Origin: an uncultured Gammaproteobacteria bacterium
Lineage (GTDB): Bacteria > Patescibacteriota > Patescibacteriia > UBA9934
Length of the DNA: 60,915 bases
Direction: 5' to 3'
Assembly: GCA_964401485.1 (NCBI GenBank)
Contig: CAYNYL010000001.1
Coordinates: 2,103-63,017, forward strand
The notes below the pieces were generated by a model that worked only from the letters and a program-made list of their open reading frames with translations, had not been told where the DNA came from and searched no databases. Positions 1 through 60,915 of the stretch are shown here, piece by piece. Positions within the stretch are counted from its first letter, which is position 1; each line of letters starts with the position of its first letter. Both the position numbers and the translations under genes were made by a program.

Positions 1-56
1 TCGGTCGGGGTCGGGGTCGTCTCGGTCGGGGTCGGGGTCGTCTCGGTCGGGGTCGT
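1..56. repeat. 21-bp tandem repeat, about 2.7 copies visible, encoding TTPTPTE
   Basis: tcggtcggggtcggggtcgtc at 1-21 and 22-42, partial copy at 43-56. Confidence 0.9.
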
Positions 57-323
57 CGTGGTCGTCGTCCCGTTCGCCGCCTCGAGGGCGGAGACGCGGT
101 CCGTGAGCTCACGAATCTCCCGCCGACGGCGGTCGAGGCTGGCCGCGATGCGAACCACCTCGAGCCGGGTCTCGTCGGCGCGCTGACGCGCCTCGGCGAG
201 GTCGAGCTCGGCCGTCGGGGTTCCGCTCGGCTGCGCCGGGCGGCCCGCGGGGGCCGCCGGCTGGGACTGCGCGAACGCGGTCCCGCCGACCAAGAAGGAG
301 AGGACACAGAGGAGGTTGCGCAT
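1..323 (-). CDS. Secreted protein, runs off the window edge: signal peptide, coiled coil, Thr/Pro repeat linker (not in ORF track)
   Basis: Manual translation from ATG at 323: MRNLLCVLSFLVGGTAFAQSQPAAP...ELTDRVSALEAANGTTTTTTPTETTPTPTETTPTPT. Open to base 1; GGAGG at 330-334; high GC3. Confidence 0.8.
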   Translation of the reverse strand, partial: MRNLLCVLSFLVGGTAFAQSQPAAPAGRPAQPSGTPTAELDLAEARQRADETRLEVVRIAASLDRRRREIRELTDRVSALEAANGTTTTTTPTETTPTPTETTPTPT

Positions 324-506
324 GATGCGCCTCCAGCCCATCTAAGGGCGTTAGGGTTTACTTTGCACTGACCGCACGATCCCGCTTTCGCGGAAGGATG
401 CCGCCAGCGCGTTGCGACAATCCTTTGACTCGGCATCTAAAAGTCGGAGGGGAGCTTAAAGATACCGGGTCGAAGGATTGCCGCAGGCTTGAAAGAACGA
501 CACACA

Positions 507-535
507 TTTATAGCATTTTTTGAGGATTTTGTCAA
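507..535 (-). promoter_or_regulatory. sigma70 promoter for the gene starting at 323
   Basis: Minus strand TTGACA-17 nt-TATAAA with TG extended -10. Confidence 0.7.
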
Positions 536-590
536 TACTGAACCCTGGCAAAAATGAAAAAACGCCCGAAAATAGGCATAATTTACGATC

Positions 591-620
591 TTGACAAAAA
601 ACCCCCCTTTCGGCTAAAGT
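591..620 (+). promoter_or_regulatory. sigma70 promoter with no downstream plus-strand ORF
   Basis: TTGACA 591-596, 18-nt spacer, TAAAGT 615-620. Confidence 0.5.
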
Positions 621-625
621 TCGGT

Positions 626-717
626 CAACAAGTCCCCTTCTAGGGCTTTTTCCTGAAACTTGTGACACCTCCTCCTTGTCGCAATGGATGGGAAATGCCC
701 CAAAAGGGGATTTTTTT
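626..717 (+). ncRNA. Candidate small RNA with anti-SD (CCUCCUCCU) hairpin loop
   Basis: Upstream promoter; stem 660-667/677-684 with loop CCTCCTCCT; CCCC-AAAA-GGGG hairpin plus T7 at 698-717. Ends are estimated. Confidence 0.4.
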
Positions 718-1633
718 ATGTCCAAGAAGCTGTTAAAAAGAGGGCCAAAAGAAGGGTCGCGCTTACAAATAAATACCGCTTAAGAAGCGCAGGCGAAAGC
801 TTATCGAGTAAATGAATTCGCGTGATTCCAAGATAAAGATAGAAGAAGATCGTAAACACGGCCGAGTTGACAAGGAAAAACGTTGGGAGCATCGAAACCG
901 CCAAGTAGACCTCGGTTAGTAGCACCGCCCCAACGAAGGCAAACACCCTGCCCTTTTCCGGAACAATCTTACTTACCCAAAACACGCCCTCGATCGCAAA
1001 CAGCGAAATCCAAAAGACCATGAGCGCCGGAATCCAGACTGGAAGAAGGAGGAAGAGCTGCACCGCATAAGTCCCCGCCGTGAAGAAAAACATTCCAATC
1101 AAGAACAAAATGAACGAGAGATACTCGAGCGCATAGGCTTGGTACGAGCTCGGGAGATGATAAAAGGCAAACAAGTTTTCGGCATACAGCCAAACGCCAA
1201 GCGTTACAATAACCCCAAGCAGCAACTTAATCGCCGTAAACTCAAGAAAAAGAAAGAAGAGTAACGAAGCGCCGAGGAAGAAAAGTGGCGTAAGAAAAAA
1301 TGACCAAAACGCTACGGACTGTGGTCGCCAATCAACAAACCAATCAAAGACAATCTTTGCAAGAAGTGCGTAAATTGCCACGTGCCAAAGCTCCAGATCA
1401 GTTCCGAAATACAACGTGGCCCCAAGAAGAATTCCTCCCGTAAGGAACGTATAGACCCAAAAAAACGGCGTTTGCGACTGCCATTTAAGTAATCGCGCGA
1501 AGAGAATCGCGATCAACAGGAAAAATCCCGCAACGACGCTAACGTGCACTGAACCAGCAAATTCAAGAATCAGGTAAAGCACCAGGGTCGCAAACCCAAT
1601 CGCGAGCGCATTAATTCGATAAAGCAGGATCAC
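716..1633 (-). CDS. Multi-pass membrane protein of unknown function
   Basis: 305 aa, almost entirely hydrophobic helices; overlaps the upstream gene by 4 nt. Confidence 0.75.
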   Translation of the reverse strand: MILLYRINALAIGFATLVLYLILEFAGSVHVSVVAGFFLLIAILFARLLKWQSQTPFFWVYTFLTGGILLGATLYFGTDLELWHVAIYALLAKIVFDWFVDWRPQSVAFWSFFLTPLFFLGASLLFFLFLEFTAIKLLLGVIVTLGVWLYAENLFAFYHLPSSYQAYALEYLSFILFLIGMFFFTAGTYAVQLFLLLPVWIPALMVFWISLFAIEGVFWVSKIVPEKGRVFAFVGAVLLTEVYLAVSMLPTFFLVNSAVFTIFFYLYLGITRIHLLDKLSPALLKRYLFVSATLLLALFLTASWT

Positions 1634-1995
1634 AGCGAAGCGGTTACAAATGGATAGAGTGTCTTAATTGTCCGAATTACCGGTTCTAAATCCGCTCCCC
1701 CTTGAATTCCATTCCCGACAAGAAGCGTCATTGCAAGATGTGCCTCCGTGTATTCTTTTGGCACCGCCTGTAGACGAAGCGACTCAAAGAGCGCATCACC
1801 GTCTTTATCCTCCTCGTAGGTTGAGAACATTTTTTGCACAGCGAGCTCGTAACCTACTTTCGTTACCCCAAGCGTCTGCGATAACGGTTCTTGTTCTAGT
1901 GGTTCCATTTCTCTCCCATATTCAATCGCCACAATCGCAAACAAGAGAATGAACGTGAGGCCAATTAAAATATGTGGAAACCAGGAACGGTGCAT
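1630..1995 (-). CDS. Hypothetical protein with N-terminal TM helix
   Basis: 121 aa, tightly packed between neighbours in the same orientation. Confidence 0.7.
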   Translation of the reverse strand: MHRSWFPHILIGLTFILLFAIVAIEYGREMEPLEQEPLSQTLGVTKVGYELAVQKMFSTYEEDKDGDALFESLRLQAVPKEYTEAHLAMTLLVGNGIQGGADLEPVIRTIKTLYPFVTASL

Positions 1996-1996
1996 A

Positions 1997-3058
1997 TTAT
2001 CCTTTTAACTCGTACCATTCTTTGATGACAACTCCAAGAATCATCGTAAGTGGAATCGCAAGGAGAGAACCAATAGCCCCGGCAAATATTGAATGATAGA
2101 GGAGAATCCCGACCTCGAACCCAACCGCGACTGCGATAATCGTAAAGACGGGCGAAATCCCCCCTACCCGCTTAAAGACGTTTGGCGTGATTACGTGATT
2201 TTCAAGTTGTTGAATAATGAAGAATCCGACCGCCGTTGCCCCGGCGAGCGGAAGCGAAACGGTTGATGCAACGAGCGTCGCAACAAGTCCTGCAACATTC
2301 GGTCCAAGAAATGGAATAATCTCGAGAAAACCGCCAATGAGCGCAAGAAGTAGAGCAAACGGGACATCAAGGATCGTAAGAACGATGAAATCAAGCGCGA
2401 AAATGATGATCATGATCAAAATCTGTCCGCGAAGCCAGGCGCTTACCTGTACCTGAACCTTTGGAACAAGCTTGAACAAAAATTGTTTCCATTCGATTGG
2501 GAAGTTGATTGCGTCAATCCCCTTTCGAATCGAAGAGCGTTCAAGAACAAGGTAGAGCGCAAGCACCATGACGATAATAATCGTGAGTGCACCTCCAAAC
2601 GCCGAGCTCACAAGTCCGCCAAGATAGTTCGCTAGATCAAAGATATTCCCGCTTGTCACGCCCTGACTTGAGAGAATCTCGGCGATTTCCGAAATATCCT
2701 CTTTAAAAATAGCCCCTGACGTGACGTTTTCCACGATTGGATACTGCGTAAGAAAGGCGGTAATCGGTCCATTGTACTGATCCGCTAACTCGGTAATTTG
2801 ACGGGCGAGCGACGGAAGAATCAATGCGGATAGAAGAACGAGAAGACCGATGCCCACGAGATAGCTCCCAACTACAGTTAGCGCCATCGGTACGCGAAAT
2901 CGAGCGAAGTACTTTGCCGTCGGCTCAACAAGAGCAGCTAGGATAAGTGAGGCGAAAACAATAATCGCGACGTTCTTTAAGAAATAAAGACTCGCTAAAA
3001 CAACAACGATCCCAAAGATCATGACCAAAGGACTCCCCGTCTTTTCTCGACTTCCCAT
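1997..3058 (-). CDS. AI-2E family (PerM-like) transporter
   Basis: Motifs WLRGQI, EIIPFLGP, IIQQLENHVITPNV, ISPVFTIIA, GSLLAIP. Confidence 0.9.
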   Translation of the reverse strand: MGSREKTGSPLVMIFGIVVVLASLYFLKNVAIIVFASLILAALVEPTAKYFARFRVPMALTVVGSYLVGIGLLVLLSALILPSLARQITELADQYNGPITAFLTQYPIVENVTSGAIFKEDISEIAEILSSQGVTSGNIFDLANYLGGLVSSAFGGALTIIIVMVLALYLVLERSSIRKGIDAINFPIEWKQFLFKLVPKVQVQVSAWLRGQILIMIIIFALDFIVLTILDVPFALLLALIGGFLEIIPFLGPNVAGLVATLVASTVSLPLAGATAVGFFIIQQLENHVITPNVFKRVGGISPVFTIIAVAVGFEVGILLYHSIFAGAIGSLLAIPLTMILGVVIKEWYELKG

Positions 3059-3090
3059 ATGAAACTAGTATAACATAGGGGGCAGAAGCT

Positions 3091-3531
3091 ATGAAAACGC
3101 TTGCGATCAACAAGTACGCAAAATCTGATTACGAGATCCTCTCGCTCCACGAGGGTGGGTTAGCGCTCACTGGCGCCGAAGTTAAATCGGCAAAACTTGG
3201 TCATATCCAGCTTAAAGGAAGCTTTTTGTCGATCGAGGGTGGTCAACTCGTTGTCAAAAACATGTTTATTGCCCGCTACGCGCCGGCTGGCCCCGAAGCT
3301 CCCCACGACGAAACTCGCACCCGAAACGTCCTTGTCCACGCCTCGGAACTTCGCCAATTTATCGGAAAAAAGCAGGCCGAAGGATTGACATTAGTGCCTA
3401 TTCGCGTGTATACTAAACGCAGTTTGGTAAAGCTTGAATTTGCGGTTGCAAAAGGAAAAAAGCAGTACGAAAAGCGCGATACCATCAAAAAACGAGATCT
3501 AGACCGACGACTCCGCCGAGGACTCGATTAG
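3091..3531 (+). CDS. smpB: SsrA-binding protein SmpB
   Basis: INKYAKSDY, GLALTGAEVKSAK, GKKQYEKRDTIKKRD; adjacent to tmRNA. Confidence 0.97.
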   Translation: MKTLAINKYAKSDYEILSLHEGGLALTGAEVKSAKLGHIQLKGSFLSIEGGQLVVKNMFIARYAPAGPEAPHDETRTRNVLVHASELRQFIGKKQAEGLTLVPIRVYTKRSLVKLEFAVAKGKKQYEKRDTIKKRDLDRRLRRGLD

Positions 3532-3567
3532 TCGACGCTCCCCGCTTATCCTTTTAGGAGGCTAGAC

Positions 3568-3948
3568 GGGGCCCGTCGGGATTCGACGGCAAAGGTTCCT
3601 TTCTAAAGATCAGGTCGAAGTCATTCCCTTCGTTAAAAGAATGAACGACATACTTGGAAACGTCAAAACCGCAGGACTTGTTCGAATGAACCTTCCTGCA
3701 TTTGCCCTCGCGTAACTAACGCATCGGCCATCTCCCCACTTCGCTCGTAGGTGGATCAGAGGTGTAATATAACGAGCTTGGGACGATTCGCCGGTTACGA
3801 ATCGTTTAACCTCCATTAACCGAAACGCCTCCGTGCATTTTCGTCATGCATTAAGCCGGAAGCGACCCCCAAAGCATGACTACACCTGTAAACACATCGA
3901 TAGAGAGATATTTGTCACACGGGAGTTCAACTCTCCCCGGGTCCACCA
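3568..3948 (+). ncRNA. ssrA: tmRNA, one-piece; probable tag AGLVRMNLPAFALA* at 3671-3715
   Basis: 5' GGGGCCCGTCGGGATTCGAC; 3' T-arm GGGAGTTCAACTCTCCC and CCACCA; tag frame ending FALA-TAA. The resume codon is inferred. Confidence 0.93.
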
Positions 3949-3968
3949 ATAATTTGTAATAGTTCGCC

Positions 3969-4517
3969 ATGCGCATCCACCGCCACCGTCAACGAAAATC
4001 ACAAATCGTGATTCCGCAGTATAAAGTTAACGATAAAATCCGTTCTGATGAGGTGCGGGTCATTTTTGGGGAAACAAATGACGTAATGACGCGGGAGGCA
4101 GCAATCGCGCTCGCCGAAGAGCATGGACTCGATTTGATCGAGGTTTCGCCAAAGGCAAACCCTCCGGTCTGTAAACTAATGGATTTCGGTTCATTTAAGT
4201 ACCAAAAGGAAAAGGAAGTGAAGAAACAAAAGGCCGCGCAAAAGGAAATTGAAATCAAGGGAATCCGACTTACGGTTCGAATCGGAGAGGGAGACCTCGA
4301 AATCCGACGAAAGCAAGCGCTTAAATTCCTCGAAAAGGGTTCAAAGGTCCGAATTGAGATGATTTTGCGAGGTCGAGAGAAGGCCTACCGAGATCGCGCC
4401 CAAGAAATTATCGATGGATTTATCGCGAGCGTGAAGGAAGTTCGACCTGTAAAAGTTGAATCCCCTCTTAAAAACGTCGGAAATCGTATCCATACGATTA
4501 TTGCAAACGAGGGATAA
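3969..4517 (+). CDS. infC: Translation initiation factor IF-3
   Basis: VNDKIRSDEVRVI, LDLIEVSPKANPPVCKLMDFG, MILRGRE. Confidence 0.97.
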   Translation: MRIHRHRQRKSQIVIPQYKVNDKIRSDEVRVIFGETNDVMTREAAIALAEEHGLDLIEVSPKANPPVCKLMDFGSFKYQKEKEVKKQKAAQKEIEIKGIRLTVRIGEGDLEIRRKQALKFLEKGSKVRIEMILRGREKAYRDRAQEIIDGFIASVKEVRPVKVESPLKNVGNRIHTIIANEG

Positions 4518-4568
4518 ATCCTTGACAGAATCCCCCATTCCGCATAAACTTCCACGGTATTCATTTAT

Positions 4569-4766
4569 ATGAAACAAAAGACCTACAAAGCACTCGCAAA
4601 ACGAGTCAAAATTTCGAAGCGAGGCAAGGTTCTTAAGCGTAAAGCAGGTCAAGACCATTTTAACGCACGTGAAAGCGGAAAAACCCGCCGAAACAAGCGT
4701 CGAGATGTGACCATGCCAGCCGTTGTCCAAAAGACAATTGAATCGCTGCTTCCATACCATAACTAA
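4569..4766 (+). CDS. rpmI: 50S ribosomal protein L35
   Basis: MKQKTYKALAKRVKISKRGKV; infC-rpmI-rplT order. Confidence 0.95.
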   Translation: MKQKTYKALAKRVKISKRGKVLKRKAGQDHFNARESGKTRRNKRRDVTMPAVVQKTIESLLPYHN

Positions 4767-4829
4767 TCGAGGATCGGGATCAGAAGTACCGCAAATGGGC
4801 GGTCCCCAGAACTCATTAATGAAATCACT

Positions 4830-5174
4830 ATGCCACGTGTCAAACGAGGAATGATTCATACCAAGCGACGCTCGTCGCTCATGAAAAAAGTGAAGGGATA
4901 CAAGTGGGGACGAAAGAATAAAATCCGTCTCGCACGCCCAGCGATGTTAAAAGCTGGTTCGTACGCCTTCCGCGACCGTCGCGCAAAAAAGCGCACGTTC
5001 CGCCAACTCTGGAACTTGAAAATTAACGCTGGGGCTCGTATGCACGGCATGACCTATTCGACCTTGATCCACGCGATGAAGGAGAAGGGAATGCTCATTG
5101 ACCGCAAGATTCTTGCGACTCTCGCTGAAAAGCACCCGGAAATGTTCAAAGCCGTAATCGATTCGGTTAAATAA
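4830..5174 (+). CDS. rplT: 50S ribosomal protein L20
   Basis: MPRVKRG, YAFRDRRAKKRTFRQLW, IDRKILA. Confidence 0.98.
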   Translation: MPRVKRGMIHTKRRSSLMKKVKGYKWGRKNKIRLARPAMLKAGSYAFRDRRAKKRTFRQLWNLKINAGARMHGMTYSTLIHAMKEKGMLIDRKILATLAEKHPEMFKAVIDSVK

Positions 5175-5196
5175 TCGATAGGGGTGCAAACCTCGC

Positions 5197-5223
5197 AAAA
5201 CCCCGCCTAACTGGCGGTTTTTT
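5197..5223 (+). terminator. Rho-independent terminator of rplT
   Basis: CCGCC-TAACT-GGCGG followed by a T run. Confidence 0.7.
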
Positions 5224-5248
5224 GTTTTGTCCCTTAAGATTCTCTTAT

Positions 5249-6046
5249 ATGGATTTGTTATTTGATATCGGCGGTACGTTCTCGAGATTCGCCATCGTGG
5301 AGAACGGGACGATCGGCCCCGTACAAAAAGTTCCCACTCCGAAAGATTTCGATACGGCAATGACCACTTTCTCTCAACTAATAAATAATTTACGCGGCAA
5401 TGGTCATTTTACTCAAGCTGCAGGTTGCTCCGTCGGTCCATTGAATTTCGAGAAATCAAGGATGATTCACCCACCGAATCTTCCAAGTTGGCATGATCAG
5501 CCCCTCCGGGACAGTCTTCAAAAGATCTGTGGTTGCCCTGTGAGCATTGAAAATGACGCGGATCTCGCAGGACTCGGAGAAGCAACTTATGGCGCCGGCA
5601 GGGGGAAGTCTATCGTCGTTTACTACACGATTAGCACGGGCGTCGGCGGAGCTCGAATTGTAGACGGTAAAATCGATAAAAGTCGTTTTGGAATGGAACC
5701 TGGGTATCAAATCATTGATCCAAATAATCCAAACGGTCACTTAGAAGGACTTGTTTCGGGCACAGCGCTACTTACTCGTTACAGGAAAGCCGGTGAGGAA
5801 ATACAGGATCCAGCGATTTGGAATAGCGTTGCGGAGTCTCTTGCGATTGGGCTCCATAATTCCATAGTTCATTGGTCGCCAGACATTATCATTCTCGGCG
5901 GATCGGTCATGAAAAGCCTACCACTCAATCTCGTTTCGGATCATCTTAAATCCCGCATGCATATTTTTACCGAGATTCCAGAACTCGTTCTTACGACGCT
6001 CGACGAACCGGGACTTTACGGCGCGCTTTCGCTTCTTAAAAACTAA
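5249..6046 (+). CDS. ROK family sugar kinase (glucokinase-like)
   Basis: FDIGGT, ENDADLAGLGE, ISTGVGG, GHLEGLVSG, ILGGSV; start placed at ATG 5249. Confidence 0.9.
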   Translation: MDLLFDIGGTFSRFAIVENGTIGPVQKVPTPKDFDTAMTTFSQLINNLRGNGHFTQAAGCSVGPLNFEKSRMIHPPNLPSWHDQPLRDSLQKICGCPVSIENDADLAGLGEATYGAGRGKSIVVYYTISTGVGGARIVDGKIDKSRFGMEPGYQIIDPNNPNGHLEGLVSGTALLTRYRKAGEEIQDPAIWNSVAESLAIGLHNSIVHWSPDIIILGGSVMKSLPLNLVSDHLKSRMHIFTEIPELVLTTLDEPGLYGALSLLKN

Positions 6047-6097
6047 ACGGCCGGCAACCCGTAGGATCGCCGACCGCACGCACACATCCTCCGAACT

Positions 6098-6943
6098 TTA
6101 CGCGAGCTCGGGGAACTCGCGACAAATGAGCGAAGCGACGTGGCCCGAGATGTCTCCGAACGCTCCTTGACTCGCGTAGTAACGGAGCCCTTCCGCGAAC
6201 CCCATCCCGTCGGGATGCGTCGCGACGAACCCACCGTTCAACTTGGTTGCCGACTTGATCTCGGGAACCGCGTTTGCGACCGCAATCACGCGCGCTTCGG
6301 GGATCACGAGCTCAAGGTCGTTCACCCCGTCAATCGCCGTGAGGACTTCCTCGGTCGTGATGCCGAAGGCCTTGCAAATCGCCTCGACGCCAAGCCCCTT
6401 GTGCAGGCTCCCGGGTAGCACGTCGACACAGCCGTCGCTGAATCGGTGCACCTTGAGCGGAAACTTTCGATCGTTGATCACGTCTAGAAAGTACTCCGCC
6501 CACGGAACAGTCGCCTCAAGATCCGTTCCCGAGGGAAAGAGCGAGATCACCGCCTCCTTGAGTTCGGGTCGACAGGACTGACGCTGTCCTCGACAGTAGA
6601 AGGTCCGTTCGATCGGGCTGAGTTCGATATGCCGTGCAAAGATCGCGAGGTCCCTCGCACCTCCCTTCACAGCCTCATGCACACGGTAGGCCGGCGGGTT
6701 GCGTTCGACCGTCTCGAGCACAACCGCACCCGTCTCTGCAATGACGAAGTCCCAAACCATCCCGATCCCGCAAGCGAGTCCGCGCGCATAATCGGCATTC
6801 TTCCCCGTAACGGGACCAACCTTGATTCCGAACGTCTGAAGCCCGCGAAGGACTCGACCAACGCGCGGATCAATCGGCCCACCCTGAGGCATCACCGTTC
6901 CATCAACGTCAAAGCCAACCAATCTAATCGTTTTTTTCGACAT
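6098..6943 (-). CDS. HAD-superfamily class IIB (Cof/SPP-like) phosphatase
   Basis: FDVDGT, VTGK, AETGA, DVLPGSLHKG, DGVNDLE, AVANA; SD AGGAGG. Confidence 0.85.
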   Translation of the reverse strand: MSKKTIRLVGFDVDGTVMPQGGPIDPRVGRVLRGLQTFGIKVGPVTGKNADYARGLACGIGMVWDFVIAETGAVVLETVERNPPAYRVHEAVKGGARDLAIFARHIELSPIERTFYCRGQRQSCRPELKEAVISLFPSGTDLEATVPWAEYFLDVINDRKFPLKVHRFSDGCVDVLPGSLHKGLGVEAICKAFGITTEEVLTAIDGVNDLELVIPEARVIAVANAVPEIKSATKLNGGFVATHPDGMGFAEGLRYYASQGAFGDISGHVASLICREFPELA

Positions 6944-7038
6944 CTATCCTCCTTCCCTTTCGGGATACCCAAACTTAGCGTATTCCTTTAAATTTGTACA
7001 TATTTTGGCCATTTCCCTGCTTTCTTAAACCTCTTTCA

Positions 7039-7067
7039 TTGACAAAAAGGCCATTTTCTGCTACTAT
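7039..7067 (+). promoter_or_regulatory. sigma70 promoter for 7151
   Basis: TTGACA-AAAAGGCCATTTTCTGC-TACTAT, 17-nt spacer. Confidence 0.75.
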
Positions 7068-7150
7068 TTCAAGTCATGTTGGCCGGTAATCGGCTAGCAG
7101 ACACAGTTCTATAGACCCCAGAAGCCGCCAAGTGCGGTAAGGAGAAGGCG

Positions 7151-8035
7151 ATGAACCAGATCGAAACCTGCCTCGAGAACCTCGAGAACGCGCGAGATGC
7201 GCTTCTCACGGCGCAGGGAGAGCAGGCCACCGCCGAGCGCGAGCTCGCGACGGCGAAGACCGTCCTCGACACGGCGAAGGCCGCAACGCCCCAGGACGCC
7301 ACGGCGATCGCGACGGCGCAGACCAACTTCGACAAGGCGACCGAGACGGTCACCAAAGCGAAGAAGGCCACGAATCGTGCCAAGGCTGGGGTGATCGCAG
7401 CCGAGGGCTCGCTCAAGCGCGCCCAGGATCTGCTCACCGCCCCGCCCGAAGCGCCCCCGTCGGTCAGCGAGCGTGCGTTCCCCTTGATCGTCGCCTCCCT
7501 GGTCGGCCTCACCGCGGTCGTCGTCGGCCTGCTCTGGGCCTACGGAAGCGCGCCCGAGCTCGCGACTGCCGACGCGCTCGACAGCGTGGCGGTCGACGTC
7601 CGAGCGACGAAGGGCAAGGTCACGGAGCTCAAGACCCGCATGACCGACGTCGAACGTCGGATCACGCTGATGGAGCAGGTCCCGACGACGTCGCGCGCCG
7701 GAGCGGTCGTCACGACCCAGGGCTCGGCCGTCGACCCGACCACCCTCGCGGTGGCGGCGTCGGACGTCAATTGGTATCCGGCGAACGAGGAGGAGCCCAA
7801 CCGCTCCTTCTGGACCCGGCCGGACGGCGTGACGGTCGTGTTCATGGGAGTGCTCCTCGAGGACGCCTGTTGGCTCGCGAACGACACCAACACGATGCTC
7901 GGGTGCAACGTCCGCGAGTCGGACAAGGCCCCGTTCCTCGCCTCCTGCGGGGACGGCCCGCGCGGGATCAAGGCCGCGACGGCGACGTGCCCCGAGGTGG
8001 TCATCACCTCCTCGGCGCCGCTCACCCGCGGCTGA
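7151..8035 (+). CDS. GC-rich hypothetical membrane protein: Ala-rich coiled coil, TM helix, coiled coil, Cys-containing C-terminal domain
   Basis: 294 aa, high GC3, SD AAGGAG, hydrophobic LIVASLVGLTAVVVGLLWA. Confidence 0.8.
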   Translation: MNQIETCLENLENARDALLTAQGEQATAERELATAKTVLDTAKAATPQDATAIATAQTNFDKATETVTKAKKATNRAKAGVIAAEGSLKRAQDLLTAPPEAPPSVSERAFPLIVASLVGLTAVVVGLLWAYGSAPELATADALDSVAVDVRATKGKVTELKTRMTDVERRITLMEQVPTTSRAGAVVTTQGSAVDPTTLAVAASDVNWYPANEEEPNRSFWTRPDGVTVVFMGVLLEDACWLANDTNTMLGCNVRESDKAPFLASCGDGPRGIKAATATCPEVVITSSAPLTRG

Positions 8036-8068
8036 CCAATGGTCCGAGCCACCTGACGGCTCAACTAC

Positions 8069-8118
8069 GACCGGTCCTGCAATGCGCAAGCATCTCGCGG
8101 GACCGGTCTTCTGCTTTA
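8069..8118 (+). terminator. Terminator after 8035
   Basis: GACCGGTCCTGC...GCGGGACCGGTC stem with inner ATGC-GCAA-GCAT, then TTCTGCTTT. Confidence 0.7.
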
Positions 8119-8209
8119 CAAAAATGAAAAAATGCATTAGTATTACCCGTCGTACTCTTTAGATCTTCAAATCGGGGCGACATGCCCTTTCAACAAAACG
8201 AGGCTTCAC

Positions 8210-9724
8210 ATGTTCAGCATTCACTTGCAGGGCGACAAAGGCGCTACCAAGCTCGAGGCGAACGACCACCTCTACATCTTCATCAAAAATGACGAAATCA
8301 ACATCCTCGGAGGTGAACCTATCGCTACCTTTGACTACAAGGAGCCGGGCGTACTCACGTTCACACTCCTTGTGGAACACATTCGAGCAGAGATCCGTAG
8401 GACCGACGATGTTGTTGAATTCGCGGAACGGCTGGTGCCGATCGAATTTCGTTCCGGTGCCGACGTTACGATCAACAGGCAAACGATCGAGGTGCGCGAG
8501 GGCGTCATCCTGAACTTCGACGCCAACTCACTCGACAATTGCACCCTTCCGCCCACGGAACGCTTACGTGCACCGCAACACGGTGGAGCGCTTACCTACA
8601 GCGAACCGGATACGAACGAGCCCGAGCTCCCGGAGGAGCCCACCGTCCAAAAGGCCGTACAGCCCACTCTCGTACCGGCCGAACGGACCGTGGGACCGAT
8701 GGGAAGCGAGGAGGATATGCAACGTGACGCCCTTCCCTACGACGACGAAAAGCAGGCGATCAGAATCGCCGTAGAGTCCTTGCAAACGTCGGAAGGCGTC
8801 ATCGCGTACGAAGGGCTCCTCGAGATCGTGAGACTTCGGTTTCCTAAAATTGCAAATCGCCTTGGAGCCTATTACCTCAAAGCCTTCCGAAAGGAGCTGA
8901 TGCAGGAGAGCGCGAGGGCCTGGGAGATCATGAGTTACTTCTCGGGCGGAATGCGACAAGAGTTCGAAGCGCTACGAGCACAAGTCACAGAGAAGCTCGC
9001 TGAGATCGATGCAGTGCGCACTCTCTTCGACGAAGAGCGCACAACGACCAAAAAAGAGATCGATGAGCAGTGGGTCCTGTGGAAGAAGGCACGAGCACAG
9101 GTCATGCGAGACCACAAGAGAGCCGAGCGAGAGCAGAGGCTCTTGCCGCGCATCAATTTCGCGGTCCTACTCGTAGCGAGCGCCTCGCTCTGCCTCTTCC
9201 CTCGAGCGTGCGTGCAAGAACCCTCGTCGGACATTACGATCGAGGAGCTCGATTTGCGAATCGCACAGGAGATCGAGAAACGACTCGAGGCTCAACCGAA
9301 CGACTCAAGTCCGACGCCGGAGGTCGTGTTGGTCGTTCGGCAACCAGCCAAGAACGCCATCATCAACGGCGCAAATCCAGAAGTCATCGCGGACGATGGA
9401 GCGCTACCCGCTGAGCCAGAAGTCATTGAGGACCCAGAGATCGAACCCGACACAGGTATCGAACTTGCGGACATCGAACCCCTCGAAGAGGCGCACCCGA
9501 TTTCGCCAGCCTACCTGCAGATCAAGTGCGAATCGGACTCCTGCTCCTTCTGGGCCACGCAAAACGGTAGCATCTATGCCTACCGCGCGACCCCGGTACG
9601 AGAAGGCGCCTGCGAGATCGGCCCCTGCATCGTCGATCTCTCGGGCAAACTCGTTCCCGACACGTGTCTCGGACGCTCGACTAACGATTGTCCCGAAATC
9701 GAGATGATCGCGAAGATCCGATGA
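8210..9724 (+). CDS. Hypothetical single-pass membrane protein: cytoplasmic domains, coiled coil, acidic linker, Cys-rich C-terminal domain
   Basis: 504 aa; TM INFAVLLVASASLCLF; five C-terminal Cys; own promoter TTTACA-17-TAGTAT at 8115-8143. Confidence 0.75.
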   Translation: MFSIHLQGDKGATKLEANDHLYIFIKNDEINILGGEPIATFDYKEPGVLTFTLLVEHIRAEIRRTDDVVEFAERLVPIEFRSGADVTINRQTIEVREGVILNFDANSLDNCTLPPTERLRAPQHGGALTYSEPDTNEPELPEEPTVQKAVQPTLVPAERTVGPMGSEEDMQRDALPYDDEKQAIRIAVESLQTSEGVIAYEGLLEIVRLRFPKIANRLGAYYLKAFRKELMQESARAWEIMSYFSGGMRQEFEALRAQVTEKLAEIDAVRTLFDEERTTTKKEIDEQWVLWKKARAQVMRDHKRAEREQRLLPRINFAVLLVASASLCLFPRACVQEPSSDITIEELDLRIAQEIEKRLEAQPNDSSPTPEVVLVVRQPAKNAIINGANPEVIADDGALPAEPEVIEDPEIEPDTGIELADIEPLEEAHPISPAYLQIKCESDSCSFWATQNGSIYAYRATPVREGACEIGPCIVDLSGKLVPDTCLGRSTNDCPEIEMIAKIR

Positions 9725-9832
9725 CCCCCTGCCCCCGGCCAGCAACAGCTGTGTCCGGGGGCTCATTGCATCTAAAGCCCCCTTGCCAATTTTTTGCCCC
9801 CCTGTTAAGATATTCGCACGGAATTACCAATT

Positions 9833-9909
9833 GGGTCGGTAGTTCAACTGGTTAGAGCACCGCCCTGTCACGGCGGAAGTTGCGGGTTCGAGTCCCGTCC
9901 GACCCGCCA
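9833..9909 (+). tRNA. tRNA-Asp(GTC)
   Basis: Cloverleaf, anticodon loop CT-GTC-AC, encoded CCA; promoter TTGCCA-17-TAAGAT at 9783-9811. Confidence 0.97.
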
Positions 9910-9915
9910 CGACCA

Positions 9916-9940
9916 CATCACCCCAAAAGGGTGGTGTTTT
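9916..9940 (+). terminator. Terminator after tRNA-Asp
   Basis: CATCACCC-CAAAA-GGGTGGTG-TTTT. Confidence 0.7.
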
Positions 9941-9982
9941 CGTTTTAAACACTGTTCGTATAGACAAAAGAAAAAACCACGC

Positions 9983-10663
9983 TTATTGCGTGGCTTCTTC
10001 CGCTCCCCCCTCCTCGGCCCGATCGACAACAAGATCTGCTCGGCGCTTAAGTTCCGCGGGAAGCTCGTCGAGCGATCCTTCAAGGAGCTCATCATTAAAG
10101 AAAATCACCGGAATCTGCTCATTTGTCGCTCCAAGAACGTCGCGGAACGTTCGAATAATCGACATATCAAGAAGCGTATCGAAGGCGTAGAGGCGGACCT
10201 CTGGATATTCTTGCTGGAAGCTACTTAGGCGATGCCATGCCCGCAAACAATCCTCACATCCGTCATTTGCAAGAAACGCGACAACCGTTGGGATTTTATC
10301 CTCACACTTTTCATTAAAAGCTTTCGTAAGAAGGTAATCTCGAATTTGGAGGAGAGAGTGCTCCGCCTTAAGTTGCATGACCTCAATATCGTCCGAGCCC
10401 TTTTGCTCTTCGAGATAGGTAATTCGTACGCCAAGGGCGCCGAGCTCTTCCCCGAATGACTGTCGGCGGGAAAGATCACACTCCGCCCCCGCTCGTAGCT
10501 CGTCTTCAAGCTCATCGCTTGCAAGTTGCAGCGAAAGGCCGTTGCGAATCGAACCGATATCAACCGTTCGACGTTGCTCGAGCTCGTCGGAGACAACCAT
10601 CGCGGTGACAAACATCACCGCCGTAATTAAGAACGCTGTAATATATTTCGTTGCATGTTTCAT
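9983..10663 (-). CDS. Membrane-anchored protein with C-terminal thioredoxin-like CxxC domain
   Basis: Start moved to MKHATKY; N-terminal TM; GCEDC motif, then VRLYAFD and IPVIFFN resembling a Trx fold. Confidence 0.65.
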   Translation of the reverse strand: MKHATKYITAFLITAVMFVTAMVVSDELEQRRTVDIGSIRNGLSLQLASDELEDELRAGAECDLSRRQSFGEELGALGVRITYLEEQKGSDDIEVMQLKAEHSLLQIRDYLLTKAFNEKCEDKIPTVVAFLANDGCEDCLRAWHRLSSFQQEYPEVRLYAFDTLLDMSIIRTFRDVLGATNEQIPVIFFNDELLEGSLDELPAELKRRADLVVDRAEEGGAEEATQ

Positions 10664-10671
10664 AGATAAAG

Positions 10672-11904
10672 TTATCTCCACGGCACGTCTCGCGAAAACA
10701 CGACGTCGTAGATTGATTTTAACGCCCAAACCGCGGCGATGGCTGGATAGATCGCAAGAATCGCTATATCCCAACTAATAAATCGGCGGTTCACGGTTTT
10801 CCGTCCGATGTAGAGGAAGATTCCAACAATCGCGAGCATTGAAATCGTAATGAGAATCGGCGAGGCACGGTCGATATACATCCAGCCAACAGTAATATCA
10901 TCAAAACTAAACCCAAGGACACGATACTGAATTCCCGAAATCCAGGACGCGAGACGCACGATCGTATTTGGCGCGAGGTATAAAAACGAGACGATGGAAA
11001 AAATCGAGTATGGAAGCACGATCATTCCAAGATTACCGTACTTTGGCGAAAACAATAGTCGACGATAATCGATCATGTTGCGCAAAAACCCAGTAAGCCA
11101 ACGAACGCGCTGCTTCAAAAGCGCATTAAACGTCGCTGGACCAACCGTGTACACAAATGAATCGGACGAATAGCCGATGCGGTACCCAGCGGATTGAATC
11201 CGCAGAGCAATTTCGAGGTCCTCGGTATGGTGGGCGTAGCTATACCCTCCGAAACGGTCAAAAACCGATTTTCGAAAAAGCGAAAATGGACCTGGAGCAA
11301 TATAGAGCGCATCCATCGCCGAAATCGCGCTTCGCATCGCATTCCCGATCTCGTACTCCACTTTTTGGAGATACTGCAAGAACGAACGTGGTTGATCGAT
11401 TGTAAGCGTCGGAACAACGGCCATGATCGCATCCTCGTTAAAATGTTTGATACTATTTTTTAGCGCCTGTGAATCAACGCGCGAATCGGCGTCGAGACAC
11501 CCAACGAATTCGCTGTCGACGTGCTCGAGCGCAAAATTTAGAGCGTGGTACTTACTTCCCTGATTTGTTTTTTGAAGAAGAACAACATTTTCTTCGTTTT
11601 TAAATTCTTGAAGCGCTTTCCACGTTCCGTCGGTTGAACCATCGTCAACGACGACGATCTTTACCATCTTTTTGGGATAGTCGAGCGCGAGAAGTGATCG
11701 TATCGTTTTTTTCACCGTCTTCTCCTCGTTGTAGCAAGGAACGATGATCGAAACTGTCTTTGTCGTCAGAATTGGCTTCTTTTTCGCAGAACCATGGTTC
11801 TTTTCGAGATAGTCAAACAGGTAGATTAAAAGAAGCACCTGAATAAAAATCTGGAAGAACAGGAAGGTTTGATACACGATGTCGGAAGCGTCGCTAAGCT
11901 CCAT
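10672..11904 (-). CDS. Processive GT2 glycosyltransferase (PgaC/IcaA/cellulose synthase-like)
   Basis: IIVPCYNEE, VDDGSTD, LDADS, TEDLE, QRVRW; flanking TM helices. Confidence 0.92.
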   Translation of the reverse strand: MELSDASDIVYQTFLFFQIFIQVLLLIYLFDYLEKNHGSAKKKPILTTKTVSIIVPCYNEEKTVKKTIRSLLALDYPKKMVKIVVVDDGSTDGTWKALQEFKNEENVVLLQKTNQGSKYHALNFALEHVDSEFVGCLDADSRVDSQALKNSIKHFNEDAIMAVVPTLTIDQPRSFLQYLQKVEYEIGNAMRSAISAMDALYIAPGPFSLFRKSVFDRFGGYSYAHHTEDLEIALRIQSAGYRIGYSSDSFVYTVGPATFNALLKQRVRWLTGFLRNMIDYRRLLFSPKYGNLGMIVLPYSIFSIVSFLYLAPNTIVRLASWISGIQYRVLGFSFDDITVGWMYIDRASPILITISMLAIVGIFLYIGRKTVNRRFISWDIAILAIYPAIAAVWALKSIYDVVFSRDVPWR

Positions 11905-11905
11905 A

Positions 11906-13009
11906 CTAGTTTTCCCTTGCGATATCTTGATAGTCCGTAAGCACCTCTTCGTGCGCACGGATCATTGGTCCAATTCCTCGCGTAAAGTCGGGCGCTAATC
12001 CTTGCACAACGAATCGATCTTGAAATAAGTTAATATGAAACGCTTCATCATCTTCAAATGGACGAAGATCCCCCGTCTCCGATACGTAGTATCGTATACC
12101 CTCCTTTTCTATCACACTTCCGGTCGTATGCATACCACAATTACACACCGGGCTACTCTCAACGAATGAGAAGAAGAGGGTCGGATCAACGTCTATAATG
12201 CGTCGATTCCAGTTTTCGCCATAAAGCAGTTTCGCCGTCGCCTCGCTCGGTACAAAGCGTAAAATTCCCCCCGGTTCGACCGCATAGACGGACGGAGTCG
12301 AGGCGATCTTCACAAGCCAAGTTCCAGGACGCACGCGAACCGATGGACCGAGATCAATTTCTGCAAGCACCGAATCATCCACCGTTTTTACCGATTCAAA
12401 ATCGCTAAACCAGCTGAAATAGATTGTTTCATTTGGAAATGGATGACGCTCCCCCGCTCCCCCGATAAAGTACACGGCAGGAAGCGACTTTGAGCGCACA
12501 AGATCCCCAATCGCGATACCGTTTGGAAGCGATTGATCAATCGTATCACGATCCGGGAAGAACGCAGCGACCGGATCATATTCCTGGATATCTTTTACGA
12601 GGAGTACGCTTGAGGACGGTGACGCACTGACGGAAAACGGTTCGGAAAGGGCTCGACCGCGAACGCGCCCATCCCCATTTCGTGCATCAATTCGAATACG
12701 AAGGCCTTCCGCATCAATATTTGGAACCGTCCATTCATAGGTACCGTTCACAGGGAGCGCCGTCTCGAGCAGGTTAAAACTGAGTCCGTCGTCAAACGAA
12801 ACATAGACATCCACATTCGTTGCAGGACCCTGAACATTCCAACGTACCGTCTCCGTTTCCGTTCCAACAACCGCGACCGGGAACTCGACCGAAACACTCA
12901 AATACCCAAATCGTGCACTCACAAAGTAGGCACAGACGGAAACCGTAAACGCAATAAACAGTGCCGATAACACGACTCGGATTGACGATGGACGGTAAGA
13001 GAACTCCAT
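11906..13009 (-). CDS. CPR-type secreted surface protein (Ig-like domain plus repeated surface module)
   Basis: N-terminal TM or signal; GDLVRSKSLPAVYFI...RHPFPNETIYFSWF and RPGTWLVKI...VYAVEPGG modules. Confidence 0.75.
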   Translation of the reverse strand: MEFSYRPSSIRVVLSALFIAFTVSVCAYFVSARFGYLSVSVEFPVAVVGTETETVRWNVQGPATNVDVYVSFDDGLSFNLLETALPVNGTYEWTVPNIDAEGLRIRIDARNGDGRVRGRALSEPFSVSASPSSSVLLVKDIQEYDPVAAFFPDRDTIDQSLPNGIAIGDLVRSKSLPAVYFIGGAGERHPFPNETIYFSWFSDFESVKTVDDSVLAEIDLGPSVRVRPGTWLVKIASTPSVYAVEPGGILRFVPSEATAKLLYGENWNRRIIDVDPTLFFSFVESSPVCNCGMHTTGSVIEKEGIRYYVSETGDLRPFEDDEAFHINLFQDRFVVQGLAPDFTRGIGPMIRAHEEVLTDYQDIAREN

Positions 13010-13054
13010 GTCACAAAGTATACCTCGAGATCGAGTGTGCTACAATTTATCTGT

Positions 13055-13372
13055 ATGGAAGAAAAACCACGCGGAACAAATTCAAAACTACTTCTTCAAG
13101 AAATTCGCGCGCTTCAAGATTCGATCGACGAACTTACCGATGCGGTTTCTCGAATGAAAACACCTCGACTTGGTCGAGGGATTGTTGGAATGCTCGTTCA
13201 GAGCATGATCCAGGGACTTGGATTTGTCATTGGCACCACCGTTCTCTTTGCCATTATTATTTTCGCGCTTCGACAAGCCGTTACGAGCCCACCATTCCAA
13301 AAATGGCTCAATAGCCAAATCGAGTCCGCCATCGATCGCTCACTCAACTCACTCCTTTCTAACGGACGATAA
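13055..13372 (+). CDS. DUF5665-like small membrane protein
   Basis: GMLVQSMIQGLGFVIGTT; ATG 8 nt after a TGC-TACAAT box. Confidence 0.7.
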   Translation: MEEKPRGTNSKLLLQEIRALQDSIDELTDAVSRMKTPRLGRGIVGMLVQSMIQGLGFVIGTTVLFAIIIFALRQAVTSPPFQKWLNSQIESAIDRSLNSLLSNGR

Positions 13373-14768
13373 GTTCAAGCGATCCCCGCTTACCCGTTAC
13401 GAGGTAGGCGGTTTTTTTCGTACCGCGAAGGATTTTCCTTGTGCGAAGGGCATGATCCATTTGATAGACGAAGGTCTCATTCTCAACCGAAACAGAAACC
13501 GGGAACACATTCGAGTAGAGGTGCCAACGTGTAGTGAGCTCGGAAGGCGGGGTCGCGACGTAAATCGGGATCCGTAAACGCGCATAACGCAAAACAGCCA
13601 TCGCCTGTTCATCCTCAGCGAGAATGGCGACAAGATCAATCGCCCCGAGATCTTCGAGTTGCACAAGCGTTGAAGCAAGGACCGCCTGAATCGAGAGGCC
13701 AACATGCGCGTGGTGCTCAAGTGGACGATAGAGTTGCGGGTTTTTCTCCGCCTCCTCGATAATGACTCGAAGCGTCGCCACCGATTCGATCGGATACTCG
13801 CCGACCGCCGATTCCGAGGAGAGCATAACGCCGTCCGCATGATCAAATACCGCATTTGCCGTATCGGTAATCTCGGCACGGGTCGCACGCGGGTGGAGAG
13901 TCATCGAATGGAGCATTTGGGTAGCGACGATCACCGGCACTCCGAAGCGGCGTGCCTCATCGATAATTTCTTTTTGGAGAACCGGGAGCTCTTCAAACGG
14001 CATTTCAATCGCGAGATCACCGCGCGCTACAATCGCACCATCTGCGACCGCCAAAATCTCTTCAAGTCGCTCAATCGCCTGTCGACGTTCGATTTTCACA
14101 ATGAGTTGCGGAACGGGACGCGAAAGCACGCGACATTTTTTCGCAATAAGCGCGCGGACACGCTCAACCGTAATCGGATCGGTGACAAAAGAGAGCGCCA
14201 CGAGATCGACCCCTTGCTCGAGTCCGAATAGAAGATTTTGTTCATCCTGCTCCGTGAATGAAGGAATCGAAATAATGGAGTCCGGAACATTCATTCCCTT
14301 GTGCGAACTCACCATCCCCCCATTTACAATCCGAATGACAATTTCGTTTTTTACAATGCGGATCACTCGTGCCTCAATGACCCCATCGTCCAAAAATACG
14401 CGATGATCTTTTTTTACATCTTGTGCAAGCGTTGGAACATCGATCGGAAGTCGGTTATCCCCTTCGTATGTATCGATCGCACCCGATAATCGCCACTCCT
14501 CCCCCTTTTTCAACTCAAGCCCATCCTTTGGAAGAATCCCAAGTCGAAGTTTCGGACCCTGTAGGTCTTGGAGGATGGCAACCTCTTTTCCCGCTTTCTT
14601 CTGTGCCTTTCGAATCGCGCGAATATATCCCGCATGATCATCGTGCGTTCCGTGCGAGAAATTCAATCGCGCAACCGACATGCCGGCGTGAATCATTCTT
14701 GCAATAGTAACCACGTCTTTTGACGCTGGTCCGATTGTCGCAACGATTGTGGTACGAATTCCCTCCAT
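13359..14768 (-). CDS. pyk: Pyruvate kinase
   Basis: TIVATIGPAS, ARLNFSHG, DLQGPKLR, VKIE, ARGDL, ATQMLHSM, DGVMLSSESAVGEYP. Confidence 0.97.
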   Translation of the reverse strand: MEGIRTTIVATIGPASKDVVTIARMIHAGMSVARLNFSHGTHDDHAGYIRAIRKAQKKAGKEVAILQDLQGPKLRLGILPKDGLELKKGEEWRLSGAIDTYEGDNRLPIDVPTLAQDVKKDHRVFLDDGVIEARVIRIVKNEIVIRIVNGGMVSSHKGMNVPDSIISIPSFTEQDEQNLLFGLEQGVDLVALSFVTDPITVERVRALIAKKCRVLSRPVPQLIVKIERRQAIERLEEILAVADGAIVARGDLAIEMPFEELPVLQKEIIDEARRFGVPVIVATQMLHSMTLHPRATRAEITDTANAVFDHADGVMLSSESAVGEYPIESVATLRVIIEEAEKNPQLYRPLEHHAHVGLSIQAVLASTLVQLEDLGAIDLVAILAEDEQAMAVLRYARLRIPIYVATPPSELTTRWHLYSNVFPVSVSVENETFVYQMDHALRTRKILRGTKKTAYLVTGKRGSLELIVR

Positions 14769-14790
14769 ACGTTACGTACAGTGTACCACA

Positions 14791-15273
14791 CTACCGGGCC
14801 TTTCGTTTCTTTCGTTGGGTGCGTGCGAGGCGTTCAAGTTCATCCTGGAAGTGTTCAATATCTTCAAACGCGTGGTAGACCGAAGCAAAGCGAATATACG
14901 CAATTTTATCAAAATGCTGGAGATGCTTCATTACGAAATCCCCGAGCTCCTTGCTCGTAATCTCCCCCGTTCGCTTCTTTTGAATATCGCGCTCAATCCC
15001 CTGCACAAGCGATTGGAATGCATTTTCCGTATAGGACCGTTTTTCAAGCGCGTTTTTAAGTCCACGCAACAGTTTTTCTCGGGCGTAAGGCTCTCGTGTT
15101 CCATCGCGCTTCTTCACGGACACGTCGAGCAATTCGATTTGTTCAATTGTTGAAAACCGAAATCCGCACTTCTTTTTTTCACATTCGCGACGACGCCGAA
15201 TTTGCGACGCTTCGCTTGCGGGACGTGAATCAACGACCCGCGTGTCTTTATTTCCGCACACGGGGCATCGCAT
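14791..15273 (-). CDS. nrdR: Transcriptional repressor NrdR
   Basis: MRCPVCG, VVDSR, IRRRREC, RFST.E, ATP cone, AYIRFASVY. Confidence 0.97.
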   Translation of the reverse strand: MRCPVCGNKDTRVVDSRPASEASQIRRRRECEKKKCGFRFSTIEQIELLDVSVKKRDGTREPYAREKLLRGLKNALEKRSYTENAFQSLVQGIERDIQKKRTGEITSKELGDFVMKHLQHFDKIAYIRFASVYHAFEDIEHFQDELERLARTQRKKRKAR

Positions 15274-15274
15274 A

Positions 15275-16579
15275 CTACATCATCTTACGTCGAATAAACG
15301 CTGGAATTCCGAGATCTTCTTCTTCCGCTTCTTTCTCTTCACGCGTATCAATCCGTTGCGTGTCAAAACGCGTTCCACGATCCACCGGTTGAGGCGTTTG
15401 TTGTTGGACCGGCTGTTGCATTGATTGCTGTACCGGTGGTTGATAGGTTTGAACGGGCTGCGGCTCGCGCATTGGCGGCTCCGGAGCGAGTCGACGCTTT
15501 TCAAACGGTGATACAGGCTCGCGCATCTCGCGCCGCCCTCCGACAGGTTCCGCGTAGTTCGGGCGCCAACTTGCAACCGGCGCTATGTCCATATCCCCCG
15601 CAAGTCCCGGACTTAACCGGCGATCGCGATTATCAAATCCCGTCGCAACAACCGTAATACGCACCTCATCTTTTAATGATTCATCAATTTGCGCTCCAAA
15701 GATCACCTTCGCATCATCGTCCGCTGATCCCGTGATAATCTTCGCCGCTTCCGCAACCTCGTACATCGCGAGGTCCGTTCCTCCGGTAACTGTAAAGAGA
15801 ATTCCTTTCGCCCCATCAATCGAGAGCTCAAGAAGCGGAGAGGCGATCGCCATTTTTGCTGCCTCAACCGCGCGGTTTTCCCCACTTGCCTTCCCGATTC
15901 CCATAAGCGCCGATCCCGCATTTTGCATAATCGCTTTCACGTCGGCAAAGTCAACGTTAATAAGTCCAGGGAGCGTAATGATTTCCGAAATCCCCTGCAC
16001 GCCCTGTCGGAGTACATCGTCGACAATCTGAAATGCCTCAAGAAGCGAAGTTTTCTTGTCGATAATTTGAAGCACGCGATCGTTCGGGATCGTAATAATC
16101 GTATCAACCTGTGCAGCGAGCTCTTGGTAAGCGTCGTCCGCAATGCGCTTTCGTTGCGCCCCTTCAAAGCTAAACGGCTTCGTTACGACGGCAACCGTAA
16201 GTGCTCCGATTTCTCGAGCAATTTTTGCAACCTCTGGAAGCGCTCCGCTTCCCGTTCCTCCGCCAAGTCCACCCGTTAAAAAAACCATGTCCGAACCCGC
16301 AAGTGCGTTACGAATATCGTTCGCATTTTCCTCCGCCGCGCGACGCCCAAGATCCGGATTCATTCCCGCCCCGAGTCCACGCGTGACCGTTTTTCCGATA
16401 CTAATTTTTGTTGATGATTGATTCTCTTGAAGTGCTTGTACGTCCGTATTCACCGCAATGAAATCGACTCCGCGCAACTTTTCTTGAATCATCCGGTTGA
16501 GCGCAGATCCTCCACCTCCGCCAACTCCAAGGACCTTTATCTTTGCAAAGGTTTCGATTTCCGGTTTCACTTGTCCCAT
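15275..16579 (-). CDS. ftsZ: Cell division protein FtsZ
   Basis: GVGGGG, GGGTGSG, NVDFADV, C-terminal IPAFIRRK; Q/P-rich linker. Confidence 0.99.
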   Translation of the reverse strand: MGQVKPEIETFAKIKVLGVGGGGGSALNRMIQEKLRGVDFIAVNTDVQALQENQSSTKISIGKTVTRGLGAGMNPDLGRRAAEENANDIRNALAGSDMVFLTGGLGGGTGSGALPEVAKIAREIGALTVAVVTKPFSFEGAQRKRIADDAYQELAAQVDTIITIPNDRVLQIIDKKTSLLEAFQIVDDVLRQGVQGISEIITLPGLINVDFADVKAIMQNAGSALMGIGKASGENRAVEAAKMAIASPLLELSIDGAKGILFTVTGGTDLAMYEVAEAAKIITGSADDDAKVIFGAQIDESLKDEVRITVVATGFDNRDRRLSPGLAGDMDIAPVASWRPNYAEPVGGRREMREPVSPFEKRRLAPEPPMREPQPVQTYQPPVQQSMQQPVQQQTPQPVDRGTRFDTQRIDTREEKEAEEEDLGIPAFIRRKMM

Positions 16580-16746
16580 AGGAGAATATTACGAGCGATG
16601 AACACAATTTGTATTCGTTATCGCTTTTGCTAGCCAAAATTTGTATTCGAATCTTAACACACCCTATTGAAAGTACAACGATCCATTGCGTGGATTGTGA
16701 ATAACAAAAATGACCCCAACGGGTCATTTATAATTCTTTGCTAGCC

Positions 16747-17994
16747 TTAGGGAATAATGCGCTGGATCAGCTTTTTTGCGAGCGTCTTTAGTTGTGCAAA
16801 TCCTTTGAAATTAAAGCTGAAACGAGAGGTGCTTGCGGAACGAATCGTGTGGCCCCAGACAATCAACCCGACAGCCGTCGAGAACGCGGTATCTCGCACC
16901 TCGTCGACCGCACTCGTTACTCCTAGCGGAGCGCCAACAACCGCAGGAAGACGCAAAATCTTTTTCGCGACCTCGGTAAGACCAGGAAGCTTCATCCCTC
17001 CCCCGGTAAGCACAATTCCAACCGGCAACATTCCCGAGCGATCAATTTTTTGAAGTTCATCATCAATCGCCTCAAACAACTCCTCCGCGCGCGCTTCAAG
17101 AATTTCCGAAATAAACCGCGTCTTCACAATCTCTTGCTCGGTCGATCCATAGTCCGAAAGAAGGAACTCGTTTTTCTTATGGACCGAGTCTGGGAGCACC
17201 GTTCCAACCGATCGCTTAATCGCCTCGGCAACCTCAAGACTTGTTCGAAGACCAATCGCGATGTCATTTGTAAAATGATCCCCTCCAAACGGAAGGACGG
17301 CAGTATGGAGAATGTCTCCCTCCTCGAAAACAACGAGCGTTGACGTCGCCGCACCAACGTCCACAAGGCAAACCCCGAGCTCTTTTTGTCGTTGCGTAAG
17401 AACAGCTTCAGCGACCGCAAGCGGAGAAAATACAAGATCCTCGATATCAAGCCCCGTTCGGTGAACACTTTTTGTCATGTTCTTAATTTGCGAGGTAAGA
17501 GTTTGGATGATCACCGCGTCAACTTCAAGCCGAATTCCATTCATTCCCACCGGATCTTTAATCCCCTGCTGTCCATCTACACTAAAACTTTTCGGGATGA
17601 CATGAAGAATTTCATAATTCGACGGCGTTGCAACTGTTCGCGCAGCATCAATCGCCCGTGCAACATCATCCTCGTTAATTTCTCCATCCGGCTTTGAAAC
17701 ACCAACCACCCCACGACTTTCTTGAACAAGAATATGCTGGCCAGCAATCGAAACCCAAGCGCGGTTAAGCGCCGTACCCGTCATCCGTTCTGCCCTCTCA
17801 AGGGCCTTTGAAATAGACGAAACAACATCCTCCATGCTCGAAATCGTTCCCTTGTGAACCCCTACCGAAGGCACTTCGATAGCTCCTGTAACATGGAGCA
17901 TCGTTCCCCCGTCTTCACTTGGCATATTTTGTCCTACAACAACACGAATCGTCGAGGAACCGATATCAAGTCCTGTAATTAAAGCGTCCGCCAT
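16747..17994 (-). CDS. ftsA: Cell division protein FtsA
   Basis: GLDIGSS, LVDVGA, PFGGDHFTNDIA, VLTGGG, FSTAVGL. Confidence 0.97.
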   Translation of the reverse strand: MADALITGLDIGSSTIRVVVGQNMPSEDGGTMLHVTGAIEVPSVGVHKGTISSMEDVVSSISKALERAERMTGTALNRAWVSIAGQHILVQESRGVVGVSKPDGEINEDDVARAIDAARTVATPSNYEILHVIPKSFSVDGQQGIKDPVGMNGIRLEVDAVIIQTLTSQIKNMTKSVHRTGLDIEDLVFSPLAVAEAVLTQRQKELGVCLVDVGAATSTLVVFEEGDILHTAVLPFGGDHFTNDIAIGLRTSLEVAEAIKRSVGTVLPDSVHKKNEFLLSDYGSTEQEIVKTRFISEILEARAEELFEAIDDELQKIDRSGMLPVGIVLTGGGMKLPGLTEVAKKILRLPAVVGAPLGVTSAVDEVRDTAFSTAVGLIVWGHTIRSASTSRFSFNFKGFAQLKTLAKKLIQRIIP

Positions 17995-18030
17995 ACTGGT
18001 TACCGTCTATTATAGCAGAAAATGAAAAAT

Positions 18031-18393
18031 CTAAAACCCGAGCCAATCGAGGAGATACCCCTGTAAAATAAGGACTCCAACCACTACCGCCGTGAGGGCT
18101 GTTAATAACACCGCTCCCGCCATAAGATCCTTAACCTCTTTAACCATCGGATGGAGGCGCGGCTTTAGCGCGTCCGAGATCCGTTCAAAGGCGGTGTTCA
18201 AGACCTCAAGAACAAGGACTGATGAGGTCATGACAAGAAGAAGTACGCTCTCCCAGGTCGCCAAGGGGAAGTAAACGATAAGCGCGATAACGACCACGGC
18301 TGCAAAAAGTTCGAGTCGGAAATTGCCCTCGGACTTTGCGATTCCGTAAAGCCCCCGAAGGGCATGACGAATGCTTTTTAGGACACGGATCAT
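18031..18393 (-). CDS. dgkA: Diacylglycerol/undecaprenol kinase
   Basis: EGNFRLE, EVLNTAFE, VKDLMAGAVL. Confidence 0.9.
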   Translation of the reverse strand: MIRVLKSIRHALRGLYGIAKSEGNFRLELFAAVVVIALIVYFPLATWESVLLLVMTSSVLVLEVLNTAFERISDALKPRLHPMVKEVKDLMAGAVLLTALTAVVVGVLILQGYLLDWLGF

Positions 18394-18818
18394 AGAACTG
18401 CTTTTACAACCGCATCTTGTATCGGAAACATTCGCTTCGCATCTTCTGGTTTCTCGTGATCATAGTCAAAGATATGAAGGACCCCGTGAACGACCAGGTC
18501 CACCACCTCAAGCTCAAGATCATTGTCTGTTGCCTGGCGTACAAGTTGCGGATAGGAAATAACGATATCGCCGAGCGACTCGTTTTCTTCACGAGCTTCC
18601 CGGTAGGAAAATGAAAGAACGTCGGTTACCGAATCTTTTCCTCGATGAAGTCGATTTAACCGCTGAATCTCTGCGTCCCCAACAAACAACACAGCAATTT
18701 CGCCGTCACTCTTCGCGCCGAGCGTCCTTGATAGTTCACTCGCGATACGCTCAAAAAGCGCCTGAGAAAAGCGCTCTTGTTCCGGAATTTCCGTTTGATC
18801 AACATCAAGCTTCAACAT
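18390..18818 (-). CDS. ybeY: rRNA maturation RNase YbeY
   Basis: LN..HRGKD.VTDVLSF, LGDIVIS, HGVLHIFDYDH. Confidence 0.95.
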   Translation of the reverse strand: MLKLDVDQTEIPEQERFSQALFERIASELSRTLGAKSDGEIAVLFVGDAEIQRLNRLHRGKDSVTDVLSFSYREAREENESLGDIVISYPQLVRQATDNDLELEVVDLVVHGVLHIFDYDHEKPEDAKRMFPIQDAVVKAVL

Positions 18819-19719
18819 GCTGGTAACTATTTACCATCATTTGGAACGTCTGCAAATACTCGATCGTCATCGCGTCATTCAATTCGTAGCGGAAGACGGC
18901 AAATGCCCCGTTTTCGAGCTCAATCATCACGGTACGCTTATCTTTACTCGTGTAGGCAACAAAGCCGTTTTTTGTCGTCGATTTCGTTGCGCCGGAAGGA
19001 ACGGTACCGGTTGCTTCATAGGCGAGGGAAATCGACTCTGTTCGTGGAAGAGCGATCGTAAATCCGGCGAGGCCCTCGGTTACGGCCCAAGCCTTCGGAT
19101 AATAAATTTCATAGCCCAAGGAATCCGGACGAGCGCCCTTGTACACAAGAACGGAGCCCGTATCAAACAAGGTCGACGGCGAAAGGCCGAGCGGGTCATA
19201 ACGGTGGAAGACCTCGTTCCCATCAAGGAACGAATCCGCATCCGAATCAGCGTTGCGGAAATCGGTTCCGTAAAGCGCCTCTTCTCGATCCGTAAGTCCA
19301 TCGCTATCCGTATCAACGCCAGGTGTTGGTTCAAGGACGGGCTCTGGAACAACCGGGGTTGCAATCGGTTGACGTGGAGCATCCGGAACAACGACCTCTT
19401 CTCCGGGAAGAACAACGAAGTAGTAATACGCGCCAGCGCTAAGAAGGGCAACGAATAGAAGGAAAATGACACTGAAAATAGCGACGTTGCGAACGAGGTG
19501 CGAACGACGTTTTACAACAAGCGGAGCCTGCGCGACCGGCCGCTCAGCGACCGGCTTTGGTGGCTCGGGGGCGACGATAGGAGCAGGAACACTATTTTGG
19601 TTCAGGGGTCGTTCGGCTTGAACACCTAAAAATTCCTTCGGCATGACACGAATTTCGAGCCCTGCTGGCAGAACGGCAGAAGGCATTGTAGATTGTTCTT
19701 TTTTCCCCCTTTGAAACAT
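18805..19719 (-). CDS. Single-pass membrane protein with TSP3-like Ca-binding motifs
   Basis: Pro-rich cytoplasmic N-terminus, TM helix, DTDSDGLTDREE, DSDADSFLDGNEV...YDP. Confidence 0.8.
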   Translation of the reverse strand: MFQRGKKEQSTMPSAVLPAGLEIRVMPKEFLGVQAERPLNQNSVPAPIVAPEPPKPVAERPVAQAPLVVKRRSHLVRNVAIFSVIFLLFVALLSAGAYYYFVVLPGEEVVVPDAPRQPIATPVVPEPVLEPTPGVDTDSDGLTDREEALYGTDFRNADSDADSFLDGNEVFHRYDPLGLSPSTLFDTGSVLVYKGARPDSLGYEIYYPKAWAVTEGLAGFTIALPRTESISLAYEATGTVPSGATKSTTKNGFVAYTSKDKRTVMIELENGAFAVFRYELNDAMTIEYLQTFQMMVNSYQHVEA

Positions 19720-19720
19720 A

Positions 19721-20389
19721 TTACTTCGGCAAGTCGACGAGCTTTCCAGGACCCTTTGGATCGTAACCAGAAATAACCTCTACTCCATCGAGGAACGTAT
19801 CTCCATCCGTATCGGGATCAAGCGGGTCGGTATCGTACTTTTGAACCTCGTCTTTATCCGGAAGCCCATCATTATCCGTATCCGAACGATCGGCATCTGT
19901 TCCATATCTTGCCTCTTCGGCGTCCGTTAACCCATCATTATCCGTATCGACCGTCGAAGTAACGACTGGCTCTGGAGTCGTAGGCTCTTCAACCGGTGGC
20001 TCTAAATCTGGAATCGTAATCTCTGTTACGGGAGCCTGCTCAGCTGGAAGGCTAATGAGCTCGCGATACGCTAGGAAGGCAGCAACTCCAAGAACAATCA
20101 AGATCAAGGTCAGCATACCAAACACGAGAAGAAATACCCCCTTCCCCGAGGATGCTTCCGGAGCAACGGGTGCAAGCGGAGCACGCGCCGTGTCGGGTCG
20201 CGAAGACTCGGGAAGTGTTGGACTAGGAAGTGGCTCCGAAGGCGGAAGCGTAGACCGAGGCGCTTCAACGACCGGATCTGAATCCGCAAACGGATCAACC
20301 GCATCCGCTACCGGGATAACCGGCTCTTGAGGAGGAGTTGGCGGAACAGGAAGATTCGCGGGCGTTGAGTTGTTCTCATCGTCAAACAT
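19721..20389 (-). CDS. Single-pass membrane protein with three TSP3-like motifs
   Basis: DTDNDGLTDAEE, DTDNDGLPDKDE, DTDGDTFLDGVE...GYDP. Confidence 0.85.
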   Translation of the reverse strand: MFDDENNSTPANLPVPPTPPQEPVIPVADAVDPFADSDPVVEAPRSTLPPSEPLPSPTLPESSRPDTARAPLAPVAPEASSGKGVFLLVFGMLTLILIVLGVAAFLAYRELISLPAEQAPVTEITIPDLEPPVEEPTTPEPVVTSTVDTDNDGLTDAEEARYGTDADRSDTDNDGLPDKDEVQKYDTDPLDPDTDGDTFLDGVEVISGYDPKGPGKLVDLPK

Positions 20390-20408
20390 ATAGTTCTATT
20401 GTAACAAA

Positions 20409-21113
20409 TTATTCCGTTGGGCTAAAACCGTTTTGCACTTCTTCGTAATCCGAGTAGCCGTCTCCATCCGTGTCGATCGATGAATACTCGTCAATACAGG
20501 CGAGACGCTCGTCCTCGGTCGGAAGCGAAGGACAGATTCTTGGATCATTCGCCTCAATCGCTCGTGTCAATGCTTCGCTCACGATCCCGAAATCGGAACG
20601 ACAAATCGTTCTTCGCTCCTCATTTGCAATTTTTTCACAAAGACTCGGGTCATTCTCCTTTCGCGCAACGAGCGCGTAGAGAAGATCCTCGCACCCCTCT
20701 TTCTCGTCCCCCGAAAGCACGCCACATGCCTTTGCGTCGAGGAGCTCGACCGCGGTCACCGTCACACAATTCACACGCGCCTCGCCGGAAAGTTCCCGGC
20801 ACAGCTTCGGATCTAAAAATTCACTCGCAAGGTCTTTCCGAACCGTCGCCTCGCAATCGGCACCAACCGCACCCGACTCTACACACGTCGCGATCCCCTC
20901 CTCGTACCGCGTCTCAACAACCGAGCGCGTCTCGCTCGCCCCGCGAGCCGAACGAATCACATTCACTGCAAATACGAGCGACCCGATAAGAATCAAAACG
21001 ACGACCACGAGAAAAACCCAAGGAAGTACCGGCGCCCGATAAGGACGGGGAGCTTGCGCTTCTGGCGCAGGTCTCCCCTCCTCACTCAACTGATAGAATT
21101 GATAGTCCCCCAT
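20409..21113 (-). CDS. Single-pass Cys-rich helical-repeat protein with terminal TSP3-like motif
   Basis: Repeated LC..L....R..C units; DTDGDGYSDYEEV. Confidence 0.8.
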   Translation of the reverse strand: MGDYQFYQLSEEGRPAPEAQAPRPYRAPVLPWVFLVVVVLILIGSLVFAVNVIRSARGASETRSVVETRYEEGIATCVESGAVGADCEATVRKDLASEFLDPKLCRELSGEARVNCVTVTAVELLDAKACGVLSGDEKEGCEDLLYALVARKENDPSLCEKIANEERRTICRSDFGIVSEALTRAIEANDPRICPSLPTEDERLACIDEYSSIDTDGDGYSDYEEVQNGFSPTE

Positions 21114-21114
21114 A

Positions 21115-24100
21115 CTACGGTGTACAAATGTTGAATTTCACGTTCTGGATTCGAACCGTTCCAGGGTCCCCGGTTGCCGTTTCATCGTCAAAGTAGAAGC
21201 GGAACGGAACCGTTTGACTTCGATCTTCGTCACAGGTGAATCCTTCCGGCCATGGAAGCTCGACACTATTTCCTTCTCGAACGATACCATTCGTTTCAAC
21301 ACCATTGACGATGAATAAGAATCGGATCGACGCAAGAAGTCGGGTCACCATATCCTCGATTCCATCGGCGAGCGGAGGCGGGTTCGAGGTGTATTGAACT
21401 GTGTAAGCGTAGTCGATACCCGTATCTGGATCAATTCCCGTTCCTGGATTCATATAGCCACTCGACCAACGAACCATGTTCGCCTGCGGGGATGGTGTGC
21501 TGACAAAGAGATTTGGCTCAACAGACACCGTGAAGACCGACACGCCATCATTTCGGATCGACTCGATCAATGTTCCGTTTTGCGGAAGATTATACGAAGA
21601 CGAGAGCGCATCGTCGGGACCCTGTCCGGAGGCGTGCTGACCATAGCTCAAGAGAATAATCGCACGCTTTTCGCCGTTCCAGTTGGTGTTTAGCCCCCGC
21701 CAGGCACTAGAGAGTGCAGAGTTCATATCTCCCGCTCCGTAGGAGGAGCTAAGCGATGTGTATCCCTGAATCAGGTTAAGAAGCGCCGTTTGGCTCGACT
21801 CGCCACAGAATCCATCAGCAGAACACACCACACTATCCCTTGAAACACGTGCCGCGGGAGCCGTCGTCGGGTAACTGTAGAGCGCAACCTTTGCATCAAG
21901 ATCTTCATCCGCAAAGACCGTATTTACGATTCGTGTCGCAATGTCTTTCTCAACACTAAGCCGACTTGGCTGTCGTCGACCCGACTGGGAGGTGCGATCA
22001 ACAACGATCGCCACCTTAGCGTCTCCACCCTCAAACAAGAAGTCGATATCCGCCACCGGAGTCGTCGCGACGCGACAAGCCGGAACAACGAGTGAACCGA
22101 ATGTCGGAGTGAAGAGCGATGAACGGCCTTCGCTGAGCGTCGTATAACTGTTGAATTCTGCGCTCGTTTCGGTTCTCGATCCCGAAAGATTGGTTGAGAT
22201 TCGAAGAAGACTTGGTGAGGTTGAGGTAGGACACGCGAGCGAACAAGATGCGTCACAAGCGCCAAACTCACAGACTCCCCCACCGATCGCACAATTCGCA
22301 AATGATGTTCCCGATGTCGGCGAGCAGTATGATCCATTATTTGCCCCTCCATTACACATTCCTACACGTGCGCACACGTAATTCGTTCCTTGATCGATGA
22401 ACCCATCCCCAACTTGCGACGGCTCACAGGTCGAGAAAATATCTCCGCCCTCCGAGATGAAGACGTATGGAATATCGCTTTGATCGCAGTATTCGCCACC
22501 ATTTCGAATTCCGTCCCCACAATAGGCCCCACTCGTCGCGACGAACTGACACGAAGTTGAGCAGTAATTGCAGGTTGATCCGTAAGACGATCGGCACATT
22601 TCTCCGTTTTGATCTCCCGCGTCGCAGGCCTCAATTCCAGAGTGCACGTATCCGTCACCACAGACGTTCAATCGACACTCATTTGTACAGGCATCCGTAT
22701 TATTTCCATTTCCGTCATCGCACGCCTCGCCCGCATCGAGCGTTCCATTTCCGCAGGTAATCGGCCCCTTACACTCAATTCCGATATATCCACGATCCGT
22801 CGTCCAAGTACAAAGGTCACCAGCTGATCCATCATCATTACAGATTCGCGTTCGCGTTGTTTGTACTGGGTTTGCGGAACAATCACCGTCTTGTGCCCCA
22901 GCACTCGAGCAGTCCGCATCAACCGAACAAATCGAACCGCGCTTCGCCGGATCGCCCGAAACACAGACGGTCGAGACCGGACATTCATTACGAATCGCCG
23001 GACCTCCGCATGAGTTCCCATTACAATCATCACTCGACTGACATGGCATTCCAGCAAACACTCCCCGCACACAAAGCTTTCCGTCCCATGACTCTGTATT
23101 TCCATCACACTGCTCCCCAGGTTCAATTACCGCATTTCCGCAAAATGGCGCAGGTCCTGAACAATCCCAGGCGCAGGTACCCGCAGGGTTGCTCCCATAC
23201 TCACCATTCGCAACACCTCCGCAAAGTCCCCCACCAAAAGCGCGTCCGTTTGTTCCATCTCCACAATCACAGACTTCTCCAGCACCGACCGTTCCATCTC
23301 CACAATAAAGGGCCGTCGCGTAGGTGCAGCTCGCGCCACAGTATCCATATTCTCCGTTTTGCGCTCCGTCGTCACACTGCTCCCCAACTCCGTCAATAAC
23401 ACCGTTTCCACACGTTGCCGGAACACATGCCGCCGAGGTATTCGCAACGAAGGCCGAGCAGGTAGCGTTACAAATTTGCGCGCGAAGTCCGTCAAGCGTT
23501 CCGTCTCCATTTGTATCACATGGAACCGCGGAACCCTGTTGACCGATTTCGCAGTATTCCGCAGATCCAACAACACCGTCTCCACAAAGACTCGTCTCTC
23601 CGTAGACTGCCCCCTCACACATAACCGAGGTTCCGATAAATCCGTCTCCAATTGAGTTTGATCCCGCAACCGTAAGGCGATTCTTATTCCCTACATCAAT
23701 CGGATAAATCCACGTCGCCTCGTCATACTCAAGCTCCGCCGTCAATTCGTAATCGAACGGTCCTCGAGCTCGGTAGTGGTAGACGTATGAATCGTTTGGA
23801 CAGATGTAGTGTGATGTTCGCTCGTCAAAACAGGTAGAAGGATCTTGATTTGGATAGGCAGAGTTGCCACAGCTCGCATAGCTATTGAGCGGATCGACTG
23901 GAAGTGTTGTTCCAATTTCATTTCCAAGCGGAGTCGACCAAGTAGGCCAAGCGCTCGAGGCAAGTCCGCGAACAAATGATCCTGACGCAACCGTTGGAAC
24001 CGCACTTACGCACTGCTCGCCCTGCGGACATTCAAGAGAAGACGTGCAGGCGCGATCCGTCGTAACCGAGCAACGTCCGTTCTTTGTCGCATATGATTGG

Positions 24101-27100
24101 AGCGCGAGCTCAACCGAGCGCAAATCGGTAAGACGGCGCATATCTCGCGCAAGTCGAGCCTTTTCATCCGCACAGACTTCCCCAGCCGAAACATTACAGT
24201 CACGGTTTGACGAACAGGTCGTCGCTGTATATTCCCCATCATTGAAACAGAGTCCGGTTGATTCAAGATTCGTAACGAAGCGGAAATTTTCAAGGATTTG
24301 CTCGTGAATTGCGCGCGTCGCCTCGCTCGCCCCTTCGTTGTACGAGATAACATACATGTTTGGATAGGTTGCTCGACTCGCCGTGAAGTTTGGAGCGGCA
24401 ACATACACCGTTCGACCATCCTGTACCGCCTCAAATCCATCAAGTACACGCGAGGTTGGAGAGCCTGTAAATCCTTGCGCCTTGTACCACTCCATTGGCG
24501 AAAGATACGTCGGGTTCGCCGAAATACGAATTCCGATCGCATCGTTTGTTGCATCATCGTTTACACGAAGCAAGTACTCCTTAAGAACGGTTGGCGACTC
24601 TGTATCAGTTGGCGCGATAATCGAAAGCGATGGTAGATCATCGGTTATCACCGCTCGATCACCAGCGTCACGACAATAATGCATCGAAAAGTTCATCCAA
24701 CCTGCCCCTTCGTCAATCATTGCATTTTTTGAGGAACCATCGTCAATGAACGGGAACAAATCTCGACTTGGCCAAGGATTTGCACAAACAGAGGTCGTGA
24801 CCGTCCTCGTTCCAGCAACCGTGGTATTTAAATCAGATCCCGGCGAGGTTGTAATTTTTGCTTGCGCCACAACTTTTGCAGAACCGGAGGCATTACCGGC
24901 AACAATCTCCGCGCGCGGACCAGCCTCTTCATCAACAAGCACAATTTCACCACGAGAATCCTCTCGCCATTCTCCCCAAGTCCAATCGTACACATTTTCA
25001 ATCGGCTCGATCGGGATTCGGCGTCCACGTGAATATGAAACCGGGGTCGCTTTAAAGACATGGCGCTCACCCGTCGCCGTAAAGACGCCAGGGTTCGTTC
25101 GGGACGTGTCCGATACTTCAATTTGGTCAAGCGAACACACCTCGCTTCCCGTCTCAAAAATCGTTCCTGCGTCCGAGCGCATCGAAACACCAAGAGCGTT
25201 CTTTACTCCCGGAACAGTCACTTCCTCTCCTCGATCATTTGTCGTCGTTCGATCCGACAACACCTCAAGTCGGTACTGCGCATTCGGTTGCAATAGTGCG
25301 CGATAGTGGAAAGAAACATCCGTTGTCGTATCCTCATTCGCCTCTTGAGAGACCGATGAAATAGGAAGGACACATAGCCCCGCTTCGATTGCGCGGACAT
25401 TTTCTCCGCGAACAAGAAGCTTGAGTCCACGAATCGCACGACCAAAGATCGAACCACCACCTCGCACCAAATCTCCCTCAACGAGAATCGAGTGATCCGC
25501 CGGGCAGGTTTGATTTGTTACCTCATTCAAACTTAGGACAAGGAAAACGTTATTTTCAAATGAAGTCGTGCTCATTTCTTGCGTGAATGTACCGTAAAGC
25601 GACGCGTTGCGACAAACATCCTGACCATTTGGATAGAGTGTTACGGTTGGACGAAGCGAACAGCACGCATTTGCGCCAACCCCATGGGTCTGCGGGTCGG
25701 AGCAATCAAGATCAGACTGCGCCGAACAAGTAAGCGTAAGACTCGCTTCATCGGCAAGATTATACGCGCTCGCCGCAACGCGGACAGTGGCGGAGGCGCG
25801 ATTCGTTTCCTCACTTACACGCGCGGAGGCGCCGTCTGCGATTCGCGCAAGCTGAAGTGGATCTTCTCGTCCGTCACCCGCGAGGCCAACCTCGCATCCC
25901 GGATATTCAAAGACACTTTGCACACCGTCTCCGCAGATCGCTGGAACGGCGTAGCTAAGAGACGATCCTTCAAGGAGACAACTTGAGGAACACCCATCAC
26001 CGTTAATCTTATTTCCATCATCGCAATCCTCTCCCGCGCCGCTCGCCGTTCGATCAAGTTCATTATTTCCACAGAATCCGACAATGTTTCCCCCCTCGCG
26101 GACGCAAGAAGAAGAGCACCCATCTCCCGAAACAGCATTTCCATCGTCACAACTTTCGTATGGTGATTCGATTCGTCCATTCCCGCATACTGCGAACACA
26201 TCGAGCTGACTTGGTGAGCCCTCGTTCAAACAAATGGAGGAGCACCCATCGCCACTTCGTCGATTTCCATCATCGCAATCTTCACCTCCAAGCGTCGCAA
26301 GGTATCCAACGCTTCCGTTTCCACACGCGCTTCCAACCGATGACCTTGAACCCTCATTCAAACAAAGAGAGGAACATCCGTCGCCAGAAACCGTATTTCC
26401 ATCATCACAATCTTCCCCGGAACCATTTGCACCGCGATTAAGCGTTCCATCTCCGCAAATACCAATATGATCCGCTCCCTCCCGCAAACACATCGAGGAA
26501 CATCCGTCTCCACTCACGCCGTTTCCATCTTCGCACTCCTCACCTACCTCAATCGTTCCATTTCCGCAGATGGCCGAAAGCGCCGTACTTCCAAGCGGAA
26601 GACAGGAAGCTGAACATCCTGGGGCGATCGATCCCCGATCAGAATCGATAAGCGACGCCCCGGCTGGGGACACGAACTCCGCAACCCCTTCTTCGTCAAT
26701 AATCGGCTGTTCCCAACTCCATGTAACCGAATCCGCATTCAACCGCTGTCCGGCAACCGAACAACTATCTCCCGAACCGAACGCCTGCACCGCGTACTCT
26801 TGCGTTGCCCCTATCTCGGAAAGAACGCGAAGTTCCGGCTCGAGGCTTATTCGCGAAACGGCACATTCGATATTCGTCGCCTTGGTTTTGAAGACCCATG
26901 AATAATCGGTCGCGTAGTTCAAACGTGTAAGCGATACTCCGCTCTCGCTTTGCGCCTCTCCACTAATCACCGCGCGGTAATACTTATCCGCCGTAAGTGG
27001 GCCATCTAGAACGAATGCTATTTGCTTACATGGCTCCCCGCTCGCAGATGGGATACAACGTGCGCGGTCCGTCACCGTTCGAGTAAAGGAAAGACAGAGC

Positions 27101-29835
27101 TCGTTTTGACACTCCTGTAGGCGCACTCCCCCGGCAGACTCAATCGCTTGATCCATTGATAAATTGAATTCGGCTCCAACCTCGATATTGACACATGCCT
27201 CGGTACAGCTTGCGAGCGGCCAAACTTGTACGACATACGGATCGGTAAAGTTCACTTCAAGTTGCGCTGAATCCGATTTTCGCGAAGTTCGCTCTTCGGC
27301 GACTACTTCCGTTCGCCCCTCGGAAAGCGCCGTCGCCACCGCGCACTGCTCACCGGTAATCATTGAACAAGCCCCCGCCTCAAGCGAAGCGACCGATTCG
27401 TCAATCGACCAGAACCAGTTCATGTCGTCACCGCGAAGAACTTGGCAGGTATTCGTTCCTGCAAATGCTCTAAATTCACTCGTTTCATTAAGCGCGTTAA
27501 GCGACTCGATCGCTGGAAGAACTCGAACACGATCAACCGCGCACAGCTCGGCGCTTTCTCGCGTTGTAAATGTAAACTGACTATCCGCACCCGCCAAAAT
27601 ACCCGTGTCGCTTTGAACATCCTTCGTTACAACAACGCGGTACACGGTTCCAGGCTCAAGCATCGCGCCATTTTTTGGCACCCAACTAAAAGCCGTTCGG
27701 TCAGGACTCGTCGAAAGCGACAACTCTCCATCGACTTTTTGACCGTTCGCACATCGTTCCGTTTGACAACGCTCGACGTAAATTGTCTCTCCTTCTTTAA
27801 GAGAGGATGGGAGCATTCGGGTCGTAAATTCTGCGTACACCTCCGCGTTCACACAGGCCCCATTTGTAAAGACATTGTTTGGGACAGCGCTTAAACGATC
27901 CTCGCTACAGGCAACGACAAGCGACGGAATATTTGCAAGATTTCCGGTTGAAAAATGCCACACGTAGGCAGATTCTCCTACGCCCGTGCTCGTTTCTCCC
28001 GCGCTTCCAACAGTAAAAGTCATTCGATTACTTTCCCGTCCATCCGCAAGCTCAACAAACACACCACCTGTTCGGGCATTCTCCGGAACGGTTGTTGTAA
28101 TTTGCGCATCAGACCACGACCTAACCGTTGCCGACACATCGTCCGCAAAGAAGAGCGAGGCGGTCGAAGCGCCAAATCCCGAACCGTGAACGATGACGTT
28201 CGCCCCCTGGAGCGCCTGCGTTGGAGAAAGCGCACAAATTCCTGGAGTTGGGGTTCCGGATGTGATGACAAATGGTAGTGTATTTGAAACGCGTCCGTCA
28301 TAGCGAACGAGGGTAAGCGTGTGCGGAGCCTCAACAACACGAAGTCCATTCGTGTAGCTACTTGGGACCATGACCGTAACCTGTGTCGAGGCCCAGTAAT
28401 CTTCAGAACAAGCTTCCGGGAACGTAACATCGGCAACGGCCGTATCTCCGGTAGAGACATTGGTAAAGCGAACCGTTCCGGTTCGAGCACCAAAGAACGC
28501 ACCGTTTAATGTCACATACTGCTTGATCGGACCTGCGCTTGGAGAAAGAGCCGACAAGACGGGCGCCCCCTCGGTTCCAGCACTCTCTGCACAGACGCCG
28601 TTTGTACACACGCCCGAAGAACAATCGCTATTTTGGGTACAGACTTCCCCACCGCAACTTCCACAAACACCCCCACAATCCTCTCCCGTCTCGCCCTCGG
28701 ACGGATCAATCACATTATTGTAACAATGAAGCGGACCAATCGACACACGAACCGTTTCCTCTACAGTATTTCCCGCTAAATCTTCAACCGAAATACCGAT
28801 TGTATACGGACTCGCATCTTGGTAACCCGTCGTATCCCAAGCAGAAAGAAGCGAGACCGCCTTCGGATCCTCCCCCGTTCCCGTAACAGAATCGATAAAC
28901 GCACCATCAACCGTAAACACTCCTACTGCAACACCCGCATCGTCGGTCGCATCAACACGAATCGGGGCAACCGCATTCGTCGCAAGCTGTGTACCAACGG
29001 TCGGAACAATAAACTCTGCTCGTGGATTCTCCGTATCCACAATCGACCCGCTCGTGAATTCAGCAAGACAACGCCCACCACTGCAATCAATGCGTTTTCC
29101 ATTTGCGCTCTTGAGCGTATTTTCGACCGTGACCGTGTAGGCCGTATTCTCTACAAAACAGCGTCGATCGGCATTCGGCTCCGGACAGAGAGCCTCGGGA
29201 ACAAACTTAAGACGATTACCGGAAACAGTTACCGTTCCAGGAACCACTTCACCCGTCGCCTTTGTACGAATAACAAGCGCATTATTTGCAGTACTTTCAT
29301 CAATCGTCCTTGAAAGCGTCGCGCTTACAACGATATTTCGAATCGCAACCTCTCCGGTCGGCTCAACCTTTGTTACAACAAATGTCGCCCCGGATCCACC
29401 GCCGAGACCACCGATTCCCCCGCCAGACCCGTCTCCACCCGGACCCCCCGAACCCGTTCCATTCGTCGCCCCAAGAATCGAGTTAAGAACAAAACTCGTA
29501 ATCGCAAATGACAAAAGAATAATTCCCAAACCAATTCCTGCCGAAATAAGAATCCGCTTCGCTCGCGCAATTTTCTCTTCATTTCCCCCACTCGTCATCC
29601 ACGTAAATCCTCCGTAAATCACAAGGACGAGCGCAACAACTCCAAGCATCCCAAGCGCCGCGCGAATCAAATTTGCGACAATCTCCGGAAGACTTGCGTC
29701 CCCAAATCCCGCGCGAGCGCCAACTTCCGCAACGCCGTCTGCCTGCGCAAGCGCCGGGACTGAATCGCCCAAAACCCCGCCGAAAAGGACGACGAGGAAT
29801 GTGAGTAGAAGAAATGAGAGAATGCGTTTAGACAT
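21115..29835 (-). CDS. Giant (2906 aa) pilin-fused surface adhesin: TrbC/VirB2-like pilin, Ig-like, IPT/TIG, DUF4215-like Cys repeats, pilin-like helix, vWA-like C-terminus
   Basis: YGGFTWMTSGGNEEKIARAKRILISAGIGLGII; LSPSAGP/LSPTQA IPT starts; at least 12 CG(N/D)G..C repeats; IVVDRTSQS...IILLSYG vWA-like region. Confidence 0.85.
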   Translation of the reverse strand: MSKRILSFLLLTFLVVLFGGVLGDSVPALAQADGVAEVGARAGFGDASLPEIVANLIRAALGMLGVVALVLVIYGGFTWMTSGGNEEKIARAKRILISAGIGLGIILLSFAITSFVLNSILGATNGTGSGGPGGDGSGGGIGGLGGGSGATFVVTKVEPTGEVAIRNIVVSATLSRTIDESTANNALVIRTKATGEVVPGTVTVSGNRLKFVPEALCPEPNADRRCFVENTAYTVTVENTLKSANGKRIDCSGGRCLAEFTSGSIVDTENPRAEFIVPTVGTQLATNAVAPIRVDATDDAGVAVGVFTVDGAFIDSVTGTGEDPKAVSLLSAWDTTGYQDASPYTIGISVEDLAGNTVEETVRVSIGPLHCYNNVIDPSEGETGEDCGGVCGSCGGEVCTQNSDCSSGVCTNGVCAESAGTEGAPVLSALSPSAGPIKQYVTLNGAFFGARTGTVRFTNVSTGDTAVADVTFPEACSEDYWASTQVTVMVPSSYTNGLRVVEAPHTLTLVRYDGRVSNTLPFVITSGTPTPGICALSPTQALQGANVIVHGSGFGASTASLFFADDVSATVRSWSDAQITTTVPENARTGGVFVELADGRESNRMTFTVGSAGETSTGVGESAYVWHFSTGNLANIPSLVVACSEDRLSAVPNNVFTNGACVNAEVYAEFTTRMLPSSLKEGETIYVERCQTERCANGQKVDGELSLSTSPDRTAFSWVPKNGAMLEPGTVYRVVVTKDVQSDTGILAGADSQFTFTTRESAELCAVDRVRVLPAIESLNALNETSEFRAFAGTNTCQVLRGDDMNWFWSIDESVASLEAGACSMITGEQCAVATALSEGRTEVVAEERTSRKSDSAQLEVNFTDPYVVQVWPLASCTEACVNIEVGAEFNLSMDQAIESAGGVRLQECQNELCLSFTRTVTDRARCIPSASGEPCKQIAFVLDGPLTADKYYRAVISGEAQSESGVSLTRLNYATDYSWVFKTKATNIECAVSRISLEPELRVLSEIGATQEYAVQAFGSGDSCSVAGQRLNADSVTWSWEQPIIDEEGVAEFVSPAGASLIDSDRGSIAPGCSASCLPLGSTALSAICGNGTIEVGEECEDGNGVSGDGCSSMCLREGADHIGICGDGTLNRGANGSGEDCDDGNTVSGDGCSSLCLNEGSRSSVGSACGNGSVGYLATLGGEDCDDGNRRSGDGCSSICLNEGSPSQLDVFAVCGNGRIESPYESCDDGNAVSGDGCSSSCVREGGNIVGFCGNNELDRTASGAGEDCDDGNKINGDGCSSSCLLEGSSLSYAVPAICGDGVQSVFEYPGCEVGLAGDGREDPLQLARIADGASARVSEETNRASATVRVAASAYNLADEASLTLTCSAQSDLDCSDPQTHGVGANACCSLRPTVTLYPNGQDVCRNASLYGTFTQEMSTTSFENNVFLVLSLNEVTNQTCPADHSILVEGDLVRGGGSIFGRAIRGLKLLVRGENVRAIEAGLCVLPISSVSQEANEDTTTDVSFHYRALLQPNAQYRLEVLSDRTTTNDRGEEVTVPGVKNALGVSMRSDAGTIFETGSEVCSLDQIEVSDTSRTNPGVFTATGERHVFKATPVSYSRGRRIPIEPIENVYDWTWGEWREDSRGEIVLVDEEAGPRAEIVAGNASGSAKVVAQAKITTSPGSDLNTTVAGTRTVTTSVCANPWPSRDLFPFIDDGSSKNAMIDEGAGWMNFSMHYCRDAGDRAVITDDLPSLSIIAPTDTESPTVLKEYLLRVNDDATNDAIGIRISANPTYLSPMEWYKAQGFTGSPTSRVLDGFEAVQDGRTVYVAAPNFTASRATYPNMYVISYNEGASEATRAIHEQILENFRFVTNLESTGLCFNDGEYTATTCSSNRDCNVSAGEVCADEKARLARDMRRLTDLRSVELALQSYATKNGRCSVTTDRACTSSLECPQGEQCVSAVPTVASGSFVRGLASSAWPTWSTPLGNEIGTTLPVDPLNSYASCGNSAYPNQDPSTCFDERTSHYICPNDSYVYHYRARGPFDYELTAELEYDEATWIYPIDVGNKNRLTVAGSNSIGDGFIGTSVMCEGAVYGETSLCGDGVVGSAEYCEIGQQGSAVPCDTNGDGTLDGLRAQICNATCSAFVANTSAACVPATCGNGVIDGVGEQCDDGAQNGEYGYCGASCTYATALYCGDGTVGAGEVCDCGDGTNGRAFGGGLCGGVANGEYGSNPAGTCAWDCSGPAPFCGNAVIEPGEQCDGNTESWDGKLCVRGVFAGMPCQSSDDCNGNSCGGPAIRNECPVSTVCVSGDPAKRGSICSVDADCSSAGAQDGDCSANPVQTTRTRICNDDGSAGDLCTWTTDRGYIGIECKGPITCGNGTLDAGEACDDGNGNNTDACTNECRLNVCGDGYVHSGIEACDAGDQNGEMCRSSYGSTCNYCSTSCQFVATSGAYCGDGIRNGGEYCDQSDIPYVFISEGGDIFSTCEPSQVGDGFIDQGTNYVCARVGMCNGGANNGSYCSPTSGTSFANCAIGGGVCEFGACDASCSLACPTSTSPSLLRISTNLSGSRTETSAEFNSYTTLSEGRSSLFTPTFGSLVVPACRVATTPVADIDFLFEGGDAKVAIVVDRTSQSGRRQPSRLSVEKDIATRIVNTVFADEDLDAKVALYSYPTTAPAARVSRDSVVCSADGFCGESSQTALLNLIQGYTSLSSSYGAGDMNSALSSAWRGLNTNWNGEKRAIILLSYGQHASGQGPDDALSSSYNLPQNGTLIESIRNDGVSVFTVSVEPNLFVSTPSPQANMVRWSSGYMNPGTGIDPDTGIDYAYTVQYTSNPPPLADGIEDMVTRLLASIRFLFIVNGVETNGIVREGNSVELPWPEGFTCDEDRSQTVPFRFYFDDETATGDPGTVRIQNVKFNICTP

Positions 29836-29836
29836 G

Positions 29837-31552
29837 TTAGCGGGTATGACAAGCCGTAGCCGTTGCTACACCATCACAGCAGTACGGTTTTGAAGGAGAA
29901 ACCCCACAGGATTCCCCGACAAGCCCCGGACCCTCCGACGGGAAGAAGCAATTTTGATAAAGATCTTGTACCTGATTTGTAACCTCGACCGCGTACGAGT
30001 GCGTTGTCTCAGGAGTCGATTCGAGGAAGACCCCGTGACGAATCGTCACCTGTGTCTTCACCGCCGACGCTCCGGAAGCGATCGCTCCACCCGCATCAAG
30101 CTCTTGTCGCGTCACGTTGTACCAAAGTTCATGATCAGGCGTTGGCGTTAAGAGGATCGAGTCGGAATGCAGGCTCGCACTCGACATCAACCCATCAAAA
30201 ACGATCGTTACCGGCGTATCAAGAAGGGTGTTTTCCGCCCGAATATCCGGAGAAATCGTTTCGATCGTTGGAGCCCCGCTTCGGACCGCGTCCGTCGTTC
30301 TAAACGCGAACAAGTAATCATCTCCCGCAACTCCATCTGCATCCCCGTCAAGCGCATTCCCCGTCATGTCAACGATTCCGTCCGCTGGGAACAAATCTAC
30401 CTGTGGCGGATTCGCTCCAACCGTTCCCGCATGCGCGGTCACCTCAATCGCCGAAGCGCCCGGGAGGCAGAACATCGTGGTTCCACATGCATTCACCCCA
30501 CAAACCGCCGTAGGCCTAAAGCTCACCGTCTTGTATCCGTTTGAAATCTCAAATGTTCCGTCGACCGGGGCTCCCGCGCTCGTCACCGTCAACCCATCAA
30601 ATCCCTCCGCGACAACTCCTGTTGCAGAAAGCGGGTCGATCGGTTCGGAGAAGTGGAACTCAACCGAAATATTCTTGTCATAGCTTCCGCCCGATCTTGG
30701 AAGCACTCCTTCAACCGTCGGAGGCGTCGTATCAAGCGTCGTTCCTACCGTGAAAAACCATCGGTATCCACCTGTCCCCAGAACCTTCTTTCCATCCGCG
30801 CTACGAATCGTATCGCGAAGCACCACCGTATACTGCATATCAGCGGTCGCAGAACCAAGAATCGGAGGCGTGATCGTTACCGTCTTATTTCCCGGCGCCA
30901 TCGCAACCCGGACATCTGTCGCCTTAAGCGCGCTATTCTCACCCTCGCGGGTAACGTAAATTTTTACATTTTCATCGTTCAAGGCCGTGGCACCATTTCC
31001 CGCTTCGTAGCCCTTGATAAACGACGCTGGATCCATTTCATTTGCAAATGTTACGAAGATCTTCGCATTGCGAGGAACATCGGTTGCTCCTCGACTTGGA
31101 TAATGATCCCGAATCGCACGCCCATAAGATCCAGAGTATGGCTCAAGAGACACCCCTCCCGAACCGTTCGAATTTCCGCCCCCACCAAATAGTCCCGACC
31201 CACCCGTCAACGCATTGAAGACAAACGTCGTAATCGCGTAGGAGAGAAGAATAATCGCAAGACCGATGCTTGCCCGAATAATCGTATTTTTCGCAACAAG
31301 AACCTTGTCATCATCGCCTCCCGCCGTCATCCAAAGAAACCCCGCATAAATCATCAATACAAGGAAAATGACCCCGAGGATCGAAAGAAACACGCGAATC
31401 AATCCACCGATAATCTCGGGAAGCGTCGCGTCCCCAAGACCCGCGGAAGAAGCGATATCGGCGAGCCCAAAAGACTGTGCGTGAACCGCCCCTGGAACCA
31501 CAACGACTCCGAGGAGAAAAAGGATCGACGAAAGGACAAGAATTTTCCTCAT
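29837..31552 (-). CDS. Pilin-like N-terminus plus SbsA/Big_5-type Ig domains
   Basis: YAGFLWMTAGGDDDKVLVAKNTI; YPSRGATDVPRNAKIFVTFANEMD; FHFSEPIDP. Confidence 0.85.
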   Translation of the reverse strand: MRKILVLSSILFLLGVVVVPGAVHAQSFGLADIASSAGLGDATLPEIIGGLIRVFLSILGVIFLVLMIYAGFLWMTAGGDDDKVLVAKNTIIRASIGLAIILLSYAITTFVFNALTGGSGLFGGGGNSNGSGGVSLEPYSGSYGRAIRDHYPSRGATDVPRNAKIFVTFANEMDPASFIKGYEAGNGATALNDENVKIYVTREGENSALKATDVRVAMAPGNKTVTITPPILGSATADMQYTVVLRDTIRSADGKKVLGTGGYRWFFTVGTTLDTTPPTVEGVLPRSGGSYDKNISVEFHFSEPIDPLSATGVVAEGFDGLTVTSAGAPVDGTFEISNGYKTVSFRPTAVCGVNACGTTMFCLPGASAIEVTAHAGTVGANPPQVDLFPADGIVDMTGNALDGDADGVAGDDYLFAFRTTDAVRSGAPTIETISPDIRAENTLLDTPVTIVFDGLMSSASLHSDSILLTPTPDHELWYNVTRQELDAGGAIASGASAVKTQVTIRHGVFLESTPETTHSYAVEVTNQVQDLYQNCFFPSEGPGLVGESCGVSPSKPYCCDGVATATACHTR

Positions 31553-31609
31553 AATTGCTCCTATTATAAACCAAAACGCGCAAGTTGCCTTGCGCGTGCT
31601 GTGGACGAC

Positions 31610-34234
31610 TTAGCGCCAAATTCGATACTTCTTTCCCTCTTTTTGATAGCGGAGATCAAATCCGTTCACCGCCTTGCCAAAAGGCATAGAAGAATACATC
31701 GACTCCGGTAAGACCAGTACTTTTTTCCCCCACTCTTTTCCGAAAATTTCCTCCACAAGAGCGGAAGACGCAATAGGCCGAAGAAGGAGCTGGTCAGCAT
31801 CATCAACACCCTCGGACACAACCCGATCAATCAAATAGATCGTATCCCTCCCAGAAAATTGAACGAGAGTCGTTCCGTAGGCCGGAATAAGCGACGATCC
31901 AATCGGAATACCAGCAACCATATCGTCCTCAAGAGTTTGAACGCGAGCACCCCATGTTTTCAATACCTGCTCATTATAGACTGGCCTTCGGGTCATGCTA
32001 TTGTCAATGTAGTAAACATCCGGGAGTGATTTTGAACGGACAAACGCGCCAACAGTAATCGTTTTTTCTCGATCAGCACCTACACCACTTCCAAAAAGAT
32101 CCTCCTCTTGATCCCCCGAAGCGGAACTACAATCCGAAGTATTTTTGAGCGAGACCGTATCAGTCATAGTTGGAGACTGATTGCCGTGGGCCGTTCGCAC
32201 GCGCGCATAGAGCGTGTAGTCTCCTTTTCTTGCCGGAAGAAGATACGTTGAGCGCATGACAGGATAATACCCGGTCCCGATACTTGGATCATCAACCATC
32301 GTCAACGAATTTTCGTCATACCGAGTCCACTGAGCTCCGATAAAATCCGGGTCATCCGAGATCACAACATCGGAAACATACTTTCCCCCAAACTCAACCT
32401 CAATCAAGCGTTCCGAGGAACAACCATCTCCGGAGATTGCAAAGTACGGTCGATTCGGGAATGTTTGGTTGGATTGCGACGGATAGAGCGTCGATCCGTC
32501 GGTTTGTGTATAGGCCGTTTTATTTCCTGCCTCGTCAGAAACGATCACGTTATAGGTATATGTGGTATTTGGCTGAAGTCCCGAGTGTGTATACGTCACA
32601 TCATCCGTTTGCGTCGAAAGGAGGGTTCCATTTGCCTCAATATCAGCAACCGAGTCTAAGTCGGCGCCATCTTCCGCAAAGTACACTTTGTACACGAGCG
32701 CCGATTGTGCGCTCGTTTCATCCGTCGATGCCGTCCAAGAAAGATCGGAGGAGAAAAAGTCTCCATCGACCGTAATCGCTCCCCCACCCCCAACCGTTGG
32801 AGAAGTCGAATCCCCATCCGGTACGCCGTCCATAAACATAACGTAAACCGCCCCCCGACCATTTCCACCATCATCGTCAGGATATACTCCCATCGCAAAA
32901 TCAACGATATCGTCTCCATCCAAATCTCCAATGGCACCAAGGTCTCCGGCACCGACCTGATCGCTCGCGTCTAGCGTAGCGGTAAAATTCCCCGAGGTCC
33001 CCGAGATTTTCGTATACCCGGCACCACTCGCCCCAGCGGTTGCGTCAAGCGTACCATCTGGATCCATGAACAAAACGTAAATCGCTCCTGCGGTACTGTT
33101 TTCGTCATCATCACTAAACGCGCCAACCGCAAGCTCCGGAACACCATCCCCGTTCAAATCTCCAATTGTCGACACAGCGGTCCCAAACCCATCTCCAGCC
33201 TCAAGTGGCCCAGATGGAAACCCTCCGACTCCGATTGCGATTTGCTGGTATGAGGAAATTGTTCCATTCGTATTCAAGAAAAAGACGTACACACATCCAG
33301 CGTTTAAAAGCCCGGTATCGTCGAGATACGCTCCAGCGGCGATTTCGTTTCGCCCGTCTCCATTAAGATCCCCAGCACTTCCGACCGCTACGCCAAATTG
33401 ATCCGAGCCAGTCCCTGCACCCGAAAGTACCCCGGAAAAACCCGTGGTCGTGTCACTAATTTTTGCAAATCCCGTCGTATTATCAAGAGTCCCATCCGCA
33501 TCAAGGAAAAAAATGTAGACCGCGCCCATATCCCCACCGCCATCATCATCATTTGGGGCACCGACGATAAGATCAACTACGCCATCTCCGTTTAAATCCC
33601 CAATCGAGTCAAGATATCCATTTCCGATTCGGTCATTTGCGTCGAGGGTTATCGTCCAGTCCCCAACATCATCAGAAATTTTCGACCATCCAGTTCCACT
33701 CACGCCCGCCGTTGCGTCAAGCGTTCCATCAGAATCGAGGAACAATACGTAAACCGCCCCGCGATTTCCAGCCGCTCCCCCGTCATCGTCCCCAGAAGCT
33801 GATACAGCAATATCCTCAACCCCATCCCCATTCAAATCTCCAAGCGCCGCAACTCCCACACCAAAGTTGTCTGAATCATCAATCACCGCATCAAAACCAC
33901 CATCCGTATCCGAGATTTTTTGATAACTCGCAACCGTTCCATTCGCGTTCATGAACAAAATATAGACCGCTCCGCGATTTGATCCACCATCGTCATCATT
34001 TTTTGCACCAACGACCAAATCAATCACTCCATCGTCATTCAAGTCCCCAATATTCGCAACCGAGGATCCGAAGTTATCACCATCATCAAGTGTCGCCGTA
34101 AACGTTCCGTCCGTGTCCGAAATCTTTTGATACGTCAGCACCTCACCGTCAGCCATGAAGGCAAAACGCCCAACGGTAAATACAAATACTGCCACCAACA
34201 AGGGTCCGAAAATTCCAGACAGAATTTTCCTCAT
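31610..34234 (-). CDS. FG-GAP/integrin-alpha-like repeat protein with FN3 and CPR surface module
   Basis: Six GDL(N/D)GDG..D/E...G repeats; LSWTASTD...LQPNTTYTYNV FN3; VRSKSLPDVYYI module. Confidence 0.85.
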   Translation of the reverse strand: MRKILSGIFGPLLVAVFVFTVGRFAFMADGEVLTYQKISDTDGTFTATLDDGDNFGSSVANIGDLNDDGVIDLVVGAKNDDDGGSNRGAVYILFMNANGTVASYQKISDTDGGFDAVIDDSDNFGVGVAALGDLNGDGVEDIAVSASGDDDGGAAGNRGAVYVLFLDSDGTLDATAGVSGTGWSKISDDVGDWTITLDANDRIGNGYLDSIGDLNGDGVVDLIVGAPNDDDGGGDMGAVYIFFLDADGTLDNTTGFAKISDTTTGFSGVLSGAGTGSDQFGVAVGSAGDLNGDGRNEIAAGAYLDDTGLLNAGCVYVFFLNTNGTISSYQQIAIGVGGFPSGPLEAGDGFGTAVSTIGDLNGDGVPELAVGAFSDDDENSTAGAIYVLFMDPDGTLDATAGASGAGYTKISGTSGNFTATLDASDQVGAGDLGAIGDLDGDDIVDFAMGVYPDDDGGNGRGAVYVMFMDGVPDGDSTSPTVGGGGAITVDGDFFSSDLSWTASTDETSAQSALVYKVYFAEDGADLDSVADIEANGTLLSTQTDDVTYTHSGLQPNTTYTYNVIVSDEAGNKTAYTQTDGSTLYPSQSNQTFPNRPYFAISGDGCSSERLIEVEFGGKYVSDVVISDDPDFIGAQWTRYDENSLTMVDDPSIGTGYYPVMRSTYLLPARKGDYTLYARVRTAHGNQSPTMTDTVSLKNTSDCSSASGDQEEDLFGSGVGADREKTITVGAFVRSKSLPDVYYIDNSMTRRPVYNEQVLKTWGARVQTLEDDMVAGIPIGSSLIPAYGTTLVQFSGRDTIYLIDRVVSEGVDDADQLLLRPIASSALVEEIFGKEWGKKVLVLPESMYSSMPFGKAVNGFDLRYQKEGKKYRIWR

Positions 34235-34287
34235 ACGACAAGTAGTATAGCAAAAGCCAGCCCTTTCGAGCTGGCGTTATGCACATC

Positions 34288-36906
34288 CTACATCTTTAGA
34301 TCGGCACGATATTGCTTCACTGTCTTTAGGAGCGACGGATTGACCGTAAGGTCACTCGCCTGATCGACAATCTCTCCCATTGTAAGTCCGCTCAATTGTT
34401 CCGCATCAACTTGAATCACGAAGTTTGTTCTCCACTTCGCTCCGAAAATACTCGCAATCACCGCCTCGCTTGCAAATGGACGAAGCGTCGGGCGTGCAAC
34501 ATTTCCCGAGGAGCCATCGATCCAGTAGTACACCCCGGAAGCGTATAAAATCAATGTTCCCGGCTTTGGTAGTACATATTCTTCCCCAAGAGGCATCTGT
34601 CGGATCGAGGCGCGTTCGAGCGAATCAATTTGTGAAACCGGCTCCCAGGTCTGCATTACAAGCGCGGAAAGAACTCGATACGCCTCAGACCCGTCTTCAG
34701 CGATGTAGAAATATTGATTTCCATTGTTCATTCTTACAAATTCGCCGTAGTGGGCAACAAGCTCCGCTGTCCGCGTTGAGAATACTCCAGCCCTGTAAAT
34801 CACTTTATTCCCCGCCTGATCCCGAGCAACGACAACGATTGGATACTCGGTATTTACTTGCAACCCAGTTAATTCAAACGAGGTCACACCAGTAACCGTC
34901 GAAATGAGCGCGGCATTAGTCGCGACACGTGGCAATGTGTTAATCGGTAGATTTCCAGTCGGCTTGTAGATGTCATAGCTTATTTGAGATGCCTGTGACA
35001 CGTCATCCGTCGCCTCAACCCACGAAAGGCCAATCGTCGTTTCACCAACACTCACAGCCTTAATCACACGATCGGAAAGAGTCGGAGCAACCCGATCGAC
35101 AACCGCCTCGGTCGACTGCGTAAGTTGCGAATAAATCGATTTGGTCAAATCATTGTCGCGCACAATAACGGCAAACCGATACTCCGTTCCCGGCTGAAGA
35201 CCTGACACTATTTTCGAGGTGATACCGGACTGAGGTGCCCCAGCGGAAATTCCGTTCGTTTCCGCTGCCAAAACCGTCGAAAGGTCATTTGAAGAGACAG
35301 CATAGCGCACTTCATACACGAGTTGGTCAGAAGGAGTCGTGTCATCGGTAGCCGGCGACCAAGAAATCGTAACTGAATTTGACCCAACTGCGGATGATTG
35401 CAATGTTCCCGAACCAGGAACAGAAGGAGGAACAGGGAGCGGAGCACCGCCGCCGCCCGACCCTCCGGAACCACTTCCACCAGAACCCGACGATCCACAC
35501 GTCGCCTCCCCGTCAAGGAAGAGAACGTACGCCGATCCACGACCATTACCCCCATCGTCATCCGCATGCGCCCCCGCTAAAAGATCGCAAATCCCGTCCC
35601 CGTTCAAGTCGCCAAAACCTGAAAGCGCAGACCCAAAGAAATCTGTATCATCAAGTGGTGCCGTAAAGTTTCCAGCGGTATCAGAAATTTTTTGATACGA
35701 GGAGACCGTTCCATCCGAATTCATCATCGCGACATAGATTGCCCCGCGATTCGTTCCTCCATCATCGTCGCTTTGTGCGCCAATCGCAAGATCCGGAACT
35801 CCGTTATTATCCAAATCTCCAACTTTTGTAACAGCCACCCCGGCAAAGTCTCCCGCATCAAGCGTCGGATAAATATTCGTGTAATGATCGATCGTGCCGT
35901 CGGTATTTAGGAAGAAGATGAACGCTGATCCTGCATTAACGGCAGGGGCATCTTCAAGATACGCGCCGACCGCAAGCTCATTCACTCCATCGCCGTCGAG
36001 ATCACCAACGTTCGCGACGGAAACTCCGAACTGATCCGCACCCGTGCCGGCACCTGAGAGCGCCCCGACAAACCCCGTCGTCGTATCGCTTATCTTCACT
36101 TCAGAGTCAACCGTTCCGTCCGTATTCATGAACAAAATGTAAACGGCACCCAAATCCAGTCCGCCATCATCATCATTTTGCACTCCAACCGCAAGATCGA
36201 TCGTTCCATCTCCATCGACGTCCCCCATGTTTGCCACCGACATTCCGAATAGATCCTGGTTATCTAGAGTGCCGCCAAATCCGCCGTCCGTATCCGAAAT
36301 CTTTTGATAGGACGCGACCGTCCCATCCGTGTTCATAAATAGAATATAGAGCGCACCACGATCAACTCCGCCATCATCGTCTCCAGTTGCACCAACCGCG
36401 ATATCGATCACTCCGTCACTATTCAGGTCTCCGATGCCTGCAATTGCCATTGCGGAAAATCGATCATTATCATCAAGCGTCGCGGTAAATCCGCCTTCCG
36501 TATCAGAAATCTTTTGATAGGACGCGACCGTCCCATCCGTGTTCATGAATAGAATATAGACCGCCCCACGATTCGCTCCCCCATCATCGTCACCCCGCGC
36601 CCCAAGGGCGATATCAGCAACGCCATCCTCGTTCAAATCGCCAATGACGCTCACGGCGTGACCAAGATTGTCGGTATCATCGAGCGTCGCGGTAAATCCG
36701 CCTTCCGTATCAGAAATCTTTTGATAAGACAAAACCTCACCGTTTGCTTGAAGCGCAATTCCCCACGAGATGACAAACGCAACAACCGCGGCAACCGCGG
36801 TCATTCCAAGGACCATGCCCGGCGAGAACGGAGAGAATCGAACCGTTTCTTTTTTCCTTAACGATTTACCCGATTTCTTTTTCGCCGCCGACCGTGTTTT
36901 TTTCAT
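34288..36906 (-). CDS. FG-GAP repeat protein with two FN3 domains and CPR surface module
   Basis: Six FG-GAP-like repeats; ISWSPATDD...LQPGTEY; LSWVEATDD...LQVNTEY. Confidence 0.85.
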   Translation of the reverse strand: MKKTRSAAKKKSGKSLRKKETVRFSPFSPGMVLGMTAVAAVVAFVISWGIALQANGEVLSYQKISDTEGGFTATLDDTDNLGHAVSVIGDLNEDGVADIALGARGDDDGGANRGAVYILFMNTDGTVASYQKISDTEGGFTATLDDNDRFSAMAIAGIGDLNSDGVIDIAVGATGDDDGGVDRGALYILFMNTDGTVASYQKISDTDGGFGGTLDNQDLFGMSVANMGDVDGDGTIDLAVGVQNDDDGGLDLGAVYILFMNTDGTVDSEVKISDTTTGFVGALSGAGTGADQFGVSVANVGDLDGDGVNELAVGAYLEDAPAVNAGSAFIFFLNTDGTIDHYTNIYPTLDAGDFAGVAVTKVGDLDNNGVPDLAIGAQSDDDGGTNRGAIYVAMMNSDGTVSSYQKISDTAGNFTAPLDDTDFFGSALSGFGDLNGDGICDLLAGAHADDDGGNGRGSAYVLFLDGEATCGSSGSGGSGSGGSGGGGAPLPVPPSVPGSGTLQSSAVGSNSVTISWSPATDDTTPSDQLVYEVRYAVSSNDLSTVLAAETNGISAGAPQSGITSKIVSGLQPGTEYRFAVIVRDNDLTKSIYSQLTQSTEAVVDRVAPTLSDRVIKAVSVGETTIGLSWVEATDDVSQASQISYDIYKPTGNLPINTLPRVATNAALISTVTGVTSFELTGLQVNTEYPIVVVARDQAGNKVIYRAGVFSTRTAELVAHYGEFVRMNNGNQYFYIAEDGSEAYRVLSALVMQTWEPVSQIDSLERASIRQMPLGEEYVLPKPGTLILYASGVYYWIDGSSGNVARPTLRPFASEAVIASIFGAKWRTNFVIQVDAEQLSGLTMGEIVDQASDLTVNPSLLKTVKQYRADLKM

Positions 36907-36907
36907 A

Positions 36908-37369
36908 TTATGTTGTTGGATTGATTTTCTTTAGAACGATTTGTACCGCTTCGCGAACGCGTGCGCCGTCAACAAGTCCCTTAAGATCACCCATAACAAC
37001 TCCCATCGCTCTTCCAACATCTTTCAAATCATCCGTCGTTTTCTCTCCAAGAATTTTCTCGATTCGCGCCTCGAGCTCTTCTTGCGACATCTCAGCCGGA
37101 AGGTAGCGTTTCAAAATAACGATTTCTTTTTCGTACTGCTCCGCAAGATCCGCGCGCGCACCCGTTACAAACTCCTTCGCCGCCTCCTGGAGCTTCTTCA
37201 CGTCCCCGCGAATAATCGAAACAACATCCGCGTCGGCAAGCTCCGTTTTAAGCTCAATCGCCTTGTTCTTAAGCGAAGACGATAGCATCCGAAGCGTATC
37301 AAGAACTTGTAAATCCTTATCACGCATCGCCTGCTTAATGTCTTCTTTAATTTGTTCCTGTAAATTCAT
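36908..37369 (-). CDS. GatB/YqeY domain protein
   Basis: True start MNLQEQIKEDIKQAMR; EIVILKRYLP; VGRAMGVVM; follows rpsU. Confidence 0.92.
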   Translation of the reverse strand: MNLQEQIKEDIKQAMRDKDLQVLDTLRMLSSSLKNKAIELKTELADADVVSIIRGDVKKLQEAAKEFVTGARADLAEQYEKEIVILKRYLPAEMSQEELEARIEKILGEKTTDDLKDVGRAMGVVMGDLKGLVDGARVREAVQIVLKKINPTT

Positions 37370-37386
37370 ATGGCTCAAGTATAAAC

Positions 37387-37415
37387 AAAACACGCTTCTT
37401 TTGGAAGCGTGTTTT
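37387..37415. terminator. 12-bp inverted repeat after rpsU
   Basis: AAAACACGCTTC-TTTTG-GAAGCGTGTTTT. Confidence 0.7.
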
Positions 37416-37421
37416 CCCGTT

Positions 37422-37670
37422 TTAGCGTCGAACCGTGCGCAAATCCTCTTCTTTAATCTTTCCGGTTTTGAGTTCGTACTCGAAGATTGCCTTCTTCTCG
37501 AGTCGTCGAATCGCACTCTTGTGGCGCTTCGTCTTACTCTCTTCTCGGGAGAAGAATCGGTTTGCCTTTGCATTCAAAAGCTTGCCGGATTGTTGCAAAC
37601 GCTTTGTAAAGCGTCGGAACAAGGCTTCAAAACTTTCTCCTTTCTTTTTTGTGACGTAAATATCTGACAT
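37422..37670 (-). CDS. rpsU: 30S ribosomal protein S21
   Basis: KKKGESFEALFRRFTKRLQQSG...RFF; rpsU-yqeY synteny. Confidence 0.85.
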   Translation of the reverse strand: MSDIYVTKKKGESFEALFRRFTKRLQQSGKLLNAKANRFFSREESKTKRHKSAIRRLEKKAIFEYELKTGKIKEEDLRTVRR

Positions 37671-37733
37671 AATTCACCTACTTTTTGTGGGTCGAGTGTA
37701 GCACGGGTCTTTTTCCCTGTCAATCTTCCCCCG

Positions 37734-39059
37734 TTATTCTCCAAGCATTTTCTTTACCATTGGAACGACCTTGTTTGAAGCAACGATTTCTTGCGCTCCA
37801 GACTCCATATCTCGAACAATAATCGTTCCATCGAGTACTTCCTTTTGTCCAAGGATCAGGGCAATCTTCGCCTTTCGCTTATCCGCGATTTCAAGTTGCG
37901 CCTTGAGCGATCCTTTTCCAAAGGCTTCTCCAACTTGAATTCCCGCCTCGCGGAACGCCTCGAAGATAAGCATTCCCTTGCGTCGCGCCGCGTCTCCGAG
38001 CTGGCAGAAAAAGACCGTTGTCTCGTAAATATCTGGCGCTTCGATTCCCGCCTCCTTCATCGCGAGAATGATGCGCTCAACTCCGATCGCAACTCCGATC
38101 GCTCCCTTCGCCTCCGGTCGAGCCCCAAGAAGCGTCAACAAATCATCATAGCGACCTCCGCCCGCAAGCGAATTCTGCGCCTTCTCGCCCGAGTCATTAA
38201 CCGATACGAACTCGAAAACGGTTTTTCCATAGTAATCGAGTCCGCGCACAAGGAACGGATCGAGCTCGTAGGCAACTTCCGCTTCGTCGAGATACTCAAG
38301 CACCTTCATAAAGTGCGTTTTTGAATCGTCGTCGAGCCAGTCGATAATCTGTGGAGCCTCCGCCATGAATGGCGCGATTTCCGGCTCCTTCGAGTCAAGA
38401 AGTCGAAGCGGATTCTTTTGCAGTCGCTTCTTATCCGTCTCCGAAAGGTGCTTTCGGAATTGCTTGAAGTAGCGCGAAAGTTCAGCGGTGTACTCGCGAC
38501 GCACAGCTGACGTTCCGATCGAGTTGATCTTTACCTTGACGGAAAGCCCAAGCTCTTTAAAGAGTCTGTCCACCATTAAAATAATTTGTGCATCTAAAAT
38601 TGGATCGTCACTTCCGATCGCTTCAAGTCCAAGTTGCCAAAACTGTCGGTAACGCCCCGCCTGTGGTCGGTCATAGCGGAACATTGGTTCAAAGTACCAA
38701 AGCTTTACCGGCTGTGGCTTATTAAGCATTCCGTGCTCGATATACGCACGAACAATTTGCGCAGTTGCTTCAGGACGCATCGAAACCTTCTCTCCCCCTT
38801 GATCGACAAATGAGAACATTTCTTTTTCGATGATATCCGTTCCCTTTCCTACCCCACGTTCAAAAAGCGACGTCTTCTCAAGATATGGAAGGCGAATTCG
38901 GTGAAAGCTGTACGAATTTGCAAAGCGAGCGCAAGCTTGCTCGACAGAATCCCAATACGCCTGCTCTTCCGGCAAAATGTCGCGGAATCCGCGAAGAAGC
39001 TCTGGAACTTTAGATTGTTTCTTTTCCCCCGATCCCTCCGCTACTTTTTTCGATGGCAT
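37734..39059 (-). CDS. hisS: Histidine--tRNA ligase
   Basis: RGFRDILP, MRPEATA, FRYDRPQAGRYRQF, VRGLDYY, GGGRYDDL, IGVERII. Confidence 0.98.
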   Translation of the reverse strand: MPSKKVAEGSGEKKQSKVPELLRGFRDILPEEQAYWDSVEQACARFANSYSFHRIRLPYLEKTSLFERGVGKGTDIIEKEMFSFVDQGGEKVSMRPEATAQIVRAYIEHGMLNKPQPVKLWYFEPMFRYDRPQAGRYRQFWQLGLEAIGSDDPILDAQIILMVDRLFKELGLSVKVKINSIGTSAVRREYTAELSRYFKQFRKHLSETDKKRLQKNPLRLLDSKEPEIAPFMAEAPQIIDWLDDDSKTHFMKVLEYLDEAEVAYELDPFLVRGLDYYGKTVFEFVSVNDSGEKAQNSLAGGGRYDDLLTLLGARPEAKGAIGVAIGVERIILAMKEAGIEAPDIYETTVFFCQLGDAARRKGMLIFEAFREAGIQVGEAFGKGSLKAQLEIADKRKAKIALILGQKEVLDGTIIVRDMESGAQEIVASNKVVPMVKKMLGE

Positions 39060-39061
39060 AA

Positions 39062-39673
39062 TTAATACAAGTACTCCGGCGTTTTAATCGCGCCCGCCTT
39101 ATCAAGCGGAAGTCCGCGAATCCATACTTTTCCGATAATTGCATCGGACGAAATCGCCCCAATCTTTCTTGAATCAAGGCTTGCGTCACGATTATCTCCA
39201 AGAACATAGAACTCATCGAGTCCAAGCGTCACCTTTTGGCGCCCATGGGTATACTCACTTAGATAATCTTCCCTTAGAATTACCCCATTTGGGTATTCCG
39301 CATTGTAAATACGGATGGTTCCCTCAATGATTTCAACCGTCTCTCCGGGTAGACCTATAACACGTTTTATGTAGTTTTGTCCAGGGTTATTTGGTGGTCG
39401 AAAGACAATCACATCGCCTCGCTTTACATCGGCAAAATGGTACGTAATTTCGTCCACAATCAAGTATTCGTCATCATGGAAATTTGGTTCCATGGACGCC
39501 CCCTTCACAATAAACGGCTTAATAAGGAAGATTCGGATCGGGATTACAATCGCCGCCGCAATCACCATGATCTGCAAAATTTCGACCATGAATAGGACCG
39601 CCGAACCAAAAGTCGCCCCAAAAAGTCGGTGCGCGAGACCTGGATTTTCCGATGAAGAGTTGCGAAAAAACAT
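39062..39673 (-). CDS. lepB: Signal peptidase I
   Basis: GASMEPNF, YIKRVIGLPGE, GDNRDASLDSR. Confidence 0.96.
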   Translation of the reverse strand: MFFRNSSSENPGLAHRLFGATFGSAVLFMVEILQIMVIAAAIVIPIRIFLIKPFIVKGASMEPNFHDDEYLIVDEITYHFADVKRGDVIVFRPPNNPGQNYIKRVIGLPGETVEIIEGTIRIYNAEYPNGVILREDYLSEYTHGRQKVTLGLDEFYVLGDNRDASLDSRKIGAISSDAIIGKVWIRGLPLDKAGAIKTPEYLY

Positions 39674-39726
39674 AAAAGTACTCGCATTATACCATTTTTT
39701 AAAAAAAGCGTATACTCACACTATCT

Positions 39727-41190
39727 ATGAATGAGGCAAGCATTGATTTTCTCAAGAAAAAGTACGATTTGGCCCCAAAACGCGTCCCAAAAAGTAAAAA
39801 ACGCTTGATTTTTAGAGGGCTTCTTCTTGCCTCCGTCCTTGGCGTCGCCCTTCTCTTTGCCGCGTCCTATCAAATCAGCCGATCCCAGTACCCCGACACC
39901 TCTTCCTCTCTCTCTTTTGCAAATACCCTGAGAAGCCTCGTTACTTCGGGTGACAAGACACTTTCCGGGGAAGAGGATGACCGAATCAACGTCCTTCTCC
40001 TTGGGATCGGTGGAGCTGGACATGAGGGTCCAGAGCTTACCGATACAATCATTCTCGCCTCATTCCGCCCCTCGACAAACGAGGTCGGAATGCTTTCTAT
40101 CCCTCGCGATCTCGTCGTGCCGGTTGACGGCTACGGCTATCGAAAGATCAACAACATTAACGCATTTGCGGAAGCCACCGAGAAAGGAAGCGGTCCGCTA
40201 GCCTCCGCCACCGCGGTTGAGGAATTATTCGGTCAAAAAATCGATTACTACGTAAAAGCTGACTTTTCAAGCTTCGAAGAATTGATTGATGCGGTCGGAG
40301 GAATCGACGTATTTGTTGATCGAAGCTTTGTCGACACGACCTACCCAACGGAAGACTACCTCGTCCAAACCGTTTCGTTTGAAAAAGGATGGGCACACAT
40401 GGATGGCGAGACGGCGCTTGCATTTTCGCGCTCCCGTCACGGAAACAACGGTGAAGGAACCGACTTTGCGCGCGCGGCTCGTCAACAAAAAATCTTACTC
40501 GCTGCAAAAGATAAAATTCTTTCCTCACAAGTGCTTCTCAACCCAAGCAAGCTCAACAAGATGATCGATCTCGTTACGAGCAATGTAAAAACAAACATGA
40601 CAGGATGGGAAATGCTCAAGTTTGCCCGCTTTGCCCCAAATATCGCAAATGACAACGTAAGCCACTACGTGCTTGACTCCTCCCCCGGAAGTCCGCTCTA
40701 CGCATCAACAATTAACGGAGCCTACGTACTCCTCCCAAGACGTGATGACTATTCCGAACTAAAGTCGATCGCCGAAGATATCTTCACCGAAGGAACGCCA
40801 TCCACTGTCGCTGAAGCCCCAAAGTCGCTCGAAAAGACCGCCACGGTCGAAATTAAAAACGGAACGACGACAACCGGACTCGCATTTGAAGCCTCCCTCC
40901 TCCTTGATACAGCGGGATTTGATATTGTCACAATCGGAAACGCCGACAGCAAAGACTACGAGACAACGATTATCTACGATTTAACGAACGGAAAAAAGGC
41001 GGATGAACTTGCGCGCCTAAAAGAATATCTTGAGGCGGAAATCCCCCTTACGCCGGGCGGATGGATCGCGAGTGACACCGTCGAACCACGAACCCTAACG
41101 CTTGACGAACCGCCAAGCGCCTCGGTACCGGGAATTGATTTCCTCGTAATTCTCGGCGCAAACGCGACCCCGCTCGTCCTCGCGAATTGA
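39727..41190 (+). CDS. LCP (LytR-CpsA-Psr) family protein with LytR C-terminal domain
   Basis: INVLLLG, TDTIIL, SIPRD, KINNIN, SRSRH, DFARAARQQ; VEIKNGT...GLA. Confidence 0.93.
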   Translation: MNEASIDFLKKKYDLAPKRVPKSKKRLIFRGLLLASVLGVALLFAASYQISRSQYPDTSSSLSFANTLRSLVTSGDKTLSGEEDDRINVLLLGIGGAGHEGPELTDTIILASFRPSTNEVGMLSIPRDLVVPVDGYGYRKINNINAFAEATEKGSGPLASATAVEELFGQKIDYYVKADFSSFEELIDAVGGIDVFVDRSFVDTTYPTEDYLVQTVSFEKGWAHMDGETALAFSRSRHGNNGEGTDFARAARQQKILLAAKDKILSSQVLLNPSKLNKMIDLVTSNVKTNMTGWEMLKFARFAPNIANDNVSHYVLDSSPGSPLYASTINGAYVLLPRRDDYSELKSIAEDIFTEGTPSTVAEAPKSLEKTATVEIKNGTTTTGLAFEASLLLDTAGFDIVTIGNADSKDYETTIIYDLTNGKKADELARLKEYLEAEIPLTPGGWIASDTVEPRTLTLDEPPSASVPGIDFLVILGANATPLVLAN

Positions 41191-41223
41191 CGTAGGGACT
41201 AATTAATGCAATACTAGCCCGCT

Positions 41224-42594
41224 ATGTCTAAGCACGTCCCGACAATTGCCCTCGTTGGTCGAACGAACGTCGGAAAATCCACCCTGTTTAACCGGCTCAT
41301 CGAGGAACAAAAGTCCCTCGTTTCACGCACCGCCGGAACTACCCGCGACCGATTTGAAGGACGCTGTATTTGGCGTGGACGTGCAGTCCGAATCGTTGAC
41401 ACGGGCGGACTCGATGTAAAGAGCGATGACATTTTGAACCTCGAAACAATTAAGCAAGCGGAGCTCGCGATCAAGGACGCCGACGTCCTCGTTTTCATTG
41501 TTGACGCACAAACAATCCCACAAACCGCCGATCGCGAACTCGCCCTTCAATTTCTTAAATCGAAAAAGCCCGTCATCTTCGCCGCAAACAAGGCAGACAA
41601 CGGACGAATTCGTGCCTCGCTTCAGGGAGAGGAATGGGCACGCTTCCCTCTTAAGAATCCGTTCCCGCTTTCAGCACGTCAAGGAAAAGGAGCAGGGGAT
41701 CTTCTCGATGAAGCATTCCGCCTCCTTGAAGAACAAGGAAAGCCCGCCGTTGAAATTATTGATCACGCCTCAACGCGCGTCGCGGTCATCGGCCGACCAA
41801 ACGTCGGAAAATCCACCCTTCTAAACCACATCGTTGGAGAGGAACGTTTTATCGCTAGCGACGTCGAGCATACGACCCGCGGACCAAACGACATCACGAT
41901 CGAAAAAAATGACAAGCGCTACACGTTCGTTGATACGGCAGGAATTAGAAAGATGGCACGAATTAAAGCCGGCGACTCAAAGCTCGAACTCTCAGGCGTT
42001 GACCACAGCCTTCGCGCGATGAAAAAAGCCGACGTGATTTTATTTGTCATCGACACTTCAAAAGCAATCAAACACCAAGATAAATTTCTTGCAGGAGAAA
42101 TTGACCAAGCAGGAAAAAGCGTTGTGATTATCGCAAATAAATGGGACCTAATTCCGGACAAAGATACAAATACAATCAACAAGTACGAGGATTACATTCG
42201 AGACAAATTCCCGGGACTCTCCTACGCACCAATCATTTTTACGAGCGCACTTTCCGGGAAACGCGTCGCAACAATTTTTGACATGATCGACGAGCTCTAC
42301 CGTGCACGCTTTATCGAGCTAACAGCCGAGCAAACGAAGGAGTTTATCTCCCGCGCGATTATGGCCCACAAGCCGTCTCGTGGAACCGGCGTTGCCCATC
42401 CAAAGATCACCTACTTTAGGCAAACTCGCGTCAATCCACCGGTATTCGAACTCGGAATCAAACAACTTCGTCGCGATAATATTGCGGATTCCTACCTGCG
42501 ATTTCTCAAAAATCAGCTAAGAAGCTATTATCAGTTTATCGGAACGCCGATTATTATCCGCGTGTCTCCGCGCAAAAAATCGCATACCACCTAA
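41224..42594 (+). CDS. der: Ribosome biogenesis GTPase Der (EngA)
   Basis: Two GTPase domains: GRTNVGKST and GRPNVGKST, DTGG/DTAG, NKAD/NKWD. Confidence 0.97.
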   Translation: MSKHVPTIALVGRTNVGKSTLFNRLIEEQKSLVSRTAGTTRDRFEGRCIWRGRAVRIVDTGGLDVKSDDILNLETIKQAELAIKDADVLVFIVDAQTIPQTADRELALQFLKSKKPVIFAANKADNGRIRASLQGEEWARFPLKNPFPLSARQGKGAGDLLDEAFRLLEEQGKPAVEIIDHASTRVAVIGRPNVGKSTLLNHIVGEERFIASDVEHTTRGPNDITIEKNDKRYTFVDTAGIRKMARIKAGDSKLELSGVDHSLRAMKKADVILFVIDTSKAIKHQDKFLAGEIDQAGKSVVIIANKWDLIPDKDTNTINKYEDYIRDKFPGLSYAPIIFTSALSGKRVATIFDMIDELYRARFIELTAEQTKEFISRAIMAHKPSRGTGVAHPKITYFRQTRVNPPVFELGIKQLRRDNIADSYLRFLKNQLRSYYQFIGTPIIIRVSPRKKSHTT

Positions 42595-42595
42595 T

Positions 42596-43129
42596 ATGTA
42601 CTTGATCGTCGGGCTTGGAAATCCGGATCCCCACTACAAATACACACGCCACAACTTTGGCATGCTCGCCGTTGACGCCTACGTTGACGGGCTCAAGGAA
42701 TCCTTTTCTCGCTCCGCCGAACTTCGCGCCGATCTCGTTGAAACAAAATTAAACGACAAGAAGGTGATTTTCATGCGCCCACGCACGTACATGAACGATT
42801 CCGGATCCGCCGTTCGCGCCGTAATCGATGCATTCAAAATCCCAACACAACAAGTGCTCGTCCTTTACGACGACACAACCCTCCCGTTTGGCGAAATCGA
42901 TCTTCGCGCAACACAATCAAGCGCTGGCCATAACGGGATGAAATCGATCTACCAACATTGGCCGTCTGGTGCACCGCTCCCCTACCGTCTTCGAATCGGA
43001 ATCGACGAACCGCCACAGCAAATGGAGAAGGCGGATTTTGTTCTTTCGTCTTTTTCGAAAGAAGAGCGCGCGAGCCTTCCCGAAATTTTTGTCAAAACCG
43101 GATCGGCGATTGATCATTTTATTGCATGA
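42596..43129 (+). CDS. pth: Peptidyl-tRNA hydrolase
   Basis: IVGLGNP, TRHNFG, TYMNDSG, AGHNGMKS, RLRIGI. Confidence 0.97.
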   Translation: MYLIVGLGNPDPHYKYTRHNFGMLAVDAYVDGLKESFSRSAELRADLVETKLNDKKVIFMRPRTYMNDSGSAVRAVIDAFKIPTQQVLVLYDDTTLPFGEIDLRATQSSAGHNGMKSIYQHWPSGAPLPYRLRIGIDEPPQQMEKADFVLSSFSKEERASLPEIFVKTGSAIDHFIA

Positions 43130-44223
43130 CCTCGCTTGATCTTCCAGAGAAGGCCTATCTTGTCGCCCTCGCCCACTTTCCGCAAATTGGATCCCGACGC
43201 GGGGCACAGCTTCGAAGTCAGCTTGGCACCATCTCTCATGCGTTTTCAGCCCCGAAGGAACGACTTCTTGAAACCGGACTTCCCGTTTCCGTTCTTGAAG
43301 CGTTTTGTCATTGGCGCGAAACGATCCATGTCGCAGACCTCTACCAGCAGGCATTAAGCTACGGTCTTACGCTTATTACAGAAGAAGACGACTCGTACCC
43401 CGCTCTTCTAAAAAAGATCCCAGATCCCCCGCTCCTTCTATTTGTCGAAGGAACGCTCCCAAAAAATGATACGCCATTTATTTCTATCGTAGGGTCGCGC
43501 TTCGCGACCGCCTATGGCCAACGGGTCGCGAAAGATTTCGTGACAGCGTTTGCGAAGGCGGGGCTTACGCTCGTAAGCGGGCATGCCTACGGGATCGACG
43601 AGATGGTCCATAGAACCGCCATCGCGAACGGACGTGCAAGTGTTGCCGTCCTCGCCTCAGGGCACAGTGAACTCACTGGTCGTCAACGCGAAATCGCAAA
43701 CGCAATTCTCGCACAGGGAGGGGCAATTATCTCCGAATTCCCTCTCGGGACTCCCGCGCTCAATTTCCACCACCCGATTCGTAATCGAATTATTTCGGGC
43801 ATGTCAGCAAAGACGGTGATTATCGAGGCTGGACTTAAATCAGGCTCGATCATGACCGCAAACCTTGCAATCGATCAAGGTCGCGACGTATACGCGGTCC
43901 CAGGCTCGATTTACGCTCCAACCTCGGCCGGAACCAACTTCCTTCTTTCTCGAGGAGCGTTCCCCGCGATCTCTCCCGAAGAAATTATTGAGTCGCTCGG
44001 ATTCGTCGTTGGCGGAACAACGGCAATTCCCGCAAAACGCCAGGAGACGGATTCAAAAGAAGTCTCCGCCATTCTTCCGCTTCTTTCACGCCAGCCAATC
44101 CATATTGATGAACTCGGGAGACGCGCCGGACTCACCGCCCAAGAAGTCGCAATCGCCCTCTCCGAACTTGAGGTGACTGGACGAATTCACCAAATTGGTG
44201 GAATGTATTATATTCTTGTCTAA
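43126..44223 (+). CDS. dprA: DNA-processing protein DprA
   Basis: IPDPP, IVGSR, VSGHAYGID, RNRIISG, SGSIMTA, AVPGSI; C-terminal winged helix. Confidence 0.95.
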   Translation: MTSLDLPEKAYLVALAHFPQIGSRRGAQLRSQLGTISHAFSAPKERLLETGLPVSVLEAFCHWRETIHVADLYQQALSYGLTLITEEDDSYPALLKKIPDPPLLLFVEGTLPKNDTPFISIVGSRFATAYGQRVAKDFVTAFAKAGLTLVSGHAYGIDEMVHRTAIANGRASVAVLASGHSELTGRQREIANAILAQGGAIISEFPLGTPALNFHHPIRNRIISGMSAKTVIIEAGLKSGSIMTANLAIDQGRDVYAVPGSIYAPTSAGTNFLLSRGAFPAISPEEIIESLGFVVGGTTAIPAKRQETDSKEVSAILPLLSRQPIHIDELGRRAGLTAQEVAIALSELEVTGRIHQIGGMYYILV

Positions 44224-44227
44224 CTCT

Positions 44228-45520
44228 ATGTACTCGGGACTCTACGACGAACTCCTCTCTTACGGAAACCTCGCAAGTTTTGGTTACCGCGATTCTAAAG
44301 CGGAACTTGAGAAATCGTTGAAGCGTACGCGTGCGTTTCTTGATGCGCTTGGCAGTCCCGATCGAGATCTTGTGCTCGTGCATGTAACAGGGACATCTGG
44401 AAAAGGTTCCGTTTGTTTTGCTATCCATCAAATTCTTCGCGCGTCCGGAAAATCCGTTTTTACCTATCTCTCCCCACACACGACGAGTTTCAGCGAGCGT
44501 TTTTTATTTAACGACGGACTTGTTTCGGAAGAAGTCATTACGGGGGCGATGAAAGATGTGATTGGGGTCTACAAAACATTTTTTAAATCGAATTCTCCGC
44601 TCTCGTTTTTCGAACTTGTTTCTTGCCTGGGACTCGTCATTGCAAAAAAAGCAGGCGCCACCCACGCCGTGATCGAGGTTGGTCTCGGAGGTCGCTACGA
44701 CGCAACGAACGTGATTCGCACACCGGAAGTTGTTGCCGTGATCACAAATATCGACAAGGACCACACCGACGTTCTTGGAAACTCGCTTAAAAAGATCGCC
44801 TTTGAAAAAGCGGGCATTATTAAAAAAGATGGCGTTGTGATTTGCGGAGAGGCGCGACCGGGGCTCAAGTCTATTTTTAAAAAGGAGGCGATCGAAAAGT
44901 CCGCAGCACTCTTTTTCATTCCTCCTTCGGCGCCGTCCCCTGAAATTAGCGAGTCTGCACGTCACCGCGCGCACAATGCCTCGCTCGCTCTTCGCGCCGT
45001 ACTCGAACTCGGAATCGACGAAACGGTTGCGCGAACAGCCCTACAAAGTGCGAGACGCCTCCCGTGCCGATTCGAAACGGTGAGCGAGTCCCCGCTTATT
45101 ATCCTTGACGGAGCGCACAGCCCAGCGAAAATGAAAACGACCGCCGAAACGATTAAATCGCTCGGGATGCCGGTCCATATTCTCTTCGCCGCCGCGCAAA
45201 ACAAAGACGTGAAAGACATGCTCGCGCCCCTCATCGAAGTGGCGGAAACAATTTCGACCACCCGCTTCTCGCTTCGTGAACGCCCTGTCCACCACCCTGT
45301 CGAACTCTTGAAACTCATCCCCGAACCACTTCGTGGAGACGCCTTCCTCTCCCCGCGCGACGCCCTCGCGACGATTCGTAAAAAACAAAAAGAAGCGAAG
45401 GGCCGATTCGCAATCGTCGTAACCGGATCCCTCTTCCTCGCCGGAGAACTCCGCGACCTGTGGTATCCTGAAGCCGAAATCCGTAAACAAGCGACAAGCT
45501 TTCCGAAAAAAACCCTATGA
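44228..45520 (+). CDS. folC: FolC-like folylpolyglutamate synthase (Mur ligase family)
   Basis: HVTGTSGKGS, SPH, EVGLGGRYDATNV, TNIDKDH, EKAGI, LDGAH, TGSLFLAGE. Confidence 0.9.
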   Translation: MYSGLYDELLSYGNLASFGYRDSKAELEKSLKRTRAFLDALGSPDRDLVLVHVTGTSGKGSVCFAIHQILRASGKSVFTYLSPHTTSFSERFLFNDGLVSEEVITGAMKDVIGVYKTFFKSNSPLSFFELVSCLGLVIAKKAGATHAVIEVGLGGRYDATNVIRTPEVVAVITNIDKDHTDVLGNSLKKIAFEKAGIIKKDGVVICGEARPGLKSIFKKEAIEKSAALFFIPPSAPSPEISESARHRAHNASLALRAVLELGIDETVARTALQSARRLPCRFETVSESPLIILDGAHSPAKMKTTAETIKSLGMPVHILFAAAQNKDVKDMLAPLIEVAETISTTRFSLRERPVHHPVELLKLIPEPLRGDAFLSPRDALATIRKKQKEAKGRFAIVVTGSLFLAGELRDLWYPEAEIRKQATSFPKKTL

Positions 45521-47835
45521 TTAAACTCCTAATCGTCGAGTCTCCAACCAAAGCGAGAACGATTAAAAAATTCCTTGGTGCCGGCTACAACGTCGTCTCC
45601 TCCTTTGGTCATATCCGCGATCTGCCAAAACGGGAGATGGGAATCGATTTCGAGAATGACTTCGAGCCAAAATACATCGTTCCAACCGACAAGAAGGACA
45701 AGGTAAAGGAATTAAAGGACGCCGCAAAACGCGCCGATGAAATCTACCTCGCAACCGACGAAGACCGCGAAGGAGAGGCGATCGCTTGGCATATTGCGAA
45801 TGTTCTTGATATTGACCCGGCGAAAGCAAAACGGATTACCTTTCACGAAATTACGAAATCCGCAATCGAGCACGCGCTTGAAAAACCGCGCCATATCGAA
45901 CAAGACCTCGTTGATGCGCAACAGGCTCGCCGAATTCTTGATCGTATCGTCGGATATGAACTCTCGCCATTTCTTTGGAAGAAGGTCCAACGCGGACTTT
46001 CGGCGGGGCGCGTTCAGTCCGTTGCCGTGCGCCTAATCGTTGAGCGAGAGCGGGAACGTCGCGCGTTTAAACAAGAAGAATACTGGAGCGTTGAAGGACT
46101 GTTTAAGCAAGCAGAGAGCGAAATTTTTGATGGGAAACTCGTGTCGGTCGACGGAAAGAAGCTCGACAAACTTGCGATTAAGACCGGCGAGGAAGCAAAC
46201 GCGATTATCGCGCGTGTAGACGGCAAGCCGTTCATCGTCGATAGCGTCGAGAAAAAGCATGCGAATAAACAACCGCCGACCCCGATTCGAACCTCAATCC
46301 TCCAACAAGAAGCGAACAACAAACTTGGAATGAGCGCGAAGCAAACGATGACGCTCGCGCAAAAGCTCTATGAAACAGGAAAGATTACGTACATGCGTAC
46401 GGATTCGATGAATTTGTCGGAGGCGTTCCTTTCTTCATCACAAGAGTACTTACAAAAAACGTTTGGCGAGAAGTACGCGGGCGGAAAGAAAGTCTACAAG
46501 ACGAGCGATAAGAGCGCGCAAGAGGCGCACGAAGCGATTCGTCCAACCGATATCAACGCGACCCCGGAATCGCTTAAAACCGTTCTCGAGTCCGGTCAGT
46601 GGCGTCTTTACGATTTGATTTGGCGCCGAACGCTCGCCTCGCAAATGCCACCAGCCTCAATCGAACGCACAACGATTGATTTCACGGCTGATAACGTAAC
46701 GTTCCGCGCGAATGGAAGCATGATCGTTTTTGACGGGTACATGAAAGTCTACCGCGGATCAAAGGAAACCATTCTTCCAAACCTCTCGAAAGGCGATTCG
46801 CTAAACGCCGAAAAAATCGAGGCAAAGCAACACTTTACGGAACCTCCCGCCCGCTACTCCGACGCGACACTTATTAAAGTCCTCGAAGAGCATGGAATCG
46901 GTCGACCGTCGACCTACGCGCCAACAATCGCGACGATTGAAAGTCGCGGCTACGTAACGCGGGACGACAATAAAAAGCTTGCCCCGAGCGATATCGCGGA
47001 AATCGTGAACGACCTTCTCGTTGAACACTTCGCCTCGATCGTCGACCTTGAGTTTACGGCGCATATGGAACAAAAACTCGACGACGTCGCGGATGGCAAA
47101 CTCGAGCCAACCCCAATGCTCCACGAATTCTACGATCCATTCCACAAAAATATTGCGGATAAAACGAAGGAAGTTTCGCGCGATGATATCATGCCCGCGA
47201 AAGAACTGGGCGTTGACCCAAAGACGGGTAAACAAGTACTATTCTTGACCGGTCGTTTTGGTCCCTACGTTCAACTCGGCGAATACACGCCTGAAGATAA
47301 AAAAGAAAAGAAACCAAAGCCACCGCGCGCCTCGCTTCCAAAAGACATGAAGCTCGACGACCTCACGTTTGAAAAAGCGCTCGCCCTTCTCGCCTTCCCG
47401 AAAAAAATCGGTGAGAAAAACGGTGAGGATATCGTGATCATGAACGGTCCATACGGTCCGTACGTGAAAAATGGAAAGACAAACGTCTCGCTTCCGGAAG
47501 GAACGAACCTGCTCGCGATTACCGACGAAGAGGCTCTCGCCGTCTTCGAAGGTGGTGCCGCGCTTAAATCAGCTTCCGCAACCCCGCTCGCCGAACTCGG
47601 TACCGATCCTGAATCGGGTGGAACGATCCAAGTCAAAACCGGTCGCTACGGCCCCTACGTTACGGACGGAAAAACCAATGTCTCGATTCCAAAATCCGAA
47701 GACCCGGCAACCCTCACCTCCGAACGCGCGATCGAACTCCTCGCGAAGAAACGCGCAAATCCTTCTACTGGCTGGAAAAAAGGAAAAGGCGGCTTCAAGG
47801 GCAAGAAAAAACCCTCGGAAACCTCCGAAGAATAG
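45517..47835 (+). CDS. topA: DNA topoisomerase I
   Basis: LIVESPTKA, ATDEDREGEAIAWH, SAGRVQS, ITYMRTDS, GIGRPSTY; three G(R/P)(F/Y)GPYV C-terminal repeats. Confidence 0.98.
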   Translation: MIKLLIVESPTKARTIKKFLGAGYNVVSSFGHIRDLPKREMGIDFENDFEPKYIVPTDKKDKVKELKDAAKRADEIYLATDEDREGEAIAWHIANVLDIDPAKAKRITFHEITKSAIEHALEKPRHIEQDLVDAQQARRILDRIVGYELSPFLWKKVQRGLSAGRVQSVAVRLIVERERERRAFKQEEYWSVEGLFKQAESEIFDGKLVSVDGKKLDKLAIKTGEEANAIIARVDGKPFIVDSVEKKHANKQPPTPIRTSILQQEANNKLGMSAKQTMTLAQKLYETGKITYMRTDSMNLSEAFLSSSQEYLQKTFGEKYAGGKKVYKTSDKSAQEAHEAIRPTDINATPESLKTVLESGQWRLYDLIWRRTLASQMPPASIERTTIDFTADNVTFRANGSMIVFDGYMKVYRGSKETILPNLSKGDSLNAEKIEAKQHFTEPPARYSDATLIKVLEEHGIGRPSTYAPTIATIESRGYVTRDDNKKLAPSDIAEIVNDLLVEHFASIVDLEFTAHMEQKLDDVADGKLEPTPMLHEFYDPFHKNIADKTKEVSRDDIMPAKELGVDPKTGKQVLFLTGRFGPYVQLGEYTPEDKKEKKPKPPRASLPKDMKLDDLTFEKALALLAFPKKIGEKNGEDIVIMNGPYGPYVKNGKTNVSLPEGTNLLAITDEEALAVFEGGAALKSASATPLAELGTDPESGGTIQVKTGRYGPYVTDGKTNVSIPKSEDPATLTSERAIELLAKKRANPSTGWKKGKGGFKGKKKPSETSEE

Positions 47836-47837
47836 CT

Positions 47838-47869
47838 AAAAAAGATCTACCCTCGGGTAGGTCTTTTTT
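47838..47869. terminator. Bidirectional terminator after topA
   Basis: AAAAAAGATCTACC-CTCG-GGTAGGTCTTTTTT. Confidence 0.8.
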
Positions 47870-47998
47870 CCATTATATCCATGCGATCACGGTGGACGAA
47901 AAAAACGTGTAAATTTCTCAACAATTTCACTAGCATTTTTCAGCTCCGGTGATCGGATCCCAATTTTCACTCCCAAGAAGTCCCCCTCCCTAGATTAT

Positions 47999-48027
47999 CT
48001 TAGAGCTCACAAATTGTGACCTCTAAG
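47999..48027. other. 29-bp near-perfect palindrome, function unknown
   Basis: CTTAGAGCTCACAAATTGTGACCTCTAAG. Confidence 0.6.
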
Positions 48028-48059
48028 TTTTATACATGCGCCCCGCCAAAAAACATAAA

Positions 48060-48089
48060 GTCCGCCGTCCCACGAGGGAGACGACGGAC
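48060..48089 (-). terminator. Terminator of the 48114-48698 gene
   Basis: Minus strand GTCCGTCGTCTC-CCTCGT-GGGACGGCGGAC then TTTATGTTTTTT. Confidence 0.75.
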
Positions 48090-48113
48090 AATGAGAACCC
48101 TCCGGTGAACCGA

Positions 48114-48698
48114 TCACACCTCGACGAGGCGGCTGAGAATCCTGTGTCGATCACGCGCGTTCGGCTTGTAGTCGACCACGATCACCGGACCGAGAACGTT
48201 GCGAGTGATCACCGGATAGGAATCGAAGCCCTCGCACGGCACGTAGCACCGAAAATCAGGCGCCCACCAGTACGACTGCTCTGCGCCGATGCTACGCACG
48301 CGGTCCGGGTGCTCGAGCGCGAAGAAGATCGGAAGAAGGCCAAGACCGGGAAGGTCACTGTCCTTCATCGGATCCTCGCGCTTGAACGCGACCTGCCGAA
48401 CACGGAGCGTTGGCCGATCGACCCACGTTCCGTCTCCAATCCGGTAGTAGTTCGGACCGCCCCTGATCGTCGACCGAAGATCCCGGGTGAACGCTTCCCC
48501 GAACTCCATGTCGAGCCAGCGGAAGAGAAATTCGAGGGTCGCTTCGGGCGTAGAGAGCAGAATCTCGAACACTGGTATCGACCCCTTCCTGTTCCTATCC
48601 TTGAGAAGCCCCTCGTAAGCAGGATCCCACTCGAGCCCGGCGTTTGACACCATGAGCCGCATCAGGGCGCGAAGCTGTTTCGGTTCGCGGTAAAGCAT
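48114..48698 (-). CDS. GC-rich hypothetical protein with own promoter and terminator
   Basis: Start MLYREP with GGAGG SD; promoter TGGACA-17-TATTAT at 48749-48777. Confidence 0.65.
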   Translation of the reverse strand: MLYREPKQLRALMRLMVSNAGLEWDPAYEGLLKDRNRKGSIPVFEILLSTPEATLEFLFRWLDMEFGEAFTRDLRSTIRGGPNYYRIGDGTWVDRPTLRVRQVAFKREDPMKDSDLPGLGLLPIFFALEHPDRVRSIGAEQSYWWAPDFRCYVPCEGFDSYPVITRNVLGPVIVVDYKPNARDRHRILSRLVEV

Positions 48699-48828
48699 GA
48701 CTACCTCCGATCTGTACGAAGCGGGACGCTCCGTAAAACAGACCGAAAATAATACCAAAATACCGCCGTTTTGTCCATACCTAGCCCTAAATCTCGCAAA
48801 AATACAGAAAACAGGCTAAGCTAAAATC

Positions 48829-50319
48829 ATGTTAACGACAAAGGTCACAACGGACTTTGCCCTCCTTGAGGCAAAGCTCAATCCAGAACGGTATAGCCGA
48901 GAGGATATCGAGCTCGTCTCCCGCGCCTTTGAATTCTCAAAACTCTACCACGAAGGCCAAAAACGCAAGACCGGCGAACCCTACTTTACGCACTGTTTCG
49001 CCACCGCCCTCAAACTTGCCGACCTCCGCCTCCCCGCCCAAGTCATCGCCGCCGGCATTCTCCATGACACCGTTGAAGATACCGAAGCGACAAGCGACGA
49101 TATCAAGCGCGATTTCGGTGAGGACGTCGCGTCGATGGTTGAAGCGGTCACAAAACTTGGAAACATTAAGTACCGGGGACTTGAGCGTTACGTCGAGAAC
49201 CTACGAAAAATGTTTATTGCGATGGCGGAAGATGTCCGGGTCATTTTCATTAAGTTTGCCGACCGGATGCACAACATGGAAACGCTCTACGTCATCCCGG
49301 AAGAAAAGCGTCGACGCATCGCGACTGAGGTACTCGAAATTTACGCGCCAATCGCAAACCGTCTCGGAATGGGAGAATACCGCGGACTGTTCGAAGACTA
49401 TGCGTTTAAGTATCTCCAACCGAAAGAATATAACTGGACGAAACATCTTCTCGAGCAACGCGTAAAAAAGTTCGGGCCGTCTATGAACAAGGCGATGCAA
49501 GATGTCGAGTCAGAGCTCAAGCGTCATGAAATCAAACCAAAGAACATCCACGGTCGTATTAAGTTTTGCTACAGCCTCTACAAAAAGCTGAAGAAGTACG
49601 ACAACGATATTAACAAGGTCTACGACATCGTTGCCCTTCGAATTATCGTCGAGGACGTAACGGAGTGCTACGCGACGCTTGGAATCCTCCACAGCCTCTA
49701 CAAGCCTCTTGCCGGCCGTATTAAGGACTACATCGCCCAACCAAAACCAAACGGCTACCAATCCCTCCACACGACCGTTTTTTCGGAAGACGGCGCGATC
49801 CTCGAATTCCAAATCCGCACCGAGGAAATGCACGACGAGGCGGAATACGGAATTGCCGCCCACTGGCGCTACAAGGAAAATGCCCCCGAATCAAAGCAAG
49901 CAAAGAAAGTAAAATGGATGGCCGACCTCGCGCATATCCAAAAAGAACTCCACCAAGAGAATTTCATGGAGCGCCTCGACGAACTCAAGCTCGACATGTT
50001 CCAGGGCCGAATCTTCGTGTTCTCGCCAAACGGCGACGTGTTTGATCTTCCTGAAGGCTCAACGCCGGTCGACTTTGCCTACGCGGTCCACACCGATATC
50101 GGAAACAAAACGTCGGGCGCAAAAATCAACAACCAAATCGCCTCTCTTGAAGCCGAACTTCGCTCCGGCGACATGTGCGAAATCATCATCGACAAAAATC
50201 GAAAATTTCCGAATGAAAGTTGGCTCACTTTTGTGAAAACCGCCCACGCCCGCGTCAAAATCAAGGACGCCCTAAAGAAAAACAAACGCGGAGTCCTCCG
50301 CTCACTCCTTAGCCGTTAG
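48829..50319 (+). CDS. rel: RelA/SpoT homologue (HD, synthetase, TGS; short C-terminus)
   Basis: GEPYFTH, LHDTVED, KFADRMHNM, GRIK, KPNGYQSLHT, EFQIRT, AAHWRYK, TPVDFAY.VHT. Confidence 0.95.
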   Translation: MLTTKVTTDFALLEAKLNPERYSREDIELVSRAFEFSKLYHEGQKRKTGEPYFTHCFATALKLADLRLPAQVIAAGILHDTVEDTEATSDDIKRDFGEDVASMVEAVTKLGNIKYRGLERYVENLRKMFIAMAEDVRVIFIKFADRMHNMETLYVIPEEKRRRIATEVLEIYAPIANRLGMGEYRGLFEDYAFKYLQPKEYNWTKHLLEQRVKKFGPSMNKAMQDVESELKRHEIKPKNIHGRIKFCYSLYKKLKKYDNDINKVYDIVALRIIVEDVTECYATLGILHSLYKPLAGRIKDYIAQPKPNGYQSLHTTVFSEDGAILEFQIRTEEMHDEAEYGIAAHWRYKENAPESKQAKKVKWMADLAHIQKELHQENFMERLDELKLDMFQGRIFVFSPNGDVFDLPEGSTPVDFAYAVHTDIGNKTSGAKINNQIASLEAELRSGDMCEIIIDKNRKFPNESWLTFVKTAHARVKIKDALKKNKRGVLRSLLSR

Positions 50320-51182
50320 CTCTTAAGAAGCCGTTCAAGCAAGTATTTGAGGTCCTGCTTCGAGTAAAAATGAAGCGTAACAGTTCCGCTCGTCTCTTTC
50401 ATTTTAATCACCGCCTTTGTCCCAAAATGATCGCGAAGTTCCGCCTCCATCGAGAGGATCGTTGGGTGACGGTCGGCCGGTGGCTTTGGAATAAAATGCC
50501 CCGCACGCGATTTTACTTCGTTAATACTAAGTCCATCATTTAAAATTTCATGAAAAAGCGCGACACGGCGTTCTGGATTTTTTTCATTAACAAGCGCGCG
50601 AGCATGTGACCGCTTTAGCCGCCCCTCCATTACCGCCTCCTGAATTTCAGGCTCAAGCGACAAAAGCCCAAGGGTCGCGCGAACATGATCCCGACTCTTC
50701 CCCATCTTCTCCGCAATCTGATCGAGTTCAAATCCAAAGAGATCCGCGAGCGATTGGTAGGCCTGCGCCTCTTCAATCGCGTTTAGATCGTGGCGCTGGA
50801 TATTTTCGATAAGCGCAAGGACAAGCTTTTGCGGTTGCGTCGCCTCGCGCACAACAACCGGAACGGAGGCAAGCCCCGCTTCAAGCGACGAACGAAGTCG
50901 GCGCTCTCCCGCGATCAACTCATAACGCCCGCCCCCAAGGTCCGTCACAACAAGCGGTTGAAGCACCCCGTGCTCCTTAACGCTCGCAACCATCTCGGCG
51001 AGCTCGCTTGGCGCAAAATGCTTTCGTGGCTGGTGTGGGTTTGGAACAATCGCCGACGGCGGTACCTCTAAAATACGAAGCCCCTTCGCCTCTTCCGCCT
51101 CAACCGTATTTGGCATTGGCGCAATTTTTTGCGGGATAAGCGCCCCGAGCCCACGCCCGAGCCCTCCTAGTGGTTTATTCAT
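50316..51182 (-). CDS. parB: ParB/Spo0J partition protein
   Basis: GLGRGLGALI, NPHQPRK, GVLQPLVV, IAGERRLR, ENIQRHDLNAIEEA. Confidence 0.96.
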   Translation of the reverse strand: MNKPLGGLGRGLGALIPQKIAPMPNTVEAEEAKGLRILEVPPSAIVPNPHQPRKHFAPSELAEMVASVKEHGVLQPLVVTDLGGGRYELIAGERRLRSSLEAGLASVPVVVREATQPQKLVLALIENIQRHDLNAIEEAQAYQSLADLFGFELDQIAEKMGKSRDHVRATLGLLSLEPEIQEAVMEGRLKRSHARALVNEKNPERRVALFHEILNDGLSINEVKSRAGHFIPKPPADRHPTILSMEAELRDHFGTKAVIKMKETSGTVTLHFYSKQDLKYLLERLLKS

Positions 51183-51943
51183 AGTATTTCTTTGGTGATA
51201 AATTCTTGTGCAAGCCGTTCGTAGGCCTTTGATCCTTTTGAATCTGGATCATAGTGCAAAATGCTCTTTCCAAAACTCGGCGCCTCGGCTAAACGAATAC
51301 TGCGTGGAATAACCGAACGGAAAATCTTCTCCGGGAAATGACGGTAGAGCTCTTCAAGCACCTGCTTTGAGAGTTTCGTGCGTGGATCAAACATCGTAAT
51401 AACCGCCCCCATGACTTGGAGCTCCGGCTTAATCGACTGCTTGATTAAATCGACCGTTTTCATCAACTGACCAAGTCCCTCAAGAGCAAAATATTCCGCT
51501 TGGACCGGAATTAACACACTGTCCGCCGCAACAAGTCCGTTGATCGTAAGAAGTCCAAGGGACGGCGGGTTATCGATCAAAATATAATCATAGTCATTGC
51601 GCACTTCAAGAAGCGCCTGGTGGAGTTTCCGCTCACGGTTAAGTTCGCTTACGAGCTCGATCGACGCTCCCGCGAGGTTTTCGTTCGCGGCGAGAAGATG
51701 GAGTCCGTCGTGGCTCGTTTTGACCATGACCTCCTTCGCACGCCGAAGTCCCGTCATCGCCTCATACGTTCCATGGAGCTCGCGCGGATCAACACCAAGA
51801 CCCGACGAAGCGTTGCCTTGTGGATCAAGATCAACAAGAAGCACGTACTTTCCAAGCTCTGCAAGATGCGCCGCAAGGTTAACGCTCGTTGTCGTCTTTC
51901 CAACGCCCCCTTTCTGATTCACAATCGAAACAATATGACCCAT
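51179..51943 (-). CDS. parA: ParA/Soj ATPase
   Basis: NQKGGVGKTT, DLDPQGN, IDNPPSLG, EAPSFG. Confidence 0.97.
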   Translation of the reverse strand: MGHIVSIVNQKGGVGKTTTSVNLAAHLAELGKYVLLVDLDPQGNASSGLGVDPRELHGTYEAMTGLRRAKEVMVKTSHDGLHLLAANENLAGASIELVSELNRERKLHQALLEVRNDYDYILIDNPPSLGLLTINGLVAADSVLIPVQAEYFALEGLGQLMKTVDLIKQSIKPELQVMGAVITMFDPRTKLSKQVLEELYRHFPEKIFRSVIPRSIRLAEAPSFGKSILHYDPDSKGSKAYERLAQEFITKEIL

Positions 51944-52013
51944 AGTTCTTCGCCATTATACCCTGCCCTTCCCTAAAAACAAAACAACGCCCGCAGGCGT
52001 CGTTTTGTACAAA

Positions 52014-52790
52014 CTACTTCGCAAGTGTTCGATAGGTAAGAACATTAAACACCGCCATTACACCAATGTATACGAAGAATCCAACGAGCCCCACTATACC
52101 CGCAATACTGATACCGAGCATACTAAGCCCCGCACCAATAACCGAAAGCGCCATAGCGTCGCTCCCAAGTGCAGAAGCTGTGCTTCCAAGAAGAAGTCCG
52201 ATTCCAAAAACGACGTAAACCGGGTAAAGGATCACATATGTTCCAACATTTGCGAGTTGACCCATAAACCCCTGGAGGCCGAACAAATCCCAACGATATC
52301 CAAGCGTCGCCTTTGAACTAGCATGCAACGCTTCGATCGGTCCCATTCCGCGATCAAGAACATAGTACGGAGCAAGCATAAATCGTGCCATCCACATAAA
52401 TCCCGGCACAACAAGCAGGAGGAGCCCACCAATCACGATAACTCCGTAAAGAAAATTCACAGCGAGAAACGAGAGTGCCGTTTCACGATGAGCGAAAATT
52501 GCACCGACCGGGAGTGGTTGGTCATCAGCAACCGCAAGAAAAATATGCCCCCAAGCATTTGCAATGATTGCGACCGGAATAAGACAGAGTAGCAATCCAA
52601 GGAAAATGATCACACCTCCAGTGATATCTCCAATGACGGCGCCTATCAATAGAACAAAGAGCGGTGGGATACTAACAAGAATCGATGACAAGAGTCCGAG
52701 CCCAACAAGCGCTAACATGCGCTTTTTAAAAAGCATCCACGAAGAGCTCATAAGTGCGCTTACGTGAAATTTTGGTTGCGACTGCAACAT
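52014..52790 (-). CDS. Integral membrane protein (DUF975-like)
   Basis: LLVVPGFMWMARFMLAPYYVLDRGMGPIEALHAS pattern; multiple TM helices. Confidence 0.7.
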   Translation of the reverse strand: MLQSQPKFHVSALMSSSWMLFKKRMLALVGLGLLSSILVSIPPLFVLLIGAVIGDITGGVIIFLGLLLCLIPVAIIANAWGHIFLAVADDQPLPVGAIFAHRETALSFLAVNFLYGVIVIGGLLLLVVPGFMWMARFMLAPYYVLDRGMGPIEALHASSKATLGYRWDLFGLQGFMGQLANVGTYVILYPVYVVFGIGLLLGSTASALGSDAMALSVIGAGLSMLGISIAGIVGLVGFFVYIGVMAVFNVLTYRTLAK

Positions 52791-52866
52791 ACACAGAAGG
52801 GTAAAGAATTATTAGCCAAAGTATACCAAAATTTGACCAAAAGCCAAAAATCCCGTATAGTCCGCC

Positions 52867-52943
52867 TGCGGGGTAGAGCAGCCCGGTAGCTCGTCTGGCT
52901 CATAACCAGAAGGTCATTGGTTCAAATCCAATCCCCGCAACCA
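52867..52943 (+). tRNA. tRNA-Met(CAT), initiator type
   Basis: Cloverleaf, CAT anticodon, A11:U24, T-loop TTCAAAT, encoded CCA; promoter TTGACC-17-TATAGT upstream. Confidence 0.95.
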
Positions 52944-52948
52944 AAAAT

Positions 52949-52976
52949 CCGTCTATGGAACTATAGGCGGTTTTTT
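52949..52976 (+). terminator. Terminator after tRNA-Met
   Basis: CCGTCTAT-GGAACT-ATAGGCGG-TTTTTT. Confidence 0.8.
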
Positions 52977-53033
52977 GTTTGGTTTGCGGTTTTAATATAT
53001 GGCTTGTTTTAGCCATTTTTATAGCATTTTCCA

Positions 53034-53062
53034 TTGACAAAAGCCGTTTTTTATGCTATAGT
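53034..53062 (+). promoter_or_regulatory. sigma70 promoter
   Basis: TTGACA-AAAGCCGTTTTTTATGC-TATAGT. Confidence 0.8.
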
Positions 53063-53109
53063 AATTCTCCGTTCTTTGGGGCTCATCCCAAGACGGACCG
53101 GAGGACATT

Positions 53110-53223
53110 ATGTCCAAGTACGCCCCGACCTCCGCCGGCCTTTCGACCAACACCAACTTCGGGGCGATCCTCGTGATCGCCCTGTACCTCGACGGGTTCC
53201 TGACCGGCACCTTGCCGTTCTGA
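53110..53223 (+). CDS. 37-aa hydrophobic peptide (not in ORF track)
   Basis: MSKYAPTSAGLSTNTNFGAILVIALYLDGFLTGTLPF*; GGAGG SD; nearly all codons end in G/C. Confidence 0.7.
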   Translation: MSKYAPTSAGLSTNTNFGAILVIALYLDGFLTGTLPF

Positions 53224-53267
53224 ACCGTCGCCTCGTCGGCAGTCCCTGAAAAGACATGCCGGCGAGC

Positions 53268-53306
53268 CCCTCAATGCGCATGAACCAAGTTCGTGCTTAT
53301 CGAGGG
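53268..53306. repeat. Structured repeat, copy 1
   Basis: CTCAATGCGCATGA-ACCAAGT-TCGTGCTTATCGAG. Confidence 0.85.
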
Positions 53307-53357
53307 ACCTTTCCCAAATCAACCCCAGCGCCGCTTTGCGCGGCAACGGAGGCCACC

Positions 53358-54245
53358 ATGGCCCGTTCGAACATCATCAGCCTCTCCCTCGCCGCCACCC
53401 TCTTCGGGGGTTGCGACCCCGCGGATGTGTACAACATCACCGTGGAGAGCGACGAGGCTGACACGTTCGTCGACATCGACGTCACGGTGACCCCGGCGTC
53501 CGAGGAGACCGAGAGCGACTGCGAGCCGTTCGTGCATGAGCACAGCGGCGTGCGGTTCAACACCGCGTCGCGCCCGACCGTCGAGTTCAACTCGACCCTG
53601 ACGGGCTTCGCGACCGACATCGGAGATTCGCTGGACATCGGCGGCGCCTTCCACACGGTCGGCGGATGCGGAGAAGGGGTCACGATCGAACAGATCGCGA
53701 TCAACATCCGCAACCTCGAGAGCGTCGACCTCCTGACCTCGACCGTGGCGACCGTCGTGATCGACGGGCACAGGATGAGCGTCGAATGCACGCCCGTGAC
53801 CTACCCCGACGGTCTTGTCGAGTACTGGTGCATCATGGATCTCTCCGTCCAAGACGGCGAGTTCGATGTCCTGCCCAACTCGAACGGCGTCCCGTTCCAG
53901 CTGGTCCTCGACGAGCTCCCCGAGCTCAAGAGCGGCGAGCAGTCGACGGTGACCCTCTACTACAAGTGGAGCGACATCGAGACCGGGAATGGGTACGTAG
54001 ACGGCGGCGGATGGGCCGTGATCGACAGCGACAGCTTCGTGATCGACCCCTACTACGCCGACGAGTGGTGCTACACTCGCGAGCGTCGCCTCGCGGACAA
54101 CGACGGCGACACCTACGGGGATCCGAACAACTACCTGTTCGTCGCCGTGTGCGATCCGTGGCAGGACGGCTACGTGGACTGGACCGAGGGTCGTGACGAC
54201 TGCGACGACAACAACGCGGACGTCTACCCCGGCAACGGTTGCTGA
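53358..54245 (+). CDS. Lipoprotein with C-terminal MopE-like putative metal-binding motif
   Basis: Lipobox FGG-C; DNDGDTYGDP; DDCDDNNADVYPGNGC; SD GGAGG. Confidence 0.8.
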   Translation: MARSNIISLSLAATLFGGCDPADVYNITVESDEADTFVDIDVTVTPASEETESDCEPFVHEHSGVRFNTASRPTVEFNSTLTGFATDIGDSLDIGGAFHTVGGCGEGVTIEQIAINIRNLESVDLLTSTVATVVIDGHRMSVECTPVTYPDGLVEYWCIMDLSVQDGEFDVLPNSNGVPFQLVLDELPELKSGEQSTVTLYYKWSDIETGNGYVDGGGWAVIDSDSFVIDPYYADEWCYTRERRLADNDGDTYGDPNNYLFVAVCDPWQDGYVDWTEGRDDCDDNNADVYPGNGC

Positions 54246-54308
54246 CACTGTCGTAGCGACAGCTTCGCTACACCGACCGCTGGCCATGCAACGTGCATGG
54301 TCGGCGGG

Positions 54309-54348
54309 TCACTCAATGCGCATGACAATGGTCGTGCCTATCGAGTGA
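54309..54348. repeat. Structured repeat, copy 2
   Basis: CTCAATGCGCATGA-CAATGG-TCGTGCCTATCGAG, followed by a long T run. Confidence 0.85.
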
Positions 54349-54375
54349 TTTTTTATTTTTCATGGCATTTTTGGC

Positions 54376-54404
54376 TTGACAAAAGCCCATTTTTCCAGTA
54401 ATAT
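54376..54404 (+). promoter_or_regulatory. sigma70 promoter for 54454
   Basis: TTGACA-AAAGCCCATTTTTCCAG-TAATAT. Confidence 0.7.
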
Positions 54405-54453
54405 GCTCGGTTGCGTTTTTGCAACCCCAGCCTTAAATGGCTATGGAGTTCCT

Positions 54454-55170
54454 ATGTTCCGCACCCCCGCCACCGTTGTCGTGGCGTTCGCCCTTTCGGC
54501 CTGCACCGCTCCCGTCGTCCCCGAGGACGACTCGGCGAGCGAGACGGGCGGATTCGAGGACACCGACCCGGTCGAGCCCCTCCCCGAGGACCCGATCGTC
54601 GTCACCGTCGCCCTATCCTTCATCCCCCTCCCCGACGGCGTCACCTACGCGCGCCAAGGGGAGCCGGCGCCGCTCGGCGGGATCGACATCGCGGTCGAGC
54701 CGACCGACACCCGTGTGATCTTCGAACGGATCGCACCGAAGATCGCGCTTGCGATCGAGGAGTGGCTAGAGATTCCCTCCGCCTTCTCGACCGATCCGAC
54801 GATCCCGAATCGTGACCGTCTCGTCGGCGAGTGCACCCTGCAGGATCTGTGGGGTACAGTCTACGGGGGACCGGTCGGGATCGAAGGCTGGGACCTCACC
54901 TTCAACGACGGCTTCGTTGTCTACGGAGGTGAATCGATCACCTTCTCCACTGCGTGCACCCCGCCCGACGGTACGAACCCGTACCCCTTCGCCTTCGGGA
55001 TCGATCTCCCGATCGAAGAAGACGGCGAGATCGAGGCGTACGCGGAAGACAAGGAGGGCAACCGGCTCGAACTCCAGTTCGAGTACCGAAACATGAACGG
55101 GCTCCCCTACCCGTCCTCGTACGTGCTCCTCCCGTACGACCTCGGCTGGCCGGGCGATTCGCCAAACTGA
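54454..55170 (+). CDS. Lipoprotein of unknown function
   Basis: MFRTPATVVVAFALSA-C lipobox; acidic linker; beta-rich domain. Confidence 0.8.
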   Translation: MFRTPATVVVAFALSACTAPVVPEDDSASETGGFEDTDPVEPLPEDPIVVTVALSFIPLPDGVTYARQGEPAPLGGIDIAVEPTDTRVIFERIAPKIALAIEEWLEIPSAFSTDPTIPNRDRLVGECTLQDLWGTVYGGPVGIEGWDLTFNDGFVVYGGESITFSTACTPPDGTNPYPFAFGIDLPIEEDGEIEAYAEDKEGNRLELQFEYRNMNGLPYPSSYVLLPYDLGWPGDSPN

Positions 55171-55300
55171 TCGCCCGAGCGCGCTGCCCCGGCATCCCCT
55201 GAAAAGGATGACCGGGGCATTTGAATTTCGAGCTGGTACTTGCAAAAAGTGCTATAATAGCGTAAGATACGGTACTGTTCCTTCAACCTTGGAGACCCGA

Positions 55301-56104
55301 ATGCTTTGGCTCATTCTCGTTGCCTGTTCGATACCGAACGTCGAGACCGCGGAGTACAACCCGCCCCACGTCGTCGTCGACAAGGCTTCGGAAACGATGC
55401 CCTTCGTCGAGGACTACCCGCCATGGGAAGACACGGGAGTCGATAGCGACACCGAGGTCGACTCGGATACCGCAATCGATACCAGTGGCGACACCGGCCT
55501 CGACTCAGACACGGAAATCGACTCGGACGTCGACAGCGACACCGAAGTCGCCCCTCCGTCGGCTTCCCTCTCCCTGCGCTTCCTCCCGTCGGAGGAACGA
55601 AGCATCGAGTGGACGTCGTACGGCGACATCGCCGATCACGGCACGGTCGTCGTCGAAGCGAACCTGAGCGAAGGAGCTCGAATCGCGCTGACCGAAATCG
55701 CGATCCCGCGATTCATCGGCACCTCGAGCCCCGCGACCTACGAAGGGGATCCCGTCTACGACGACGCGGGCGAGTACACCTGCGCCCTCGTCGACGAGGA
55801 CGGAAACTCGGTCGGAAGACGCTCCGCGTCAACGAACTACGGCGTGAACCTCGTGTTCACGTCGAGCTCAACCCGACTCCTGACGCTCCGTTGCGAAACA
55901 CGGATCGTCGCCTTCGCCCCTCGCTCGAGCGCGATCGACCTCCCGACCTCACTCGTCGCCACCGCGACGGTGGACGGGGAAGTGATCCCGCTCACGCTCT
56001 CCTACGCCGAGCATAACATCAACTCCGGCACGGCGACCTACGCGGTCTCCGTGATCCCGGAGCCTCTCGGAGGCTATGATACCGGCGCCGATACCGGCTT
56101 CTAG
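55301..56104 (+). CDS. Lipoprotein with Asp/Ser/Thr repeat linker
   Basis: MLWLILVA-C; DTGVDSDTEVDSDTAIDTSGDTGLDSDTEIDSDVDSDTEV; extended -10 TGC-TATAAT at 55250-55258. Confidence 0.78.
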   Translation: MLWLILVACSIPNVETAEYNPPHVVVDKASETMPFVEDYPPWEDTGVDSDTEVDSDTAIDTSGDTGLDSDTEIDSDVDSDTEVAPPSASLSLRFLPSEERSIEWTSYGDIADHGTVVVEANLSEGARIALTEIAIPRFIGTSSPATYEGDPVYDDAGEYTCALVDEDGNSVGRRSASTNYGVNLVFTSSSTRLLTLRCETRIVAFAPRSSAIDLPTSLVATATVDGEVIPLTLSYAEHNINSGTATYAVSVIPEPLGGYDTGADTGF

Positions 56105-56203
56105 CCAACTGCCCCACCCCTCAAAAGGTGGGGCGCTTTGTTTACAAAAAATCGCTATTGGTGTATCATGGTCCATCGCTCCTTCCCCAACCCCGAGGTT
56201 CTA

Positions 56204-56821
56204 ATGATACTTCTAATCGGGCTTCTGTCCGGTTGCTATCAATTCCACCTGCCGGAAGTCAACATTCCTTCCGAACCAGGCAAGCTCGTTCTTGTGGAAG
56301 CTCGTTTTTCCGAGGGTGAATTCGGCCGAACAGCGAATGGCCTCTACGACTTTGGGGTCATGACCTTCAAGATCATGACCGAAGAAGACATCACGGTTGC
56401 TATCTCCGGAATCACCCTCCTTGTCGAACGGCGCGACCACAACGGCTCGGGAGCATTTATCCCGTCCCACGCGAACGACTTCTTCGACGAATGCGGACTC
56501 TACGAGTACGGAACGGTGACCCCCGCCTTCGTTGGAGAAGCCGGTCCCTATGCGGTCGGCTTCCATGGACGCCTCGATGGGCTCACGAACAACACCGAGG
56601 TTTCACTCCGAATCTTGTGCTCCCTAGAGGACGGCGAACCCGGCAAGGAGGCCGACCTCGCCTTCGACTTGCCCCTCGAATCCGGGATCCTCCTCTCTGC
56701 AGTGCGAGACGACGGAACGGCGATCGATCGACTGTCCTCGATCACGTACCTCCCCGTGATCACGAACCTGCCCTCGGTTGGCTGGGCCGTTCACTTCCCA
56801 CCGGCCCCACCTACCTACTAA
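56204..56821 (+). CDS. Lipoprotein of unknown function
   Basis: MILLIGLLSG-C; promoter TTTACA-17-TATCAT at 56141-56169. Confidence 0.75.
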   Translation: MILLIGLLSGCYQFHLPEVNIPSEPGKLVLVEARFSEGEFGRTANGLYDFGVMTFKIMTEEDITVAISGITLLVERRDHNGSGAFIPSHANDFFDECGLYEYGTVTPAFVGEAGPYAVGFHGRLDGLTNNTEVSLRILCSLEDGEPGKEADLAFDLPLESGILLSAVRDDGTAIDRLSSITYLPVITNLPSVGWAVHFPPAPPTY

Positions 56822-56936
56822 CCGCCTCCGTCAGGACGCTTCCCAGAAGCCGCCTCTTCACCGCCTTGACCCAACGAGGCGGTCTTCTTTTTGCCAAAAT
56901 TCCACCTACGCGCTAGGCTAAAAACAGGAGGTGTTC

Positions 56937-57245
56937 ATGTCACCCTACGTTAGCCTCGCCGAACTTCGCGAAGACTTGCTCGTGCGCGTAAAGCCCGACA
57001 CATCCCTCTTCGAGCTGATCGAGTACCTGTTCGAAACCGAAGATGGCGGGATCGTTCTCCGCCTCGACTTCGTTCGCGACCACCCGGGAGCCTTCTCCCG
57101 GTTCGCGAAGTACATGATGGTCCTTCGCCGGTCGACCTACACGGTCACAACCGCTCTCGTCGAGTACCGCTCCCCGAACCCGCCGCACAACTGGATCGAG
57201 GAGGACGGCGACGCGACGGTCGCGTTCTACATCATGCGCTCGTAA
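56937..57245 (+). CDS. Hypothetical cytoplasmic protein
   Basis: SD AGGAGG 5 nt before ATG; promoter TTGCCA-17-TAGGCT at 56891-56919; terminators on both sides ending GGCGGTCTTCTTTTT. Confidence 0.7.
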   Translation: MSPYVSLAELREDLLVRVKPDTSLFELIEYLFETEDGGIVLRLDFVRDHPGAFSRFAKYMMVLRRSTYTVTTALVEYRSPNPPHNWIEEDGDATVAFYIMRS

Positions 57246-57346
57246 TGCGCCCCTGACCCCAACTACCGCCTCGCTTGTGGCCAACGCCACTCCAGAAGAT
57301 CGCCATTCGCATCTTCCGCCAACAACAAAGCAGGGCGGTCTTCTTT

Positions 57347-58072
57347 TTACATAACATTGCCCCGCTCCTTTACATACAAACAAAACGCACACCCCTCCCC
57401 CGCCTCCGGCAAAACCCCGCCCTCGAGCACCCCCTTAATCTCCAAAATCCTCCCCGCGACCCATGAATCATCCCCATCATACGCAATCACCCGCACGTCA
57501 AATTCAAGCTTCCCGTTAAACGCCTCCTCGTCCGGCCTCCCCGTACAATAGACAAAATACGCCCGATCGCTAACCGGAAGCCCGTTCCCCCGAAGAAGCC
57601 ACTGATACACCTCGATCTGCCGTTTGTACGCCCCGTGCCACTCGCTATCAAGCGCCGTAACCGGCTCCCCCTTCGCCGTCGCCTTATAATCAACAACGAT
57701 ATACCGCCCGTCCTCCCCAATCCATAAATCATCAATCGCCCCCGAAACAACAAGCCCCGTCGCCTCGTCCCGTACCTCCACCCCTTCGAAATTCTCCCGC
57801 CAACGGTTAAGAAGCTCGTGCCTAGCCGGCACCGCCGCGACTCCGTAGGCTTCCTGGAGCGGATGTGCTGTCCCGTTCGCCCGATGGACGTCAAATTCGG
57901 CCTTTAAAAGCGAGTCAACGGCTTTGTTAAGGTTAAACGGTGGTCCCGACGGTCGTTTTACTCCAAGGACATTGTCGAGATAGAAACATCTCCGGCATTC
58001 CCCGAAGAGCTCAATCTTCGACCTCGACAGCCTCCACCTCGCTCCTCCATAATTCCAATTTGCACTGCGCAT
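57347..58072 (-). CDS. PD-(D/E)XK nuclease, RecB/Cas4-like, with four conserved Cys
   Basis: LSRSKI...CRRCFY, GAIDDLW, VVDYKAT, QIEVY, CAFC. Confidence 0.88.
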   Translation of the reverse strand: MRSANWNYGGARWRLSRSKIELFGECRRCFYLDNVLGVKRPSGPPFNLNKAVDSLLKAEFDVHRANGTAHPLQEAYGVAAVPARHELLNRWRENFEGVEVRDEATGLVVSGAIDDLWIGEDGRYIVVDYKATAKGEPVTALDSEWHGAYKRQIEVYQWLLRGNGLPVSDRAYFVYCTGRPDEEAFNGKLEFDVRVIAYDGDDSWVAGRILEIKGVLEGGVLPEAGEGCAFCLYVKERGNVM

Positions 58073-58115
58073 AGTACGGTTAGTGTACCATCCTTTTCAT
58101 GCTAAAATCCGAGCT

Positions 58116-58376
58116 ATGCGCCTTATCGACAAAAAAGACACCGTCTTCCGGTATCTAAAATCCCTCCCCAAGGGCAAAACCGTGACCTACAAGGAGGTCG
58201 CCCTCGCCTGCGGTCTTTCGAGCCCCCGCCATGTCGGCCATATCCTCCAAATGAACGAAGACCCCGACCTCGTCCCGTGCTACAAAGTCATCCTCTCATC
58301 CGGCCATCTCGCCCGCGGCTACAAATTCGGCGGCCCCGAGGAACAAGCGCGGAGGTTGAGGGAGGATCAAAAATAA
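58116..58376 (+). CDS. MGMT family DNA alkyltransferase (C-terminal domain only)
   Basis: GKTVTYKEVA, PRHVG, VPCYKVI (PCHRV-like), GYKFGG. Confidence 0.88.
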   Translation: MRLIDKKDTVFRYLKSLPKGKTVTYKEVALACGLSSPRHVGHILQMNEDPDLVPCYKVILSSGHLARGYKFGGPEEQARRLREDQK

Positions 58377-58433
58377 AGGTCATAAAAAAGTCATTTTCAG
58401 AACGCGGAATTCGTGCTAAATTCCGAAATGCAT

Positions 58434-58806
58434 TCGAACTTTAACAAGGTCGGCGAAAATGGTCGGGGCCCTTTTAAATTTCACGCTTGGATCAGCCTAG
58501 CTCCAAATCTCCCCCAAGGACGCTTTTAAGAGCTTCCTTGGAGGGGATTTCTTGGAGCAAGTCCCCGAGTATTAATTCATTAGCTCCCCAATACCACTAT
58601 GTCTTATTTTAAGATATACCGGGATCATGCGCTACAATACCGTTGGTCGCTTTACGCGGCAAACAGGGAAATCGTAGCCACAAGCGAAGCATACACTACC
58701 AGGTGGAGTGCTAAGCGATCCGCGGAACGTGTCAAGCAAATCGCATCAAGCGCTTTCATTAGCGAATAGTGCGATTTCACCCTTCGCCGACCTTATTAAA
58801 GCTCGA
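58434..58806. repeat. 24-bp inverted repeats (58434-58457 and 58783-58806) bracketing a hairpin and a YegP-like ORF
   Basis: TCGAACTTTAACAAGGTCGGCGAA versus reverse complement TCGAGCTTTAATAAGGTCGGCGAA: 22/24 identical. Confidence 0.85.
58599..58769 (+). CDS. YegP/DUF1508 family protein, single domain, 56 aa (not in ORF track)
   Basis: MSYFKIYRDHALQYRWSLYAANREIVATSEAYTTRWSAKRSAERVKQIASSAFISE*; matches the F.I..D....YRW.L.A.N.EI.A.SE.Y pattern. Confidence 0.88.
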   Translation: MSYFKIYRDHALQYRWSLYAANREIVATSEAYTTRWSAKRSAERVKQIASSAFISE

Positions 58807-58922
58807 CTACTCGTCCTAAGCAATATAGCCCGTATTTCATGCTACAGATTTAAATGCAAAACTTGCGTACCAATCATCTTAAAGACTAATTCTCTGTTTA
58901 AAATTAAAACGCTACGAAACCA

Positions 58923-59447
58923 CTACTCAACCTTGACGTAGCTTGCACGCAATTTGTTTACCAGCTCCAGCATAGCGGCAAATGACGATTCAGCCTTCGG
59001 CAAAAAAAGTTCACCTCGCGCCTTGGAAAGATGCAAAGTATTTCTAATCCCCTGTAATTCAGCTATTTCCTTAGTTAACTTACTACCTAAGAATTTCTCC
59101 TGTTTTTTAATCATATCCTGTAACCAAATACGCGACTCTTGTTTCTTTTTAGATGACCGATATGCAATTATTAAATCTTGTTTTTGTTTTTTAAACTCGC
59201 TCGGCAAAACTTGAAGGTGCCTATATTGCACATCTTCGTGCACGATGTTTTCTCGTCGTGTTCGGAACAAGAGGAGCGCTTCGATTACGGAGACATTGTA
59301 CAGGATGATCGTTCGAACGGTTTCATCTTTAAATTCATCATCGATGCTTTGTGCTAGCATCCAGAGAAAGCCCGCGAACTTAACCGACTCGATAATATTA
59401 TACCGAAGTGCCTTTGGGGTAATAAACGCAAAGGCGTCTCTTTCCAT
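58923..59447 (-). CDS. Hypothetical protein, possible HEPN-like RNase
   Basis: Helical; SVIEALL early and IRNTLH near the C-terminus; low GC. Confidence 0.55.
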   Translation of the reverse strand: MERDAFAFITPKALRYNIIESVKFAGFLWMLAQSIDDEFKDETVRTIILYNVSVIEALLLFRTRRENIVHEDVQYRHLQVLPSEFKKQKQDLIIAYRSSKKKQESRIWLQDMIKKQEKFLGSKLTKEIAELQGIRNTLHLSKARGELFLPKAESSFAAMLELVNKLRASYVKVE

Positions 59448-59450
59448 AAA

Positions 59451-59645
59451 TTATTTTGATCGACTTGTTTCGATCATCTGTATAAGCTTCGAGAGTGAGG
59501 GCGCACCTTCATTTCGTAACACGGTCGACAATTTAGCATCACCGCGGTAACCCAAATCAATCTTGTACTGTTTTTCAATAGTTTTAACCAACGTGTCACC
59601 ACGCTTCTTTTGAATTCGGCCGTTTTTTGCTCGTGATGCAGGCAT
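59451..59645 (-). CDS. Small basic protein, 64 aa
   Basis: MPASRAKNGRIQKKRGDTLVKTIEKQYKIDLGYRGDAKLSTVL; in operon with the RM genes. Confidence 0.75.
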   Translation of the reverse strand: MPASRAKNGRIQKKRGDTLVKTIEKQYKIDLGYRGDAKLSTVLRNEGAPSLSKLIQMIETSRSK

Positions 59646-59672
59646 ACTTAAAGTGTATATAACGAGAGCAGC

Positions 59673-60593
59673 TTAGTCCAATAATAAATCCACAAACTTC
59701 ACCGCTCGATTCTTTTCCCAATCCATTATCTTCACATAACGACCATTATGTTTGCGGGGGCGCCGACACTTACAACCCTCGCACTCATATTTTTCTATTC
59801 GATCCGGCAGTTCACCGAAAAGCGTTAGTGCACCAGGAATTATTTTACTTTCGTGATGACAGCTCATTGGAATCACGCACCGCACACCATCCATCTGAAA
59901 AATATTCCAACTAATAATCTCAGCGAACTCTTCTCGTACGCCCACTGTTGGCTTTTGATTAAATTTTGCTTCGTAGTAATCAATTAGCGTATAGAGCAAG
60001 TTTTCACGGGCGATGAGTACGTTATCGCCTTGCCATTCATATCCATAACTCGCTTTGTATGCTTCTTTTGCCCACGTCAGCCAGTCTTTTTTATTGTCGC
60101 AGTAACGAGAGACAACTTTGAGTTTACGATCTAAAAAACCAACCCTACTTGGAATACTAATCAGTACACCGTGAGCAGTAGGGTTATAGCGGGTGACTAT
60201 AAAAGGTGCTTCGCCACAGGTAATTTCAAGCTTAAGTTCACGTACGTAGTCCCGCCAGTTATTTTTGTTTGGCTGGTACGGCTCAAGGGCTTTGTTCATT
60301 TGTTCAACAGTCTTGAGTGGAGTGAACACTTCGGCTTTTTCTTTAGTGCGATGACGTTGCTCCTCTAGACTCTTTGCGGCACGGGGTTGAATCAGAAGAC
60401 GGTACTTCCCTGTTACAAGATCTGGCTTGATGTATTTGTCTGGAGCAAATGCTTTTCCGAATTTCTCATAGGAATCAGTTGCCCAGATGATGTTCTTTTT
60501 TGTGGTGCGGTCGACTAGTAAAGTATCAAGTAAGACACCCTGACGGCGGAGGGTGCTTTCTTTAATATCGATATCATACGGAGCCGCCACCAT
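59673..60593 (-). CDS. Restriction-modification accessory subunit (methylase-like, no NPPY motif)
   Basis: LLVDRTTKKNIIWAT, AEVFTP, LEITCGEAPF, YGYEWQGDNVLIAREN, IISWNIFQMDG. Confidence 0.8.
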   Translation of the reverse strand: MVAAPYDIDIKESTLRRQGVLLDTLLVDRTTKKNIIWATDSYEKFGKAFAPDKYIKPDLVTGKYRLLIQPRAAKSLEEQRHRTKEKAEVFTPLKTVEQMNKALEPYQPNKNNWRDYVRELKLEITCGEAPFIVTRYNPTAHGVLISIPSRVGFLDRKLKVVSRYCDNKKDWLTWAKEAYKASYGYEWQGDNVLIARENLLYTLIDYYEAKFNQKPTVGVREEFAEIISWNIFQMDGVRCVIPMSCHHESKIIPGALTLFGELPDRIEKYECEGCKCRRPRKHNGRYVKIMDWEKNRAVKFVDLLLD

Positions 60594-60596
60594 AGC

Positions 60597-60915
60597 TTAA
60601 GACATCGGCTTCACATTCTTTTCGATGAAGTCTATTTCGGCTTTATCGAGCCCGTACTTTTTGTATAGTTGCTTATCAATCTCAGCAACTGACTTGGACC
60701 AATCAATATCTGACTTCTTTGTGAAGTCCTGTAGGGGTACATTTTTCCATGTCCCCTTCGGGTTATCTTGTGTGACTTTTAATGTTCCTAACATAGCTCT
60801 ACAGAACTTCGTTTTGATATATTTGAGACAACTATGGGCTTCACCTTCTGTAGCAAAAGAACCAATCTGCAAAAATGAGTATGTACAACCCGTAAGGGGT
60901 TCTCCCGTAAGGGGT
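60597..60915 (-). CDS. C-terminus of an Eco57I-like (type IIG-related) RM methyltransferase, 5' end outside window
   Basis: LKYIKTKFCRAMLGTLKVTQDNP...VPLQDF...IDKQLYKKYGL..EIDFIE; frame open to the window edge. Confidence 0.85.
   Translation of the reverse strand, partial: PLTGEPLTGCTYSFLQIGSFATEGEAHSCLKYIKTKFCRAMLGTLKVTQDNPKGTWKNVPLQDFTKKSDIDWSKSVAEIDKQLYKKYGLDKAEIDFIEKNVKPMS

Follow-up and report, generated by a model that had tools for sequence, protein, structure and literature searches.

The hok mRNA of plasmid R1 (hok/Sok) and the aapA1-type mRNAs of Helicobacter are transcripts of about 400 nt with a structured leader, a sequestered ribosome-binding region and a long-distance helix that connects their 5' and 3' ends. 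The predicted mRNA of the YegP unit described here shares all of these features. The known mRNAs encode membrane toxins, whereas the YegP unit encodes a soluble domain, and no antisense RNA gene or mok-like frame has been found for it. In silico, removal of an arm leaves the YegP start region shut, which also sets the unit apart from hok, and there is no similarity to hok in sequence or in Rfam. Phage morons resemble the unit in having a promoter-like site of their own, a U-run terminator (present in most copies of the unit), a location at prophage ends or in islands, a composition unlike that of the surroundings and a sporadic distribution. Moreover, YegP-like genes are also found as accessory genes of phages (phrog_1422). 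The terminator of a moron is a local hairpin, whereas the stem of the YegP unit would be made with the 5' end of its own transcript, and its whole mRNA is predicted to be structured. The RNase III stems of rRNA precursors and phage early mRNAs are likewise duplexes of about 25 bp formed by sequences that flank a functional RNA; the helix of the YegP unit differs from them in coinciding with the predicted ends of a primary transcript.

Several studies have dealt with the protein family UPF0339/YegP/DUF1508. DUF1508 has been tied to stress-induced or defence-associated loci, and a Whirly/PC4-like topology that binds single-stranded nucleic acids has been proposed for it (PMC12065111, PMC13373217, 10.1101/2024.11.21.623966). 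Single UPF0339 domains homodimerise, as is known for 6Q2Z (10.1101/2024.11.21.623966). The product of the gene studied here is a clear single-domain member of the family, to which 3BID, 6Q2Z and 2K8E also belong. A structured mRNA or flanking complementarity at yegP is absent from the three sources (PMC12065111, PMC13373217, 10.1101/2024.11.21.623966) and from Rfam. The YegP unit is read below as a long-distance 5'-3' closed mRNA; what is new is that it carries a non-toxin gene, forms a portable cassette and matches no described RNA family.

The YegP unit of the window

The window is the whole stretch of DNA that was analysed, 60,915 nt of contig CAYNYL010000001.1. A first-pass annotation of its sequence had drawn attention to a yegP gene enclosed by inverted repeats and preceded by a leader hairpin. 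The features of this unit are as follows.

58394-58422, plus strand: weak promoter-like site TTTTCA-17-TAAATT, read from the sequence, its position backed by homologues
58434-58457, plus strand: 5' arm of the closing helix (repeat search; covariation in 12 units)
58460-58595, plus strand: leader rod (single-sequence fold; RNAalifold on 3 and 5 sequences; pair counts with controls; covariance model R1)
58597-58617, plus strand: small AU-rich hairpin holding the start codon (fold; RNAalifold helix 6, columns 177-195)
58599-58769, plus strand: single-domain YegP/UPF0339/DUF1508 gene of 56 aa, without a Shine-Dalgarno sequence (Pfam profile, PDB homologues)
58738-58777, plus strand: 3' hairpin across the stop codon (repeat I5; RNAalifold helix 9)
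58783-58806, plus strand: 3' arm of the closing helix (repeat search; covariation in 12 units), without a U-run after the arm in the window copy

The 56-aa ORF matched Pfam DUF1508 (PF07411) with E 4.9e-12 and 46 bits against a cut-off of 22, phrog_1422 with E 8.7e-11, and the solved UPF0339 structures 3BID (E 9e-9), 2K8E (E 7e-7) and 6Q2Z (E 5e-5). Its product is hydrophilic, a conserved soluble UPF0339 domain. A protein word search with the 56-aa protein gave no matches. The codon differences between two closely related units from metagenome contigs (L024 and L029) comprised 7 synonymous and 2 non-synonymous ones; the YegP protein is under purifying selection in the close relatives, and the ORF is therefore in use.

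The inverted repeat at 58434-58457 and 58783-58806 is 24 nt long and matches at 22 of 24 positions (92% complementary), with the arms 325 nt apart. It encloses the 56-aa YegP gene and the long leader hairpin in a unit of 373 bp. With up to three mismatches allowed, the arm sequence has only these two sites in the window, where shuffles lead to an expectation of 0, and the same two sites only in the whole genome of 1.09 Mb in 38 contigs. The 24-bp repeats of the first-pass annotation are thus real, and no further copy of them exists in the 1.09 Mb. Its other readings of the unit's borders also held: the 3' arm begins 13 nt after the stop codon, that is with the 14th nucleotide; both outer repeat ends are TCGA, a palindrome; and the flanks of the unit (...gaaatgcat and ctactcgtc...) have no sequence in common, so that a target duplication is absent. 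Both mismatches of the window helix are A.C on the plus strand and, as had been pointed out, G.U on the minus strand.

The 391-nt stretch that was folded has a minimum free energy (MFE) of -147.9 kcal/mol (z = -8.9 versus shuffles), and about 70% of the nucleotides of the unit are paired in the predicted fold. The arms of the leader hairpin (58505-58527 and 58528-58550) are present. The long internal hairpin marked earlier at 58500-58558 was recovered; moreover, it caps a longer rod, which measures about 136 nt and extends from about 58460 to 58595. In the window, the lowest helix of this rod pairs with a C-rich stretch immediately 5' of the AUG.

The closing helix and the leader in twelve units

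Eleven homologous units were found in other Patescibacteria genomes and metagenome contigs, which makes 12 with the window. Four of them are close relatives, from genome G014 (L008), a Candidatus Uhrbacteria MAG (L009, G124) and the metagenome contigs L024 and L029; to obtain them, relatives were searched at the DNA level, species genomes were scanned with a protein pattern and metagenomes with a leader pattern. The other seven are more diverged (G009, G109, G750, G717, G753, G873 and G844) and came from Pfam DUF1508 searches. The 12 units are not all independent, L024 and L029 being close relatives of each other. Unit length ranges from 358 to 418 nt. The leader DNA pattern gave 11 matches in metagenomes, of which 3 are real (one duplicating L009) and the rest are chance; its only match on a viral contig (L015) was rejected as a chance match in AT-rich coding DNA. 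The leader covariance model R1 recognises the close relatives only: it has matches in 3 genomes among the 162 of the order, and the roughly 390 other genomes sampled from the class gave none. Pfam DUF1508 was found in 6 of the 162 genomes of the order and in 14 of 401 in the phylum sample. One sequence of this set, CAZYCR010000001.1 (L010/L008), belongs to a genome of about 0.7 Mb deposited as 'uncultured Gammaproteobacteria bacterium'. It is placed in the family of the window organism, and the deposited label therefore looks wrong.

Complementary flanks are not a general property of yegP homologues in the CPR. They occur at the 11 further units, but the closing helix is absent from nine other Patescibacteria DUF1508 genes (eight at phylum level, L064 and L066-L072, and L044), which makes it a feature of one clade. 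In eight viral DUF1508 homologues, which come from GC-rich phages, both the leader and the closing helix are missing.

A helix of 22-28 bp is present in 12 of 12 units, with a 5' site that begins 143-194 nt before the ATG and a 3' site that begins 7-17 nt after the stop codon. For the 12 units an ungapped alignment of the arms, anchored at the helix's inner end, gives 25 pairs and 300 cells. Standard pairs made up 94% of the 300 cells, a percentage inflated by the choice of arms in the relatives as the best complementary pair, aligned on the helix; changes on both sides were found in 24 of the 25 pairs. None of 500 shuffles reached any of the five measures, and when the partner was slid by 1-3 columns the paired percentage was 35-49%. 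The helix keeps a fixed position, its per-locus z-scores range from 5 to 11 in 11 of 12 units, and it is part of the unconstrained MFE fold in all 12. The shuffles, the slid controls, the fixed position, the per-locus z-scores and the presence in unconstrained folds argue against an artefact.

The positions of the helix that are not Watson-Crick pairs are, on the coding strand, G.U in 37 cases versus A.C in 7 (binomial p = 5e-6). In 11 of 12 units the plus strand has the lower MFE, with a difference of 13-44 kcal/mol from the minus strand; the window is the exception, with -154.3 kcal/mol on the minus strand versus -147.9 kcal/mol on the plus strand. A G.U bias together with a better fold of the coding strand is expected of a plus-strand RNA and not of transposon ends or recombination sites. 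Comparison of the 12 units, which come from different genera, shows that the helix and the rod are maintained by compensatory change, and the strand bias indicates an RNA of the coding strand. The repeats most likely correspond to the strands of one conserved RNA helix by which the 5' and 3' ends of the mRNA are joined.

RNAalifold on the five close units gave a structure of 132 pairs, 41 of them with compensatory change and with 91% of cells paired; slid pairing reached 33-44%, and 0 of 500 shuffles matched the observed values. Covariation is concentrated in the closing helix (14 of 25 pairs), the apical rod (9 of 28) and the stop-codon hairpin, helix 9 (compensatory change in 10 of 19 pairs). 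The start-codon hairpin has one covarying pair, which is U-A in two sequences and C-G in three. Inner helix 2 is broken in the window copy. The apical hairpin of the rod (58500-58558) covaries, and the basal part is invariant in sequence: GGCCCTTTTRAATTTCACGCT / CCCRAGTATTAATTC. In the close relatives these two leader blocks are almost unchanged next to proteins that are just 51-66% identical, the nearly invariant basal rod corresponding to 58466-58488 and 58563-58584 of the window. The base of the rod is thus more conserved than the coding sequence. Invariance of this kind carries no information on pairing and hints at a sequence-specific role; it points to a ligand that is specific for the sequence, either a protein or the ribosome, and not to helix stability alone.

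Applied to the window, the R1 model scored 128.7 bits on the plus strand versus 33.2 bits on the minus strand. In Rfam 15 no family matched. The only hit was FinP on the minus strand (20 bits versus a gathering score of 45, E 0.68), and it was rejected as chance. A coding leader peptide, suggested by a conserved GPFxFHA frame, was also rejected; the ends of the frame differ between units and the region covaries as RNA.

The promoter proposed in the first-pass annotation, TTTTCA-17-TAAATT, is present and its position is supported by homologues, but it is weak, with 8 of 12 consensus positions, and falls under the threshold of the consensus scanner. Its -10 box is separated from the 5' arm by 11 nt (10 nt in the register of the 25-bp helix). 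Among the 12 units, 11 have a -10-like hexamer that ends 3-10 nt before the helix, as in L009 and L024 (TTGTCC-17-TACAAT) and in L045 (TTGACT-17-TAAAAT); in six of these, L045 being one, the site agrees with the consensus at 9 or more of 12 positions. At the other end, a run of at least three U ends or follows the 3' arm in 8 of 12 units, as in L045 (...GGGAGTTTTTTATTT). A U-run is absent after the 3' arm of the window copy, where the sequence is CTACTCGTCC and the terminator scanner finds none. With -10-like boxes, U-runs and the borders of homology all at the helix, the helix seems to coincide with the ends of a primary, autonomous transcript; we infer the transcript start and 3' end at the helix borders from motifs only. 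In most copies the helix is shaped as an intrinsic terminator whose 5' strand would be the start of its own RNA, and an intrinsic terminator hairpin with a 325-nt loop is unusual.

Compared with its relatives, the window copy has retained the clamp, the rod and the ORF, and lacks the U-run and inner helix 2, without a bias toward the coding strand. It is atypical in several respects at once: A.C mismatches on the plus strand, a slightly better fold of the minus strand, no U-run, a weak promoter and a broken helix 2.

The start regions of the 12 units are of two kinds. In the subfamily of the window no Shine-Dalgarno sequence is found, and the sequence before the AUG is rich in C and U; this holds for five units (window 58580-58601, L008 2205-2221, L009 2487-2503, L024 1152-1168 and L029 1782-1798). 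Among the seven units that are more distant, strong GGAGG sites prevail. In L045, L061, L062, L063 and L065 the Shine-Dalgarno sequence pairs with a CUCC-type stretch located 3-10 nt after the 5' arm. An equivalent start-region helix exists in the window subfamily, but its AUG-side strand is C-rich, so that the window has a C-rich strand paired with a G-rich one. When the 3' or the 5' arm was removed in silico, positions -14 to +4 had essentially the same predicted unpaired probability as before in each of the 12 units. A role of the clamp as a translational switch is not apparent from these predictions, and the start region would be ruled by the basal helix of the leader itself.

Genomic setting of the units

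The G+C content of the window drops from about 58% to about 42% at about position 58380, where an AT-rich island of about 7.3 kb begins that runs past the end of the window. The YegP unit occupies the left edge of this island, directly after a co-oriented 97-aa MGMT-like gene of the core genome. The features of the site are as follows.

58083-58376, plus strand: 97-aa protein consisting of an MGMT DNA-binding domain alone, with PCYKV in place of the canonical active-site motif PCHRV
58380-60915 and on to about G000:C1:67800 (L014 480-7800): AT-rich island, about 42% versus about 58% G+C in the flanks
58923-59447, minus strand: 174-aa ORF without a family match, convergent with yegP, ending 117 nt from the 3' arm
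59673-60593, minus strand: type II methyltransferase of the island
L007 (G001:C54) 2316-4145, minus strand: OLD/AriA/GajA-like ATPase of 609 aa in a genome of the same genus, following the orthologous MGMT-like gene, with no YegP unit or restriction-modification island

Two further proteins are encoded on the minus strand of the island: a type IIG restriction-methylase of 1287 aa, in which ResIII helicase and T5orf172 domains are combined, and the candidate defence protein PDC-S02, of 325 aa, whose domain is NucS/PD-(D/E)XK-like. Two ORFs of the island, of 174 aa and 64 aa, are without assignment. No terminator-like site was found between the 174-aa ORF and the 3' arm, and read-through of the restriction operon would yield RNA antisense to the YegP unit. 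The 97-aa MGMT-like protein is possibly alkyltransferase-like or else a minimal Ogt.

In the genome of the same genus (G001), homology of 84% is lost at about position 58367 and a different defence gene lies beyond. With an OLD/AriA-like ATPase at this site in G001, the site is a variable defence hotspot whose cargo is exchanged. The comparison revealed a variable site, but not a precise empty site of the 373-bp unit. Genes of the defence type adjoin other units as well. The window unit stands beside a type IIG restriction-modification system and PDC-S02, and the neighbours of other units include a NucC-like nuclease, PDC-M04A/DUF3800, a type II restriction endonuclease with a C5 methylase, and N4/N6 methylases. 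Other units lie at prophage ends, next to a large terminase with a large serine recombinase, an IrrE-like peptidase with a serine recombinase, or a ParB-methylase with a small terminase. The large serine recombinases (Resolvase, Recombinase and Zn-ribbon domains) beside related YegP units are located at L075 6637-7914 and L079 4862-6229; in view of a terminase large subunit near one of the two, those units are assigned to prophage ends. Sequence homology between units sets in at one border and ends at the other, with L024 and L029 being 52% identical upstream and 84-95% identical inside. These alignments show that the unit travels as a module, with a sporadic distribution among the genomes compared.

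Interpretation of the unit

On balance, we hold it to be reasonably probable that the 373-bp unit is an autonomous, moron-like YegP cassette with clamped mRNA ends at the edge of a horizontally acquired restriction/defence island. Transcription would start a few nucleotides before the 5' arm and stop at or just past the 3' arm, and the two arms would pair as an RNA helix of 24 bp and so hold the two mRNA ends in a clamp. Between the arms would lie the rod leader of about 136 nt, the start-codon hairpin, the hairpins of the coding region and the stop-codon hairpin. The clamp would shield both RNA ends from end-dependent nucleases. In most relatives, where it ends in a U-run, it would double as a long-range intrinsic terminator that insulates the cassette, and the base of the rod would hold translation initiation down. 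The role of the clamp is probably stability and insulation and, in most relatives, also termination.

The main rival to the clamp reading takes the duplex of 22-28 bp, which is perfect or nearly so, as a substrate of RNase III, with the YegP mRNA being cut from read-through transcripts, or its decay or activation being regulated in this way. The tightly kept helix length of about two helical turns in 12 of 12 units is in line with it, as is the full-length RNase III encoded by the genome (227 bits versus a cut-off of 166), and longer or antisense transcripts are plausible for a window copy that lacks a U-run, directly follows a co-oriented gene and faces a convergent operon. However, the -10-like boxes in 11 of 12 units and the U-runs in 8 of 12 at the helix borders suggest primary transcript ends and not an internal processing site. 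We regard RNase III cleavage as unlikely to be the main explanation, and it is compatible with the clamp and may coexist with it. The first-pass annotation had pointed to hok, in which case the 5'-3' helix would keep the mRNA inert until slow trimming of the 3' end frees the 5' end and leads to refolding and translation, possibly with an antisense RNA involved. Its structural part stood: the 5' end folds back on the 3' end and closes the transcript, and the leader is structured as in hok. In addition, the ribosome-binding region pairs with a sequence 3-10 nt after the 5' arm. The regulatory part of the annotation did not stand, since the product is a soluble UPF0339 domain and not a small hydrophobic toxin, no promoter-like site of the Sok type was found on the minus strand of the unit, no overlapping mok-like frame is conserved between units, Rfam gives no hok/Sok match, and removal of the arms leaves the thermodynamically predicted accessibility of the ribosome-binding site as it was in 12 of 12 units. 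A hok-like mechanism is thus very improbable. The helix joining the ends also led us to consider circularisation of the RNA; ligation is unlikely, the genome being without RtcB.

Two further proposals of the same annotation concerned the DNA itself and the opposite strand. In formal terms the arms, with palindromic TCGA ends and 325 bp between them, are inverted repeats; the unit moves as a module, with breaks of homology at its borders, and large serine recombinases adjoin the related units L075 and L079. MITE-like terminal inverted repeats come to mind, as do, beyond the annotation, the recombination sites of an invertible segment. We give this reading hardly any probability: the unit is a single copy in its genome without a target duplication, no recombinase is adjacent in the neighbourhood of the window, and those near the relatives are of the phage-integrase type at prophage ends. 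The arms change in a compensatory manner, and in relatives the repeats are imperfect with a strand bias (G.U 37 versus A.C 7) that fits RNA and not recombinase sites in duplex DNA. The other proposal, an antisense RNA that folds as a mirror image, for instance through read-through of the convergent restriction operon, draws on the window copy, in which the mismatches are G.U on the minus strand, the minus strand folds better by 6 kcal/mol and the convergent operon ends 117 nt away with no terminator-like site between. In the family, the plus strand folds better by 13-44 kcal/mol in 11 of 12 units and the G.U pairs fall on the coding strand at 37:7; even in the window the leader model prefers the plus strand (128.7 versus 33.2 bits). 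A conserved minus-strand structure is accordingly the least probable of the explanations considered.

Beyond the cassette with clamped ends, it is conceivable, though doubtful, that the folded RNA is itself functional and that the transcript and the DUF1508 dimer form an RNA-protein module of mobile and defence islands in Patescibacteria. In one version the mRNA would be a sensor that stays closed until RNase or helicase activity induced by a phage opens it. In the other, YegP would be bound to the sequence-invariant internal loop of its own leader as an RNP. The window subfamily, which has kept all helices without a Shine-Dalgarno sequence, would fit a role of the RNA beyond simple translation.

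If the clamped cassette is correct, it would extend a short list, made up mainly of type I toxin mRNAs, by a 5'-3' closed mRNA backed by covariation, and the addition would be a non-toxin case from Patescibacteria, whose RNA biology is almost unexplored. It would also offer a compact natural module of about 375 nt for the effects of end-clamping on mRNA stability, termination and translation. Overall, it would provide a handle on YegP/DUF1508, a widespread family linked to stress and defence and without a known function, whose expression here seems to be tightly packaged.

Follow-up and report, generated by a model that had tools for sequence, protein, structure and literature searches.

A conserved gene pair encoding a small basic protein and a predicted HEPN-fold protein, probably an autonomous mobile module, at the end of a Type IIG/ISP-like restriction operon

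The window analysed here, meaning the whole stretch of 60,915 nucleotides, comes from an uncultured bacterium placed by GTDB in the Patescibacteriota (contig CAYNYL010000001.1). Four co-oriented genes lie on the minus strand at its end (Table 1). They are separated by only 3, 27 and 3 nt, and their GC content is 0.39-0.44 compared with 0.51-0.65 in the flanking DNA; the open reading frame coordinates and the GC comparison thus agree with the sequence-only reading, which had described four closely spaced low-GC genes. The co-oriented block extends further upstream, to genes for a 325-aa PDC-S02/NucS_C-like nuclease (PADLOC PDC-S02) and a MazG-like protein. The last two genes, encoding a 64-aa and a 174-aa protein, are referred to here as the cassette. 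No direct or inverted repeats were found around the cassette or the island, and promoter and terminator prediction at the locus gave nothing above the shuffled background.

Table 1. Features at the end of the window, numbered from its first nucleotide.
Feature	Position	Strand	Basis
Last 105 codons of a ~1,320-codon restriction-modification gene	60597..60915, open at window end; continues across the 100-N gap to L001:8807	-	PADLOC and domain matches
306-aa partner of the large enzyme	59673..60593	-	PADLOC MTase_II; plasmid homologues
64-aa basic protein, front gene of the cassette	59451..59645	-	Alignments A2, A5
174-aa HEPN-like protein, predicted metal-independent RNase effector	58923..59447	-	AF2 model, Foldseek
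R135-N136-T137-L138-H139, RNxxH (Rx3H) putative catalytic motif, end of helix 3	59031..59045	-	Invariance in alignment A4
Codon E56, invariant acidic residue in helix 2	59280..59282	-	115/115 aligned members

The window terminates at a scaffold gap of 100 N. The same 27 nt are present on both flanks of the gap, and on either side they translate in frame to PLTGEPLTG. Since the flanks share this sequence, the reading frame at the window end forms the C-terminal part of one gene with about 1,320 codons. A frameshifted restriction-modification gene was also considered and was rejected, the break being a scaffold gap with overlapping flanks. The reconstructed gene matches T5orf172 (4.9e-6), ResIII (ResIII/SNF2 helicase; 5e-16) and Eco57I (2.5e-24), carries an NPPY motif (VVGNPPYQ), and is recognised by the PADLOC model REase_MTase_IIG at 1.6e-36. 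The tail within the window also matches REase_MTase_IIG (PDLC03626, profile positions 1264-1359), as well as MTase_II. On its domain content the gene can be classed as Type IIG/ISP-like, with predicted nuclease-family, helicase and NPPY N6A-methylase domains in one polypeptide.

The likeness to Type IIG and Type ISP enzymes, which concerns only the context genes of the cassette, lies in the combination of a nuclease-family domain, an SF2 helicase and an Eco57I-type NPPY methylase. There are two differences: the N-terminal domain is T5orf172 instead of Mrr or PD-(D/E)xK, and a separate 306-aa methylase-like partner without NPPY is conserved beside the large gene. This partner matches PADLOC MTase_II (PDLC03390) at 3e-94, lacks an (N/D)PPY motif, and has no Pfam, NCBIfam or PDB sequence match. 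Its N-terminus looks methylase-like by eye (AEVFTP...EITCGEAPF), and a Cys-rich stretch lies at its end. Plasmid homologues (44% identity) are invariably encoded next to a protein of about 1,410 aa with an Eco57I domain and are annotated as restriction endonuclease, not as methylase. The 306-aa protein may be a recognition or nuclease subunit of the large enzyme. The first two genes had been read as an Eco57I-like methyltransferase and a methylase-like subunit lacking NPPY. For the former, the Eco57I domain is present but the frame in the window is just the tail of a multi-domain gene; for the latter, the missing motif and the MTase_II match hold, but the annotation of its plasmid homologues is not that of a methylase.

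The AF2 model of the 174-aa protein (pLDDT 91.5, pTM 0.83) has helices at residues 12-34, 37-65, 109-138 (kinked) and 149-171, and a beta-hairpin insert at residues 71-101. Its nine top Foldseek matches in the PDB are all HEPN proteins, among them YutE and HepT/HEPN toxins (7bxo, 5yep, 6m6w, 7ae8), and Csm6, AF0298, sacsin and AbiV follow further down the list. Foldseek probabilities reach 1.0 and target TM-scores range from 0.5 to 0.72. In HEPN domains, a conserved acidic residue in helix 2 lies near the R..H motif (PMC3710099). The motif position, the polar N after R and the helix-2 acidic residue agree with the published definition, as does the insert separating helices 2 and 3, and the modelled protein has the fold that defines the HEPN superfamily (PMC3710099). 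The spacing of the motif does not fit; it is Rx3H, and this departure from the canonical Rx4-6H also counts against reading the cassette as a ribonuclease-based module. The acidic residue, E56, lies within helix 37-65 and is not in the typical Ex3[KR] arrangement.

The family of the 174-aa protein comprises 252 cluster representatives; a further candidate member, L042, was dropped after alignment. R, N and H of RNxxH are invariant in alignment A4. Of 114 full-length representatives, 110 carry RNxxH, at a relative position of 0.78 +/- 0.02, and the x4-6 spacing never occurs alone. After clustering at 50% identity, E56, K/R45, R135, N136 and H139 are near-invariant across 114-115 representatives. 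Sequence comparison did not connect the family to known HEPN families. The best sub-threshold Pfam scores were those of DUF3644 (0.068) and HEPN_AbiU2 (0.078), a PDB sequence search with profile A4 found no match, and hhalign gave a probability of 0.4% when the family was compared with an alignment of 7 HepT-like sequences from related genomes. The lack of a sequence profile tying the family to HEPN proteins, together with the weak Foldseek E-values (0.04-0.4), is a further point against the module reading. A Foldseek search of viral BFVD structures returned nothing informative, and none of the papers searched pairs HEPN with Rx3H. Judged by its modelled fold and conserved motif, the protein is a predicted metal-independent endoribonuclease.

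The 64-aa protein has a pI of 10.4 (15 K+R against 6 D+E) and is modelled by AF2 (pLDDT 79) as a disordered basic N-tail followed by three short helices. Its core motif is KRGDTLVKTIEKQY..DLGYR.DAKLSTVL...G.PSLSKL (alignments A2 and A5). Homologues form at least 1,977 clusters at 90% identity across many phyla, and all the named ones are called hypothetical. No fold match was found by Foldseek against the PDB, and a PDB sequence search with profile A5 gave no valid match; matches to xylanases were disregarded, as they cover just the low-complexity N-tail. Weak matches to the ribbon-helix-helix domain MatP_C occur in 18 of 67 members. By tblastn there was no match in phage records and there were two distant rhizobial matches only among plasmids, and a literature search for KRGDTLV found none. 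Neither protein of the cassette has a significant match in Pfam, NCBIfam, PADLOC or PHROGs, nor any match at E <= 1 in PADLOC-DB v2.0.0. Two descriptions given by the sequence-only reading, a basic 64-aa protein and a HEPN-like helical protein with RNTLH, are thus upheld by the charge of the one and by the predicted fold, Foldseek matches and conserved active-site-like motif of the other. That both proteins are basic sits uneasily with a toxin-antitoxin pair.

The two genes belong together. They stand side by side at every locus but one of the roughly 35 examined, and a homologue of 54-66 aa precedes the HEPN gene in nearly every one. The gap, 3 nt in the window, is at most 12 nt or a short overlap in 22 genome loci. 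Only the two most distant relatives deviate: in L011 the partner has 84 aa, and in L114 none was detected. How far the one gene has diverged correlates with the divergence of the other (rho 0.82), and the pair moves as a unit. The pairing of the two small genes, suggested earlier, is supported by co-occurrence across loci, and the cassette has the organisation of a type II-like toxin-antitoxin system, i.e., two small, adjacent, co-oriented and co-inherited genes. In one relative, G035, the small gene is intact while the adjoining HEPN gene is frameshifted and internally deleted. Decay in this order is what a harmful HEPN protein would lead one to expect, and gives an indirect hint of its toxicity. 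Across 21 cassettes, mean identity is 74% for the small protein and 39% for the HEPN protein, and the small protein is the more conserved in 210 of 210 pairs, a pattern that antitoxins do not usually show.

Relatives of the small protein are also found in front of other genes. In 80 genome loci, the partners were HEPN (22), DUF3892 (9), TIR (4), multi-ubiquitin (3), patatin (1), PycTM (1) and cyclase (1). A simple lock-and-key antitoxin would not be expected to precede such structurally unrelated effectors. The Rx3H HEPN protein is found in the candidate phyla radiation, and the TIR, patatin, PycTM, DUF3892, multi-ubiquitin and cyclase partners in Proteobacteria, Acidobacteriota and Verrucomicrobiota. 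A divergent gene for an ImmA/IrrE peptidase precedes the operon in at least 13 loci and on the Bradyrhizobium BTAi1 plasmid, accompanied in four cases by an HTH gene, so these operons are already served by a transcription regulator of their own. This arrangement is the CapH/CapP layout (bioRxiv 10.1101/2022.04.27.489752).

The genomic distribution of the cassette is patchy. Five of 61 related genomes carry it, as do none of five genomes from the same genus. Among the genes next to it are Type I, Type IIG-like and other restriction genes, AbiE, recombinases and housekeeping genes (gyrA, hflX, an aaRS, polA, rpmB). Thirteen of the roughly 35 loci adjoin restriction genes and at least nine are surrounded by housekeeping or other genes. 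Seven of 22 genome loci have the cassette within a Type I operon, with hsdS or hsdM on its upstream side and hsdR on its downstream side; any hsdS at all is found in only 17 of the 61 related genomes, which are about 1 Mb each. The cassette adjoins restriction genes far more often than by chance, and it is found with at least six other kinds of restriction system. A specific link to the restriction type in the window, which the sequence-only reading had proposed, does not stand: Firmicutes plasmids have the helicase-methylase gene and the 306-aa gene without the cassette, and among the 61 genomes the 306-aa gene occurs in two and coincides with the cassette only in the window genome. That reading had also made its case depend on the small genes not occurring independently of restriction loci. 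They do occur in housekeeping contexts without restriction genes, but adjacency to Type I and other restriction systems is above chance.

Several known systems bear comparison. The closest structural matches of the 174-aa model are the HepT proteins of HepT-MntA systems (Shewanella SO_3166/SO_3165, Aphanizomenon HEPN/MNT). As in the cassette, the small HEPN protein is encoded right after its partner and has the R..H motif near three-quarters of the chain. However, the HepT partner is an MNT nucleotidyltransferase, not a basic protein of about 60 aa; the motif is Rx4H, whereas the 174-aa protein combines Rx3H with a beta-hairpin insert between helices 2 and 3; and hhalign detected no similarity at the profile level. 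PrrC, encoded with EcoprrI, and RloC are HEPN RNases within restriction loci, a setting shared by the cassette in its Type I loci. PrrC lies inside a Type I operon, upstream of hsdR. PrrC and RloC have a large N-terminal ABC-type NTPase and no small partner, whereas the 174-aa protein has no P-loop or NTPase match in Pfam, NCBIfam or PADLOC. Nor is the cassette constantly linked to restriction loci, since it is also found away from restriction genes.

Other HEPN families embedded in restriction-modification operons are Abi2/AbiD/AbiF, ApeA and EC042_2821, the last overlapping Pfam DUF3644 (Anantharaman et al. 2013, PMC3710099). These are standalone or fused HEPN domains in restriction operons and defence islands, as here, but show no significant match to the 174-aa protein, and neither an obligatory tiny partner nor x3 spacing is described for them (PMC3710099). 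A literature search for HEPN domains embedded in restriction operons found no paper describing the cassette. CapH/CapP operons offer a different parallel: distant relatives of the small protein are the first gene behind a divergent ImmA/IrrE, and the partners overlap with those listed for CapH/CapP (DUF3892, TIR, ubiquitin-like, cyclase; bioRxiv 10.1101/2022.04.27.489752). No such regulator pair lies near the cassette in the window or in its candidate-phyla-radiation relatives, and the available text of Lau et al. 2022 (bioRxiv 10.1101/2022.04.27.489752) does not describe the 64-aa protein.

The cassette is probably an autonomous mobile module, of toxin-antitoxin or abortive-infection-like character, and not a dedicated guard of the restriction enzyme. 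Its autonomy and mobility are supported by the patchy occurrence, the low GC content, the mixed contexts and the presence of the restriction pair alone on plasmids. The module would have inserted within a low-GC defence island, behind the last gene of a Type IIG/ISP-like restriction operon. The 174-aa protein would be a divergent HEPN-fold, metal-independent RNase whose active site consists of E56, from helix 2, and R135-N-x-x-H139, where helix 3 ends. The small basic partner, translated from just upstream, would bind the RNase and silence or gate it. If the partner were disturbed by phage infection, by loss of the module or by another stress, the RNase would cut cellular RNA and growth would stop. 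The adjacency to restriction genes would then stem from a tendency, known for such modules, to lodge in restriction operons and defence islands, and not from a guard circuit.

Such a guard, in the manner of PrrC and RloC, was what the sequence-only reading had in mind. The HEPN RNase would stay latent on the neighbouring restriction enzyme and fire when a phage anti-restriction factor disables that enzyme, with the small protein as coupling adaptor. The cassette indeed follows the restriction genes closely and in the same orientation, and no terminator is predicted to separate them on the coding strand; moreover, the Type I operon location recurs even though hsdS is not common in these genomes, and further cassette loci abut other restriction systems. 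Nevertheless, a guard is quite unlikely here. The cassette lacks the NTPase domain of PrrC and RloC, keeps company with restriction systems of unrelated architecture or with none, and is never found together with this restriction type in 60 relatives; the restriction pair stands alone on plasmids. The seven Type I loci have related hsdR and hsdS genes and may trace to few capture events. With no link to this restriction type and with housekeeping contexts, an autonomous module is the most likely reading. Least probable of all is that there is no toxin, the small protein being a DNA-binding regulator (ribbon-helix-helix or HeH-like) and the HEPN-like protein a non-catalytic or RNA-processing accessory that tunes neighbouring genes. 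The weak but recurrent MatP_C matches, the basic character of both proteins and a motif spacing unlike that of catalytic HEPN domains would suit it. Near-invariance of E56, R135, N136 and H139 in a family of such low average identity argues instead for catalysis; a patchy, mobile, defence-island distribution is unlike that of a housekeeping regulator, and HTH regulators are already present in operons that contain relatives of the small protein.

The small protein might also be a sensor or switch instead of an antitoxin: the constant subunit of two-gene immune modules, activating whichever effector follows it, here the HEPN RNase. We consider this rather unlikely, although it would account for the strong conservation of the protein from phylum to phylum alongside effectors that diverge or are exchanged, and for the divergent ImmA/IrrE genes. 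A sensor of about 50 residues serving such varied effectors has no known precedent, and the decayed locus of G035 fits an antitoxin better. PanA is reportedly a hyperpromiscuous antitoxin domain; if that precedent holds, swapped partners do not exclude an antitoxin role. Tentatively, a general form of the idea can be entertained, in which the 64-aa protein would serve as sensor or switch, the one constant subunit, in a large and so far undescribed class of two-gene immune modules whose effectors can be exchanged, and its conservation would reflect an invariant cellular or nucleic-acid cue and not the effector.

HEPN RNases in restriction operons are a known theme, and the general picture is not new. 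What is new is a family of predicted HEPN fold, with at least 250 clusters and an invariant E...RNxxH outside Rx4-6H, that is missed by Pfam, NCBIfam, PADLOC and PHROG. Also new are its obligatory partner, which at about 60 aa shows roughly twice the conservation of the putative nuclease, and the occurrence of that partner family in front of TIR, patatin, PycTM, DUF3892 and multi-ubiquitin genes. Should the small protein turn out to act as a general switch or as a promiscuous antitoxin, many orphan two-gene defence candidates would be tied together through it. It would then also offer a simple handle for finding effectors in genomes of the candidate phyla radiation, where few defence systems have been characterised.

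The four co-oriented minus-strand genes at positions 58923-60915 are separated by 3, 27 and 3 nt and have a GC content of 0.39-0.44, against 0.51-0.65 for the flanking DNA, which bears out the arrangement described in the sequence-only reading. The low-GC island is about 7.5 kb long. The window ends in a 100-N scaffold gap with an identical 27-nt sequence on either side, ACCCCTTACGGGAGAACCCCTTACGGG in coding-strand orientation (in-frame reading PLTGEPLTG). Because of this shared sequence, the contig ends are taken to overlap; the large restriction gene probably runs on across the gap without a frameshift. What had been called an Eco57I-like methyltransferase is not a gene of its own: read across the gap, it is the end of a single gene some 1,320 codons long. 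The assembly consists of 38 contigs (1.09 Mb), the main ones with a GC of about 0.50; contigs C4 and C21 are at about 0.30-0.34 and C14, C16, C20 and C23 above 0.6, so that foreign contigs or large islands may be present in the bin.

Coordinates and settings of the genes and loci discussed (L-numbers, loci examined, L001 reaching past the window end; cassette, the 64-aa and 174-aa gene pair)
Feature	Location	Strand	Remark
Tail of large restriction gene	60597-60914	minus	open at window end
306-aa gene	59673-60593	minus	
64-aa gene	59451-59645	minus	
174-aa gene	58923-59447	minus	
27-nt flanks and scaffold gap	60889-60915; L001:4992-5145		
325-aa PD-(D/E)xK/NucS_C gene and MazG-like gene	L001:8810-10116	minus	just past window end
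Plasmid 306-aa homologues with large enzyme	L097:6941-12030; L098:5938-11012		
Decayed cassette	L115:7797-8300 (G035:C18)		
Small gene and TIR gene	L127:4965-5905		plasmid pBBta01
Tandem small-protein domains	L078:~5700-6165		Acidobacteriaceae
Schlafen-S24 fusions	L022:4140-5867; L027:3873-5894		
Gene between hsdM and hsdS	L032:4289-4870		equivalents in L033, L034, L036
Cassette	window		large helicase-methylase and 306-aa restriction genes
Cassette	L002-4		PLD-SNF2 and MmeI-type methylase
Cassette	L006		Type I and Abi_alpha
Cassette	L013-16		EcoRI-type methylase and GmrSD
Cassette	L019		N6_N4 methylase and helicase-nuclease
Cassette	L054		EcoR124-type hsdR
Cassette	L024, L028, L031-L034, L036 (seven)		inside EcoEI-type Type I operon, upstream of hsdR, downstream of hsdS/hsdM

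An AlphaFold2 model of the 174-aa protein, built with a 33-sequence alignment (pLDDT 91.5, pTM 0.83), has helices at residues 12-34, 37-65, 109-115, 117-138 and 149-171, with a loop between the last two, and a beta-hairpin at 71-101. The best nine Foldseek matches in the PDB are all HEPN proteins, among them YutE (1ylm) and HepT/HEPN toxins (7bxo, 5yep, 6m6w, 7ae8, 7ae6), and later matches include AF0298 (2hsb), Csm6, the sacsin HEPN domain and AbiV; probabilities reach 1.0, with target TM-scores of 0.5-0.72 and E-values of 0.04-0.4. The proposal of a helical, HEPN-like protein with an RNTLH motif is thus upheld, the motif closing helix 117-138 as R135-N136-x-x-H139. Anantharaman et al. 2013 (PMC3710099) define HEPN domains by a polar N, D or H following the R and by conservation of an acidic residue in helix 2, with inserts common between helices 2 and 3. 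Here E56 lies within helix 2, and the hairpin sits where such inserts occur; by analogy with the published topology, E56 would be close to R135 and H139. Among full-length representatives, RNxxH is found in 110 of 114, E56 in 115 of 115, N136 in 114 of 115, and K/R45 and H139 each in 113 of 115. The single departure from the definition is the family-wide Rx3H spacing. Sequence profiles give no tie to known HEPN families, and the assignment therefore rests on fold and active-site geometry; the protein is likely to be a catalytic HEPN RNase.

Word-indexed search recovers only 15 close homologues of the 174-aa protein; profile search yields 252 clusters (50% identity), almost all with lengths of 170-200 aa. 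Every metagenomic context recovered has a gene of 57-64 aa directly upstream, the partner of the most distant relative being 84 aa. An alignment scan of GTDB species genomes with the small protein gave 80 loci. At the 22 loci whose small proteins are closest, the gene that follows matches the 174-aa-family HMM (2.6e-83 to 3.2e-16), at a gap of at most 12 nt or with a short overlap. Genes at fetched loci were called by a simple longest-ORF heuristic, and an apparent 32-nt overlap at one locus (L017) probably reflects a mis-called TTG start. The pair recurs in three related genomes (G057, G020 and G035); in a fourth, G006, a small partner was not detected beside a distant HEPN-family gene. Pairwise identity over 21 cassettes averages 73.7% for the small protein against 39.0% for its partner. 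The small protein is the more conserved in every one of the 210 pairs, and its divergence correlates with that of the partner (rho 0.82).

The product of the ~1,320-codon gene combines T5orf172, ResIII/SNF2 helicase and Eco57I (VVGNPPYQ) domains and matches PADLOC REase_MTase_IIG. It is preceded, 2 nt apart, by the gene for a 325-aa PD-(D/E)xK protein with NucS_C that matches PADLOC candidate PDC-S02 (2.6e-149), which in turn is overlapped by a MazG-like gene; MazG-like genes are also close to two further cassette loci. The 306-aa protein keeps methylase-like N-terminal motifs, has a Cys-rich end (CHH...CEGCKC) and matches PADLOC MTase_II (3e-94), with no Pfam or NCBIfam match and no PPY motif, in agreement with its description as a methylase-like subunit lacking NPPY. 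Homologues with 44% identity are carried by Enterococcus, Pediococcus and Lactiplantibacillus plasmids, where the RefSeq label 'restriction endonuclease' conflicts with the PADLOC name. Since on the two plasmids inspected the homologue lies 2 nt from a gene for an Eco57I-domain protein of ~1,410 aa, the large enzyme and its 306-aa partner form a conserved two-gene restriction system. No counterparts of the two small genes follow the restriction pair on these plasmids. The order of the restriction pair on the Firmicutes plasmids is reversed relative to the window.

The context of the cassette was surveyed at about 35 distinct loci, ~7 of them left unclassified. Restriction genes adjoin it at 13; at six, its neighbours are other kinds of defence or mobile gene (AbiEii, SLFN-helicase-S24 fusions, serine recombinases, a phage-like region). 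At least nine stand among other, mostly housekeeping genes (TIM/PGK/RecJ...L28, polA, aaRS, gyrA, hflX and others). The cassette directly follows hsdS in six or seven of 22 loci, far above chance, because any hsdS is present in only 17 of 61 related genomes of ~1 Mb each. The relatedness of hsdR and hsdS across the Type I loci suggests that captures were few and that whole operons then spread. Of the 61 relatives, five carry the cassette and two the 306-aa gene, both together only in this genome; five same-genus genomes have neither. The cassette thus favours restriction and defence neighbourhoods without depending on them, and the link proposed earlier, to this restriction type in particular, does not hold. 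Two side observations concern these neighbourhoods. In two candidate-phyla-radiation genomes, a Schlafen-group-3 helicase fused to a C-terminal S24 (LexA-like) peptidase lies directly upstream of the cassette and may be a defence gene in its own right. In four cassette-hosting Type I operons, a gene of 190-400 aa between hsdM and hsdS (194 aa with no Pfam match in L032) makes up a second passenger.

Restriction operons are well documented as hosts of HEPN domains, as in Abi2/AbiD/F, ApeA, EC042_2821/DUF3644, PrrC and RloC (PMC3710099), and the arrangement here is therefore of a known kind. No library or paper that could be searched contained this Rx3H-spaced HEPN family, the tiny protein that is its obligatory partner, or the association of that partner with many effector types.

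The 64-aa protein is indeed basic, as had been noticed (pI 10.4). In its model (pLDDT 79), a disordered N-tail accompanies three short helices, and neither a PDB fold match nor a family match was found. Weak matches to the MatP C-terminal ribbon-helix-helix domain in 18 of 67 members (best 0.001) offer a faint lead. The family has at least 1,977 clusters at 90% identity, and every member whose public name was read is a 'hypothetical protein'. It ranges over candidate-phyla-radiation lineages, from which the closest cassette relatives come, Gammaproteobacteria, Acidobacteriota, Verrucomicrobiota (including Akkermansia), Bradyrhizobium, Caballeronia and Solirubrobacterales. One 154-aa ORF holds two tandem small-protein domains and is followed by a 204-aa protein.

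Distant small proteins (~40-55% identity) sit ahead of quite different genes (genome-contig loci L060-L095): DUF3892 at nine loci, TIR at four, multi-ubiquitin at three, and patatin, PycTM and adenylate/guanylate cyclase at one each. Of the 80 loci, at least 13 have an ImmA/IrrE peptidase gene upstream and divergent, at a distance of up to ~1 kb in 11 of them and accompanied by an HTH gene in four cases; in Bradyrhizobium sp. BTAi1, a divergent HTH and ImmA/IrrE pair faces the small gene and a TIR gene. The arrangement is that of CapH/CapP, which a preprint describes for defence operons of the CBASS, DUF3892, ubiquitin-like and other kinds (bioRxiv 10.1101/2022.04.27.489752). The small protein is accordingly one component of those operons rather than their sole transcription regulator.

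A sensor or switch, or a promiscuous antitoxin, would better account for the small protein's high conservation, basic charge and occurrence with unrelated effectors, though this reading is considered unlikely. Against a sensor, the decay pattern and gene order favour an antitoxin role: in G035, the 56-aa small gene is intact but diverged, while the HEPN gene behind it is split by an internal deletion and a frameshift, the order of decay expected if the HEPN protein is harmful. That the pair guards the adjacent restriction enzyme in the manner of PrrC, as originally proposed, is less probable again, given the cassette's lack of a specific link to this type of restriction system; least probable of all is a non-toxic regulatory pair. 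The best reading, held with moderate confidence, is that the pair is an autonomous two-gene HEPN module. The HEPN protein would be its harmful partner, the module as a whole would follow toxin-antitoxin or abortive-infection logic, and it would have arrived with, or inserted into, the defence island.
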